From the NCBI GenBank assembly GCA_000182565.2, contig KQ257450.1: DNA of 64,000 nt. One strand, 5' to 3'. The notes beneath the pieces were generated by a model. The model saw nothing but the letters and a program-made list of their open reading frames with translations, searched no databases and had not been told where the DNA came from. This DNA is from Spizellomyces punctatus DAOM BR117. Its lineage: Eukaryota. A program made the translations under genes and the position numbers. The first letter of the stretch is position 1. Each line of letters starts with the position of its first letter. Below, piece after piece: positions 1 to 64,000 of this stretch.

Positions 1-267
1 ACGTTGGAGAGAAAAGAAGGAGGCGTGCGTGGAATCGCGTCCGGCGTGCAGCTGCTGCGCAATCCACAGAGACATGGAAAAGTCTTTGGGGGCATTTCGG
101 TTTCCTTGCAAGCTGTTGATTTCCAGGCAATTCCACCAGAGATCGAGATACCACCAGCTATGCCACCTCCCGTTGACGTTAACCAAGAGTTGACCTTGGA
201 AAGGCACCGCAGGCACAATTTCAGCACTCGGCATTCAAGAGTAATATATGCGGAAAGTCCGTACTAA
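1..267 (+). CDS. Possible 3' end of an unknown gene entering from the left edge
   Basis: Frame 1 is open from the window edge to ...VIYAESPY and ends in stacked stops TAA TAA TGA. Pro-rich, with no recognisable domain. Confidence 0.3.
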   Translation, partial: TLERKEGGVRGIASGVQLLRNPQRHGKVFGGISVSLQAVDFQAIPPEIEIPPAMPPPVDVNQELTLERHRRHNFSTRHSRVIYAESPY

Positions 268-1175
268 TAATGAATAGATCCTCTGCATCAATGGTTGAGA
301 AATGAACAAAACCCTTTCCTGTGACCTGAGATTTGGTTGATACTCCTTCGCCACTCGAATAATCCCCAAGTTCACGTTGCATAGGTAGAGTCATCCCAGT
401 GTATTGCCTTCGAAGGTTGTTCTATGATGCCGCACCTCAGTTAATGAGATCTTGCCTGCTTGATATATATCTACCTTGACCCAACACTGAACTGATTGCC
501 AGAGGCATGCCACACTCAATATTTGGGAGTAACAGGAATTGGGAGCCCTCTTGTAAAAGCAAAAGACACGATACTTTACTCCCTTCCATCCAGCGACGGC
601 CCCGAGGAAATTCACATATCAGGGGACGTTTGAAAACGCAATGCAATTCTGCCTAGTGCTCAGAGTTTGGATTATGCAGAGTTTCTGGATGTGCATCATT
701 TGGAATCCGTTTTGTGGCGGAACATGATATCCTTGTTTTTTACGTGAACCATGGGGCGACGAGTTAATCACAACCATGGAAATAATCCTCATTTTGAGGG
801 GCTGGAAGGGATGTGAGGATATTGTAAAGGATTGGACCGATCCCTGAGGGAACAGGGGAGACTGAAGAACGCGGGAACCCCAACGTGTTAACCCCTTTAC
901 CCCCTTCGAGCAGCCCACGCGAGTGTCTCACGCGGGTGTCCGGTACCCAGACGCCTGCCAGACGCGAGCATAATCGTTCCGCTCTCGTCTATAATATGAC
1001 ACACAAAACCACCTTGTCCACACAATGTATATGAACATCAAGATGACTCAAAGGAGGAAAACAAACCAAAAAATGTCGATGCATTCTGAGCCTTTATTCA
1101 TTCATATGTCACAACAGCACCTGTCGCTTCCAGACCCTCGATCAGCCTTTGCGTGCACAATGCTCCTTTGCATGC

Positions 1176-4100
1176 TTAGCGTCGCCGATTGCGGTATGGC
1201 TGTTGTGGATGGGATGGTGGTGGATATGGCATGCCCTAGAACCATGAGAGAACTAGGTGAGAACCATGTCCGAAAAATCATGGTGAGAACCGCAAGTTAC
1301 CATGGGTCCAGGGGGAGGGCCGTATCCATAAGGGGGCACGCCGTGACCCATCGAAGGTGGAATGTATGGTCCGTCCCGAGGATGTCGCATTCTCTATAAA
1401 AGTATGATAGATGAAAAATGTGCACTAGTTATCTCGTACAAAAATAAAGCTTACAGGTGGAGGGTATGGCTCCATTCGCTGCTGCTGGCGTCTGCCATGT
1501 GCCTCCCCAAGACCTCTTCGAGATAGCGGCCTGTAATGTTCATTGTCAATATAATCGTCCAAAAGTCTCGATACGATAATCTTACCCGTCATTACGGTCT
1601 GGCCTTGGACGTTCTCCTTCCTGACGGGAACGCTCTTGAGACACCACTCTTGATCCACTATCCTCACCATGGCGCGGATTGTATGAGTCCCTGCGAGGAA
1701 TCTCTTCTCGGCGGAAAGAGTCTCCACGCGGGGGCTCTGCTCTATGCGCGTCTTGTGTCCGTACAGGTTCGTCTTGACGCGTTTCATCTCTGAGTGGTGG
1801 TTCATCTTTTCGTGAACCTTCTTCTCGCCGTGGTTCAGGTCGTCTACGTACGTCGTCTTCTCGTGGAAGAGATACATCTTTGGCCGTTGAAGGCTGATCC
1901 GGGCGTATCGGTTCATTTCGACGCGCGAGATCATCTCGGCGTGCTAAATTCCCTGCCCTGAAACTATCATCTACCCTACGGTCTTCTCGCAGTGGGGCAC
2001 GATCTCTACGATCCCCGTCGTCCCGACGAAACGCTTGGCCCCGATAAGAATCACCCCTGCGTGGACCTTCATCTCTGCGATCATCACGTCGTGGGCCATT
2101 ACCTGCACGTAAGTCATCATTACGACGTTCATCAACTCTTCCACCATTGTCCTCACGCCGTGGTCTTTCATCTGTGCGAAAAGGAGCATCTCCACCCTGA
2201 ATTTGATTCCCATTTTGAGACCCTTTGTCTCCACGACCTGGATCTCCACGTCGTGGCGTTTCCTCCCTACGCGGGCGGGCACTGTCATCAACGCGAGCAG
2301 GTTCACCTCTGATAATTGGAACCTCGGTATTACGGGATTGTTCGCCTCCTTCGCGCCTTCCTACTGGCCCCGAATCCTCCACGCCACGTGCTGGGTGATC
2401 CCGCCGGACATCATCTCGACCAGGCCGTTGATCGGAGCGTACAGGTGCATCTCTACGTAAAGATACATCCTTGCCCGCTGGCTGTCCTCGCAAGATTTCC
2501 CTGCGATTGGGTGCTCCTTTTGGATCATAATGGTAAGGATTGTCGTCAGCAGGAGTTGGAAGTCGCTGCCGGGGATTCTCATCAATGCGCCGCGACAGAT
2601 CTTTCTCGTGGGCTGCATTGAAAGGGATTAACACAGATGGCAATACGCATAGACCACGACACCTCAATCTGGTGTACCTGGGTCCCAATGATCAAGTTGA
2701 GCAAGTCTGGAAGGGTGAATCATTGGCTGTCCAGGAGTGGAGGTCACAAACGCAGTCGCCTTTTCCTGTCCAGCCTCCCGTGTTGCTGCTGCCGGCCTAG
2801 AGAGATCACAAGAGATATTTGTGTGAAGAAGTGTCCACGTAATAGACAAAGAGACACATTTGTCGCAACGCATACCTGTCTGCAGGCACATATCGATCTC
2901 CAGAGGACGGTTTTACACCCAGAGGAGGAGCCCTCTCAGTAGGCGTTCTGCCACGAGGTACAAACCTGTCCCACTGTGCTCTAGCAGGTGGGATCGGATT
3001 CGCCGGTGCTCCTTTGTGAGACATAGCATACTTGCATTCTTCATCAAGAAGACGGCACAAATCATTGCCAGCATCTTCGGAAATTTCCTACCACCATCTC
3101 ATAAGCAACTAGCAGAACACGGGGTTGACTAGGAACCTCAAGAACGTACCTCCCCGTCGTCGCTAAGCTTCACAGACTTGCCCTCGGCCAAGCTGTTAAT
3201 GATAGGGGCTAACTTGCCTTGATGAATATCCCCACTTGGGAAAAAAAAAACTCAGCATAGGACACTCAGTTGGGTATTCAAACAGTAAATCCTCACATTC
3301 CAGACCACTTTGTGCCAAAAGGCTTGTCGAAACCTTCTCCAAAATCATTTCCAGGACCACTAACGCCACCAATATCGGTCGTCATTCTGGCATACCCTGA
3401 GGGAAAATGTCGGTCAAATGATTCAGACGCGAAACAAATGCTAAAACCACCCTACCTTGCCAACGTCGGCTACCCTTTACTGTAAAAAACAGCATCACGT
3501 CCCGAGAATTCTTTTGTAAGTACCGAAAAGAGTTAGTCACGTCCCCATAATGCAAGATGGCAGACACACTTACCCGATATGCCTCACTCAATTTTGTTGA
3601 AATCGCCGGAGTCGTGGCAAAAGCGTTCTGTATATGAATATCGTGTCAGCAGACGAATTCTGCAGCCGCAAACAAGCTATGCGCGACACGAAACGTACTG
3701 TATTTTGAGACTGTTTGATCATGTCATAATTGGGACTTATCAGCACAAAGTAGCGAATGGGTTTTGCGGCTTTATCATCCTCTATTGATCGAATGAGTTA
3801 GTCAACGCTCTCGTACCGTAGCGAGGAGATAGCATATCAGGAACAGTATCGTCACGTTTACCATTTACTGGAGGAGGTGGACCTTCCACTCGGGGTCGCT
3901 GGGGTCTTGTTTCCGCGCCTCTTTCCGCGATTTCACGCTTTCGCTTCCGTGCAGCATCGGAAGGTTCGACTTTGGGACCCAAGCGCTCAGTGATTGCTGA
4001 CGCGCGAGCTTCTCCGCTCCCCGTGGCTTTGGGCAAGGCAAGACTGTTGGATCCGGTATCTTTCGTACTGGGCGACGGTGTTGCGGGTGGCGCCTGATCT

Positions 4101-5856
4101 TGAAGTAGCCCCAGCGCTCTAGCTCGGTCCGGATGCATGCCGAGAACTGGTACACTGGCGACATCTGAAAGCTCCGTCGCCGTCTCCTGGGGTGCGGACG
4201 ATTGGCGTGTATTCGATTCCTTTAGATAGAGAAGTACCACCGAGGAAGTGATGGTTCGACGTAGGCAAATCGTCAGTTGATGCTGCAGTGCTTTCAAACC
4301 GCTGCTCAGACGCCTCAGACCCTGCCAGACATGCCCACCCAACCCTGAAGCGTCTCAACTGTCATTGGTCATGCATTTGCTGCGATTCAGCCGGTTCAGC
4401 ACAGCGATGTGGTACGGGCGCCGCGGCTCTCTGCACGATTACGCATCACCGACCGCTCGCCCCTAACCTCAGCGCCACCCAGTACCTTCGCTTCCCCCCA
4501 AATCCGGTCCCAGAGACTTCTGAACCAGAACGCTTTCTCGCCGTCCCACCCAAACCGGCCAGCCCAAAAACATGCTGAAACTGTTGCTGGAAATACGCAA
4601 TCGTGATCTGTACCTTTTTGAGCTCTTCGACCTGGTGCGGCTTTTGCTGGTCTGACGTCGTTCCGCGGCCGAGCGGCCTATCTTCCCGATCTTCGGGATC
4701 AGCTGGGCGATTGCGACCGACTTTATCCTGTACCATATCACGCGCAGGGGCTCGTCGTTCGGACCTCAGAGGCAATGACGAACCTACTTGCTTGTCAGCA
4801 GAATGTGAATCTTTCTCCGATGCGACTGAACGCGAAGAAGACTGACGAATTTCGGGTCTTTCAACATCCTCTCGGTCCCGTGTGCCAGCTGCCTTCTGTC
4901 GGCCATTAGCATCGTCACGAGCATCACGGTGACGGTCCCGGCTTTCATGAGTCTCCCTAACAGGAGTTCTACCTGAGTCCCGCGGAGGACGTGAAAGAGC
5001 TTGATGATCTTCTCGGGGATCGGGTCGTCGTGGTGGAGTGCGACGAGACGACGTTGCCGACTCACCACGCTTCTCAACTGGCTGTGTAGATCTGACTGCA
5101 TCTCGTACCTCTGGATACATGTCCGCCTCTCTACGTTGTCTGGGAGCATCTACGGAGACGACATCAGGAGAAGGATAAGAAAGGAACTAAGAGGTGCTTC
5201 CTGATGTTGCTTCCGTACCGTTTGTCCTTTCCTGGCTCACCGTCGATTCATGACTGCGCACTGGCGTTCTCGCTGATGGACGCTGCTCTCTGCGCGGAGG
5301 AGACCTCCTCGGAGACCTTGGACGATCGACACCACGGTCCACCCGCGGCTGTCTGGCGCCCCTGTCGTTCAGGCGACGGTCCCGGTGCCTGTCTGTGTCT
5401 GCCCTCTCTCTGCTCCTCTCCCGCTCCCTGTTCCTTTCCCTCTCTCGGTCTCGCTCTCTTTCTCGGTCTCTTGAACGCTCCATTTCCCTGTCCCCCGGAT
5501 CTCCAACCTTCCGAGGAGCGTTGCCATCGTCGCTCAATCGAGTGGGTCGTGCGATAGGTTCGTCTCTCTCAATTCGACTACGTTTATAAGATCTTTCTGA
5601 TGCTGAAAGTGGAGGATCCCGCTGTCTAGCGGACAATCTCCCGTCACCGTGACTTCGAGGAGGAGATTGGCTGCGCGTTCTTCTTCTGCAAGACGACGAT
5701 CGCGTCAGTATTTTATGCAGCCAAACATACTTAGAGGAATGCTTACTCTGATGCAGCTGTCTCTGTCCTTGGATGTTTGGCGTCAGAGTAGTCAAAGTCT
5801 AGCTCGTCATCCTCGTCGCCTAAAATGTCGTCGAGAATATTGACGGTTCCAGACAT
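1176..5856 (-). CDS. Large multi-exon YTH-domain RNA-binding protein with Arg/Asp/Glu-rich low-complexity regions (YTHDC1-like architecture)
   Basis: ATG at 5856 (MSGTVNILDDILGDEDDELDF). Spliced exons at about 3040-3765 give RYFVLISPNYDMIKQSQNT/NAFATTPAISTKLSEAYR/NSRDVMLFFTVKGSRRWQG/YARMTTDIG...DIHQGKLAPIINSLAEGKSVKLSDDGE/EISEDAGNDLCRLL, which is colinear with the YTH fold. RE/RD-rich flanks. The last exon GMPYPPPSHPQQPYRNRRR ends at TAA 1176. Confidence 0.8.
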
Positions 5857-6171
5857 TCTCGTTGCGACCGTTATCCTAATGTCGACAAGATGTGAGACAT
5901 ATGCCCATACATACCATGATTCCAGCATCCATGTCTTGTATCTGTCCGTCACTTACACTAATCTGCTTGTCGAGATTTGCCAAAACGATGGTAGGAGCTG
6001 CAGTTGAAAGTCGTGAGTGCAAGCAAAAACGTGTCAGCGCACGAAATCGAAATATTCAAAAGGTGACTTTGCCACATTCGAACCAATTCCGTTGACGGCT
6101 CGTTGCTTCTGCCATCTTCCCCATTCGTCTTTTCCATTTGTTTTTGCAAAAGGAATGTCAATGTCTACTGT

Positions 6172-7614
6172 ATGGATATGGTACGTGTGCTGCTCAGCGT
6201 AATGTATTGTGTACCGGCTTGACGTTATCTCTCACATCACATTATGTAGAGCTTTTCACCAGGTGGACGCCGACATGTTTCTGCCCCAGGTCCGAATGGT
6301 CAGATAACATTGCATATCCGTAAGAGGCTTAACCTTCAATGAATATCTTATAGGTGGCGATAGCCTGGGGAATATATTTGCCGATACCCCTCCTTCCCCT
6401 GTGCCGAGTCGACGTATCTTACATAGTCCGGGTGGACGAAGCTCTTTGGACTTGTTCACCGACTGTGCTACACCCGAGGCACCCAGATCTTCAATCAAGC
6501 TGGCTGCTCCGCCAGGTTGGTCAAAAAGTTTCAAAATAGTGGCCTTTCATTTTTGTTTCCTATTATTTTGGTAAACCTCTGTCCTTTTGAAGGCGGCCAA
6601 ACATCTGTAAGCCTCGCTGGCGGTGGTACGCCAAATATGACACGGTCGATAAAAGTGATACAGCCTGCAGGGGGGATTACTTCGGTTAGTTTAGATGGTG
6701 CCGGAGAATTGGATCTTTCGCCTTCCATCAGACCAATGGCACCGCCTGGTACGTTTGATGCGTCATTACCATGACGATCATCTCGACCTCTAATGGTTAT
6801 CTCTATGTAGGCGGTAAAACGTCCCTGAACTTGGATGGTTCGGGGCAGGTACCTGTCTCGCCTCACATCCGAACCATTGCCCCTCCAGGTGGGTGTACTC
6901 ATGCGTGTAGAGTAAAATGGTGGGACATTGTTGAGTCCTGAAACTGCATTGAAATCAGGTGGCAAAACCTCGTTGACATTGGACGGAGCTGGCCAAGTGC
7001 CAATTCATTCGTCAATCAAAACTCTGGCTGCACCCGGAGGGATAGCAACTGTTAGTCTCGCGGGTGCAGGTTCACCTCCACATACTCCAAGCATTCGGAC
7101 CCGTCATGCACCCGGCGGTCCAACGACGTTGGACCTAGCAGGACGAGGAACCGAACCCATGACTCCTCCACCATCCATCAAACCGCGAGCACCACCGGGT
7201 GGTGTTTCAAGCTTGGACCTAAGTGGCAGTGGAAGCCCGGATGGGCGGTCATTTAGTGGACGGCGCATGGTCATATCACCCCGAGGATCGAATGTCATTG
7301 GGCCATATGACGATGAGACCGAAGAGGGGATACAATCCCTGACTGAGCGATTCCAGGCTGCTGAACTGTATGAGGGAGAGCAATTGCCGGGACGTCGACC
7401 GAGTTGGAAAGACCGTCATGAAGAGGAGGATGATGAGTTTGTACCAGGTGCATTAGCCTATCAGTCAGCGCTTCCTCCAGTTCACCGTAGCCAAATTGTC
7501 ATTGGGGACGACAGCCCCGATAGCTCCCCTCTTACACCACAATCCAATGGCAGACCACATCATATCCGCGTCCAGCAAGCACCGGGCGGTACGAGTAGCA
7601 TATCATTCATGTAG
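6172..7614 (+). CDS. PGG-repeat protein (Jupiter/HN1/SPIRAL1-like motifs), putative microtubule-associated protein
   Basis: Exons 6172-6180, 6250-6289, 6354-6515, 6593-6748, 6811-6888 and 6959-7614 join in frame with GT-AG introns. They encode about 10 repeats of [S/H]I[K/R]xxxPPGGx[T/S]S[L/V]xL and end in RVQQAPGGTSSISFM*. Confidence 0.75.
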
Positions 7615-7960
7615 AATATAGAAATTCCTCAAAACACAAAAATTTAGACTTTTTGACTCCCGCGTGGTCCGTCTTTGTGGCACAGTTGTGCACATGGATG
7701 GCACAGTCATGCGATACTGTCTCTCGTGAGCGCAGATTGTGTTCGTTTTTTGCTGGGCGCAATTTGCTTTGTTTTTATCACGATTTGTTTTTTTTTATAG
7801 CGCTATCGCTCGATTTTGACTTTTTCTGTGTAATTGCGCGGATGGACGTCCGTGGACGGGGAGTGCGACATTGGTGATTTGACGGGGATGTTGGGTTAAC
7901 AGAATTATAAAAGGATGGGGGGGCTTCCCCTCCCCCGTTGACAGGTTGTCACTTGGTAAA

Positions 7961-10617
7961 ATGATCAAGGCTGGTATAGCGGCATTGGTCGGCTTGGCTG
8001 CCTTGAGCGTTGATGCTGCCCCCACACCTGGTAATGTTTTGTGAACGCTTTTGCAGCAGACAGCGACAATGTTATTAAGAGTTTCGATGTAGGCAGCGAT
8101 GGCTGTGCTCAGGTTGCGGCTCAAATGAAACTGACTGGCGGGTGGATAGACCACAAGAATGTCAAGGATTGCCTTGATTCCTTCCCTCTCGATCAAAGAA
8201 TCCGGACTGCCACTGTGGACACACTTCGTAAGGCGGTAGATGGACAATATTCCTTTACTGACATGGTATGTCATGTCGTTTCCATGTCCTATGAAAGTTA
8301 TTCCTGCTGACTCGTTTTCTTTTGACAGGCGTCCATTGCCAGTACCATTGACGGAGGCAAATGGGATTTGAAAGATATCGACCTCTTGCAGAGTTTGGAT
8401 GCATTTGCCAAAAAAAACTATCAGACGGATCGCGAGTTTCATGATGATTTGAACAACCTCTTTCGGGACCTGGGAGATGCTCATACCGGCTACTCGAGTA
8501 AGTAGTAGGACATTCCGCGCCATTGGCCGTTACGTAAGCAACCCCGATGCTAACATGTCTTGCACTTGCTCAGGCTACTGCTACCATTCCGCCTTCACGT
8601 TCCGTCACCCATGGACGTACCGTGTTTTAGTAGGCAAGGACGGGAAACAAATTGTCCAACTCGGTACTCTCGTCGCTCCCAACGACGCCATCTGGGCCGC
8701 CAAGATCAAAGAAGCCATCAAGGTTGATCCCAAGGAGCTCGTCGGTTCCACCATCACGGCCATCGACGGGAAAGATCCTATTGCCTGGGTCAAGGCCTTT
8801 GGTGACAGCCTCATTGGGCTGTCAAAGGACAGCCAGACACGATTCAACCAGGTGACATCCCGGCAGGGTGTCGCAGCGGACGGATCAATCACCACTCGAG
8901 TCGGTGCTGCAAGCTCACGCTCTCGGCTCCCTGTCCCAGAGGCGACCCGGAAGTTGGCGCTTCGATCTGCTGATGGCAAAAACACAACCGAGATAGACGT
9001 CCCTTGGTTTGCGATTGCTGCCCCAACTTTGAAGGCAAACTTTACGGACAGTACATCATTTTATCAAAATGTTTGCATTCGTCCACAACCGACTGGGGCC
9101 CCTACCCGACGGGATGTTGCTGCTATAACTCATAATGATTTCATCAATGTTGCTGAGCAAGAAACAGTAGAGTACAGTGCGGAGCAGTTTGCTGGTTTAG
9201 CCGTATACCCAAACAAAACCGACGGATCTTACGGGAACGGGTTTCCCAAAACCGTCAAGAACGGCATGTACGCATCATTCTTTCTGGTGGACGCCGAGAC
9301 GGGCGTAGCAGCCATGCCCACCTACAGTTCCGACGGCTTTCCAGACAGCGAGTGTATTGGCAAGCTCAAAGATCCCGAGGCGACCGCGAACATCGGTACT
9401 GGGGGTCCGGCTGGTGCTTGTTTCTACGTTTTCATCATGGAAGTTTATGATGGTATCCAGCAGTTGAAGGCGCAGGGTGCCAAACGGTTGATTCTTGACT
9501 GGACCGACAATGGCGGCGGTTGGGGAGACCTTGGATATTTCGCAGTTGCAACCCTGTTCCCAAATGTTAAGCGGGATGTAGCGACATTCCGCATGACTCC
9601 TCTCCTAAAGAAGCTCATGACAGCTGCATTTGAAAAGGATTTGAATGAGACAACCCCGTTGACCATGTTTGGACCATCGAATTTCGTTGACCCAGCTACT
9701 GGACTCAGTCTCACCTCGGCAGATTTGAACCGGCTGATTTTGAAAACGCACAAGGAAACGTTTGGAAAGTATACTTCAGAGTACTCGGACTTTGTTTCAA
9801 TTGTCGACGGAGGAGGAATTGCGGATCCAAAACGCCCTCACAATGCTTGGAATGCAACAGGAATTCCCCCACCCGTTACCCCCGTCTTCCCAGTTGAAAG
9901 TGAGTGTTATACTTTTTTGAGACTTTCATCTCGAGAAATGCTAAATTGTGCATCTGTACAGATGTTGTCGTCCTCACCAATGGACTTTGCGGATCCACTT
10001 GTGCACACTCTGCAAGATTGATTCATGACGAAGTAGGCGTCAAAGTGTTTGTCAAAGGAGGCGAAGCTGGTGCCAAGCCATTCTCCTTCTCCTCTTTCCC
10101 GGGTGGAAATGTCGTCGATATTCCCCAGCTCTTTGATGATCTCAAGCGCATCGGATTGGAGAACGATGCATTGGCCCCGCAACCATTTTTGCATTCAGTG
10201 TCATTGTGGCGTGTGAATGCGGGTGTTGGATACAGCAAACGCAAGGACCTGCCAGCTGAATATTCATATGCTGCTGCCGATTGCCGGATTGATATTACGG
10301 AGGAGACGTTTTTCCCGCCCGGTGCGTGGAAAGTCGCTGCCGAATTGTTGAAGACGGGCTGTGGCCAAGCGAAGCCGACTCCCAGCGGGACACCGACGAC
10401 TGGGCCTGTTGGATACCCCACTGGTATGCCAACCGGCGGTCCAGTTCCTTATCCCAGCGGGACACCTACTGATTCCCCAATTGGATACCCCACCAGCACC
10501 CCATCTGGCTCTCCAGTCGAATACCCGATCGGTACCCCCACTGGCGTTCCCGTTGGAGGAGCTCCTGGGTCCTACCCAATCCCCACACCCAAGCCCAAGT
10601 GCACACGCAAGCAGTAA
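7961..10617 (+). CDS. Secreted peptidase S41 family (CPAF-like/tail-specific protease) protein
   Basis: Signal peptide MIKAGIAALVGLAALSVDA-APT. Motifs LILDWTDNGGG, VVVLTNGLCGSTCA (catalytic Ser region) and SFPGGNV. Several GT-AG introns and a Pro/Thr/Gly/Tyr-rich C-terminal tail. Confidence 0.85.
10381..10560 (+). repeat. Five degenerate 36-bp coding tandem repeats (12-aa unit P-S/T-G-T-P-T-x-x-P-V-x-Y)
   Basis: Units start at 10381, 10417, 10453, 10489 and 10525, e.g. cccagcgggacaccgacgactgggcctgttggatac and cccagcgggacacctactgattccccaattggatac. Confidence 0.85.
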
Positions 10618-10793
10618 TATGCTCATCATTCAGAATTAGACCTCACTAGATAGAAAGATAGTCGATAGATCTCCTAGTATAAGTAAAAGGTGTCATGGAA
10701 AGTATAGTGAAATAAAGAGACCCGACACCAAGCATAGCAACAAATGACAATTAGCACCATAATCTATACAAAAAGCAATACCCCCAACATTAG

Positions 10794-11751
10794 CTAAACG
10801 ACTACTTCCGGGGGCTCCTCCACTTTGGGCTTGTTGGGATTATTGTCTAGCAACCATGTACCCAACCAGGCCTATCCCGCACAGAATGGATCAGGTGAAT
10901 AAAACAAGATTCCAAAACTGCCCAATTACAGCAAAAACTGGAAAACCTACTGTGGGATTTGCTGGCTTTTCTTTGCACAGCTGTGTCAGACCTTGTAACA
11001 GCACGGGGTAAACGGTAGTTTCTAGGATAAGTTTGGCGTCTTCGGGTGTTGGGAGGGGCACTACATGGGCTTTTTTACATCCAAAGCAAATGTACAAGTT
11101 ATCATACGGGACAGCTCGCGCGCAAAGAAAATATGTTATACGCACTATCCGGAAAGAAGAACGACAAGTCTTTTTCCACAGCCTCTTTCGTCTCACTCAT
11201 ATGAAACCCATTCCGGAGTTCATCTGTTGCGTATTTCGCTCTCAAGCTATTTCCAAATCATTGATCAAAACGACCAATCACCAATAAAGCACCTGATGGC
11301 CTACCTTTCGGGCTCATCTGTTTTGGCCACAGCGGGATCAAGTGGACCGACGAGTTTGCGGAGGACTTCGAAACCGGTGTAGTGATGAAGAGCCAGTGCC
11401 ACCACAGGGCCGCTACGTATTCAGCGCACAATGGCTTTGCTTTAGATCATCAGGAATTAGATGGAACAGAGGTGCAAGGTAGTGTACCTGGTCATGTACA
11501 CGATCAATTCTCCAAAATCAGGATCGTCCCGCCACTCTTTATAAAATTCGGAAGCTTGCTCGGATGTCAGGATCGTTCTTCTTCTCTATGAGCACACAAG
11601 AAATTTCAGATATTGCGTTTTGTGTTGTCCAAGGCGACGAGTGTTGAAACCCTACATTGAAAACCTTGAACCCGGCTTGTTTGAGAGTATAAACTATGGC
11701 TGGTTCATTTGAGGATGTGTCAGGCTTGAGGAGCAGAAAGTTGCGTTCCAT
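10794..11751 (-). CDS. NME5: Nucleoside diphosphate kinase homolog 5 with C-terminal Dpy-30 domain (radial spoke RSPH23)
   Basis: MERNFLLLKPD start. Exons encode TSEQASEFYKEW, SGPVVALAL...LVGPLDPAVAK and SLRAKYATDELRNGFHMSE. Dpy-30 motif LETTVYPVLLQGLTQLCKEKPANP/AWLGTWLLDNNPNKP. Confidence 0.9.
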
Positions 11752-12110
11752 TTTTGAGTTGGTTGTGATCTGTGCTGCTTGCTCTGTTACTGGTCGTCAA
11801 CAGTTTGAAAGTCTTTGGGTGTCGGAGTTTTGAGGGAGACGCGCGTAAGCAATTCGACACTCCCAGTTTTGAACACATAAACGTGAGCTTTTATTACTAC
11901 TGGGAAACTGTTCCCGTTGAATAGGTGGCTAGGATGGAGGGATTGGAAACAGCCATAAGGAATCACTTATTGACAAGATAGCTCAACGATACGTTATGAT
12001 ATCTCAAAAATATCCCAATTTATTCAAGTTACTTTTTTGTCCCAAATCTCTCAGAAAGTCCGCCCCAGGGAAGAGACAATAACGCAATTCAAAAAGCAAG
12101 AATCCAACAT

Positions 12111-14070
12111 CTACCAAATATACGGCACAATTCTCCACTTAACCCTTCTACAATACTCCTCCCAATCCTCTCCATATTTGTTCCTACATTTATGCTCATC
12201 CCGAATCTCCCTGTGAATTAAAAGAATCGCAAAGTAGATGCAGTAAAAGTAGGGGATCGGGGAAGAACAACCGGTTGTTAAGCACCAAGATAAGGACATA
12301 AGCCAGTCGCCTGCATGATGCCGAGGGATAAGTATCATCAAGAGTGAAACGACAACAGACAAAGCCAATCTGATACCCACCAAAATAGTTAATGTGCCTA
12401 GCCAAACCCCACCAGCCACTGACAAGTAGCCTCGACCCTCTTTTGGTCTGAATATACTCTAAATGCTGAACAGCAGGATCGTCGGGGTTGGTCCTGAAGA
12501 GGTTCTTCTCGGAATTGGCACTACGGAAGATGTAGATTCCAAAGAGCTGTAAGAGGCAGATGCCAGCTACGGCGGCGGAAGACAGGCTTTCTGGGTTGCG
12601 GGAAAGGTAAAGAGCTTGTAGGGAGTAGTTGAAAGGAACCCAGACGAGATCTTCACTCAAGATTGAGGCTGAGTTAAACAGCACACATGAGATAATGAGC
12701 AATAGCCTTACCTCCAAAAGTCAGCATAAACCTGGCCAAGAACAAATACCATGAGAATGTTAGTCTAATGTGTTCCTTTGTTTCCGACCAGAAAAGAAAC
12801 CGTGCAACGCACCCAAATCCATCAGTAGTTATGTCCATCGTAGTTAAAATAGCTGGCTCATTCCACTGCGCATCAATGACATAATATCCTTCAAATAGCA
12901 CAACCATCACCATGCCAGGCGTCAGAGTGCCGCCCAAATTGACCCATTGCCGACATGCAAGGCACACGTTCAGTACAGACCACCCAACCAATCCGGGCCT
13001 CAGCTCACAGAAATACTTGAGGTCAAACCATCCCCACAGACGTGGATTGAGTTCCCTTCCCATCCAGAAATCGTAAATGGGGTACCCAGAGTTACCTCCC
13101 TTGGCCAGCAAAATCTGCCCATGGGGTGGAATGCGGTGAGATAGAACGTAGAGGAGGACCGATTGGATAATGGCGTAAATAGTTGCAGCGACGGCGAGAG
13201 GTAGGGTGTTATCGGCTACCCACAGAAAAGGGCCAAGACCTTTGACGGAGAAAACGGCGTACGCAGCAATATACGTGGCAATCATACATCCAAAAGCATT
13301 GATTTTGTAGGTGAGTCGTTCGCCAGTTGGCAATGGAACTCCTTGAATATATGTTCCAGGTAAATATCCGTACAAAAGAGCCTGAAAGATCATCCAACCA
13401 AAAATGGCAGCCACTGCTTCGAGCTTGAAAAATGTCGCATGGCTAATGCGATCAGTAAAGTACGCGAGAGGCGATTCATAAAAATTGGATGAAGGGCATC
13501 CCTTCACTGGGTCGCACAGCAGCTGCAATGCAAGTGTCACAACGGGAACGCCAAGAACAGCTAATGCTGTTCCATGGGGCCCCATAAACTCAAATGTGGT
13601 TGTAATAGAGTTGATGTCGGCATCGACAAGCTCTGTAGCTTCTTCTTCTTCTTCGAGCTCTTCATCTTCATCGAGCCCCGGCTCTACAGATCCTCCTCGG
13701 CTTGAGATACTCGGCGTCACACTCGACTGTCTGGTTGATGCCCTTGACCCCGCCAGAGAGTGCCGGACAGGGACGTCGCTGGGCGGTTCGGACGCAGCAC
13801 GACGAGAGGGACTACCGATGAGATCTGAGAGCGTGGTGCTCGCCGCTGAGCCTCGACGGGTACGGTTGGCGATCGGTCCGTCACCGCCAACAGGTGTTGT
13901 CTCTCGTGTGGACGTTACTGTGCTGCCTTCGGTTTCGAGTACGCCTGGTAGGGAATGTGGTGTTAAATACGATTTCCCCACTGTATCGGTTGTCCCTCTA
14001 CCGATGGGAAGATCTCCAACTGACCGTCCAGCGTCGTTTTCTTTCCCCGGCGCGTCGCCCTCGTCGACAT
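12111..14070 (-). CDS. ERG24: Delta(14)-sterol reductase (ERG4/ERG24 family) with about 130-aa N-terminal low-complexity extension
   Basis: Motifs [66 protein letters not shown] and [22 protein letters not shown]. Likely start [16 protein letters not shown] at 14070, joined by a phase-1 gtcagt...ccag intron. Confidence 0.9.
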
Positions 14071-14438
14071 CCTGGCAATTAATAATAAAAGCACGAGTAG
14101 ATTTCAACAACCAACACTCTGCGTTCCGCCGCGTGTTCCTCAATCGCCAGATGATCCGGATCACAAACTAGATGGTGATCAGCTAAAGTGGCTTTGAAGC
14201 TTGCCGCCCGCGTGAGATGGGGGTAGAATCCAAGGGGGAAACGCGCCATGTAAGCAACACCCCATTTTTGATTCGCGTTCGCTGGTCGCCTGAGCGCATC
14301 GCTCGATCGGCTGCTTTTTCTTTTTGTTTTTGATAGTATAAAGTGTGCGTTGAGCATTACAAGGGCAGAGTGAACAGATTTGGGCAATATTGGATAGTAT
14401 ATATATCAATACAATTATATAAAGCGTGCTTCCCCATG

Positions 14439-16128
14439 TCAACTCTTTTGTGGAGACAAAAACGACGCCGGAATATTTCGTGCCATTTCCTTGTAGGAAT
14501 TCAACCTCTTCACTCCTTGTGATCCATACCAAAAAAGCACCCAGTAATGACCAGGAAGCTTAAGATTTCCATCTGAGCGATCAAAGTACCTGTAAAAAGC
14601 TAGAGTCAACGAGCATCCTTAACCGATGCAAAAGGTTTAAATGGACATACCATTTGTTGACTGGATTTGCCGCACGACTCCGCCATGATAAATCCTTGTA
14701 TCGCTTCCGCAGCTGTTTCCACAATATATCCGCAACGCCAATACCCTGACTTGTTGGGGCAACGGAAAACTTGTCCAAATATGCTATAGGATTCCCGACT
14801 CCATCTGGATCCGGTTCATTGGTGACAATAGCGGCGCCATCATAGTCCCCAGCCAGAATGACACCATCCATAACATTATCCATTCGCTTCCAGAATGCGT
14901 CCGCTTCTAATGACTTTTGAAACGACGCTTCCAAAAGTACTTGGAGTCGCCTCAAGTCAAGCGTTGCTAGGGATGGGTGAAACTGGACGCGAAGGCCCTG
15001 CCGTAGGACGGTTGGGGTGTTGGGACCATTCGCATCTTTGAAAAAACAGCTGCTGAAGGATGTTGGGTCAAAGGAAGTGGAAGACAGGGGTTTGTCGGTA
15101 ATAAGATTGGAGATTAAACTTGCGGATGACACGGGGGACGCGATGATGGCAGATGATGAAGACGGCAGAACGGACAGAACAGTGCGAACAGTTTCTAAAT
15201 CGTCTAGTTGCTGTTGTGCCCCGCCATGTTGATCAGATAGTGCTGCACGAAGGTCATCATATTCATCTTCTAAATTCACGAACCCGATTGGTCGACCATG
15301 AACGGTAAACCCCCCACGATGGTTCACAAAGATGGTCTTCACGGGAGACCGGAAGCGGGTGTCGTTTGCGAGGGCTGCAGAGAGGGATACCAAGGCATCT
15401 CGAGAAGTGATCGTGGTGAGCCTGGCTGAAGCGTGTCCGAGTGGTGCAAGGACGGGTATCTGATTCAGACTTATGACAGTCTGGATTGGACGAAACTGGA
15501 CGGATACGTTCCCTTCATCCTTTGTTTCGTACACTCCACTATAGAGAGCCATTGCCTTTCCACCAGCGCCATCAATGGCCTCGACTACTCGAAATAAGTC
15601 CTCAATCACCCTTGTGCGATTTGCCGATGAATTCGGTTCGATGACTACAATCGGTGTCAATCCCAACTTTTGCAGCTGAACTAAGGTTCCCGCAAATGCG
15701 CTCAGTTCCACCTCCGTCAGTGATGCGTCTACTTTTATTAGCCCCACATGTTCCTGCCTCTTTGAAGCAGCTAAGAGTTCGTCTGCGCGTTGAATAGGAG
15801 CGGCGACAAGATCTCTATAGTGAATATCCGCATTCTGCTGTTTTTCTTGTGGCACCTGGTTGAATCTTTTCAGAAAATGTCTGGCCTCTCGCTGCGATGG
15901 CAATGTACTGAGAACATTGAGAATGAGTTGCTAATTTGAGAAAAAAGAAAAGGGTTATTTACATGAGTTTACAAGGCGAACAACCACAATGCATGAACCA
16001 ACCCTATCACTCTTGGTGGTGGATGCCTTTGGCGTCTTTTCTACGCTTGCAGACAGACAAGGGACAGAAGAGGAAAAAGAGCGCCTATTGCAAAGTATAG
16101 CAACCCGACAAGGCAAAGGCAGCCGCAT
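14439..16128 (-). CDS. ARG2: Mitochondrial amino-acid acetyltransferase (N-acetylglutamate synthase)
   Basis: Arg-rich presequence MRLPLPCRVAILCNRRSFSS. LNVLSTLPSQREARHFLKRF, an AAK-like domain, and a NAT/DUF619 domain (YLDKFSVAPTSQGIGVADILW, WRSRAANPVNKWYFDRSDG, WVLFWYG). Confidence 0.9.
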
Positions 16129-16184
16129 CGTTGATGTCTAAAGATTGGAAATGAACACAATGCCCAGCCAAAGACCTTTCGCGT

Positions 16185-16193
16185 ATGAGTCAT
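16185..16193. promoter_or_regulatory. Gcn4/CPC-1-type bZIP site ATGA(C/G)TCAT upstream of ARG2
   Basis: ATGAGTCAT on the + strand (ATGACTCAT on the ARG2 strand), 57 bp upstream of the ARG2 ATG. Confidence 0.7.
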
Positions 16194-16581
16194 CACGCCG
16201 TTGGCCTTTTGTTTTTACATCCAGATGGTTTGGGCGTATCAAGACTTGCATAAGCAGGACCATAACAAACCCATTGAATGGAACGAGGTGAGTGCTGTCT
16301 CGTCATAAATGGTCAACAGCTTGCAGCGTAGCGCAGCACATCCGATCAGCTATGGTAGGGTCTGCGCTGCACAAGGTTTACATAGCTCAAGATCATGGAA
16401 TATCCTCAGAACATTAGACATCATCTCGATCTGATCGCCGTTACTGCTGGGTGCCCAACAACTTGCCATGTAATATTCAAAGGTAGATGCTTGGACAAGC
16501 GGCACATCCGCCCATTATTCTTTCGTTTAAACCAACTGGAATAAAAGTTCAACAAACGCATCCAAAGGGTCGATGTGTTCA

Positions 16582-16595
16582 ATTGCTATGGCAAC
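16582..16595. promoter_or_regulatory. RFX/Crt1 X-box-like element upstream of GET4
   Basis: ATTGCTATGGCAAC versus the X-box palindrome GTTGCCATGGCAAC. It lies 76 bp upstream of the GET4 ATG. Confidence 0.55.
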
Positions 16596-16670
16596 ACCAC
16601 GTCACCCTCGGCGGCCAAGACCACTTTGCGGGACCTTCCCCCATCATCCTACTTGATACACACACCGACA

Positions 16671-18051
16671 ATGTCTGCAACAGCTGGAGGAGGTGGTGTA
16701 GGGCGCGTGCTGAAGAAGCTTGCGAAATCAGTACAAGGCATGTCTTTCTTTGTGGGCTAGCGCGGGAAGGTTTTGACTCATGATCTTTTACTCAGATGGA
16801 AACTATTACGAAGCACACCAAATGTACCACTCGGTCTGTCAGAGGTAATATCAGCTTTGGCGTCTTATGTTGTGGGACAGACTGTTAAAAATGGCAGTAT
16901 AGGTATCTCAAGCAGAAAAAGTTCGACGACGCGCTGGAGCTGCTGCATCAAGGGGCGAAAAATATGTTGGAGCACGACCAACTCGGTAGTGCGGAGGACC
17001 TTGCTCAGCGGATGATGGATATCTATGATTCTGAAGGCTTGAAAGTGGATGATAAGACTAGAGGTGAGCTGGGGGCGGGAGCGGGAAAAAGGCCGGTAGT
17101 TTGCCAGAGTGGTCTCATATCGTTTGGTTGGTAATTTTCTAGCGAGAGTGGTTGATCTTTTCCAAGACTTTCCATTACGTACCGAGCAATGTGATCAATA
17201 TGTAAGAATGTGCCTGAGGTGGTCGGCAAAGCACAGTGCGTGTCCCGCCGGCGACCCACTGATGCATCATGCATTTGGATCCCGATACTATAAAGGTAAG
17301 GCATTCATGGTAATACAGCTTTTATCTCATGTCGCCCTAAAAGAAGTATCGGTAGAAAAACAATATTATGATGCGGAGTATCACTTCATATACGGGACAA
17401 CTGATAGTGCAAAAGCCCTTGGGCATATGATATGGGAATGGTCGGGAGAAGGTTACTTTCCTGACAGAGGTTATTTTATTGCACGGGCTGTTCTACAGTA
17501 AGTTCTAACCCAGATCACTGCAACATGCCGTCTTGTCCTCGGAATTCAAACCCGTCTTTTCTATGTAGATCCCTGGTGCTAAAGAAAATCCATCACGCCA
17601 ACATCACCTTTGAAACGTTTATAAAAGATCTCAAAGCCAATGACCCCGAATCCAAAGGCATTCCCCTCCCCTTCAAACCTACTGACGCGTCTACACCTGA
17701 AGTCTTTTTGTACAAATCCTCCCTCATCAATTTTACCCAGTTCCTGTTGCTCTGTGTGCAGCGCAAGGCTGTGGAACAGTTTACATCTTTGAAGAATCAA
17801 TACCGCTCTGTGGTTGGATTTGATTCATTTTTAGTGCATATGGTGGATAAGATTGGCGAAGTATTCTTTGGACTGGGACCAAAGAAAGTATCGAATCCTT
17901 TAGAGGTATGTTACCAATGTCGTTTGTTGGGGTTAGGCACGTAACCAATATCCTCGTATTCGTATAGGACATGATGAAATCACTGTTCGCCCCACCACCG
18001 TCAGCACTAGGTCATTCGTCGCAGCAGGCGCAAATACTGGAAATGGACTAG
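16671..18051 (+). CDS. GET4: Golgi to ER traffic protein 4
   Basis: LKKLAKSVQ/DGNYYEAHQMYHSVCQR/YLKQKKFDDALELLHQGA, QLGSAEDLA, GDPLMHHAFG, FIARAVLQ and LINFTQFLLLCVQR. Multiple introns; the first is GC-AG. Confidence 0.92.
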
Positions 18052-18167
18052 CATATTGTGTATATTGAGGATGCTATGTGTGCATGTCGACTGACGCCGC
18101 AATAAACCAAACACTATAGACCGACTTAAACTTGCACCAGGACCAGCTGAGCAAAGTTTCTCAATTC

Positions 18168-18862
18168 TCACTGGCTGACCGCCACTCCTCGCTCCTTCAA
18201 TATTCCCAATAACTTCTCAGACCGCTCAAATGACCGCTTTCTCATAACAGGAATAGGATATCCAAACGGCATTGACAGGCGCAAACTTCTCCGTCCTTGT
18301 GTCGCTCCCACTGTCCTAAACGGAGGCTTTCGTGTCCCCTTTCTCGCCTCGCTCTGTTGCGTCTGTAGGTTTCCTCCAAGTTGCGCCGGTGGTTGTAGTA
18401 TATAGGCGCTTTTTAATCGTGGTAAAGGAGCTGCCGCTTTAGGAGGTGCTTTCGATGGAACGGAAGATCCAGTATCCAGCATCCGACGTTTGTAGAGTTG
18501 ATGCCGGACGTATTCTTTTTCGCGATTTCGCATCCGTTTCTCGAGATACTCGTGCTTTTTGTGGCGTTGAAGGTAGGCTTCGTCTGACAGCTCCTGTGCC
18601 TGTAAATAATACATGGAGATCAACCACAAAACATCCTCAAGGAACCACGACAATGGGATAAAATTCTAACATGAGAACTGGTGCTTTCACTCTTGGGAAA
18701 GAGTTCATGAATGTGCTTATTCAACATCTTTTGATCCACAACCTTGAACTCCGGAATCTCAATCTCCTGATGAGGGGACAACGTCTTCGCATCATCCACT
18801 ACCAAATGCGATATTTCCGTGCATGACTCAAGAATGTCATTGTTCGGGGCGATGTACAGCAT
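18168..18862 (-). CDS. Small PEHE/Sas4-like domain protein (putative MYST histone acetyltransferase scaffold)
   Basis: EIEIPEFKVVD ... ELSDEAYLQRHKKHEYLEKRMRNREKE, plus C-terminal FGYPIPVMRKRSFE. One intron at about 18600-18670. The start is uncertain. Confidence 0.7.
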
Positions 18863-18946
18863 GGTTGATCCTGTGATGAGGGGTTCTTATATTGTGATTT
18901 TATACAAAAAGGGGCGTTTACTGAGTTGTCTTATTGATGATGGGGT

Positions 18947-20078
18947 TCAGAGTTTGTATTTACTTTTTTCTAAGTCGAGGAGGGGGATGCCGGTCAGGGA
19001 CTCTAGTTGTTTGATTGCTTCTACCGAGTTGCCTACAACGACGCCTGGGAGATGATGAAGAAGTTTGAGCATGGGTCGTCAAAATTCGGTCTCGTCAGAG
19101 CGGAGAGGACTCACGGATAGTTGCCAGGCCGACTTCTCGCGCTGATTTCAGGTTACTACAACGTAAAACGTCAGGGGAGGGCCACAATGGAACTAAATCT
19201 GAAGCCAACACCTACGGTCCGATATCATCCAATAGGATTGCATGTTTGGGCTCAACACCCATCTTCGTGCACGCATACCGAAAGATCTCCGGGTCTGGCT
19301 TTCGCAATCCAACTACACTAGATTCAATGTATTCATGAAACAATTGAACCAGCTCTGGAGGGGGTTTGCCAAATGTTGCCTCCTCTTCAGCTCCGTGTAT
19401 TTGAAAGTTATTGGTTAAAGCTGCGATTTTGAAGCGGCCGCTTTCTATCGAGTGCTGGTCAGCAAGGAGGGCTAAACCGTGTGAAAGGTAAAAGCTGAGA
19501 GGATCACCTCGCAATTTGCGAATGGCGTTGATAACAATGGGATCTGTTTTAGAGGCCTCTTGCATCATGAAGGTAAACAGCTCTTTGCCGTCTACCGTTA
19601 CATCCGGTATGGTTGGGATCGCTAAGTGGGAGCAACGTGAGCTTCACGGCATGAGGCTTCTTGCCCAACGCACACAACCTACGTTTTCCTTTGCTCTTCA
19701 GATATTCCACATATGCTTGCTTGTTCCCTGGGTCAGAACATTCCTGTCCAAAGATGGGATAGAAGTCGGATAGTGGGAGCTCTCCACGCTCAAGTTTCTG
19801 AAATGCTCCCCCTTCGCCACGGGATTGGCTGTAAAGCACCGTCGACAAATTAAACGAGGACAGGACAGCTATCTCATATCTACATGACCTATCTCTACGC
19901 TACGCTGACCATATCTACAACAGTTTGGCGGGGAGAGGGGGAAAGGGGATGAGATCACTTACATGGCGACGTTGAGATAGTTTTCTGGGATGCCTCGTTC
20001 CCGTTCAAACTTGCGGATGCCTTCCAAAGGGCTGTGCACGCATACCCCACCAATATCGAAAAATACTGCCTTGAACAT
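18947..20078 (-). CDS. HAD-superfamily hydrolase (soluble epoxide hydrolase/ACAD10 N-terminal phosphatase-like)
   Basis: MFKAVFFDIGGV (motif I), KIAALTNN (motif II), IESSVVGLRKPDPEIF, ILLDDIG/NLKSAREVGLATI. The last exon ends LDLEKSKYKL*. Confidence 0.88.
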
Positions 20079-20330
20079 GCCGTTGGCTATTAGTGATGAG
20101 GGAGGACAGATGGCGAGCGACCTTTTGGAACTCAAAGGCGGGTAAGAATTCTACCTTGGAACGCGTAAGCAACTGGCGTGTGGGACGTTCCGCAAAACTC
20201 CAGCGTCAAACCTTGAAGTTTCAAACGCTGCATTGGAGGAGAGCAGACCGGGCGTTGGAGCGTTTGCTTTAGAAATTCCGCACGGTAGTTGGGGTGTGGA
20301 AAACGATCGCAGAAGACGTCTACGTTGGGT

Positions 20331-22343
20331 ATGTCTTCCAAACCTCTAAACGTTGCCGATTCTCAGAACTCGTTGAGGACAGAAGGACGACCCGACGGGC
20401 CAGCTTATGGGAGTTACGCGGGTCTCCCCGGTGAACCGTTGATAACGGAAGTGAATACCGTGGAAGGGAATGGTACCCGGAAGAGGCATGGAGAGAGGGA
20501 GCGAGGCAGAGAGAGCGGTGAGATTGGCGATAACCAAGCTGACTTGGTCCAAGAGTCTCAGGTCGCACTCCCACTTCCGGTATCAACAGGTGGTCAGTTC
20601 GCAAATGATGCATCTGAGCAAGGACTCCTTGCCAAACCAGTATCGAGCAGAGATTGGCTTCGCCGACTTGAGGTCAAGGCGAGAATCCGCCCTGCAATAA
20701 TCCAGCCCTTTCCAAAACTCTCTGCCCCGCTCTTTCCCAAACTCAGCTCGAAACTCACCAACCTTATGTCAATTGTCCCATCTAAATGGCGTTGGTTACC
20801 TTTCTGGCTCTACGTAGCGTGCTGGATCATCATTGCTGCCGTTCTCATTCTGTTCAACAATTACAAAGCGACGACGATCGAGGGTACACCTTCTTACATT
20901 GGCTGCACAACCCAGCTATGGGCCTGGAATGTTGAAACATGTGGAACGGATGGCGTATATTGCAAACCCTTTTCAAATCAATCCTTCGTTGTCCGATGTC
21001 CTTCTCTGTGTCATTTAACCTATAATCAGAATAAGAGGTGGTTGGGACCATCGCAGGTTGGCTTCATGCAGCCGTGGGTAGTTGGTACAGATGTGTATCG
21101 AGCCGAGAGCTGGATTTGTCCTAGTGCGATTCATGCGGGATTAGTGTCGAAAAATCTGGGAGGGTGTGCGGTCGTCGAAATTGTGGGTGAAGCTACCGAT
21201 TACCCTTCCACGACTGCCAACGGCATGACATCTCTCGCGTTCGACTCTCGGTTTCCTAAATCATACCGACTCAAGCCGGTAGATTCGTCTTACTGCACTG
21301 ATTTTTCGTGGGGCATCCTTCCGATCGCCATCATCCTCGTTGCACTCTTCCCCCTCGTCCATCCCTCAAAGGGTGCCTTTTTCTTTGCGCTCATCTCGGC
21401 CGGCTTCTGGCATATCATTTTTGTTGGCATTCCGATTCACGACGAGTCTTGGACAGCTGCTGCGTGGGGAACATACTTTGTAACACTCGGATTCGCTTAC
21501 TTCTTGTACAAAGTCATTATCCGGGACACTATACCCTCACCCCCACACTTTCCGATCGACACCTTCTTGTTTACTACGCTACCCTTTTATCTTGCCCTCC
21601 ACATGGAAATCCTAACGGCACCGCTAGCCAATTTCGGACTGACGTCCCGCGCATTTCGTGAACCGACGACTTTGATAGTCTTTATCGTTGCCGTGCCAGC
21701 GGTGGTGATATTGTGCTTGTTTCAACTGTGGTTTTTGCGGCGACATGGAGTGTTGGGATCATACCTCCTTGGATATGGGTTAGCTATAATCGCCTACTTC
21801 CTCCTCCCCTTCGTTTTGTTCCTGCACGTTCACCTCCATCATTATACACTCGGCGTGATTCTCCTCCCCCTTACACGCTTTGTTCAAACCCGTCCCACGC
21901 TTCTGATCCAGGGGTTCCTTCTTGGTCTCGTTGTTCAGGGTTTGGCACGGTGGGGTCCAGCGTCGCCCTTCGACACGTCGTTCCAGAACTTGAACGGAGA
22001 TGAAGCCGTATGGATTCCTCGGCCAGAGTTTACCATTGATCCGGCCGGCTTGGCTGCCAACGGGACTGTGAAATGGTCGTTTGGTATGGACTCCTTGTCA
22101 ACCATACCCGATGGGTTACCCTACGATTCTTTTTCCCTTCTTTTGAACGACGTAGAAGTGTACAGAGGGGCGGAAAGCAAGTTTAACTTGAAGACCGTGA
22201 AGGCGGATTCGAACCCAACGAGACCTTACTATGTTCGTGTGGCTTTCGTGCAGTCGGGTAGTGCGCTTGAGTATTCATATCCAGTGACAGTGAGAGGGAA
22301 TGGAACGGTGACCTATCAGAATGGCACGGTAGTTTCTCTGTAG
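20331..22343 (+). CDS. LCCL-domain multi-pass membrane protein (intronless)
   Basis: Single long ORF. LCCL motif YRAESWICPSAIHAGLVSKNLGGCAVVEIVG, many hydrophobic helices, HVHLHHY motif and a C-terminal beta-rich domain. Confidence 0.85.
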   Translation: MSSKPLNVADSQNSLRTEGRPDGPAYGSYAGLPGEPLITEVNTVEGNGTRKRHGERERGRESGEIGDNQADLVQESQVALPLPVSTGGQFANDASEQGLLAKPVSSRDWLRRLEVKARIRPAIIQPFPKLSAPLFPKLSSKLTNLMSIVPSKWRWLPFWLYVACWIIIAAVLILFNNYKATTIEGTPSYIGCTTQLWAWNVETCGTDGVYCKPFSNQSFVVRCPSLCHLTYNQNKRWLGPSQVGFMQPWVVGTDVYRAESWICPSAIHAGLVSKNLGGCAVVEIVGEATDYPSTTANGMTSLAFDSRFPKSYRLKPVDSSYCTDFSWGILPIAIILVALFPLVHPSKGAFFFALISAGFWHIIFVGIPIHDESWTAAAWGTYFVTLGFAYFLYKVIIRDTIPSPPHFPIDTFLFTTLPFYLALHMEILTAPLANFGLTSRAFREPTTLIVFIVAVPAVVILCLFQLWFLRRHGVLGSYLLGYGLAIIAYFLLPFVLFLHVHLHHYTLGVILLPLTRFVQTRPTLLIQGFLLGLVVQGLARWGPASPFDTSFQNLNGDEAVWIPRPEFTIDPAGLAANGTVKWSFGMDSLSTIPDGLPYDSFSLLLNDVEVYRGAESKFNLKTVKADSNPTRPYYVRVAFVQSGSALEYSYPVTVRGNGTVTYQNGTVVSL

Positions 22344-22477
22344 ATTTTTGACACATTGTACATAGCTTTATGACTTTTTGTTATTACAAACATGTTTTCA
22401 CTACCAAGATGATGATGGGCATAGTAGGACGTCCTCGCCTCATTTTATTGGGAGGGCGCCTTCATGATAGGAAACGC

Positions 22478-25400
22478 TCAATCATAGCGCCCGATAGTAA
22501 CAGGCAATGCCACCTCCTGCTCCAAAAACGTCGCGGGTTGCCTTAGTTCGCTTGTCATCAACAACGACGCTATCCTTCCCTGTGAGTCGTAACGGACAAT
22601 GTCAGTCCACACAACTGTAGTCCAGACAAGGCGCATTCGTACGTGCCTGTAATTGCAGATTCACCCGCTTGATGGTCTCGTACTTAGCCTCAATGGCCTT
22701 GATCCGTTCGCTGTTGCTAGTTTGAAGGAGTTGCACCGTAGAGCCCTAAACAGTCGTACCCGACACTTGAGGAAGAGCCAGTGGCAGTAGAATGAAGATG
22801 ATTCTATATACCAGTTCCTTCGCATCTTTCTCCAGCTTTTCCATCTGCAATTCTAGTTGATTAGCCCTAATGCATGCCTGACCAGCAGTCTGAACATGGG
22901 TCCTGCGCCATAACTGTAGTCAGAATCCAACACAGTGAGAAAGAAACTAGAACATGAGCGCACTGTATTTCAGCTTGCAATTTCTCCACCTCCCGATCCG
23001 CATCGGCCAGTTGCATCTGTAACCCCACCACTCGATCGACTAGTTGGTCTTTTTCGCGGGACCAAAGTTCTGCTTGGGCTTCAGTTCCTTCCCTATCACC
23101 CACTATGAGATGAATTTCAACTGAAAGACGAAGATGGTGGGATGAGTCGTTACCGCGCTAAAACTCGTTTTGATAAGGCTTCAATGGTCTCTTCGCATTC
23201 TTTTAGTCTTTCCAAGTCAGGGGCCGTGACATCTATTTCTGTTTGAAGCTGGAAGATCCTGGATATACAGTGGTGAAAACCGAGTCGTCCATGGTATTTA
23301 TTTCCATTAGCCGCTCACCTAGCATCAGCATCACCCGCTGATTTCCGCAATTCATCCATTTCCATATCACCTTTCCGAATCCCGTCCTTCAAGCGCGCCA
23401 CCTCTGCTTTCAACAAGACCGCTTCCTCCTTAGCGACACGCAATCGCCTAGAAAGCTCCTCTTCATATTTCCGCTGTCTCTCGCGGATGGACGAGGCTTC
23501 TTGGCGTTGACGATTAAGGTTATCGTGGAGAAGACTTATTTCTTGATTCTGGATTTTAAGCTTTTCGAACTGTTTGCCATATATTGATTAGAAATTGAAT
23601 GAGGAAAATGTGACAGACTTGGTCACGTACGACAGATTGTCGGTCAGCCTCTTTTACTTCCTCCTGGATGTGGTCCTTTCGGAGTTTCCTAATGAATTGG
23701 ATGTGATGATAGCGCAAGTAGAATTGGAAGTTGATGTCATTGAGAAGGAGGAGAAGCTGTAGCTTGAGGATGTCGACATGGGAGGGTGTGAGACACTGTT
23801 CCGGGGTACATGTTGGGAGGGTTGCCAGGGAATCCTACAGAGTAGGACGTTCTGCCTTTAGCGTACTTCGCTTCAACTGCTAGCGAACGACAACACGAAC
23901 CTTATAACCGATTATAGTCGTTCGCAATATGCGGTTGATGTTCAAAATGGCATTCAAGTCAACGCCAGCTTCGCCCACGTCACCCTGCGCCACCGTTTTC
24001 ACCTTCTTTTGAGGCCCTATCGGTCTACCTTCAGGCTCGGCTGACACTCCAGGAACAGCATCTTCTGTTTCACGTGAAGAAGTAGGTTGTCTGACCTCAG
24101 CAGATGCGGTACTAGCACCATCACCCTGCAAGGTGGACTTGACGGCATTCACATCTAATATGGATTCCGATCCCCGATCCTTGAGCTTAGGCACAGGAGA
24201 GAGAATGGGGGCGACATGCTCCGTGTGATCCAAGATAGTGAACCGTCTAATAGATTCCTCATTTCCTTCCTCAACGGAATGTATCGACACAGCACTTGGC
24301 TTATTATCGTTCGCTGCAGCTTGCAGACCAGAATAGCTGCGGAGCTCTAGGCTTTCGATTATAACGTCAGAGGGGTCCTTCTGAACCAGCTTGGACATTT
24401 CGCGCTCCTTCTGAGATGTCAAAAAGAGAAGATTTTGATGTAATCGGTGGGACTTTGAAAGTGTCTTATCGGGAATTTGATTCAGAAAGTAAACAAATCT
24501 CATACAACCATGCGGCCAGAAGCCTACCATCAACTTCTTGACAACAATATCATTCAAGTCCATATCTTCCATTTCATCAACTTGTTTCCTCATCTCCATA
24601 AACGGATCATCCGCAAGCTCAAAAGTTCCACTCAAGACCCCACTCTGATCTCGCCATTGGAAATCTGGTCTCTTCACCTCGTAAAACGCCCGTAAAAACT
24701 CTACGGTATTACAGGGAAAAATACCGTAGAGTAGCGTAAAGTAGTTCTCGATGGATTCTGCAATCGCGACGTGGGTATACTCTGTAAGAATAGTATCGAC
24801 AGCTACTTGTGGTTCTTCAATTTCCGACCGATGAGTGACCTGATGCGATCGTTTGCTGGTGAGATTGAGAACAATCGAATAGGTGGATTCCCAATATACG
24901 AGCCGCAGCAGGATAGCTAGTAGATCGTTCAGAGTATCTACTAATCGTCCTACAATTGACGGCATGAGGACGGTGAGGAACGTTACTATAGAGCATATAA
25001 TTCCCGGATTGGTATCTTTCTGTAGCACAATAATAGAAACGAGAAGTTAAACCTCTTCTTCGGGTATTCGGTTTTGACGGTCAGCGTCTATTTACCATGG
25101 CACTGCTCAAAATGGTATGAAATAGTTTGCTTTCGTGGATATAGTAGAGTGGTGCTTCCTAGTATCATGTCGATATTGTGCGAATTACGTTAACAATATA
25201 TGCATCATCAATTTCAAACTGGACACCCCACATACCTCACGCCGCCCAAATTTGATCAGAAACACAAGAACATGCATCCGATGTTGCTTGTTTACACAGT
25301 ATTCATTCAACAAGTCAAAAAAGTCCTGTGCAAAGTATGCGCAATGTCAAGCCTCTTATTCAGGAAGAAATAAAAAAGCGGTATAGGGCACGCTGCCAGC

Positions 25401-26224
25401 ACTTGGACAATATTTGATAGAAGTGGGCAGCAATTGGTAAACTCAACGCTCTTGTAATGAGATCATTCCCAGAATCATCTGCAGGTAATCAGCTTTGGGT
25501 ACGATATTACCTTTGGTCTTGCAACCCCAAATTGCATCAGGACTCGTTCCAAATTGTTTGCGCATACGGTATCCCAGAATGCTCCAATCTTTCTATTAGC
25601 CCGCTCGGAAATTGCTAAAGGTGTTACGCCGCCCGGGCCGTATTCTTTACTACTCGTCTGCCCTCGTTCCCAAACCAGAGCCCGCTCAGCCAAGTAGGAC
25701 CCCACAATCGCACGTCGAAACTGTTCAATTCCAGGCAGATTTCCCATATTCTGGGCCCATGACCAGTGCTCATAAGATAGCAATTCAACGGTAATATTTG
25801 TCACGCGATCCACCAAAGGTTTCCATCTCCCTGCCGTTAGCACCGGTTTCATAAAACTCTCCCACCAATCTGCTATGAACCGTGATGGATCATATATGGG
25901 CAACAGCTTTTGTAACCATGCGACCAGAACCAGCAATTTTGTATCCTCCCCCGCGACCTGCTCTAAGTCCAATCGGTACACACCCCTATGCGATTGGGTA
26001 TCTTTGGGGGCAAATGTAGAGCGATAAAGAGAAACAAGTTCTGTTGCGAGTTTATCCGCAGAAGAATGGAACGTAGGTGGGGAGACGGGGTGGTGAGTTA
26101 TGTAGTTGTGGAGTGTTGAGAATGTTTTGGATGCATCAATGCGCGGGGGAGTTTCGAGGAGAAGGTCGGAAGTAGATGCTTTCAGGTCACTGGCAATGAG
26201 TGCGAGAACGTCGCGGGTGGACAT
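22478..26224 (-). CDS. TSC1: Hamartin (tuberous sclerosis 1 homolog)
   Basis: Hamartin motif YFTLLYGIFPCNTVEFLR, HRLHQNL, LLLLNDINFQFYLRYHHIQFIRKL, then a long C-terminal coiled coil (22600-23570). Multi-exon. Confidence 0.85.
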
Positions 26225-26385
26225 TGAAAGAAAGTTGAAAGTGCAATGGCGAGAAAAAGTAGGTGAATGACAACGACCAGCCCACGGCGTCATTTAACCA
26301 TATTTGGAACTCATGAGGTGGCTGTGAACGTTAATAACACGCTCTCGTTCTCCCTTCTCGTTTCGCCCCATGGGCTCAATCTGCC

Positions 26386-28558
26386 ATGCATCAACTCAAG
26401 GCGAGCGGAAAGTCACCAAGTCCGACGGGTTCTTTCATCGCAGGAATGTCGTGGCGGGATTATGCGCCATTATTCCTCTTTGCATTTCTGGTCAAACTCT
26501 TCCTTATCCCGTCCTAGTGAGCTATCCAACTGTATCCCCGCCAGAAGATATAAGTCAAAGCACAACTAACCGCTCCTTTCCATATTACAGCCGCTCGACT
26601 GACTTTGAAGTTCATCGCAACTGGCTGGCAATAACCCACAACCTCCCCAGTGCCAAATGGTATTACGAGGTAAGGGCGTTCGATGCAACTACGACGCTAT
26701 TGGACTCGAACATTTGAGACGTAGAATACCTCAGAGTGGACCCTAGATTATCCTCCGTTCTTTGCCTGGTTTGAGTGGATACTTTCCCATCCAGCGCAGT
26801 TATTCGACGCCAAGATGCTGGAAATTGATAACCTCCAGTATGCCAGCTCTGGTACTGTTCTGTTCCAAAGACTCAGCGTTATGGCGAGCGAGATGGTCTT
26901 CTTTGCGGGAGCTTTGAGGTGAGTGCCTTATTCTCTCATAGATTCTCCAGGTATCTCCATCTAACTAGATACCGCCACTAGGATAGTTCAACACGTTCGA
27001 GACAGGCGACATAGGCTCATATTCCTGGGGATCATTTTTTGGAGTCCGGGTTTACTGTTTGTGGACCACATCCATTTCCAATATAATGGGTTTCTGTACG
27101 GAATTCAGCTGTTTTCGATATCTGCAATGCTGCAGGTTTGTTACTTTCCTGCCGACATGCCATAGCGTTGAATGTTGTTATAAATACTTTAGTATCCAAG
27201 AATCAGCCAATTATCGGCGCGATCCTCTTCGCAACAATATTGAACTTCAAGCACATTTACCTCTACCAAGCGCCAGCTTATTTTATCTATCTGTTACGGA
27301 GCTACTGCTTTCGCGCAGGTACGGACGACTTGGCCCTGTGCAAGACTTGGTAGCATCTGAGCTTACATTCGCGCCAAACAGACCGCTTCTCTTTCCCAAA
27401 CTTCCTACTCCTTGGCGCGGCAACAATTGGAGTCTTCACAGCCTCATTCGGTCCCTTCATAGCCCACATACCACAGATCATAGCCAGACTGTTTCCCTTC
27501 AAACGTGGCTTATGTCATGCATATTGGGCCCCTAATTTCTGGGCGCTGTATGCATTTGGAGATCGAGTTTTGATACATGGTGAGAGGTTCTACATTTTTC
27601 GACATGATCAACGGGGAACGAGAATGGTTGAACGATCGTTGTGTGCTATGGCAGTTGCTCGTATCATAGGCCTCAGCGCCGGCGTTGAAACCGCGTCATT
27701 GACCAGGGGACTTGTTGGAGATACAGTCTTCGGCTTCCTTCCGGATATCAAGCCGGTGCATACCTTGCTTTTGACTGTACTTTCTCAAGTGGTGCGGTCC
27801 CGTAATAACGTTCACCGTTCTCCTCTACACTTGGCTAAAGTGTTGTTAATTCTAGCCCACACTGTGGAAACTTTGGTCCGATCCGACACCAGCGCGATTT
27901 ATCGATAGTCTCATTCTTTGCGGCTTTGGTTCATTTCTGTTTGGGTGGCATGTGCATGAGAAGGCTATCTTATTGGTGTTGATTCCATTGAGGTGCGTGT
28001 TCTTTGGTGAGAGCATATAATTCTCGTTTTGATGTTGGGCGGCTACAGTTTGCTGGTGAGGAAATCACCGGAATACGCACGAATCTTCTATGTGCTAGCC
28101 TGTACTGGTTATTATTCGCTTTTCCCACTGTTGTTCAGACCAGCAGGTGAGTCCTACATGAGAAGGCGTCGTTGCTTGGTGAGGACTTAATTGTGCGACA
28201 TTCAGAAACGGTTATCAAGACCATCACGCTGGTTGCGTTTGCTTTGTTTGGACACCATTTCCTGGCGATGCTGCATAGCGTGCAGTAAGTGGTAGCAGTT
28301 TCGGTTCTCTCCCGAGCCTTGTCTCATGCAGGTCCTGACTTCTGCAGTGGAAAGTCCAGTTCCGACTTCCAAGTCCTCCCTTGGGAACGAAATTACCTCC
28401 AGGGCCTGATACCCCTGTTTCTGTACACAGAACTCATCCATCCAGTCTTCCTAGGCCCAGATAAATTCCAATTTCTCCCACTGATGCTGACATCTATTTA
28501 TTGCTCAGTTGGAATCCTCTATGGATGGGTTATATTATATCAGTTGGGTATTAGTTAA
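26386..28558 (+). CDS. ALG8: Dolichyl-PP-Glc1Man9GlcNAc2 alpha-1,3-glucosyltransferase
   Basis: [84 protein letters not shown] and [14 protein letters not shown]. Confidence 0.95.
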
Positions 28559-28658
28559 GTAGAAAAATCCAAAAAAAAAGAAGACTATATATATACAAAT
28601 TCCGAATTGTCCAAGGGACGCCCGCATCAGCCGATTTGGTTGACAACAAATGAGGTAA

Positions 28659-29540
28659 TTATGAGTGTCCTTGCGAGGTTGTAGTGGCAAACAGGCGATT
28701 GACTAGATCAACGTTTGGGTCGTCTCCTTGGGATAACAAGGGATGGACCTGCGATTGCCGCACACTCTGCTTGTATTTTGTTAGTAGAAAGATCATGAGT
28801 TTGCATCGGCAATGAGTGTGTCACCTTTGGATCTTCCAAACTCGATAGGGAGTACATTGAGTGGTCCTCACGCCCCTCCTCCGAAAAGATACCCCTAATA
28901 CTCTCACTGGATAGGTCTCGTTTTGACACTTCGGGAACTTTGTAAACGGGATCTGAGGAGCCACTCTGATGAGACCGAAGCCACATATGACCAGCATCAT
29001 CGCAGTGAGCTGCCGTGGCAATTGTACGTACCACCCTTAACGAGCTTCATCTCAATCGTCACCTTGATGATCGAATTGACTCTTGATTCTTGCAGCAAAT
29101 AACGCCTTGACGTTGATCGAGACGCTGCATATTCCGCAAGGTTAATTGAAACCATTCCAATGTCTTCGGTGCTTTTCCCGGCATTGACAGACTGTCGTAT
29201 GTAGAGAATCAATTCGCATGGAAGAAGGACGCCATCCTTTCCAATGATCATTGTCGGTTCAAGGCGGAAGGTACAGTCCCAAGAGGCGACATGCTCTTTT
29301 ACTACCACTCTGTGCAGGGGAGAAGAGGAAAAGTTTGTTTATACTTGTGGTAAGGAGAAAGAGACATTGATAATTTCACCGTACTCACTTGTGGGTCAGC
29401 CCCTCATAGCTTCCACCATTCTTTAGTTTCCATTTAACAAAATAAAGTCCGCTAACATATGGGAGGTTCGTAAGGTCGTGGACATGACAGGTTGCTTCAA
29501 ACTTGACTTTGCGGGACTTGGGGACGAAGAAGGAGGTCAT
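28659..29540 (-). CDS. NT-C2 (EEIG1/EHBP1 N-terminal C2) domain protein
   Basis: MTSFFVPKSRKVKFEATCHVHDLTNLPYVSGLYFVKWKL, IGMVSINLAEYA and RRYLLQESRVNSIIKVTIEMK. The last exon ends DLVNRLFATTTSQGHS*. Confidence 0.85.
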
Positions 29541-30028
29541 GGTCAAGAAAACTTCCGCTGGGATGTTCGGACGCTGGCCAGAGGTGTAAAGAAGGGAAAG
29601 CGGGGGAGGACCGAGTGTCCTCTTCGTCGATGGGTTTTGCACAGCCTCTGTGTCCTTCCTTCTTCCAAAGCGTTGATGGTCACGGCTTTTGAATTGTGCC
29701 CGTTGTTCGCCGATTTAGTATCCGATGAATCAGCAACTTTTGATAAATGAGTGACGTTTAGGTTCGAATGGCTGGTTCAATCCATTCCCAAATCAAGGAT
29801 GAGGTCTGAACTGTCGAATCGTTTGAGCTTTGTCGCCCTCCTTTTTTCTCAAGCCAACGACAGCTGCATTCCCTTCATTCCGAGGGTCCTCGGTCTTTGG
29901 TTGGGCTGTCAAAAGCTCCGCTTATATAGTGGTCGGAGAGCGGGGAAACCGGCTGTGTGTATATTTGTTTCATTCATCGCCTTTTTGAAAGCACGAAAGC
30001 CGCAAAACTGGCAACTACAGCAGTGGAA

Positions 30029-32719
30029 ATGAACTTGCGCTTTGAGAGTGACGCCTGGGCTCCCGCTCCAGTCCCAGTAGGGGAAGATAAGGTCTGGAGA
30101 GAAGTCGAACAGGAAAAGGAATGGTCAGAAAGAGCAAAAGGTGAGGGTCGATTAATGGTTCCGGCTTGTGCCGCCATCTCGATGGGGAAGGCAAGGTGGC
30201 ACATTTGCCCTTGGGACCTTGCGACCTGTATGATGGTCGCCATGCGCAGTAAGATTCTCTCAAATAGGTGCTTACGTCCTTTCTCTGTATTTTAGACATG
30301 TCAGTGCCAGCCCTCAGTGGACTTCGACGTACGAGCTTTGGAGGCCTGGCACCAGCATTTCTGCAGCGAAAGGATTCCTCCTTGGAAAATGGCGTGAATC
30401 CGTGGAAATCCTTTCTGACAGCAGCATCCTCAACATCTCCTGTTAGTATGATACCGCATGACCTTTTCGCTGTTGGTCAAGGGGCAGCTGCGGTCCCAGC
30501 TGAAGTCGTTTCCGCCTTTGCGCGGCAATTCTCTGAAGCCGAGACGTCGGGAGATGAGTCTAGTGTGATCGAACACTCCGATGGGAGGTGAGTGTCCAGC
30601 GCATAGTATTTGGCCAGTGAACTCTGACAATTAACCATGTTCCTGCGCGATGCAGTGAGACGGGTTCTGTTAATCGGTCTCGATCGCGATCTCCTACTAA
30701 ACCTCGGCGGAGGTCCTCCATAGTGTCCCTGAGGAGCCTACCCCGGGTTCCTGAACTTTCGACTGAACGTCCCATTTCTCCCCTTACCCTCGAGGATAAT
30801 TCCGTACACTCTTCTACATCCACCCTCGTTGAGGCGACCCCGACATCCAACAGTGATACTTTGAAAGTACCAAGTGTATTTGAAAGCACTGATGATACAG
30901 CTGATTCAGATGCGGAAGAGTTGTCAACGGAGAGCTCTATTACATTTTATCAAGGTTTCCGTGCGCTTCACCCCAAGTTGGCAACGCCATCCAACCCATC
31001 ATCACCTCGCTCCGTTGGCTTGAGACTCGGCCAATCGACCGAGTTGGATTTGCCACGATCTCCAAACCCCTCATACAGGGCCCCGCCGTCTGCCAAACAC
31101 TTTCCAGAAAAAGCACGGATTCACGCGGCGTCCATCAATAACATTGCCCGACTATTTTCTGAACTGTTGAATGAACGTGACTCTGTGCTGCACGAAAGTG
31201 AAAGACTAGAAGGACAACGGACGGCAATATCTGACGAGCTGAGACAAATTGAAGATCTCCTTACTGAGTTGGGACGACGAAAGCACGAATTGTCGGGCAA
31301 ATTAAAACGAGTAGTTGAAAAGGAAGACAAAGTCAACCAGATGTTGGATGACCTGGACGCAAGGATATCGTCCATTGGGGATGAGACCATGTCGTTTGAG
31401 CGAACTATTCGCACCTTAAAAGGTCGCTCAGCTTCGATTGCGGCTGATGTAGAGACGGATGATGAGGCCCCTGAGATACAGCCGAACACGTGCTATAAGA
31501 CCCTCTATGGGCATAGCGATAGCGTCGAATGCCTGGACTTTGATATGCCCTACGGAACATTGGTAACTGGATCCGCTGACAGGTCAGTAAGGGTGTGGGA
31601 TTTGAGTAGCCACCGATGTGCGGCTTTGCTGCAGGGCCATACTGGTAAGCATTCTGTTGTGATTGCGGTGCCCTAGAGCTTAATACTGAGCCACGACACG
31701 TCTAGGTTGGGTCCGAGCTGTGCAAGTGAAGGACCAAGTATTGATGTCAGGATCAGGGGATCACAGCATTCGTCAATGGAACCTTTCAAATCTGCCACCA
31801 CTTCCAGCAGCACCTCCTGGGAATCTTGCCTCATCCCCTTTCTATACACCAGAAGCTGATGAAGTTTGTGTACATATGTTCCGAGGGCATACTGGCGGAG
31901 TTGGCTGCCTGATGTTCGATGACCAGTGGCTAGTCAGTGGGAGTGTCGACAAGACAGTTCGCCAATGGGATCGAGAGACCGGAAATGAAGTTGCGGTTCT
32001 GCGAAGTGAAAAATGGGTGGATGGAAATCACATGGACAAGGTTGATCGGCTACTGATTGGAGACTTTCCCTCTATGGACGACCGATCCGGATTAGAGGAG
32101 GCCGAGGACGGCAAGGGCATTATTTCGAAACGTGGATTCAAGTTGTATAATGTTGGCGGGCATGTCGGTGCCTTGCAGTTCTGGCATCATGCTCTTGCTG
32201 CAGGTTATGGGGACGGGGTCGTGCGACTGTGGGATTTGAGGACCGGCAAGTGCCACCGTGAGCTGGCTGGACATCTTGCGGCGGTTACCACCCTGAAATT
32301 TGATCAAGCACATGTGATTTCGGGTAGTGTAGATAAAACGATCAAGGTAGGCTTCTTACAAAATGGTATTTATGTCTCAACTGTGCTAAGATCTCTTTCA
32401 TGTAGGTGTGGGATTTACGCACAGGAGAAGCTGTTGACGAAGTTCGATTTGACGGTTGTGTAAATGACCTGCATCATGACATGTTTAGGATAGTCGTAGC
32501 GGCAGGCTCCAAGGATGTGCAGGTACGGATTGCGCGTGTGAGGGTCAACCCTAGATCACACACACTCAAATATTCTCTTGAATTTAGATCTACAATCGGA
32601 CGACATCCGTCATCAAAAGTCTGGAAGGCCATTCAAAGCCTGTGCGATCGCTGCGACATATGGATGACACACTTATTTCCGGAGGGATGGATACCACTGT
32701 ACGCATTTGGCGGATCTAG
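30029..32719 (+). CDS. MDV1: Mitochondrial fission adaptor Mdv1/Caf4 (coiled coil plus WD40 repeats)
   Basis: TFYQGFRA motif, central coiled coil, and WD repeats including GHSDSVECLDFDMPYGTLVTGSADRSVRVWDL, VGALQFWHHALAAGYGDGVVRLWDLRTG and VISGSVDKTIK. The start codon is uncertain. Confidence 0.85.
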
Positions 32720-33499
32720 ATGTAGCCATCAGATACGTCCCAAGTTACAGGACAAGCTTGGATCGTCCAAGATGTATATTATAGAGAGATGGTTGGTAGG
32801 CTGAGGAGAAGTCAAGGGGAAGATGGTTAGGAAATAGTTGTGTGTCTTGTGTATTGCGCAGGTTTGAAAGTCTGTGCTTGAAGGTGTGGAGCGGTTGTCG
32901 GTAGGGAACTGAGTCTGTCCCATTTTCCTCTTCTTCTATTATATATTATATATATTGCGCGGGATGGGTAGGGCTGATGCAGCAATTCATTCAAAAGTCT
33001 TTATTATCGTCGTCCATATGCAATTTATCCCAAAAAGGATAAATATCTTTGTGCCTATTGGATAGAAACACGTGACATGTTTCGGTCGAAGCGCCCTTTG
33101 GAGCTTTGGGCTTTGTAGCTGTTGGAGCGAATTGCAGAGGAAGAGTTCTTTCCAACAAAAGCATATCCGCGAGTATTTTCTTCGTGGTCGCAATCCCCTC
33201 CCACTAGGTAAGTGCATATACGACAAGTAAATAGACGGGTGGGGAAACAGTGGAGAAGGACAAGGCGTTCATGTGGGGAATAGTGGAGGATTGGGCCGAG
33301 CATTTTGACTGACCATTTGTCTCTTGCTCTCGTTGGTATCCATCCGTTGCTTTCAACCCGACGATTTTTTCCCTTCCCCTTATCATCCATCCATCCATCC
33401 ATCGCCATCGACACTCCTCTTCTTACTGGCCTTGCGCTGACCTCCCACATACCTCACCCACCCTGTCGTACCATTGTTAATCGTGCCGTAGCAGTCGTC

Positions 33500-34504
33500 A
33501 TGGTCCGGTATGTTGCGTGCAATGACGCATTGAACCTCTGCCTCATTGTGGGACTAACAAAACGCTTGCCTGAATAGTTACGCTGCCGTTCCCGAGAACC
33601 CCGCCAAGTGTGAGTGTTGCTAGACTTTTTGTGGATCATTGGCGGAGGGCGAGGTGACAAGGAGAGATTTGGAGGAGCCGAAATGGGGCCGTGTAGTTGT
33701 GGATAGCGAACTGGAATGAAGCAGGGCGGAACAAGAGGAGAAAAGCGTATGGGCCATGGTTGTGTCATGGAATGAGGATCTTGTGGTGGACATGTGGAAT
33801 CCCGCAGACGTGTGATCTGTCATGTATTGATCGACCTTCCTCTTTTAGCCGCCAAGGCGCGGGGCTCTTACCTTCGCACCCACTTCAAGAACACCCGAGA
33901 AGTGGCCAAGACCATCTCCGGCATGAAGCTTCGTAAGGCCGTTGCGTTCCTTAACGACGTGAAGGAGCACAAGCAGGCTGTTCCCTTCCGCCGGTTCTCG
34001 GGCGGTGTTGGTCGCACGGCGCAGGCTAAGGTCTGGGGTGTAACTCAGGCGAGGTGGCCCCAAAAGTCTTGCGAGTTCATGTTGGGTCTCCTTAAGAATG
34101 CTGAGAGCAACGCTGAGGTGCGCCACTTTGTTTCGGTGCATGGATTGTAGATACACTTTGGCTAAACCTTTGTGCAGGTGAAGGGTCTCAACATCGACAA
34201 CTTGGTCGTTCGTCACATTCAGGTCAACCAGGCCCCCAAGCAGCGCCGTAGGACTTACCGTGCCCACGGTCGTATCAACCGTATGTATTTAGCTCGTATG
34301 AAAATTTTCTCAAGTGTGTGAGCGGTGTATACTTACCCACTTTTTCTAGCCTACATGAGCCACCCCTGCCACATTGAGTTGACTCTTGTTGAGGAGGAGA
34401 AGCAGGTTCAGAGGGAGGAGCAACAGCTGGTGCAAAAGTTGTCCAAGAGGAGACAGGTTCGCGCCCGGGTTCAGGCTGCTCGTGCACCCGCTGCCACTGC
34501 TTAA
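33500..34504 (+). CDS. RPL17: 60S ribosomal protein L17 (uL22)
   Basis: [31 protein letters not shown]...GRTAQAK...RWPQKS...[14 protein letters not shown]...[31 protein letters not shown]. Confidence 0.97.
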
Positions 34505-35048
34505 GTGATGATATAGTACCGATTTGGTGTAATATATTCTCGGTTGCTTGTTTGCTGGAAGTGAATTTTCTTGCATGATTTTCCATATCATTTGTCGACT
34601 TGACCCCCAGCATGCTGGTGTGTGTATTGGGGAAATCCAATGCAATCACGTGATTTAAACCATAGATCACTGTAGATCTCACCAGAGCGACCATCTCTGT
34701 TCATCCTCTCGCTGAATTATGGACGCAACAACCATAAACAAGTACTTTCCCCTCATCTTGTTAGGCGGCCTCTTTTTTGGCGTTATTCTCCTCCGAATTG
34801 TACAAGCATTGGGAATCTTTAGTGGGTTCAAGGGGAGCAGAGTCGTTCCACCGCCTCCCGGTGTGAAGATTCAAAAGAAGGATTGATGTTGCGATTCTGG
34901 ATGGGCAACATTTTATCTGACGTAGGTGATTAAAAATAACAGAGCAAGAAATATGCGAAATCGAAATTTTATTAACATGTACACAGGTCAAAGCAAGTAC
35001 CAAGCCAAAAAGCAAGAAATACAATAAGAAAATCAACAATATTACAAG

Positions 35049-38000
35049 CTACTTCAAACCCTTCAAAAACTCTCCAACATCCAGATCTTCATACTGGTCC
35101 TGATCGGCCAGCTCTTCCAGACCTTCCAAAACGTCCTTTGCGGTCGCCTTTTTGGATTTGTCTTGTTTCGGTTTAGCGGATTCGGATGGACCTCCGATGG
35201 AGAAGAGATCCAAGATTTGATCAGTGTCCATTGATCGAAGGCCGGCGTTTTCTTGGTTGATAACTGAGGAGGCAATGTTGAGTTTAAACTTTTGGAGCCT
35301 GTGTGAGAGTGTATAGTGTGAGTCGGTAATGTTTGACAAGAGAGGACAAGAGGAAATAGGATACGGTACCCCATAATCTTTTCCTCCAATGTTCCTTTGG
35401 TTATCAACCGATAAACGTTCACAACTCTCTTCTGTCCAATCCGGTGAGCCCGATCCATGGCCTGCAAATCCTTCATCGGGTTCCAATCATGCTCGACAAA
35501 AATGACCGTATCTGCACCGGTAAGAGTCAATCCCAGCCCTCCGACATGGGTAGTAAGCAGAAGGACATCGATGGAGGCGTCTTGGTTGAATTTGCGGACG
35601 AGATCGTGTCGGGTGCTTGCGTCTGTTGTGCCGTCTAGACGGAGGTAGGAGACACTGGGCATCAAAGTTTTGAACAGATCTTTTTCGATCATGTCTAGCA
35701 TGGGGCGGAGCTGGGCGAAGATTAATGCGCGATGCGGGGCGACGGCGGTGGTGGTTGGGTTACTGGTTGGGTCGACACCTATTCCGCAGTCTTGGAGGAG
35801 CTGGCTATAAATGTGTAATTGAATTGTGAGATATGGTCATGAGTACACACACATATTGCAAGAACCATGGCGACATACCCCAAGGCCTGAATCTTTGGCG
35901 CATGCTCAATATCGCGAATGTGACTTTGGCGGGCACTCAACCATCCCTGCACCTTGTTCCACTGGGGATGGGAAGGATTTACCACCAAAGCAGGATGATT
36001 TACCAACTTCCTCAGGTACTGTAGAGCCTGGAACACATGTCCAGTCTTTCCTCCTTGCTTCTTGGCGACTACATTGCTCTCCTCCACCTCTTCCCCAACC
36101 AAAATCTTTTCAGCGCCTTCCTTGGCCTGGCTCTTGGCGAAATCTTCGTATAATGATTTTTGAAGGTCGCTGAGCTCGCAATAGTAATCTTGAATGATCT
36201 TTGGTGGAAGATCATGCAACACATCTTCCTTCATCCGACGTAGTAGGAAAGGAAGGACTTGCTTGTGCAGGGCTTCCATTGCCAATGCACCTTGTTCCTG
36301 CTCCTTACTTGAACTCTTCGCATCACGGGATGCGAGAATGGGTTTCCCAAACCGATCATTGAACAATCGCTCGGTGCCCAAGAACCCTGGCATGAGGAAA
36401 TCGAACAAGGACCAAAGCTCCAGAACGTTATTCTGGATCGGTGTGCCAGAGAGAATCAATCGGTGGAGGGACTGGATAGATTTCACCGCTTGGGTAATTT
36501 TCGTTTTGGGGTTTTTGATGATATGGCCCTCGTCGAGGATACAGTAGTTGAAGTGGAAGCGTGAGAGCTCGTCAATATCATTGCGGAGAATCTCGTAAGA
36601 GAGGATGACTACGTCGTAGTTGGGGATTTTGCGGCGAATCCTGTGGATATGAGATGTTACACAAGTTCAGAGGGGATCAAGACAGAGAACACTCGTATTC
36701 GGATCCGCTACTCACTCTGCACGCTCTTGGACATTTCCTCCATATATGACTGGTTTTAAGAATTCGGCATAGGTCTGAATCTCATGGGACCAATGACCAG
36801 TCAACGTTGGCGGACAGACAACCAAAGACGGAGCATGGGCACTATCTGGGGTACTCGTCTTCTTATATCTTTCTGCGCGATTATGATGATCGGATGCCAA
36901 CATGCAGATGGACTGCAGGGTTTTCCCAAGACCCATATCTAGTGGAGAAATGGTTAATGCAAAGTGGAACCCAAAGCCGAACAGCTTCACTTACCATCAC
37001 AAAGAATTCCATGCAACCCATACCGATTGAGGAATGCCAACCAACTGATACCTTCCTTTTGGTAACTTCTCAGCTCTGCCTTGATTGGCACTGGCAGCTC
37101 AAACTCCTCCACTTTCTCGCTCCCAATAAGTTGTCCAATGAACTTTCGTTCCTCTTTACGATGCCGTATAAGCTCATCGCTAAATCCTTCTGGATCGGGA
37201 ATTCCACTTTCAAGAGGAACAAGCTTAACCAGCTGCGCAAAGACATTCGTACTGACGAATCTCACTTCCTCGTCTGGATCGGACATGCGACCTAGGACGG
37301 GAATTATGAGGAAGATGATATAAGGAAGGATGCTGTGGTCCATGCCACGGACAATGTGATGGACACATTCCGCAGCACCTTGTCGATACGCAAGGTTATT
37401 TGTGTCGCCAAGGAGAGGAAGGACGTGGTCGACCAGGGCTTGCATTGCGGGCGCAGTGATGACCTGACAAAATGCGGCCATACATCTGGCTGCCATGTGG
37501 CGAACAATGGCAAGTGAAGCGCGCAAACAGCTGGCGACACCGGGAAGAACGGTGATGACCGTGGAGTAGAGGGTAGTGTGCAGGTAGGGTAGTAGTTTAG
37601 ATAGCAAATGAAGGGAGTGAACCAGCTCCTGAGCGTATCCTTCCATAGTGAGATACTTCTCTAGGACTGATGCAATCGGTTGATCCGGTTTTGCGAGTTC
37701 AAGGAGATTTGTCGCTACAAGCGACCAGAGCTTGGGCACTTGTACAAACGCCTCTGCACCGAACCGCTCACAAATCTCACGGAACGCATATTCAGCCCCT
37801 CGAGCAGTGATCGCCCGTGATTTTTTCTCCACCTCCTCAGAGGCTGATAAGGCTGCCGTGTCAGCTTCACTGACAGTATCAGTTACGGTAGAGTCTACCC
37901 CCGGCCCAGCGCTTTTGCGTTTGCCTCTTCCCCCTTTCTTTGCGGCTCCGTTGGTCTTGGTCTTGCGAGACGCGTCTACATCCTCCAACGACGACGAGTT

Positions 38001-41000
38001 CAGCGTCTCATTGAACGTTATGGTAAGTATCCCGTCCTTCTTCTGGATGACTTGCTCCTTGTCTGTTCGTACACTTGGATCCCCGCAGAGGAACGCGGAC
38101 AAATTCTTGATCACTTTCTCGTTGATCGCGACCGGTTTTCCCAATTTAATATTCAGTTCAATAAAACCTGCTACACCGCGTGCGGCACGACTTTGGATAT
38201 CTTCGTTCACCTCTTCTTTCACACTGTTCATGAGAGATCGGATAATTGGGTTGGTTTTTGCTGGCAACCGGCCCATGCGCACCACTGCTGAAGCCATGCT
38301 GGCAAGGACTTGTACCTCCAATTTGCGCTGTGTCTCGCGGAAAGAGTCGATGACCGCTGTAGCTCTTCGGATACGATCTTGGATCTGAGTGGCGGTGCGT
38401 GGGGGGCATGTTGGTGGTATCATCTTGGGTACAACCTGTTGAACGACATGCTCCGCGACTGTTAGAGTGAATACATTTCCAAAGGGCGTAGATGGTCTTT
38501 GTCCCTGGTTGGAAGGGAGCTCGGGTAAGGCCGGGATATCCTTCCCACAGAATTCCGCGCTGGCTGCAAGTAGTCCTTCGCATTCGTTTCGTACAGTCAA
38601 CAGAGGATGCACAAGCTCGCTATATAGTAGGGTCGTGCCAGAATCCGCCTCGGCCAATGATTTCACCATATTTCCCCACAACACATCGGCGAGTGGTACA
38701 CTGTCCAAAACTATCGCTGTCTCTGTCCCGACTTTCGACCCCTGTATTGCATTCCTCTCTTGCCAACAACCCGCCCACTCGTCCAACATGACGTTACAGA
38801 ACACACGATGGCCAACCCAGCCACTGTTGAGATAGGCAGTAACCAGCTCTCGCACGCGCTCTTCTACCTCACTGTCGTCGGTGCCGAATAACGCGCAAAC
38901 CAGTCCGCCCAGTGCTGTAGCACCCGCCAATCGACCTCGGATGACATCGTCCCGCGATATGACTGTTAAATCCTGCTCTGCCATAGCCTTGTCATGCGGT
39001 GATACGTTGAAGCCATCCGTATCTCCACGGCGCTTTTTACCGTGAACGCCCTGTGGTTTAGATGATTGACTTGCTCCAGGGGAATAAAAGAAGCGTAGAT
39101 CCAGCGGAGAACCCACAGGGGTCATGACAAGCGCAAACCATGCTGGTAGAACAGATAGTGTAACGGTTTTCAGCTGTCCTGGTTCCCGAGCATTGTATGC
39201 TTCCATAAACCTCATCAGTTTCTTCCACACTTCAGAGGTGCTTTCGCCAATATCCTTCCTTTCCTCGATGATAAAGTTTTGAAATACGAGCCTCAAGAGT
39301 TCCATGGTCACCCAACTACCATTGCTTCCATACGTTACATCAACAAACGTTGCAACAGTGCGTAGCACTGCTTGTCTAACGGATACGATGGCGTGTCGGA
39401 AAAACGGATATAGGCGCGGTATTAACTCCTGTAAAGAACTGGCCGATTCAGCCTTCATTATTTCCACAATCTCGGGCTTCATCATGAGTTGAGAGAGCAA
39501 GTCCATTACTGATCCAGTTGCTGACGTCAAATCATCTAGCTCTTCCAGGCAATTCCATAGCGTCATGACGATGGAATAGAACACCGTCCTGACAGGCAAG
39601 ATCTTGACTAGGAGATCACAAACTGGTAGTAATGCCGAGGATGATACCGCCCGGACATCGTCGTCATGATCCCGGAGCCTAGTAACGCATTCCATCAGTA
39701 AGCCGTGCGATATACACGAACAGCGAGGTACTTTACCCGTTGATCACAGCCCGGAACAGGGCAGTTTCCTTCCCTTCTTGTTGTGATCCAAACACGTTCG
39801 GTAACAAATCTTTCCGGACAGCCATCCAGTACTTGAGGCCGACCAAGGCACCGTGCCGTACTTGCCAACCCTTGCCACGTCCCCCATGTGCTGTTCCACT
39901 CGCGACAGGTTGTTCTTCGCTTGCTTCGAGGAGCTTCAACAGGCCCTGGTTCACCATCGTTAAGCATAACTCCTGTTCACTCCATTGCATAACAACCCCG
40001 AGCGTCTGGGCTGCAGTCTCACGAACTGGTGCAACCGCCTGGTCGCTACCATAGTCGCCAAAACGATCCAATGCCAGCACGCAAAGAAGCCGAATTGCCA
40101 CATCTTCCAGCCACGCTCTATGACGGGCAGCGTTATCCTTGAGGGGGATGCCAACTAATTTGCCTGCGCCGGAGCCGTGCACTTTGAGCACAGCTCTCAG
40201 TCCGATGGCTGCTCCATGTCGTGTCTCCCAACTTGGGGAAAACAGATCTAAGCAAAGCTGCTCGCACAATCCCTCGAACGGCCATTCGTCGCCTGACTCA
40301 TGAATGGCACCGAGAAACGCGGGTTCTTGTTTCACTTTTGCCTCCACAACGACTTTGTCATCGTTTGGTGGAGTCTCCGTGCTAGGGGAGGTAACCATTG
40401 GACTCCCATTCATAATTGATTCTTCGTCTTCTTGTTTGATTTTGATGGACGCAGTTATGGGCTTGGCATCAGATAGTGATTTCCGTTGCTTCGTTGCTGA
40501 TACCTCTACAATGCGAACTCTAATGCACCAACCTTGTAAACATACAGTAATTTCAGTGCCTGTTAAACGTGACCGACGACTTACTTGCTGCCCCTGTCTT
40601 TGCCCATCATTCTCATTTTTCGCTTTAATGTAGCCTTCTGGCGCTGGCTGAGTCCAGCCATCGAAGGGTCATCATCGGCAATGCCTCTACGAAAGGCATC
40701 ATATGAGCAACCTGCCAATCTCCACACGAGCCACAAAATCATGACACATACCCACGAGTTGACTTTGAGCTAAGGTCTAACAATTGCTGCGCCGATTGCT
40801 GCGTTGATTGGCTTGCATCGGTTGGTGATTTTGCAGATACCACATCCGACTCATCAAGTAGATCTGTGCAGGAACATGAGCGCTCAAAAACGGTGCGTTC
40901 TGCAAACGTAGACTAGCAGTCAGTACATACCTTTCATAAATTCTGTCCCCATTCCCAATCTCTTCTTTAGCTCCTTCTTCTGCAGTGCAATTCGTTCCTT

Positions 41001-41605
41001 TGGATCCATATCAGAGTGATCGATGTCAAACTCGCGCCCCGCGCTTGCCAGTAAGGGTGCCCCATTCTTGACGACATTTCCAATGTCAAAGGATTCAAAT
41101 CTCAGCAATCCATCGCTATCTGCATCCAATGCATGCTTGACAGCGTCTTCATCCGAGTTCGCAGGTACTGGAGGTTCCCATTGCGGTACATTTTTGGCAA
41201 TCGCTTCGATGGCGTGTCCTGCTGCTATCCGCGTGGCCCACTCTGTGCTGCGTAAATGAACAAGAACCTTGATAGCGATCAATCTTTCGGTTTTGCGTGA
41301 TGCATGTCAAACGGGACGGCTTACCCTTCCCAATAAATTATACAACTGATCAGGCTGCTGCCTCTGGATTTCACCAATCTGCTGTGCTGCAGTTGTGCGT
41401 ACGGTGGTTGTTGATCCCGTATCCAGCAGGAGGATCAAGCGCTCAAGCCTATGCCACATAAAACACTGATATTAAGATCGGATAGAAACCAGATAATGAT
41501 TTCCACAAATAGACGTCGTATCTCTCTATTCACTTATGTTGATTCCAGCCTGCCCCTACCCTATCCTGCTGGTAACATCCCATATCCCCCGTACCTGGTG
41601 GCCAT
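35049..41605 (-). CDS. MOT1: TATA-binding protein-associated SNF2-family ATPase (Mot1/BTAF1)
   Basis: MATR/LERLILLLDTGS, HEAT repeats (VLALDRFGDY, APVRETAAQ), LRSYQKEGISWLAFLNRYGLHGILCD/DMGLGKTLQ, CILDEGH, LILSGTPIQNN and HDWNPMKDLQAMDRAHRIGQK. Confidence 0.97.
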
Positions 41606-42029
41606 CGCAAATGATCCGTTTGTTTATAACCAGAGGTTATGGGCTTGGAATGCCTCCGAATGGCAGTGGATCGAATGTGAAATGTTGTGGGACGCGCCTC
41701 TTTTCTGCCTGTGGGGGGAGGGCAGATGAACCTTGCTTATATAGACGAGACCGACGCGTGTTTTAAAATTCTGATCTTGGTGGCACAGCAGTTAATGGAC
41801 ATACCAGCCTCCCGCCGACTGCAACCCTTTTTGCAGGAGTTTTGTTTTTTTTTTGTTTTGTTTGAGCTGGGCTTGCAACTAAAAGTGAGGATTCCACAGG
41901 TGGGTTAGTGAAGGAATCTATTGCACAAGGTGAGTGTTTGGAGTGTTTTGACATCTGGGCGCAAAATGGTAATTGTCAGTGGCTCGCAGTTTGTTTCAAC
42001 AGGGCGCGCAGTGTTCTAGTCAGAATTGT

Positions 42030-42614
42030 ATGTCCAACATGACGTCGGCGCCCGGTAGCAAGTCTCTCGGTGATATCAAGCAGACCGCTATAGAGGACTC
42101 CAAGCACTATGTATACATTACGGCAGACCCACTCAACCTTGTCCCGCTCGTTGATTTTGTTCGAAGCGATGAAGCAGGAGCTGTCGCTACATTCTCTGGA
42201 ACGACCCGTAACACGTTTACAGGTACGATGGTACTGTAGTGGTCTGCAACTCACAGTAAGAGTCAAACGCTGGAATCAGTCAAGGGTACGACAAAAAAAG
42301 TCCTCCATTTGACATACGAAGCCTATATTCCGATGGCTTTGTCACAACTCCACCGCATCCTAGAACAAGCGCACGTTTTATATCCCTCCCTCATCCGTAC
42401 TGCTGTCGCTCACCGCCTTGGACTAGTGCCAATAGGTCAGGAGTCGGTCCTCATAACAGCATCTTCACCACACAGAAAAGATGCACTGGATGCCGCGTCG
42501 TGGATCATTGACGAACTCAAACGAAAAGTACCAATCTGGAAAAGAGAGGAATACGCAGATGGAAGTGTTTGGAAGGAAAATGCAGAATGTAATTGGTCGG
42601 GCGGAACGAACTAA
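42030..42614 (+). CDS. MOCS2: Molybdopterin synthase catalytic (large) subunit, MoaE family
   Basis: AGAVATFSGTTRNTF, LTYEAYIPMA, HRLGLVPIGQESV, SSPHRKDAL and IDELKRKVPIWKREEY. One intron. Confidence 0.93.
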
Positions 42615-42726
42615 AAGCTCTCCTTTCCCAAATAATGGGTTTGCGGCAGCTTGGGCGTAGATCCAGGCGCATATGTACGGGCTACTTCTTAGGTTATTCA
42701 CGGGGTCAAATTTATTTACAAACAAG

Positions 42727-43436
42727 CTAGTATAGATTCTGCAAAATGACGACCGTTAGACGAACGTGCTTATGTATGAAGGGGTTACTTGCGTTATTAC
42801 TTACCGTTTTCTTCATAATTCTCAAAAACTCTTCTTGATTAATTTCGCCATCACCATCTCGGTCTGCTTCATCGATCATTTCTTGAAGCTCCTCGTCTGT
42901 TAGATTTTCGCCCAGTTCCTTTGCGACTCGCTTCAGATTCTTAAAAGAAATTTTGCCCGTCTCATCGTCATCAAAAAGACGGAAGGCTTTTATGATTTCT
43001 TCTCGAGTGTCCTTTTCGGCCTAATGGTTTGATGTTGATAAGTGCATGAATCAGATCCCTACGCGCCGTGTTCCTACGCACCATCTTTGCCGTCATCAAC
43101 TCCAGAAAGTCGTTGAAATCAATCGAACCGCTACCAGTTCGATCTACTTCTGCAATCATCCTCTTCAACTCGTCCTTTTTGGGTTCAAATCCCAATGCTC
43201 GCATTGCAACTTTGAGCTCCTTTGTGTCAATCGTCCCACTCCCATCTGTGTCGAATAGATCAAATGCTTCCCGAATCTCTTGTTTCTGATCTGGAGTAAG
43301 GTCGCTGCTTGGTTTGGGGACACGTTTTGACGGTGCTGCGGTTGGTGGTTTGCGGAATGTCGTTGCCTGTCACATGGACCAACAATTTAGAGTCACAAAG
43401 TCATTTTCCTCGGCGGTAGTTCTGAGTTCGTACCAT
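42727..43436 (-). CDS. Centrin (caltractin; centrin-1/2 type EF-hand protein)
   Basis: ATG-only first exon. [38 protein letters not shown]...[47 protein letters not shown]. Confidence 0.95.
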
Positions 43437-44034
43437 GGGTAAACAAGGCAAACAAAAGAATAGTTTAAGACTACGGTTAGAGCGTTGGGCGAATTAGTTT
43501 CCGGTTCCTGTTGTGGTCCGAATGCTCGCGATCGAAGATCAAGGTAGAAACCCTTCCATGCACGCGTGTGACAGTCAAGCACTGTGGCGCGGTTGCATTA
43601 GATAAGCAGCTGTTTCGCTGCGCTTTTGCAACTCACTATTTCTCTCACTGGGAGTAGCAAACGCTGTGCTGCAAGGGCCATCGATGCCCGTAGAATGTTC
43701 AAAATTACATAGAATCTGGAACTGCTCGTATACATTTGGACGAGCTAAACGCAGCAAGGGTCCCAGCAATGCATTCAGTGTGATTAGAAGAGCGATACAA
43801 AGATCGCCTCTCCACCCATCGTAAATGTATGGAGCTCATGTACCGTATACCATTCTCCCAACCCCCTCCCCCCTTTTATGTTGTTACAATCCAGTGCTCT
43901 CTGACGATATGAAATGCCGTTAAGATAAGTGAAGCCAAGTTCAATAAGCGACGGGGATCTGAACGCGTCGAAAGCATCGATCGCAAGAATTTATTTGCAA
44001 GGTGATCTCGCCTGATCTCTGCCGTAGTGGTCGA

Positions 44035-45394
44035 ATGTCCGTTTACCCAACCTTTGACCAACCGGCCACAAGGCTGCACATTGCTTTATCCACGAACAAC
44101 AACCCGGTACCAGGTATATGCGAAACTCACACTTACAATCATGCGGTGAGTGAACTCGCTATACTTTGGTCAGCCCAGAAATGCATTTTCCAACATGGAG
44201 ACAGGTCCAAGTCATATTCCCTTCACAATCGTCCACCATTACTGAGCAATTGCGAAAAGACGACGCATCATACTTCTACTACAAAGCCAGTGTTCCCTTG
44301 TCGTTCTTCATTCAACCCGACTTTGTTAATAACTACATTCGAAAAGGTACGCATCTGCATGGTCACTGAATCTCGACCAAGTCTAGCTTTACAATGTCTA
44401 ACTTTGACCCCGTAGGAGGTTTCACGGCCCTCAGAAGCAATGCGAAAGCTGATATAGATGACACTTTTGCGTTGTTACCTTCTGGGAGATTGGTGATGAG
44501 TGTAAAAAAGGACACTTATGAAACACTTGGGCTGGTTGGACGGCCGAGCAAATTCGGTGATAAAGGCAATCGATATTGTAAGCGAGGGCTTCAAGCATCT
44601 TTAGGACGTAGTGATTGAAAGATTGACGCCCCTTTCCCTAGTCATACACATTGATCTTGCCCAGCCAGCGTTCAAGCCAAAGGGAAAGCTTTACGAGCGG
44701 GTCAAGTGGTGCTTCACACATACCCTCACAGATACTTACGATTTTTTAATGTCCTTTACCGATACTGGTAGGTAGACAGCATTATTTGTTAAGGGTGCAT
44801 TTTTTAACGTCCGCGCCTGATCGAAACTCAGAGACTCGGTTGTCATCTGAGATCAGTTTCCCACCGAATGTGAAAGCAACTCGAGTATGCATCGACGGAG
44901 TCTGCCAAACTCACGAAAACATTATGGTACCACAAATTGGGGACATTGCATTTGAGGATCTTCTCAATGACCAGAATGACCGGAAAGGCGAAATATGGCG
45001 AGATCACGCTCTGAACCTATTTGAATGGCTTGGGCTCCTTGCATGTGGAGCAGCTAGAATAAAGGCTGGTGACAATGTGGACCCATTTTTCTCCGTCTAT
45101 TCGGCTCCCGAGCCATCCAAACCGGGTACTACTGTATCCGTACGATGGACAGGATACCTCACTACTCATCAAATCGTGCGAATAAAGGATAGTGTGAAAG
45201 ACTGCATGAAAAAGGAGGGTTTGCCGTGGGCTGCAATACTGGTGTGGGGATTTCGGGATGCACCAGTATCATGGCGGGAAGAAGATCATGGTTACTTTCT
45301 TGGAGGTGAGAACGATTACGTGTTGGTGTTTCGAGGAGAGCAGCAGTGCATATCCTATCAAGCAGTGGGGACGTACGATGGATTTTGTATATAG
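44035..45394 (+). CDS. RPP40: Ribonuclease P/MRP subunit p40
   Basis: LLPSGRLVMSVKKDTYETLGLVG, LFEWLGLLAC and LPWAAILVWGFRDAPVSWREEDHGYFLGGENDY. Multi-exon. Confidence 0.85.
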
Positions 45395-45703
45395 CAATAT
45401 TTATGAATTACTGCCGTCTGCGTTTTCTCAACCGCTTCTCGTACGGAAATAAGCCAGAATTCCAGCTAAGTTCAACAGAATCCATGATCAGCCTTCCAGA
45501 TCCTCTGTATCGAATTGTTGGATGGACTGTACCATGAGGGAACGATCTGGTTTGGAGGTCCCTACATTTTTGCTATCGTTGGATTACCTGGTGTGTTATT
45601 ACCAATGTGAGCATCATCCAGAAATCAAAGTTACAAAGCTATAAGTACATTGCGTGCGGGACATAGATCAATAACTATGAAATGAAGATGGGACATCCAT
45701 CTA

Positions 45704-46870
45704 TCAGTGCTGAATCTGTAACAGTCCGCATTTTAATAGACAGCTTATTTTGCGCTGAATGTCTTTATTTGCTGTGTTCAACGCGCTGTAGGGGAAAGCA
45801 CCATGACTATGCATTCACGACGTTCACTTGCGAAATAAGGAAGCTTACTTGGCAAGACTTGGCGGATGTTTTTGCGCTTCCATCAAAATCTTTTGTATGC
45901 TCGGATCTCGTAAAGCTTCTTGCACCTCCGGGTCCGCCATAACCCGCTTCACAAGCTCCTTCTCATGGTCAGGCAATTCATCTGGAATCTGGAAGCCCGA
46001 GGCGCCTTCCTTTCCCCTCTCCTTCACTTTCTGTCCTTCCTGCTCGTCAGCCAAACCCCCCAAGGCATCCCCAAGAAGGCCGGCAAATTCCCGGAGAGCA
46101 ACCATAAGATCCGGCCGTGTTGCTGCATACTTCTTGAATGCAGCCTGCGGGTCGCGTGATAATTCAGTAGCAGCTTTCTGGAATACAGGGTCAGTGAGTG
46201 CACGAGTGAGAACTGGATTTCGTTCGATTTTCTCGAGAAATTCCGGTGTTAGCCACTCTGAAAAGAAGATACCCTACTGATGAGAACACTTCACGGTAGT
46301 CACTGTGGCAATATGAGATTACCTTGTCTGTCCAATAACGACATCTGCGATCTCATGGCTGCTTGCACTTCGTCAATGCGGAGATTATCGGTCGGTGACT
46401 GTTTCGGTTTGATGAGGGGAATATCCGCGGCGGGTTTTGCTGATTTCGTTGTTTTCGCCGGCGCTTTTCTGGCTGCATTTCCCCCATTCAAAAATCCCTT
46501 CTTTAGTCCGCTGTATGCACTCTATCTATACGAACTTAGCCTCATCCACAGAGCTGCCAAATGGCGAAATTGGATGTTACCTGTGTTTGGTGGTTCATCA
46601 TCACCGGGTCTTTTCCACGAACTGAAGTTGTACCAGTACTGTTGAATTGACCAGCTTTGACATCTGGAAAGAACGCTCAGACACGGTAACCGTTCGTTCT
46701 CCATCCGAAATGCGTGCTTACCCTTTATGCCACGAATGGCATGTAGCCGCTCGATCTCTTGGGTCATGTCCTCGAGAGGAGGGACATCTGGGGGACACGG
46801 CTTGCAAGATAAGATTGCAGCTGGCTAACAAGTTTCTAAGCTAGTACTTACCGTCGTCTATGGTGGTCAT
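45704..46870 (-). CDS. STI1 (DP) domain protein, putative co-chaperone
   Basis: Spliced exons give DVPPLEDM, YSGLKKGFL, WLTPEFLEKIERNPVLTRALTDPVFQKAATELSRDPQAAFKKY, VMADPEVQEALRDPSIQKIL and IQRKISCLLKCGLLQIQH*. Confidence 0.75.
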
Positions 46871-47375
46871 GATGGATAGCTTTTAGTTACCAAACTGACA
46901 CGAAACAGCAGCACGTTGTAAATGGACGTGATGGATGATGACCTAAGCAGACACCGATCGCGTCAAGTTCAGCGGTGGAAAAACGAGTGCCGACTGCCAG
47001 TCCCTTTGAGGTTAAACAAATAAGATGCCCTAACTTTGACCGTTATATCTCACGGCTTGTTTATACTGTAGTGATTGAACAAGTCAACAATTGCACTACC
47101 ATAACTCAGAGACATCTCAGTTTCACCAATCTGCATCCAGTCGATCTACAGACTAGGGTACGAAACTATGTGCATCTTTTCGGTACATGAGCTGAATGCC
47201 ATAGAAACACCAGCAACATCCACAGTCCTAGTGAAGCATGCTACATGAAACTGTTCCCCATTTGCTTGATATGTCGAACCAGGAGATCATTTTTGAACCC
47301 TTTGGTGCACCAGCGCTTCTGCCGAGGGAAACGCATACTTTGCTAAAATTCCCGAATGAAAATAAGCTCGATGTT

Positions 47376-48765
47376 TCATACATAGGGATCTTATAGAGTA
47401 GTGTCAGGTAAAATTTTGGTTTTAATTTCAGGACCAAACATCAATTCAATGCGACTCACCGTAAGGATCGTCTAGGCTATCATCGCTGCCGGCATCAGGA
47501 TAATCATTCGCCCAATAATCCTCGGCATTAGAGTCCTCGTCATCGTCAAGATAATCAGACGAATCATCATCGTCCGCTACGAAAACATCATCGTCCTGCT
47601 CCCAAGTTCTATCCGTGGTCCAATCAATTTTGATCTACGATATAGTACGTGTCAGGTCGGGTTACTTACAACTCAGCAACCTTGGCATTCGGCGCGGGCT
47701 TAGCGGAATTGTCGAGGTAGTAGAGGTCCCAAACATACTCATCCTCTTTTACTTTCTCGTCACCCTCTGTTACTGAAGAAGGATAAGGAGAGTGGAATTG
47801 GGCATCCGCACTGGACGTCTTACCTCGAAGATATTCTCGCACCATCGGCATTAAGTCAGATATAATATCATCGTCAGACAATGGGGGTTTCTTTTGTGAC
47901 ATATATGACCCGGTAGAGTCGTGTTCTCCTTCCTCTGCAACATCCAGCAACTATGCCCGTCGGTTAGCGTACCGCTACATGTACAAGAGTTTAGGGAGGG
48001 CATACATTATATGGGAGCGCATCATCCGAAAACTGACGCCGATTTCTGAGAACCTTAAACCGAGCGGCTTTGTTTTCTACCTGGAAGCAGGCAGATTATG
48101 AGCGACTTGCCAATCACATAAAGCGGGTGGACCTACACTTTGGTTCTCAACCAGATCTTTCCTACGTCCCTCAGGACTCCTGTCCCATTGAGTCATTGTT
48201 TTCAATGACTGTTTACCGCTACGTGACGCTCGCAAACGATCCAATGTGACCTAGCTATTGGCGTAAGTCGGGCCTACCACACCCTAAAACATCCAAGTCG
48301 ACAGAGGCAATTAAACTCACTCGCAATCGGCCCGCGTCTTCAATGTCTTGGTTCTCAACAGTATCTGCAAGTGTGAAGATTCTGGAGATATCTATGGGCA
48401 AAGAGCAGCCGTCAGTTTGTGTTGTTTTACGACGAATGGATTCGTCCTACCCCCAGTCCCCATCCTCGCCTTCTTGCCCTGCCGCTCAGCCTCCTCGTTT
48501 GCAATGACTAAAGGACCCGTATTAGTGCCATCCAAGTGGAAGTGCCAGTCTCAAACTGACTTAGCGCATCGATTGGATCTGCATTTCGTTTCCGCTTAAT
48601 GCGGAGAACGGTCGGAGTAGTGGACTCTGGCGGGACTGATATCGATGTCCCAGGCCTTTCCACAGGCGGTTCTTCTGTCTGGCGAGTAGCAGACGGTATT
48701 TGACTTTCGACTGACGTTGGCATTGTGTGTTTGCTTTGCACATCAATGTCTGGAGATGGGTCCAT
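47376..48765 (-). CDS. IWR1: RNA polymerase II nuclear localization factor Iwr1/SLC7A6OS family
   Basis: PTVLRIKRKRNADPIDAL, LMPMVREYL, DEYVWDLYY and DDEDSNAEDYWANDYPD. Confidence 0.88.
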
Positions 48766-49340
48766 GCATGCAGACAACCGGTTCGGGCTAAGCCACACAG
48801 AACGTAAACAAGATACGGAAACAAGTTGCAAGAATTGCAAATAATGGGGGATGCTGCGGTTTGTTTCCAGGTCGTCACATTTAGTGGGCTGTCCCAAAAA
48901 TCATATATCCCAATCATTAATACACTATGCTTATCGTCGTTCCACGCCCTCCCCTAAGTCCTCCCTGCGCTCATGATCTATCATAGGTCGAGGGGCTGGC
49001 CCTTGGCCCAATACAACTGCAAAGGTGCAACAAAACGTTCAGATATCAGATCCGCTGCACTTCCACACTTGGTATTCTTACCCCTCTTATACATTGCATA
49101 GGTAAGGTAGATCATGACAGGGGTTGTCGCTATTATTACCGTCCAACTATCGCAAATCCGTGAGGATACAGCCTATAGGGAGAGTTTCTAGGACTCCTTG
49201 ATCGAATGCATCGTACTATACCTTCTTGCCCTGTCCTTGGCAACCGCCCGCATAAAGAGCCCCATAGTAGAGGACTTGGCAAAGTGGAAAAGGTTTGTAA
49301 AGTCGCTTGCAAGAGACGACAGGACAACTGTGCCATATTC

Positions 49341-49354
49341 ATTGCTATAGCAAC
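49341..49354. promoter_or_regulatory. RFX/Crt1 X-box-like element upstream of MLH3
   Basis: ATTGCTATAGCAAC, 155 bp upstream of the MLH3 ATG. It differs at one base from the GET4 element. Confidence 0.55.
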
Positions 49355-49508
49355 CATTGAGTGCACTCTTCCCACAATCGTCTTCCCAAAGCCTTTGATT
49401 CCGGGGCGGGTCATCCCACGCTGGTTACTCTGCCTTATGTCACTACCTCTGTTGATGGCCTATAGTGGCCCTCTTTCATAACATTAGTTCTCAGAGGTCT
49501 GAGCAAAT

Positions 49509-52500
49509 ATGTCCATCCAAAGGCTACCAGAAGATGCTGTCAGGCGACTACGATCAGGTGTGGTCATTGGGTCTATGGCACAATGCGTAGTCGAACTGGT
49601 TCACAATGCCCTTGACGGTGCGGCAACTGTGGTGGAAGTCCTCGTTGACCCAACGGCAGCGTCCCTTCAAGTAACAGATAATGGCCTGGGGATCAATCCT
49701 GAAGGGTTTAAGTTGATTGGGCAGCGCTATGGTATGGGCCCTGCTAGGCTAGGCACACTGCAGACGCCCACATTTTTTTGCTCACTGTATTCAAAGTCAC
49801 ATCGAAGGCTGGAAATGAGGATGGAGATCGCACTTACGGCTTTCGAGGAGAAGGTTGGTGCATCGACGCAGAATTCAGAGGGTGTCTAGTCCCTTATCTA
49901 GTAACATGAAATGCAAAATGCAGCGTTGGCAAGTATAGCAGAGATATCCCGACTGGAAATCGTTAGCAGGAGCAATTACCTACAAACCTATTCTTTAACC
50001 TTGAAGGTACCTATTTTACGCCAACAAATGTGTGAAGAGGACGAGGCATTTTGACGAATGAACACCTAGGGAGGAAGTCAGATATATTTTGGGCCTGCTT
50101 CGGTTGGACGAAGGCGGGGAACTACGGTTATCGTCAGAGACATGTTCTACAAGGTAGCCCGTACTCTTTCGTCTAATGAGCATTACGAGCTTGACATCAA
50201 TGGACCGTAGTACCCTGTTCGCCGAAAAAGGCTGCTGGAGGAAAATTCTATCGAAGGAATCAAGCGGGCTTTGGAACGGATTGCCCTGGCACGTCCTTAC
50301 CTGACTCTCACATTAATTGATCAAAGCAAGGATGTGAAACTGCTCGCTACCCACAAGGTTGGAGGCAGCGTAGTTCAATATAGGATGTGATTAGCGCCCA
50401 ATGATTAAACAGCCTTACAAGCAGGCAAACTGCGCTATATCCATTTTCAGACAGCTTTTTGGGATATCCGTCTCACAGGTATATGGTATATTCTCTTGCA
50501 TACAAAGTATTTGCGGAACCATTAAGGATGGTTGTTTTCTGTGGTAGGATTTAATATCCATTAACAAAAGCAGACATGGATACGTTCTAGATGGTTTCAT
50601 TTCTTTGAAAGGTTTCCCCTCCAAGGTACAACTGATAGCCAAATGCCGGTCGTGTCACTCTGTCTGACCTCCCATCCCTATTTCAGTATCATCAGTACCT
50701 TTGTAGGATTCTGTCTTCCAATTACAGCACCATGATATTTTCTTACATGCTTGCCGTTAGATATCAACGAGCATTTCATGGCGCCAAACCCTTTACATAA
50801 GCTCATCAACAGCACTATAGCAAAAAGCAGCTTTGGTATGCAGGTGAGACAACAGGTTACGACTTTACATCATCGGCATCTTACGGAGGCTGAACTGCTA
50901 GGAAGAGGATGAATCGGTCTGCTTGGCCCTAGACAAAACCTCGCCCACAAAAAAGAGTATGTCGCAACCCTTCCAGGAATGCAGAGGGTGGCAATATTAA
51001 GAATCACACCATCCACCTTGTTTGCTGGCAGAGTACAGCACGAAAACAGTGGAAAAGTACCCAATTTTCTTCTTGAAGCTGAAATGTCCACCAAACACCT
51101 GCGACCTCCTTTTAGATCCCGGGAAGAGCATTGTGGAGTTTCAGGCAAGCAGATAGTGTTTCTTCTATCTAACATTGCGCGGCTAGTGAGTGACCATTGT
51201 TTTCAGGAATGGGACACAGTTCTAACTTTGGTCGAGGATGCCGTGACCGAATTCTTGATAGAACATAATTTTCTTAACGATGCTGCTGAAGGGACGTCAG
51301 TGATGGGTCAGACATCTGATATGGAGTCGGACGAGTCATCAAGTGAAATGTGCTCGCCAAACGTGGAAAGGATCAACAGAACACTCGCGTTTGAGCATGC
51401 TTTACCTATCAAAAGCGCCAACGCATTTTCATTAGAAGAGCTACAAAGCACCTCCGTGTCGCTAAATACTCCACGTCCGGTGTTCGAAGGGGAACAATTT
51501 GAAGACAATTCAGTGGGAGGGGAGTTCAGCGTCTGGAGCAACCCAACCACGCAAGGAAAATACTGGATCGATAGAAGAACTGGCAACTCGTATGTTTTTA
51601 TGTTGCCAACAGAGCGGAACCCTTGTCATTGGAGATAATCTATCAATCAATTCGTAGATACCGTTCTTTACCTGGCCAGAACGCAAAAGGCCCCTCTATG
51701 CAGAGCGAGAACAATCGCGTTGACAAACGAAGTTTGCGAGTGCGGCGTCTCAACAGTACGGCAAACAGTACATTAAACAATTTACGGATGGATGATTCAC
51801 TTCGAGTAAGTTACCTCGAGGGTTGGCTTTATTTTCGCATTCTCTAATCAATTGCCACATTTCAGAAATGGAATAATCCTGTTTTCAAACGCACGGAAAG
51901 GCAACTACCCTCGTTCACTCTCCCTAGTGAGAGCCACGCACGCTCGTTTGCTCAGAAGGCAAACCAAACGTTTAACGGACTGCCCACAGAAGAAATTGTG
52001 GAAAACATCAGCAAGGGTAGTTTAGACCAACTCCGGGTCATAGCGCAGGTGGACAACAAATTTATCGCCGGGAAGCTGGCCCAGGCCTCATCAGATACCG
52101 ATCTTTTGGTGATTATTGACCAGCACGCCGCGGATGAGCGGGTGCGTTTGGAGGCTTTGCTTGCAGAGTTACATCAAGCGGGGGGATCGGACGATAATGT
52201 TGGGAATGATAATGGTGATGAAGGAGAATGTATCGTTGATGTCATGAAGCTGGATCCACCTTGTCGGACTACTATGCAAGCGCGAGAAGCACAAGCTGCC
52301 CTTCGCCATCACTCTCGATACAAACGATGGGGCATCTTCTTCTCATGTCCTGATCTCGAGGGTGGCGCCAACAAACGTGAACAGGCGCTGGCGAAACCTG
52401 ATGCAACTGTTCGTATTGAAGTTGATCGCCTACCACGGTTGATTGCGGATCGGTGTGTCGTTGATCCTGGTGTGGTCAGGGACTTGATAAGACAGCATTT

Positions 52501-53009
52501 GTATTGGCTTGAAGAAGGAGCGGAACGTGGAGGATTGGGAAGCAAGTGCCCGAGAGGTATCTTGGAAATATTAAATTCCAAGGCTTGCAGGTAGGACTCG
52601 TATGTACTCATGGCAATTGCTTTCTGTCTGACGTCTTCAACTCTTTATCCTCAGATCGGCCATCATGTTTGGGGATCCATTGACAAAAGCGGACTGCACG
52701 AAGCTGATCAACAAACTCATCAAATGCAAGGTATGTGTGTTAGTGGCATTCCTGTAAAGTAGACTATTCTGGCTGATTACTGTGCCAATTACTATTCAGT
52801 TCCCTTTCCAGTGTGGTACGTCTTTTTGCAAAGCAAATATTTATCCTTTTAACTCTGTCCACTAAAACCGTTTAGCTCACGGCCGGCCAACAATGGTTCC
52901 CATTGCACATATTGGGAAAGTGATGCGGACAATTAGGCGTTCAAAGAACGGGATCGGGATGAATAAGCGAAGCATAAGATGGGATGCCTGGAGAAAACGC
53001 ACTGGATAG
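49509..53009 (+). CDS. MLH3: DNA mismatch repair protein Mlh3 (MutL gamma)
   Basis: GHKL motifs ELVHNALD, DNGLGI, TYGFRGE and GTTVIVRDMFYK. Endonuclease motif DQHAADERVRLE, SKACR/SAIMFGDPL and FPFQC/AHGRPT. Many short introns and micro-exons. Confidence 0.95.
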
Positions 53010-54570
53010 CCCTGTACGCAACATAAAACCAGCGGCAGAACCATGGTTGTGGGGATAAGTTCCCGTGCGTACACCATCCAGATGGACCTGTTTATCAACG
53101 TATGACGCATGTCTACTACAAGTTTCAGTAACGTTTGCTCCGTGGACACCTTTACCCATGGCATGTTGGGAGAGTAAGAGAAACATGACCATGTATCTGA
53201 AAGACTGACAATCTCCTCAATGGGCTCCTGCCTGCGAAACTACTCATTGCCCGATTCCTGCACGTACAAAGTAAATTATAGAAGCAAGTTTTACTTGTTC
53301 ACAAACATAACCACCCTGTGTATATAGTTCACAATTACTATTCATAAAGGATCTGGATGTGTGCCGTAAGTGAATTATGAATTGTAGACACAGGCGTCAA
53401 CAACTTTAGATGATGACATCCCCTTCGGCCACGGCTTTGAGGATGCGGTTGCCGTCTGCCTCAGGGTGCCTTCGACTGCAAGCGCAACGGCACAGCTTGA
53501 ACAAAGCCTGAACGACTTAAAGAGTTTAGCAGTCCTGTAATACTAGGATGCCAGTAATGCAGAAAGACAATGGATTGAGCTCTCGCACGGTTTTGTTCCG
53601 GTCGAGTTCTTAAGTTGCTGCGTCAGAGGATGGCAGATGAGATATGACCTCTGTGATTGTGACTCCAGATTCCGTCCACAATAAATTCAAAGGAGTGGAA
53701 GCCAAGACTTCATCCTGCTCTGCACTACAACCAGCTCCCTTGGTACCATCAAACACACTTTCAACTAGGAAATTAACGATTAAATTGAAGAGTGTCCACA
53801 TGAACAGAAGACTCTGTGACAGTTGCCCAAAAGTACAAGACACGTAGATAACTGTGAAAATTGGAGCGCAGAGGCCATGCATATACCCATATTTTCCCTA
53901 CTTCTGTGCCGGTGCAACCCTGGCTTTTGACATACAGAGTTCACTTTGGCGGTGTTCGGTCACCTCTCTTCTAAAAGCCTGATCAAATATGAAAACGCAC
54001 GACATGTTGCAGCATGAATACAGGGAGCTCTAATTGTCCAAAGGATGGACTGTTTATGCAAATAAAAATGGGATGCCAAAACAACACAATCTCAGTGGGT
54101 ATCTGCGTCGACGAGTATCGACAATTCTGAACTCCCGCGTAAGGACTTAAGATGAATGTTTACCCTCCCTTGTTGAACTGGCACTTAAGTGATGCTAATG
54201 TTTGCAACCAGAAAACGACCGCCTAATGTGATGCGCGGAAGTCAAGAGTGCTTTCAAACCCCTACATCGTTTAAAGTCATGCGTAATCACACACGTGACA
54301 GAACATATCATGACTGTGCCAACATTCATCAAAACTTTGCCATTACCTACGAAAGCGAAAAGAAGTTAAGGCGGCGTGTGAATTTTGTTTTTGGGCAGGT
54401 AGCGACAAGCAATTTACTAGCATTTCGATAGGAATCCTCTGGTTCACAAACCAACTTTTATTTCGCCGCTTTTGCGAAGGAGATTGGCGAATAAGGAAAT
54501 ATCGACATTAGTGCCTTTGTTGAAAACAGGAGCCATCGGTCAAGTTGAAGCTCGAATTGCGCTGGTGACC

Positions 54571-57107
54571 ATGAGTCAAGTCTATGTTACTCCCGAGCCG
54601 GCACCCAGTGATACTCCTGAGGCTACCACAACCAAGCAGGCAACTCACGAGCCGCAATTCCTGAAGACAGACTCGGCAAAAAGCTTCTCGACAACCAATG
54701 GATTTGGTGTTGACTCGGGATATGGAGGAGAGCATTCCCAGGCTATCTTTGCGGAGAAACGAACTCGTCTATTGACACTAATCGCGGGAACAAAAGGTGT
54801 CTTGAGAGATCTCGTCGGTCCGACAGGAACTGTATCGCATACACTCCGATATCCATCTGGTGCTCTTCGCAAGGCGTTTGGTTCCAAACCCCCTACCCGC
54901 CGCACATCATCAACAGAGGACGATTCGCAGCCTCCTGCTTCCCCCATTCCCGTCGCAGCAGAGCCCCCGACAGACTCGGTCACACAAGGACTCCGTGTTC
55001 TCCAGCTGGACCTGAAGTCGTACAGCTTTAAAGGTCCTGCCTCTCAAATTGATTCAGATGATCATAGTCTTATTTCGCAGCTCTTGGAGAGTAAAATAAT
55101 TGAGTGCAGACAACACTTGGACCGGTTGAATGCGCGAATCTCGGACACACGATCGAGAGTCCTTGTCACCGGTGACCTGAACGCTGGGAAGAGTACATTT
55201 GTCAATGCCGTTCTTCGACGAGAGATTGTTCCGGATGATCAGCAGCCTTGCACTGCCTTGTTTGCTGAAGTGGTGGATGCGGACCAGAACGACGGCGTTG
55301 AAGAAGTGCATGGAATTCGTGACCCCATCAAATATGATCGATCGGATCCAACAACGTTCGAGCGCTTTGATTTCCGGAATCTCAGACATGTTGTCGAAGA
55401 CAATGAGGAGGACTACGAGTTGCTGAGGATATATTGTCGAGACCGCCGCGCAAAGACACACAGCTTGCTGCATAATGGGGTTGTGGATATCAGTCTAATC
55501 GATTCGCCTGGTTTGAACATTGACTCCATCAAAACAACGGCGTTATTCTCGCAACAAGAGGAGATTGACGTGATTGTCTTTGTTGTTAATGCTGAGAATC
55601 ACTTTACGCTTTCTGTAAGTCATCATATCATTGACCTGCTAGTACACCCGAATGATGTTGAGCTTTCAGGGACGTGATTTCTTGACCACAGCTGGGAAGG
55701 AGAAGGCATATATATTCATTGTCGTTAACCGTTTCGATCAAATCCGAAGGAAGGATCGATGCCGGAGAGATATCCTTGAACAGATTCGGCAGATTTCCCC
55801 AGCGACTTACGACGATGCAGATAATCTTGTCCACTTTGTGAGCGCCAAGGAATGCCTCCATCATCCGGAAGGAGCAGACGCTGCTGGAACAATGGTCCCA
55901 GATTTCCATAAAATGGAAGAGGCCCTTCGTTCCTTCATCCTCGAAAAGCGCGCACGTTCCAAACTTGCGCCTGCGAAGATATATCTCCACAACCTATTGT
56001 CGGATGTCATGGATATATCACAGTACAACAGCTTGGCTTCAGCCAATACTGCTACGCAAATCATGAAAGATATGAAGGACAGCGCCCCTGCGTATGATCG
56101 AATGGTACAAATAAAAGAACAAGTTTTGGACGATATTGATAAAACCATCGACGAGACCGGACTTCTTGTTCAACAGCACGCACAGCAACAGCTAGCTCAG
56201 TTTACAGATCACTTGGATGCGTTTACCGAGCATGTGGAATGGAATGGGCCGCTTTATGTGTGGCAGTATGCACGTGATCTTCGGAATAGAGTCTACAGCA
56301 TCGCTGCATTGCGTGTACGGCGTTGCGAAGAGTTCGCACGGGATAAGGCAATTTCCTGTTTGAAGGACATTGAAAGTGTGGCTGCGACATGTATGAGTGT
56401 CCCACCGTCTATCGACGTTGATGTCGTCACCGGTGCCTTCGAAGGGGACGTTGGTAGCGCACCAGGTTCTAAGGCACTGGCTGGAAACGGGTCAGTTGCG
56501 AAGATTGTTCCGATGGACGTCGCAGAATTCTTTGACCACATAGATAAAGCAGAGTTGGCCAAGGAGTATGTACCAAGTTTGGGTCTGATTATTGGAGGGC
56601 TTGTTGGATATAAGCGTATGGCGACACAAATGTGGAGGGCTGGAATGAGTGGAGCGAGCACAGGGAGATTAGCATTTGCTGGACTGACTATTGCAGGTAT
56701 GTGGTTCGATTCTTTGTTTGATCATAATGCTCAATGCGCTGATCGTGCACTATTGAATGCATCTAGGCATAGGGATCTTCCTCTATGTTCTTTCTGACAT
56801 GAAAAACAGCGTCGAACGCAAAGTCGTCAGGAAGATGCGGGAGCATTTTACCGAAGTCGGTTTTGTGGAAAGCAATGTCGATCGCGTCGCAAAAGGCACC
56901 CGACGTGTCCTCCGTCTTGCCATCTGGGAGTTCCAAAACCAGTTCCAAAGGATTCTAACAGAAAATCAACGGAAGAGAGAAAATCAGATGCGAAGTATCG
57001 AGCTTGCTCGAGCAGATAAAGCCTTCTACGATGATATGGCATATCGAGCAGCTGAGTTGGTGCGGGAGGTAGATGCGATTGATTTGGAGGAGAAGATGGT
57101 CGTGTAA
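54571..57107 (+). CDS. FZO1: Mitofusin, mitochondrial outer-membrane fusion GTPase
   Basis: VLVTGDLNAGKSTFVNA, DQQPCT, LIDSPGLN, EEIDVIVFVVNAENHFTLS, VVNRFDQIR and RSKLAPAK. Two C-terminal hydrophobic segments and two introns. Confidence 0.95.
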
Positions 57108-57426
57108 ATGCGGAGACCGGACGGTTGTAGGTAGGCGTGGCGTGTGAGCCTAGTTTGCAAGTCAGCACTTTTTCATATATCAGATAGGCACCATAGAGGG
57201 AGCGACAGGCAGTCTCTCGTGGACTTTTTTTTGGGGGATGAGTGTCGAAATTCCACATTTTCTGCACTCATCATTTTACGTACAAAGCATGTAGTGGGAG
57301 TAGTCATCCGAATTCCAAGTTGAATATCAACCTTTCTTAACTCAAAGACGGCTATGACCGTGGCTAACTATACAGACCGATTGAAGTGGCTCGAATACAC
57401 GTTTTGAATCAAATGATCTAACTCAT

Positions 57427-58090
57427 CTATTTACCAACGAGCCCCACAGCTTCTATTTCGACCAACACATCTCTTGGTAAGCGAGCAGCTTGGACAGCAG
57501 AACGGGCGGGTCGCGCGGAGCCAAAGATCTCAGCATAAACCTCATTCATCTTTGCAAAATCATTCATGTCCTTGTCGAATCAATTGAAAAAGGGGTCAAG
57601 CAAGGCCTCACGGACGAAACGAGTGACCACTCCTCCAAACCCTATTCTACGAGAGAAGACTTCTTAATCTTACCTTGAGGAAAACAGTAGTTTTCACTAC
57701 CTTATCTAACGAAGAATCGGCTGCCTCCAAAACCGCTTTCAAATTGGTCAACGCCTGACGAGTTTGCTCCTGGATGCCACCAGCAACGCATTCCATCGAC
57801 TTGGGATCTATATTAGATGAGTACAAGATGAACGCGTTATGCACTACGATGGAACGAATGGAATGGACGTCCTATCCATGCCCAAGAAAGCGGGGGCAGT
57901 ATGGAAGCTGGCTTACTCAAACCTTACCGAAAGGAATCTGCCCAGCTGTGAAAACAAACCCATTGGCGACGATCGCCTGAGAATAGGGCCCGATAGCCTT
58001 TGGAGCGTTCTCAGTGCTGACGTGAGTGAGGCTGGACATTGTGCGTGTGAAGAGAGCGTGCTTTGGAAGGTTGAAGACACGAGAGAGCAT
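57427..58090 (-). CDS. RidA/YjgF/YER057c enamine-imine deaminase (Mmf1/Hmf1-like)
   Basis: [63 protein letters not shown] and [22 protein letters not shown]. Confidence 0.93.
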
Positions 58091-59256
58091 CGTTCAACGA
58101 TCTTGCACAGTGCAATGTCCATTTGTCAAACCGCGTTGCTATGAGCGGTGACTAGGGACTCCCCACGAACACCAATCTTGAAACCACAGGCTGACAGACC
58201 ATCAACAAGTGGACGATCGCTATCTTCTGCACATGGGTATATTATTGACGTATCAGCATTTAAAGATATCTATATTCAGTCTATGTTGGCCACTGGAACG
58301 TAAAAAGTCCAGCACACAAAGGTCACCATTGGAAACCCCAAACTTGCACCCCCACACACTCGAAATCTGAACCATAAGCTGTACCCGTAAGGGGCTCATT
58401 GTCGTACGTGGTACATGTCGAGGTATGTCCCCGTTGGAGTTGATCGTCAAGCCACAGTCCAAAAGCCCCAGTCCTGCAGAAGCAAGATCAGCTGCATTAA
58501 AAGAGCCAACAAGCTACCAAAAGAGCTACTCACCCTCCACCAAAAGCAACACTAGCACCTGTTTCGCTAAGAATGTAGTAATCGTTCTTGCCGGTAGACA
58601 GATATACGGTAACGTTGTCGCGCTCATTCAACCTCCAGAGAAATCTTGGTATGCGAGACATATGAATTGATTATCGTATCCGCGGGGGCTCACACGCAAG
58701 AACTTACGAAGAGCCATTCCCATAATAACCCTTCCTCATTCCTAGTGTTTCGCTTGCGAATGCGCCCATTATTCTCCCGTGTGTGTCTTCCAACACCAAT
58801 AGTGCCGGCCCAGTTACCAATCGAAAGAGCGTCGCGAGACTAATCCCGTGTTGGTCTGTGGCATATAGAAGCTCCCATTTCGTGGATTCACGAAGGAATG
58901 GTGGAAGATGCGGACGAATCTATTGAGCAAGTTTAACAAACTAGGTCTTTGTCGTCGTCGTCGCCCACCAGAAAAAATACTGTTCCACCTGTTCTGCCAT
59001 TTGCTCAGTTAAGATAATGTCGGTATCCTCACTGCGGCCAAGTAACTGCACTGGTCTCGGTTGCTGGCTTGTGTCCCATATAGGGGATAATGCTGATGTT
59101 ATAGATGATTCGTTATTCATTTGTCCGGGAGATCCCATTGTTTTTGTAGTCGGGAAGGTTGAGCCCAAGAAACGCGTTCTGGTAATGTCATGACCTCACG
59201 CAAAACCAAGTTTCGGGTCACATCTCCATTCTAGCGCTTACCTGCGAATACACAAG

Positions 59257-60693
59257 ATGCAAGCAGCACCTCTCCCACCACATATTTCACCTGTTCCTTC
59301 GACGCCCGGCGCACACTACACCCTCGTTGGAAGTCATGTATCCCTCTTCACAGCAAAACTTCGCTCCTACCTTATCCACAAAGGGCTGCCCTTTCAAGAG
59401 GTGCTCCCCACAGCCAAGGTATACGCTCAAGTCATACTCCCTCGTACTGGCATAGCGATGATACCCGTGCTGGTATCGCCCGACGGTAGACATGTGTGGG
59501 GCGATACAAAATGCATCACAGATCTTTTGGAAGAAAATTGCGGCGGAATGTGGATGCGTCCTCCTGTAGATCAGCCCAAGCAACGTTTCGTGACAGATAT
59601 GTTGGAGCTTTGGGCGGATGAGTGGGCGGTCATGTGTGCCATGCACTATCGCTGGAGCTTCCCCGAACAAAGAAAGTTCATCGAGTGGGAGTTTGGGAGA
59701 ACTTCCGGGCTTCGGGGGACTGAGGAAGAAATATGTGACGTTGGGCGGAAGGTATCATTCAGTTTGATCGTAGTCGCAGCTTGGATGAGGTACCGATACG
59801 CTTTGCTACATAGTTGTCAGGTCGCTTCTCGGGATTGTTACCCATTCTGGGCGTAACACCTACGACAATTCCGACGATTGAGAGACAGTTTCAACGGCTT
59901 GTTCGCAACCTCAAGGCACATATTGGAAAGCATGACTACCTCTTGGGAGGGAGGGCGACATTGGCTGATTGTGCACTGGCCGGACCCTTATATGCGCATC
60001 TGCTCCGGTTAGTTTGCCCTTACTCAAATGAGTTTGCGTACCCCTAACTCCGATTTCTGCAGAGATCCGATACCAGGAACGATCATAAAAACAACAGCCC
60101 CGTCCGTCGCTGACTACATTGAAAGGGCTGCGGGCTTTCTACCATCGCGTGGCCATCCTGCCCGCCCTCTTGATGTAATTGAGCATTCGGAGAGGCACGA
60201 GCCTATACAATTCAAGAATGCCCCCGCGAAGCACATTGTGCTTCCAAACGACGCTATCCCAACATCTCTATTTCCCTTGCTACTGCCCATTTTCCGTGAC
60301 ACTATACCTTATGTGATAACTGCGGCGAACGCCTTGCATGAATGGATTGCACGTCATCCAGATGCGAAGGAAGTGCCCCGCTCGGTGGGGACGGTTGAGT
60401 TCAAATTGTGGGATGAAGAGCTTGGTTGGGTTGTGGGTCGCCGGCAGAGCTTCACTCATACAGTGTGGATGGCGAAGCGATTAGTAAATACATTCAATTC
60501 GCTGAACCAGGAGGGGAAGAACGATGTTCGAGAATTTTTGAGGGACTTGGAGCAGTTTACATCTGGAGGGGAGAAAGTGAAAGCGTTGGATTGTTTCGAG
60601 CATCTGCGAGAAGCCGTGGAACGATGTGACATAACTGCAAAGGGAGCGCTGGTGATAATGAAGGGTGTGTCTGGTGGGACACCGCGCTTGTAA
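59257..60693 (+). CDS. Glutathione S-transferase-like protein (bacterial-type GST family)
   Basis: SLFTAKLRSYLIHKGLPF, MIPVLVSPDG, GDTKCITDLLE, ADEWAVMCAMHYRW and YLLGGRATLADCALAGPLYAHL. Introns at about 59752-59813 and 60008-60062. Ends GTPRL*. Confidence 0.85.
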
Positions 60694-61764
60694 CGCACAG
60701 CGTTGATTGTTCGTTACAAGAAGGTTATGTTTCAGCGATTATGGAATCTTGCCATTATGAATCTTTCTAGACAGAGCACCATAGCATAGATGTTAAGTTC
60801 ATCAGACCATGCAGCGGCAGCCCAGATATCCGATTCGGATGGTACAGAAATAGAATAAAAAATTGAAAATGTAGTCCGAATGACTACAATAAATAACGTT
60901 GCATTGACAGCGATTACATGTATCCAGATGGTTACTTCTTGCCTATACCATAAAACAACTGAGTAATCAATCAAGCTAATCAGTGTTGAGAAACCCGTTC
61001 ACTCACCTTCCACAAATAGGACGTGCTTGTTAACTATCCGAATGTAACAAAGATTGGCATTGAGTTAGGGGACCTTGAGTTGAAAACTATTCTAGCCTTA
61101 CCTATCGGATCATACTTCATTAATTGAAGTTTCGGTAGAGCTCTTCTTCTTGTTGTGGTATAAAAGAAACCGGTGCCAGCTGAGCTGAGCAATCGTAAGA
61201 CGACGGTTCTGGTCGAGAAGGAAATGTTTGCGTACGACTTTCGACTTGGACCTCAGCAACATAATGCACTCCTTACCTCGCCTTTGCCTTCTTCACCACT
61301 GAAACAGTAACAAACATAAGTTTTGAACTTCGAAAGACCATTTGACAAAAACGGGCAGCGGAAACTTACTGTCGTCGTTGGAGTGATCTCGAGTATCAGT
61401 GAAGCTGCAAGTGGACACGGCAGCGATCCTAACCTGTTACCAAAACTGTCACGTGCTTCGATCTCGGAAGCCACATTCCAAGCCACCAGTGGGCAAACGT
61501 AAGCTGATCGGTTGTGTCATTTTAACATGAAAGTGTCATTACAAACACAAGCTCAGTATCCACGTCTACTACTCTATGGTCAAGTGGAGAGAACGTCCGC
61601 GTGCATCTAAAATAACCGCTGGCATGGGAGGTAATATTGTGTGTAGAACGGAGAAGAGACTGTATAAAAGTTTGAAGAAAGAGCTATAAATCGTATCCAA
61701 ATAGGCGTCCTGGCAAAATAATTGAATTATACTCTGAAGTACAGAGATATGGTATCGACGCATA

Positions 61765-63151
61765 TCACGGTGGGGAAACATGTATCTCCTCTATTAAAAT
61801 CTCAACCGTTTCTTGCGTCACAGGGGGTCTTCGGACGGATTGTACCGGTCCAGACAAGGCGTTTGACACCCGTTCGTTTGACACTCTAGTTCTAAGTGAA
61901 CCCGAAAGGCGCGGACTGTCACCCCTTGACACACCCGACAAGGACATTCGAGGCACCTCGACGATATCACCGCCCCTTCGCTCGGTCATCTCTTGTCCCG
62001 GCTCTACATGAGTAGGAAGGGTCTCCTCCGGATGTATAGGACCCCTTCCTGAGGCAGCCATCATCAGTGTTTTGCGCCCTTCTTTCGCCTCTATGAGCTT
62101 GTGTCCGTCGTAGTCCAGCCAGCGGATTACCTTGCCCCACCAGCGATGATTGCCGATTTCGTCCACCTCTATAGCAAGGTGAAAAAGCCACCTGCGTATT
62201 TACGCTGAGATTAGTAAAGAAGATACATAGGTTTTAAGATTATACCAAATGCATACCAGCAGAGGAAAGTGAAAACGAATGCCCCAAGGACATCAATTGT
62301 GTAGTGATACGCTGCATTAAAACAAACCATTAGCGGGTGGCATTCAAAATACAAATGCATTCCTTCAAGGACGTACAACTCATAACCAAAGTCAACATTC
62401 CAAAAATGCAGAATAATACCACAGGGATAGTTATCCAGTAGTGGCGACAATGGTACCAATACATCATCAGACAGGACCCAAACACGATTGTGTGTCCCGA
62501 ATAGAATGTATCCCCGCAATCTACGCGTCTTCCAGAGAAGAGTAACCAAGTGTCTTTCCCGAAGTTTGAATCCACCGGAGTGAAGCAGTAGATGTACGGA
62601 GCAGGAAGATTGGTCAACATCATGTAAGGAACACGACCCAAGTAGAGTGACCCCACAATGAAAAGAGCGCGACGTATGAGCGTAACGGCAGCTGCACCTC
62701 GCGTAATGGCAAAGAGAACCATCTAAATTGCAAGAAATGATCGTCAATACGGATGGAGGAGGTTCCATATGAGAGTGTTTCAATCAGTACCAACACTCCT
62801 GAAATCAGCACACAGGTATCCGGAAGATTCTGCGGTAAATGTACTCGATAGTACCATGGATTGGTAGCATCCAGGAGCGGGTCTGGTGCCACATAACGCT
62901 GGTCAGGAGGTTTGTTGGTGTTTGTGTTCTGCAATAGGACGCAGTTAACAAGGGTCACCACAGTCGTGCTTTGCATCAAAGAATCCGCTATCTACCCTTC
63001 GGTCCGCAAATGCGTTTGCAACTGCAACTAGATATATACAGATAATGAAATAAACGACGGCAAGGCCCAGCAGCCCAAGATCTCTCTTATCCCGCCATAG
63101 CTTTACCCGTGGTTTCACGTGGCGCTCCCATATCGCTCTGAGAGAGGCCAT
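61765..63151 (-). CDS. Sphingomyelin synthase/ceramide phosphotransferase family protein (PAP2-like)
   Basis: PDPLLD, RVPYMMLTNLPAP, D3 motif CGDTFYSGHT and D4 motif YHYTIDV. About six TM segments, multi-exon. Confidence 0.85.
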
Positions 63152-64000
63152 TTATCTAGGGCACAAGCTGTAGACGAGTGAGTAGGTCTGAGCCTGGCGG
63201 AAAGCGGGTAGTGCGGGACAAGGTAGATGAGCTCGACGGGTTAGGCATGCGCTTTTGTACCTTCCGACGATCAATGAGGTAATATCAGCATTCGAACCGG
63301 ATATCCGGTTTATTGACAATGAACAGCTCAGATGTGTCAGTCTGCAAATGAAACCACAGGCATGTCTAGTCTTGACTGCTGACGACTAATTCTCACGCAG
63401 TGGATAGTGCCAATAATATTAGAACAGCGAGTTGGTGGGATGCCGCGTGCAAGGAATGCATGTGCTGTTTCGCGAGAAGCAGGATGGATCTGTACTGTCC
63501 GCTCTGACTCTCCAAGTTGTACTTCAGCAAGATGATTCTCCGTGGGTGGTTGGAGCCTATCGTTCCGCTCTGGCCAGGAAATACCACAGAGCTGGCGTGG
63601 GCGAAGGACAAATTCCGCTGACTAAATGTCGGGCGAAGGTGCTTGCCCATCACGGCTTGAGTTCCTGGGTACTTGAAGGTTCTTTTGAGACCAGAAAGTA
63701 AGGGAAGTTCAAAAGGGTGCGGCGCGCGGGACGCTGCGTAAGATCACATACTTTGACAACTTGATTGTGCTCCATCGCGATTGGGACGTTCAATGTTTCA
63801 AAATCGCAAGCTTCAGGACTAGAAATAAGTTATCAGACGTCCATGTGCGAAGGAATACGGGAGCGAGACTGTCACGCTGTCTCGCAGCGTAACTCAATGA
63901 TGATTGAAGATGTGCAACGGACAGTCAATGTATTGCCTTGATCATGGCCGCAAATTGTCCCGTAGATTGGTTTGCTTTTTCAAGATAATCGGGAATAGTT

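Follow-up and report, generated by a model that had tools for sequence, protein, structure and literature searches.

The window analysed here, a stretch of 64,000 nucleotides of contig KQ257450.1 of Spizellomyces punctatus, carries on its plus strand a gene of six exons, at positions 6172-7614, whose spliced coding sequence of 1101 nucleotides (366 codons and a stop) encodes an array of short units centred on the motif PGG. Judged by its sequence, the array motif belongs to the same type as the microtubule-binding motifs given in the JPT and SPIRAL1 literature: PPGGxxSxxF or PPGGK*S for JPT, and GGxSSLxYLFG for SPIRAL1. The reading that we favour, with slightly better than even confidence, is that the product is a multivalent, intrinsically disordered microtubule-associated protein with an expanded array of PGG motifs. 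One plain observation counts against it: neither sequence nor profile comparison ties the protein significantly to a characterised microtubule-associated protein.

The PGG array noticed in the original prediction is confirmed, and all ten of the repeat strings listed there, units of about 26 amino acids, are found in the spliced product. The protein contains ten PGG and one AGG (in QPAGG), with a main pitch of 26-28 residues: the spacings between successive PGG are 9, 26, 28, 52 (twice 26, across the AGG unit), 26, 26, 26, 28 and 129. Shuffling the protein 20,000 times gives 0.8 PGG on average and never more than 5. The unit consensus, taken over 59 units from 11 chytrid proteins, is P-S-I-[RK]-x-L-x-P-P-G-G-x-S-S-[LI]-x-L-x-G-x-G; the relaxed motif [PA]GGxx[ST]xx[LFVIM] occurs nine times in the window protein, and two units, at residues 121-127 and 147-153, read PPGGKTS. 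The degenerate unit of Table 1 has a counterpart in the relatives, where SFSGRR..PPGG is conserved. Tandem Repeats Finder, applied to positions 6100-7700 with a minimum score of 30, detects no repeat in the DNA itself; since the repeat is visible at the protein level only, the duplications are old.

As had been stated at the outset, no single open reading frame spans the array: the longest plus-strand frame in the region, 6916-7614, has 232 amino acids. All five introns of Table 1 have GT..AG borders, each contains an in-frame stop when read through, and the removal of each restores a PGG. Two out-of-frame ATGs, at 6155 and 6161, lie upstream of the start; the protein N-terminus can be aligned to Rhizophlyctis protein P0020 and to Spizellomyces protein P0003, a database model that reads in frame through the counterpart of intron 2.

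The splice model finds partial support in RNA. A contig of 180 nucleotides from RNA run X2 joins 6888 to 6959 (6885/6956, cut +3), with intron 5 spliced out; for introns 1-4, no junction reads were found in the RNA runs checked over the gene, and these introns are based on in-frame stops and orthologue alignments. A contig from run X1, covering 7287-7512 of exon 6, is identical to the window. Raw reads from run X9 pile up on the plus strand at the 3' end, to a depth of up to 109, and their loose poly(A) ends mark two addition sites, from which the 3' UTR measures about 28-37 nucleotides: the transcript is polyadenylated and comes from the plus strand.

It could be argued that the gene model is wrong, or that this protein is not what the locus produces, because of retained introns, another start or a non-coding transcript. 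Spliced RNA is on record for intron 5 only, the two upstream ATGs are out of frame, and low-depth reads of opposite orientation run across 6369-6900, introns included. However, the borders, stops and restored motifs of the introns, the plus-strand poly(A) sites directly after the stop codon, and the end-to-end alignment of the joined product with a Spizellomyces sp. 'palustris' protein and seven other chytrid proteins make such an error very improbable.

Table 1. Features of the gene and of its product, in window coordinates.
Feature	Position	Strand	Remarks
Exon 1	6172-6180	+	start codon, 3 codons; first in-frame ATG; donor GTACGT
Intron 1	6181-6249	+	69 nt, phase 0; GT..AG; stop at 6220 if retained
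Exon 2	6250-6289	+	first PGG and start of the second
Intron 2	6290-6353	+	64 nt, phase 1, within the codon of the first Gly in PGG; stop at 6340 if retained
Exon 3	6354-6515	+	162 nt, two units; GNIF at 6368-6379
Intron 3	6516-6592	+	77 nt, phase 1 in PGG; stop at 6572 if retained
Exon 4	6593-6748	+	156 nt, exactly two 26-codon units
Intron 4	6749-6810	+	62 nt, phase 1 in PGG; stop at 6772 if retained
Exon 5	6811-6888	+	78 nt, exactly one 26-codon unit
Intron 5	6889-6958	+	70 nt, phase 1 in PGG; GT..AG; spliced in RNA
Exon 6	6959-7614	+	last four array units, degenerate unit, acidic linker, conserved block, C-terminal motif, stop codon
Degenerate twelfth unit	7249-7302	+	SFSGRR...SPRG.SNVIG; PRG replaces PGG; alignment A4
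Acidic linker	7252-7557	+	about residues 247-348; pI 4.7 for 247-350
Conserved block	7447-7512	+	GAL.YQSALPP..RSQIVIGDD; best-conserved non-PGG element; highest pLDDT (66-75)
C-terminal unit	7561-7611	+	ends ...APGGTSSISFM-COOH
Poly(A) addition sites	7642; 7651	+	5 reads; 17 reads, agreement 0.99; poly(A) loose ends, run X9

Orthologues of the same architecture are found in at least eight named Chytridiomycota, with E-values from 1.7e-200 to 5e-6. They have in common the basic array of PGG units, the acidic linker, a block of the RSQIVIGDD type and a C-terminal PGGxSSISF motif; the 'palustris' protein and the joined product are 83% identical over 390 columns. Every chytrid orthologue keeps the 26-residue spacing, despite identities of 30-45%, and the spacing is seen again in unnamed PGG arrays from protists. 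Of the 27 sequences compared, 16 have PGG or HGG within the last 12 residues, in a C-terminus of the PGGxSSISF type. As a control, 21 of 26 real proteins match at E<=10 and none of their reversed or shuffled copies do, so the similarity is not mere composition.

Weaker relatives with PGG arrays come from a zoopagomycete (Thamnocephalis P0023) and from protists (P0007, P0012, P0013, P0015 and Chromulina P0008). Like the window protein, they consist of units of the form [RK]-x-x-x-P-G-G-x-[ST]-[ST]-hydrophobic; they carry 8 to 34 PGG per protein and match the window protein with E-values from 4e-13 to 6e-5. In P0007, P0012 and P0015, as here, spacings of 26-27 residues occur often; in P0008 and P0013 the pitch is 30-33 residues. 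These array proteins are longer, lack the chytrid C-terminal module, and are unnamed and uncharacterised. On the question whether homologues are limited to flagellated fungi, the relatives show no strict confinement: among the named fungal relatives listed, eight of nine are Chytridiomycota, and the other, Thamnocephalis, is non-flagellated. A scan of metagenome contigs with alignment A4 returned 139 pattern matches, none of which was confirmed.

The pI of the whole protein is 6.4, and that of the array, roughly the N-terminal two thirds, is a basic 10.0. AlphaFold2, run on the final exon and an alignment of 10 sequences, yields a pLDDT of 51.4 and a pTM of 0.15 with almost no secondary structure, and the protein is predicted to be intrinsically disordered. 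A folded beta-solenoid of the 26-residue repeat was considered and ruled out: the AlphaFold2 model, computed from a shallow alignment of 10 rows, has no strands and a pLDDT of about 50, and the proline content is 13%. The protein has 16 [ST]P sites, compared to 9.3 +/- 2.5 in shuffles, and 38 of 5000 shuffles reach 16.

If the product is indeed a microtubule-associated protein, its layout suggests how it most likely works: eleven short linear motifs, repeated every 26 residues, form a basic array, followed by the acidic linker and by a motif at the extreme C-terminus. A single unit would be a weak tubulin-binding peptide, and the array would engage several neighbouring tubulin sites together, avidity adding strength. 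Such multivalent binding would stabilise or mark microtubules, and the proline-directed Ser/Thr sites between units would allow release by phosphorylation. We thus infer both tubulin binding and regulation by phosphorylation; homology to Jupiter and SPR1 is suggested by the shared motif. The putative site, by analogy, would be either the taxane pocket in the lumen, which has been proposed for JPT2, or the outer lattice or plus end, as for SPR1. In the cell, the microtubules concerned may be those of the zoospore axoneme, the rootlet or the rhizoid, as the original prediction had suggested.

The link to Jupiter/JPT and SPIRAL1 drawn in the original prediction stands in part: the units agree with the JPT2 motifs in the literature and resemble the SPR1 repeat, but the Pfam family JUPITER is matched below threshold only. 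A scan of four in-frame pieces of the window exons finds no Pfam family at E<=10, JUPITER (PF17054) included, with 0 of 4 pieces matching. Among 21 relatives, two match JUPITER, P0001 with 14.1 bits and P0013 with 18.4 bits, both short of the gathering cut-off of 27 bits; both matches fall on profile positions 14-44, the sole Pfam region matched by PGG units of the relatives (E-values of 0.033 and 0.0017). In the Atlas, the closest clusters that bear a name are Jupiter and JPT2, with scores of 0.83-0.84, and DUF4057 is a neighbour at 0.81-0.84, all in the range below 0.9 where scores rank as leads only. At E<=10, neither DUF4057 (PF13266, plants) nor the tau/MAP2 repeat family is matched in Pfam by the window pieces or by the relatives (21 for tau/MAP2), and no tau chain is matched in the PDB. 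The best PDB matches, to a CFAP52 WD40 blade, a nanobody and a mucin, were judged to be chance (best E-values of 1.3 with P0001, 0.3 with the family profile A2 and 0.91 with the six-unit profile A5).

No Jupiter, JPT or SPR1 protein is among the sequence-search matches, and no link from the window protein to SPIRAL1 appears by this route. A profile search with alignment A2 over the best 8000 candidates lists 12 proteins, none of them named Jupiter, JPT or SPR1; a homologue search with the N-terminal 60 residues of P0009 gave three candidates, of which the query itself alone matched.

These results could be read as convergence, the array being a lineage-specific repeat rich in Pro, Gly and Ser, with another partner (a polymer, a membrane or a nucleic acid) or with a purely structural role. 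The links to known microtubule-associated proteins are all sub-threshold or at the level of the motif, a string as short as P-G-G-x-S-S can recur independently in low-complexity sequence, and the orthologues are, without exception, named 'hypothetical'. However, the match exceeds PGG: it includes an upstream basic residue, the tail S-S-[LI]-x-[LF], and an exact C-terminal copy as in JPT2. Furthermore, JUPITER alone recurs among the Pfam matches of the relatives, in the same profile region both times, and the reversed and shuffled controls are clean. We consider convergence unlikely.

Another alternative retains the kind of motif and shifts the main role to that of a scaffold or small-ligand adaptor that is disordered and phase-separates, microtubule contact being secondary. 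According to one paper, JPT2 is fully disordered, with four PPGGxxSxxF motifs and MASNIF, binds NAADP, and phase-separates to form liquid condensates (10.64898/2026.01.10.698830). Disorder is predicted for the window protein as well, and its multivalency and segregated basic and acidic blocks favour condensation. On the other hand, a recent result of a second paper is that the PPGG motifs of JPT2 themselves localise to microtubules, carrying the protein onto, and probably into, them in competition with taxanes (PMC12773733). The present analysis gave no sign of NAADP binding, and a pitch of 26 residues maintained across divergent chytrids suggests a periodic partner, not a liquid scaffold. That scaffolding should be the main role thus seems to us quite improbable, and the multivalent microtubule-associated protein remains our preferred reading.

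The neighbouring genes offer no functional hint. The flanking open reading frames match no Pfam family, and no tubulin is encoded among the window frames scanned. At a greater distance there are ERG4/ERG24, a NAT domain, LCCL, a hamartin-like frame, WD40, SNF2 with DUF3535 and HEAT, and a dynamin-like frame.

Taking the chytrid and protist arrays together, it is tempting to conjecture that the P-P-G-G-x-S-S-hydrophobic unit is a tubulin-lattice peptide of ancient, pan-eukaryotic origin, of which chytrids and several protist lineages keep the ancestral long arrays. Under this conjecture, the ancestral form would have had 8-34 units with a constant pitch of about 26 residues; this pitch, in extended form, would span adjacent tubulin dimer or protofilament sites, the array acting as a staple or a ruler along or inside microtubules. 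The phase-1 introns in PGG and the exons of one or two units would record growth by exon duplication, and Jupiter/JPT and SPIRAL1 would be reduced descendants with two to four units. We hold this conjecture, taken as a whole, as tentative and rather doubtful. The chytrid and protist arrays could be a bridge that unites the families of animals and plants. In the literature searched, no paper pairs Jupiter with chytrids, and SPIRAL1 and JPT1 appear in no common paper. The eleven-unit chytrid family and the protist arrays, with up to 34 units, would provide a natural multivalent version in which to study how the motif reads the lattice, and the chytrid family would be a candidate for regulating those microtubule arrays which chytrids remodel between zoospore and sporangium.

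We now turn to the known systems. Tau, MAP2 and MAP4 have tandem, disordered, lattice-binding repeats with PGG(G), of which PGG alone is common to the window protein; the JPT2 and SPR1 papers both liken their motifs to tau-type repeats (PMC12773733; 10.1101/521047).

SPIRAL1 is a small, disordered microtubule-associated protein with one repeat copy after PGGG. The direct repeat of SPR1, GG(G/H)(Q/-)SSL(G/D/N/S/H)YLFG, is given for both termini of a protein of about 100-120 amino acids in one paper (PMC9959322); another describes SPR1 as plant-specific, with about 119 amino acids and two copies, and as an autonomous plus-end tracker (10.1101/521047). The window unit PGGRSSLDLF (residues 42-51) is near the SPIRAL1/SP1L consensus GG-x-SSL-x-(Y)LF, but this closest unit is internal, the YLFG ending is missing, and the protein has 366 amino acids against about 119. 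The second of these papers reports that, in plus-end tracking by SPR1, the N-terminal GGG matters and PGGG is dispensable (10.1101/521047); it is therefore unsafe to adopt as a rule that PGG means microtubule binding.

The comparison with Jupiter/JPT is closer in the motif than in the overall design. That known proteins carry only a few copies agrees with the literature, which gives four for JPT2 and two for SPR1; the window protein has 11-12 against the four of JPT2. Its size is double that of JPT2; unlike the small basic JPT proteins, it is not basic overall, and it has in addition a strict 26-residue pitch, a long acidic linker and the RSQIVIGDD-type block. Most of its units end in L, where those of Jupiter/JPT end in F: the strict motif PPGGxxSxxF does not occur in it, and PGGxxSxxF occurs once, in the C-terminal unit. 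The likenesses are those of a protein, predicted here to be disordered, that repeats P-P-G-G-x-x-S-x-x-[F/L] with a basic residue ahead. Of the MASNIF of JPT, the window protein recalls only the end, with GNIF at residues 22-25, after the N-terminal motif; the relatives have SNIF or NIFS. The JPT family motif is given as PPGGK*S, with the microtubule-binding C-terminal peptide LNPPGGKSSISFY; in JPT2, the C-terminal 13-mer localises to microtubules and loses this localisation when the motifs are deleted (PMC12773733). Both proteins place the motif at the very C-terminus, as ...APGGTSSISFM in the window protein and as ...PPGGKSSISFY in JPT2 (PMC12773733).

No single open reading frame spans the PGG-repeat array at 6172-7614, as the original prediction had it: the longest frame on the + strand of this region covers only 6916-7614, or 232 amino acids. 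Splicing six segments of the + strand yields a reading frame of 1101 nt, that is, 366 codons and a stop. All five introns (69, 64, 77, 62 and 70 nt, in order) have GT..AG boundaries, and each contains an in-frame stop when read on from the exon before it: the long frame thus requires the removal of all five. Introns 2 to 5 are of phase 1 and split the first glycine codon of a PGG (residues 17, 71, 123 and 149); together with the unit-sized exons, this is the pattern that duplication of a one-unit exon, followed by partial loss of introns, would be expected to leave.

Exons of the PGG-repeat gene and other frames of the window
Feature	Position	Strand	Content
Exon 1	6172-6180	+	part of the joined reading frame
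Exon 2	6250-6289	+	part of the joined reading frame
Exon 3	6354-6515	+	162 nt, two units of 26 and 28 codons
Exon 4	6593-6748	+	156 nt, exactly two units
Exon 5	6811-6888	+	78 nt, exactly one 26-codon unit
Exon 6 (last exon, 217 aa)	6959-7614	+	part of the joined reading frame
Arg/Glu/Ser-rich frame	5187-5798	-	RS/RE-type low complexity, Arg-Asp/Glu-Arg and Ser repeats; no Pfam family; possibly part of a splicing-related gene
Frame with signal-peptide-like start	~7961	+	no Pfam family
Adjacent frames	35779-40668	-	SNF2-related domain, DUF3535, HEAT repeats; look like one large intron-containing Mot1/BTAF1-type gene

Two out-of-frame ATGs, at 6155 and 6161, precede the start codon (window 6155-6180). 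RNA coverage starts around them, in the bin 6101-6167, and their frame ends at the exon 1/2 junction once intron 1 is removed; translation may be lowered by the short ORF so formed. Neither flanking ORF belongs to a Pfam family, and the more distant genes are ordinary housekeeping genes; as expected at a eukaryotic locus, the neighbours give no functional hint for the PGG gene.

A few public sequencing runs carry this stretch; four of them were compared with it over 5900-7900. Raw RNA reads of run X9, which bears the same species label as the DNA holders, reach a depth of up to 109 across 7300-7640, in a single orientation. Their loose poly(A) ends lie behind 7642 (5 reads) and behind 7651 (17 reads, agreement 0.99); the genome past 7651 is T-rich, and the poly(A) is therefore the real tail of an mRNA from the + strand, whose 3' UTR measures about 28-37 nt. 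In run X2, whose type is recorded as 'RNA?', a guess, a 180-nt contig joins 6888 to 6959 with GT..AG, which is exactly intron 5, and a 226-nt contig of the root-metagenome RNA run X1 is identical to the window across 7287-7512. The predicted splice model is thus borne out at intron 5, and not at introns 1 to 4, where there are no junction reads and X9 coverage is thin. These four rest on the in-frame stops, the PGG restored at each junction and the orthologue alignments; a wrong gene model is a very unlikely rival reading. P0003, the relative in Spizellomyces sp. 'palustris', can be aligned with the joined protein from one end to the other (83% identity, 390 columns), and those of Gaertneriomyces (P0001), Rhizophlyctis (P0020) and Powellomyces (P0004) over nearly its full length, N-terminus included.

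Over 6369-6900, X9 reads are of low depth (up to about 7), run opposite to the pile at the 3' end, and cover exons 3 to 5 as well as introns: antisense RNA, unspliced pre-mRNA and DNA carry-over are the possibilities. The same run has a T>G at 6646 in three of five reads of one orientation. A contig of run X3, with a depth as low as 3.3, is one base short at 7087, in the last exon; the frame would be shifted there, but at such a depth the gap may stem from the assembly.

Every repeat string of the original prediction is found in the spliced product. The array is real: the protein contains 10 PGG and one AGG, and 20,000 shuffles of it give a mean of 0.8 PGG and a maximum of 5. Nine units match [PA]GGxx[ST]xx[LFVIM], and the spacings from PGG to PGG are, in order, 9, 26, 28, 52 (2x26, spanning the AGG unit), 26, 26, 26, 28 and 129. 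Gly, Pro and Ser account for 13.1% of the residues each; positions 1-246 are basic (pI 10.0), 247-350 acidic (pI 4.7) and the final 16 basic. Since no repeat is detectable in the DNA of the gene region, the copies are old.

The last exon (217 aa), used in an exhaustive phmmer search, has 15 protein matches at E<=0.001, to which word-indexed searches added Rhizophlyctis and Thamnocephalis. In a control for composition, 21 of 26 proteins matched the joined protein at E<=10, and of the reversed and shuffled copies of these 26 none did. Eight of the nine named fungal relatives are chytrids (Spizellomyces sp. 'palustris', Gaertneriomyces sp. JEL0708, Powellomyces hirtus, Rhizophlyctis rosea, Quaeritorhiza haematococci, Chytridium lagenaria, Dinochytrium kinnereticum and Irineochytrium annulatum). 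Every clear orthologue is thus from a chytrid, and the relatives place the window in a Spizellomyces-like chytrid; among the named fungi, Quaeritorhiza and Thamnocephalis had their taxonomy checked. All eight chytrid proteins are annotated 'hypothetical protein'.

The chytrid relatives have one architecture in common (alignments A1 and A4). An RxxxPPGGxSS[FI]S[FL] motif at the N-terminus is followed by four to nine internal units and by a degenerate unit, SFSGRR..PPGG; then come an acidic stretch, the conserved block G-A-L-x-x-Q-x-x-L-P-x-x-x-R-S-x-[IV]-V-x-x-D-D and, at the C-terminus, an RRxxxxPGGxSSxSF motif. The unit consensus, from 59 units of 11 chytrid proteins, is P-S-I-[RK]-x-L-x-P-P-G-G-x-S-S-[LI]-[SD]-L-x-G-x-G-x-x-P, and its pitch of 26 (+/-1) residues is kept in every chytrid protein despite a mere 30-45% identity. 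Two database models deserve mention. The deposited 447-aa model of P0003 has a 57-residue N-terminal extension, reading through sequence that is upstream and non-coding in the window, and a 21-residue insert at the position of intron 2; it seems mis-built. That of Chytridium lagenaria (P0009, 225 aa), probably truncated, has neither the acidic linker nor the PGG motif at the C-terminus, both present in all other chytrid orthologues.

A restriction to flagellated fungi is not borne out for the motif array as such. Weaker relatives (E 4e-13 to 6e-5 against the joined protein) have PGG arrays of greater length. They include a protein of the chrysophyte Chromulina nebulosa and unnamed ones from transcriptomes or metagenomes, which contain 8 to 34 PGG, several spaced by 26-27 residues. 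The relative from the non-flagellated zoopagomycete Thamnocephalis (P0023) appears at E 4.9e-7 in the family-profile search only, and is not among the matches to the joined protein.

None of four pieces of the window protein matches the Pfam family JUPITER (PF17054) at E<=10. Two of 21 relatives match it, both below its cut-off of 27 bits: P0001, residues 18-45 against profile positions 17-44 (E 0.033, 14.1 bits), and P0013, an unnamed protist PGG-array protein, residues 265-291 against positions 14-40 (E 0.0017, 18.4 bits). Window pieces and relatives have no Pfam matches to tau/MAP2 or DUF4057, and structure-database searches found no PDB relative. In a protein-language-model Atlas, Jupiter and JPT2 clusters and plant DUF4057 are among the closest named neighbours (0.81-0.84, scores rated as leads only). 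The disordered tail of CRMP5 (dihydropyrimidinase-related protein 5; PDB chain 4b90_A, residues 537-583) ends its resolved sequence in ...RASARILAPPGGRSS, a motif that resembles the unit; the match is insignificant (E 1.2). As CRMPs are described as microtubule regulators (review PMC13406575), the motif may extend beyond the Jupiter family.

AlphaFold2, applied to the last exon with 10 aligned sequences, gives a mean pLDDT of 51.4, a pTM of 0.15 and essentially no secondary structure; the RSQIVIGDD-type conserved block alone reaches 66-75. On this prediction, a disordered chain with eleven to twelve short linear motifs is the most fitting picture of the protein. Such a chain might, on a less likely rival reading, be a condensate scaffold or a ligand adaptor; the strictly kept pitch of 26 residues speaks for a partner that is itself periodic. 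If the units act as in JPT2, each would bind tubulin weakly as a short peptide, and the array could bind several lattice sites at once. An extended chain measures about 0.34-0.38 nm per residue, so 26 residues reach about 9 nm: the pitch could span either the dimer repeat of 8 nm along a protofilament or the lateral spacing of about 5 nm. The sites might lie in the lumen, where those of JPT2 have been proposed to lie, or, like those of SPR1, on the outer surface or at the plus end. In the linkers there are 16 [ST]P sites; shuffled sequences have 9.3 +/- 2.5, and a count of 16 is reached in 38 of 5000. This is compatible with control by proline-directed kinases.

The literature searched never combines Jupiter, microtubule and chytrid, or SPIRAL1 and JPT1; DUF4057 is mentioned in three papers, in none of them in the title or abstract. 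We have an uncharacterised conserved chytrid family, its orthologues all unnamed, in which a microtubule-binding motif known from elsewhere is expanded into a regular array, with a putative function in microtubule binding.

The final three motifs of JPT2 are PPGGK*S; deleting them abolishes its microtubule localisation, its C-terminal 13-mer LNPPGGKSSISFY goes to microtubules, in an AlphaFold3 model this 13-mer occupies the beta-tubulin pocket for taxanes, and JPT2 is displaced by taxanes (PMC12773733, restated in PMC13406575). Plant SPR1/SP1L proteins are described as having a direct repeat GG(G/H)(Q/-)SSL(G/D/N/S/H)YLFG at both ends, one copy behind PGGG (PMC9959322), and SPR1 as tracking plus ends autonomously, for which the N-terminal GGG is required and PGGG is dispensable (10.1101/521047). 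The predicted likeness to both stands at the level of motifs. The cut-off of the Pfam profile JUPITER is unreached, and membership in that family goes beyond what these tests support; a convergent repeat that binds another partner is a less likely rival reading. The window protein ends in ...APGGTSSISFM, which fits PGGxxSxxF at the exact C-terminus, as in JPT2; a C-terminal motif of PGG type, within 12 residues of the end, is found in 16 of the 27 sequences compared. Two of its units read PPGGKTS, PGGRSSLDLF, inside the array, comes near the repeat of SPR1, and GNIF follows the protein's second PGG. We conclude that the protein probably works like those of the Jupiter/JPT-SPR1 kind and probably shares a module with them.
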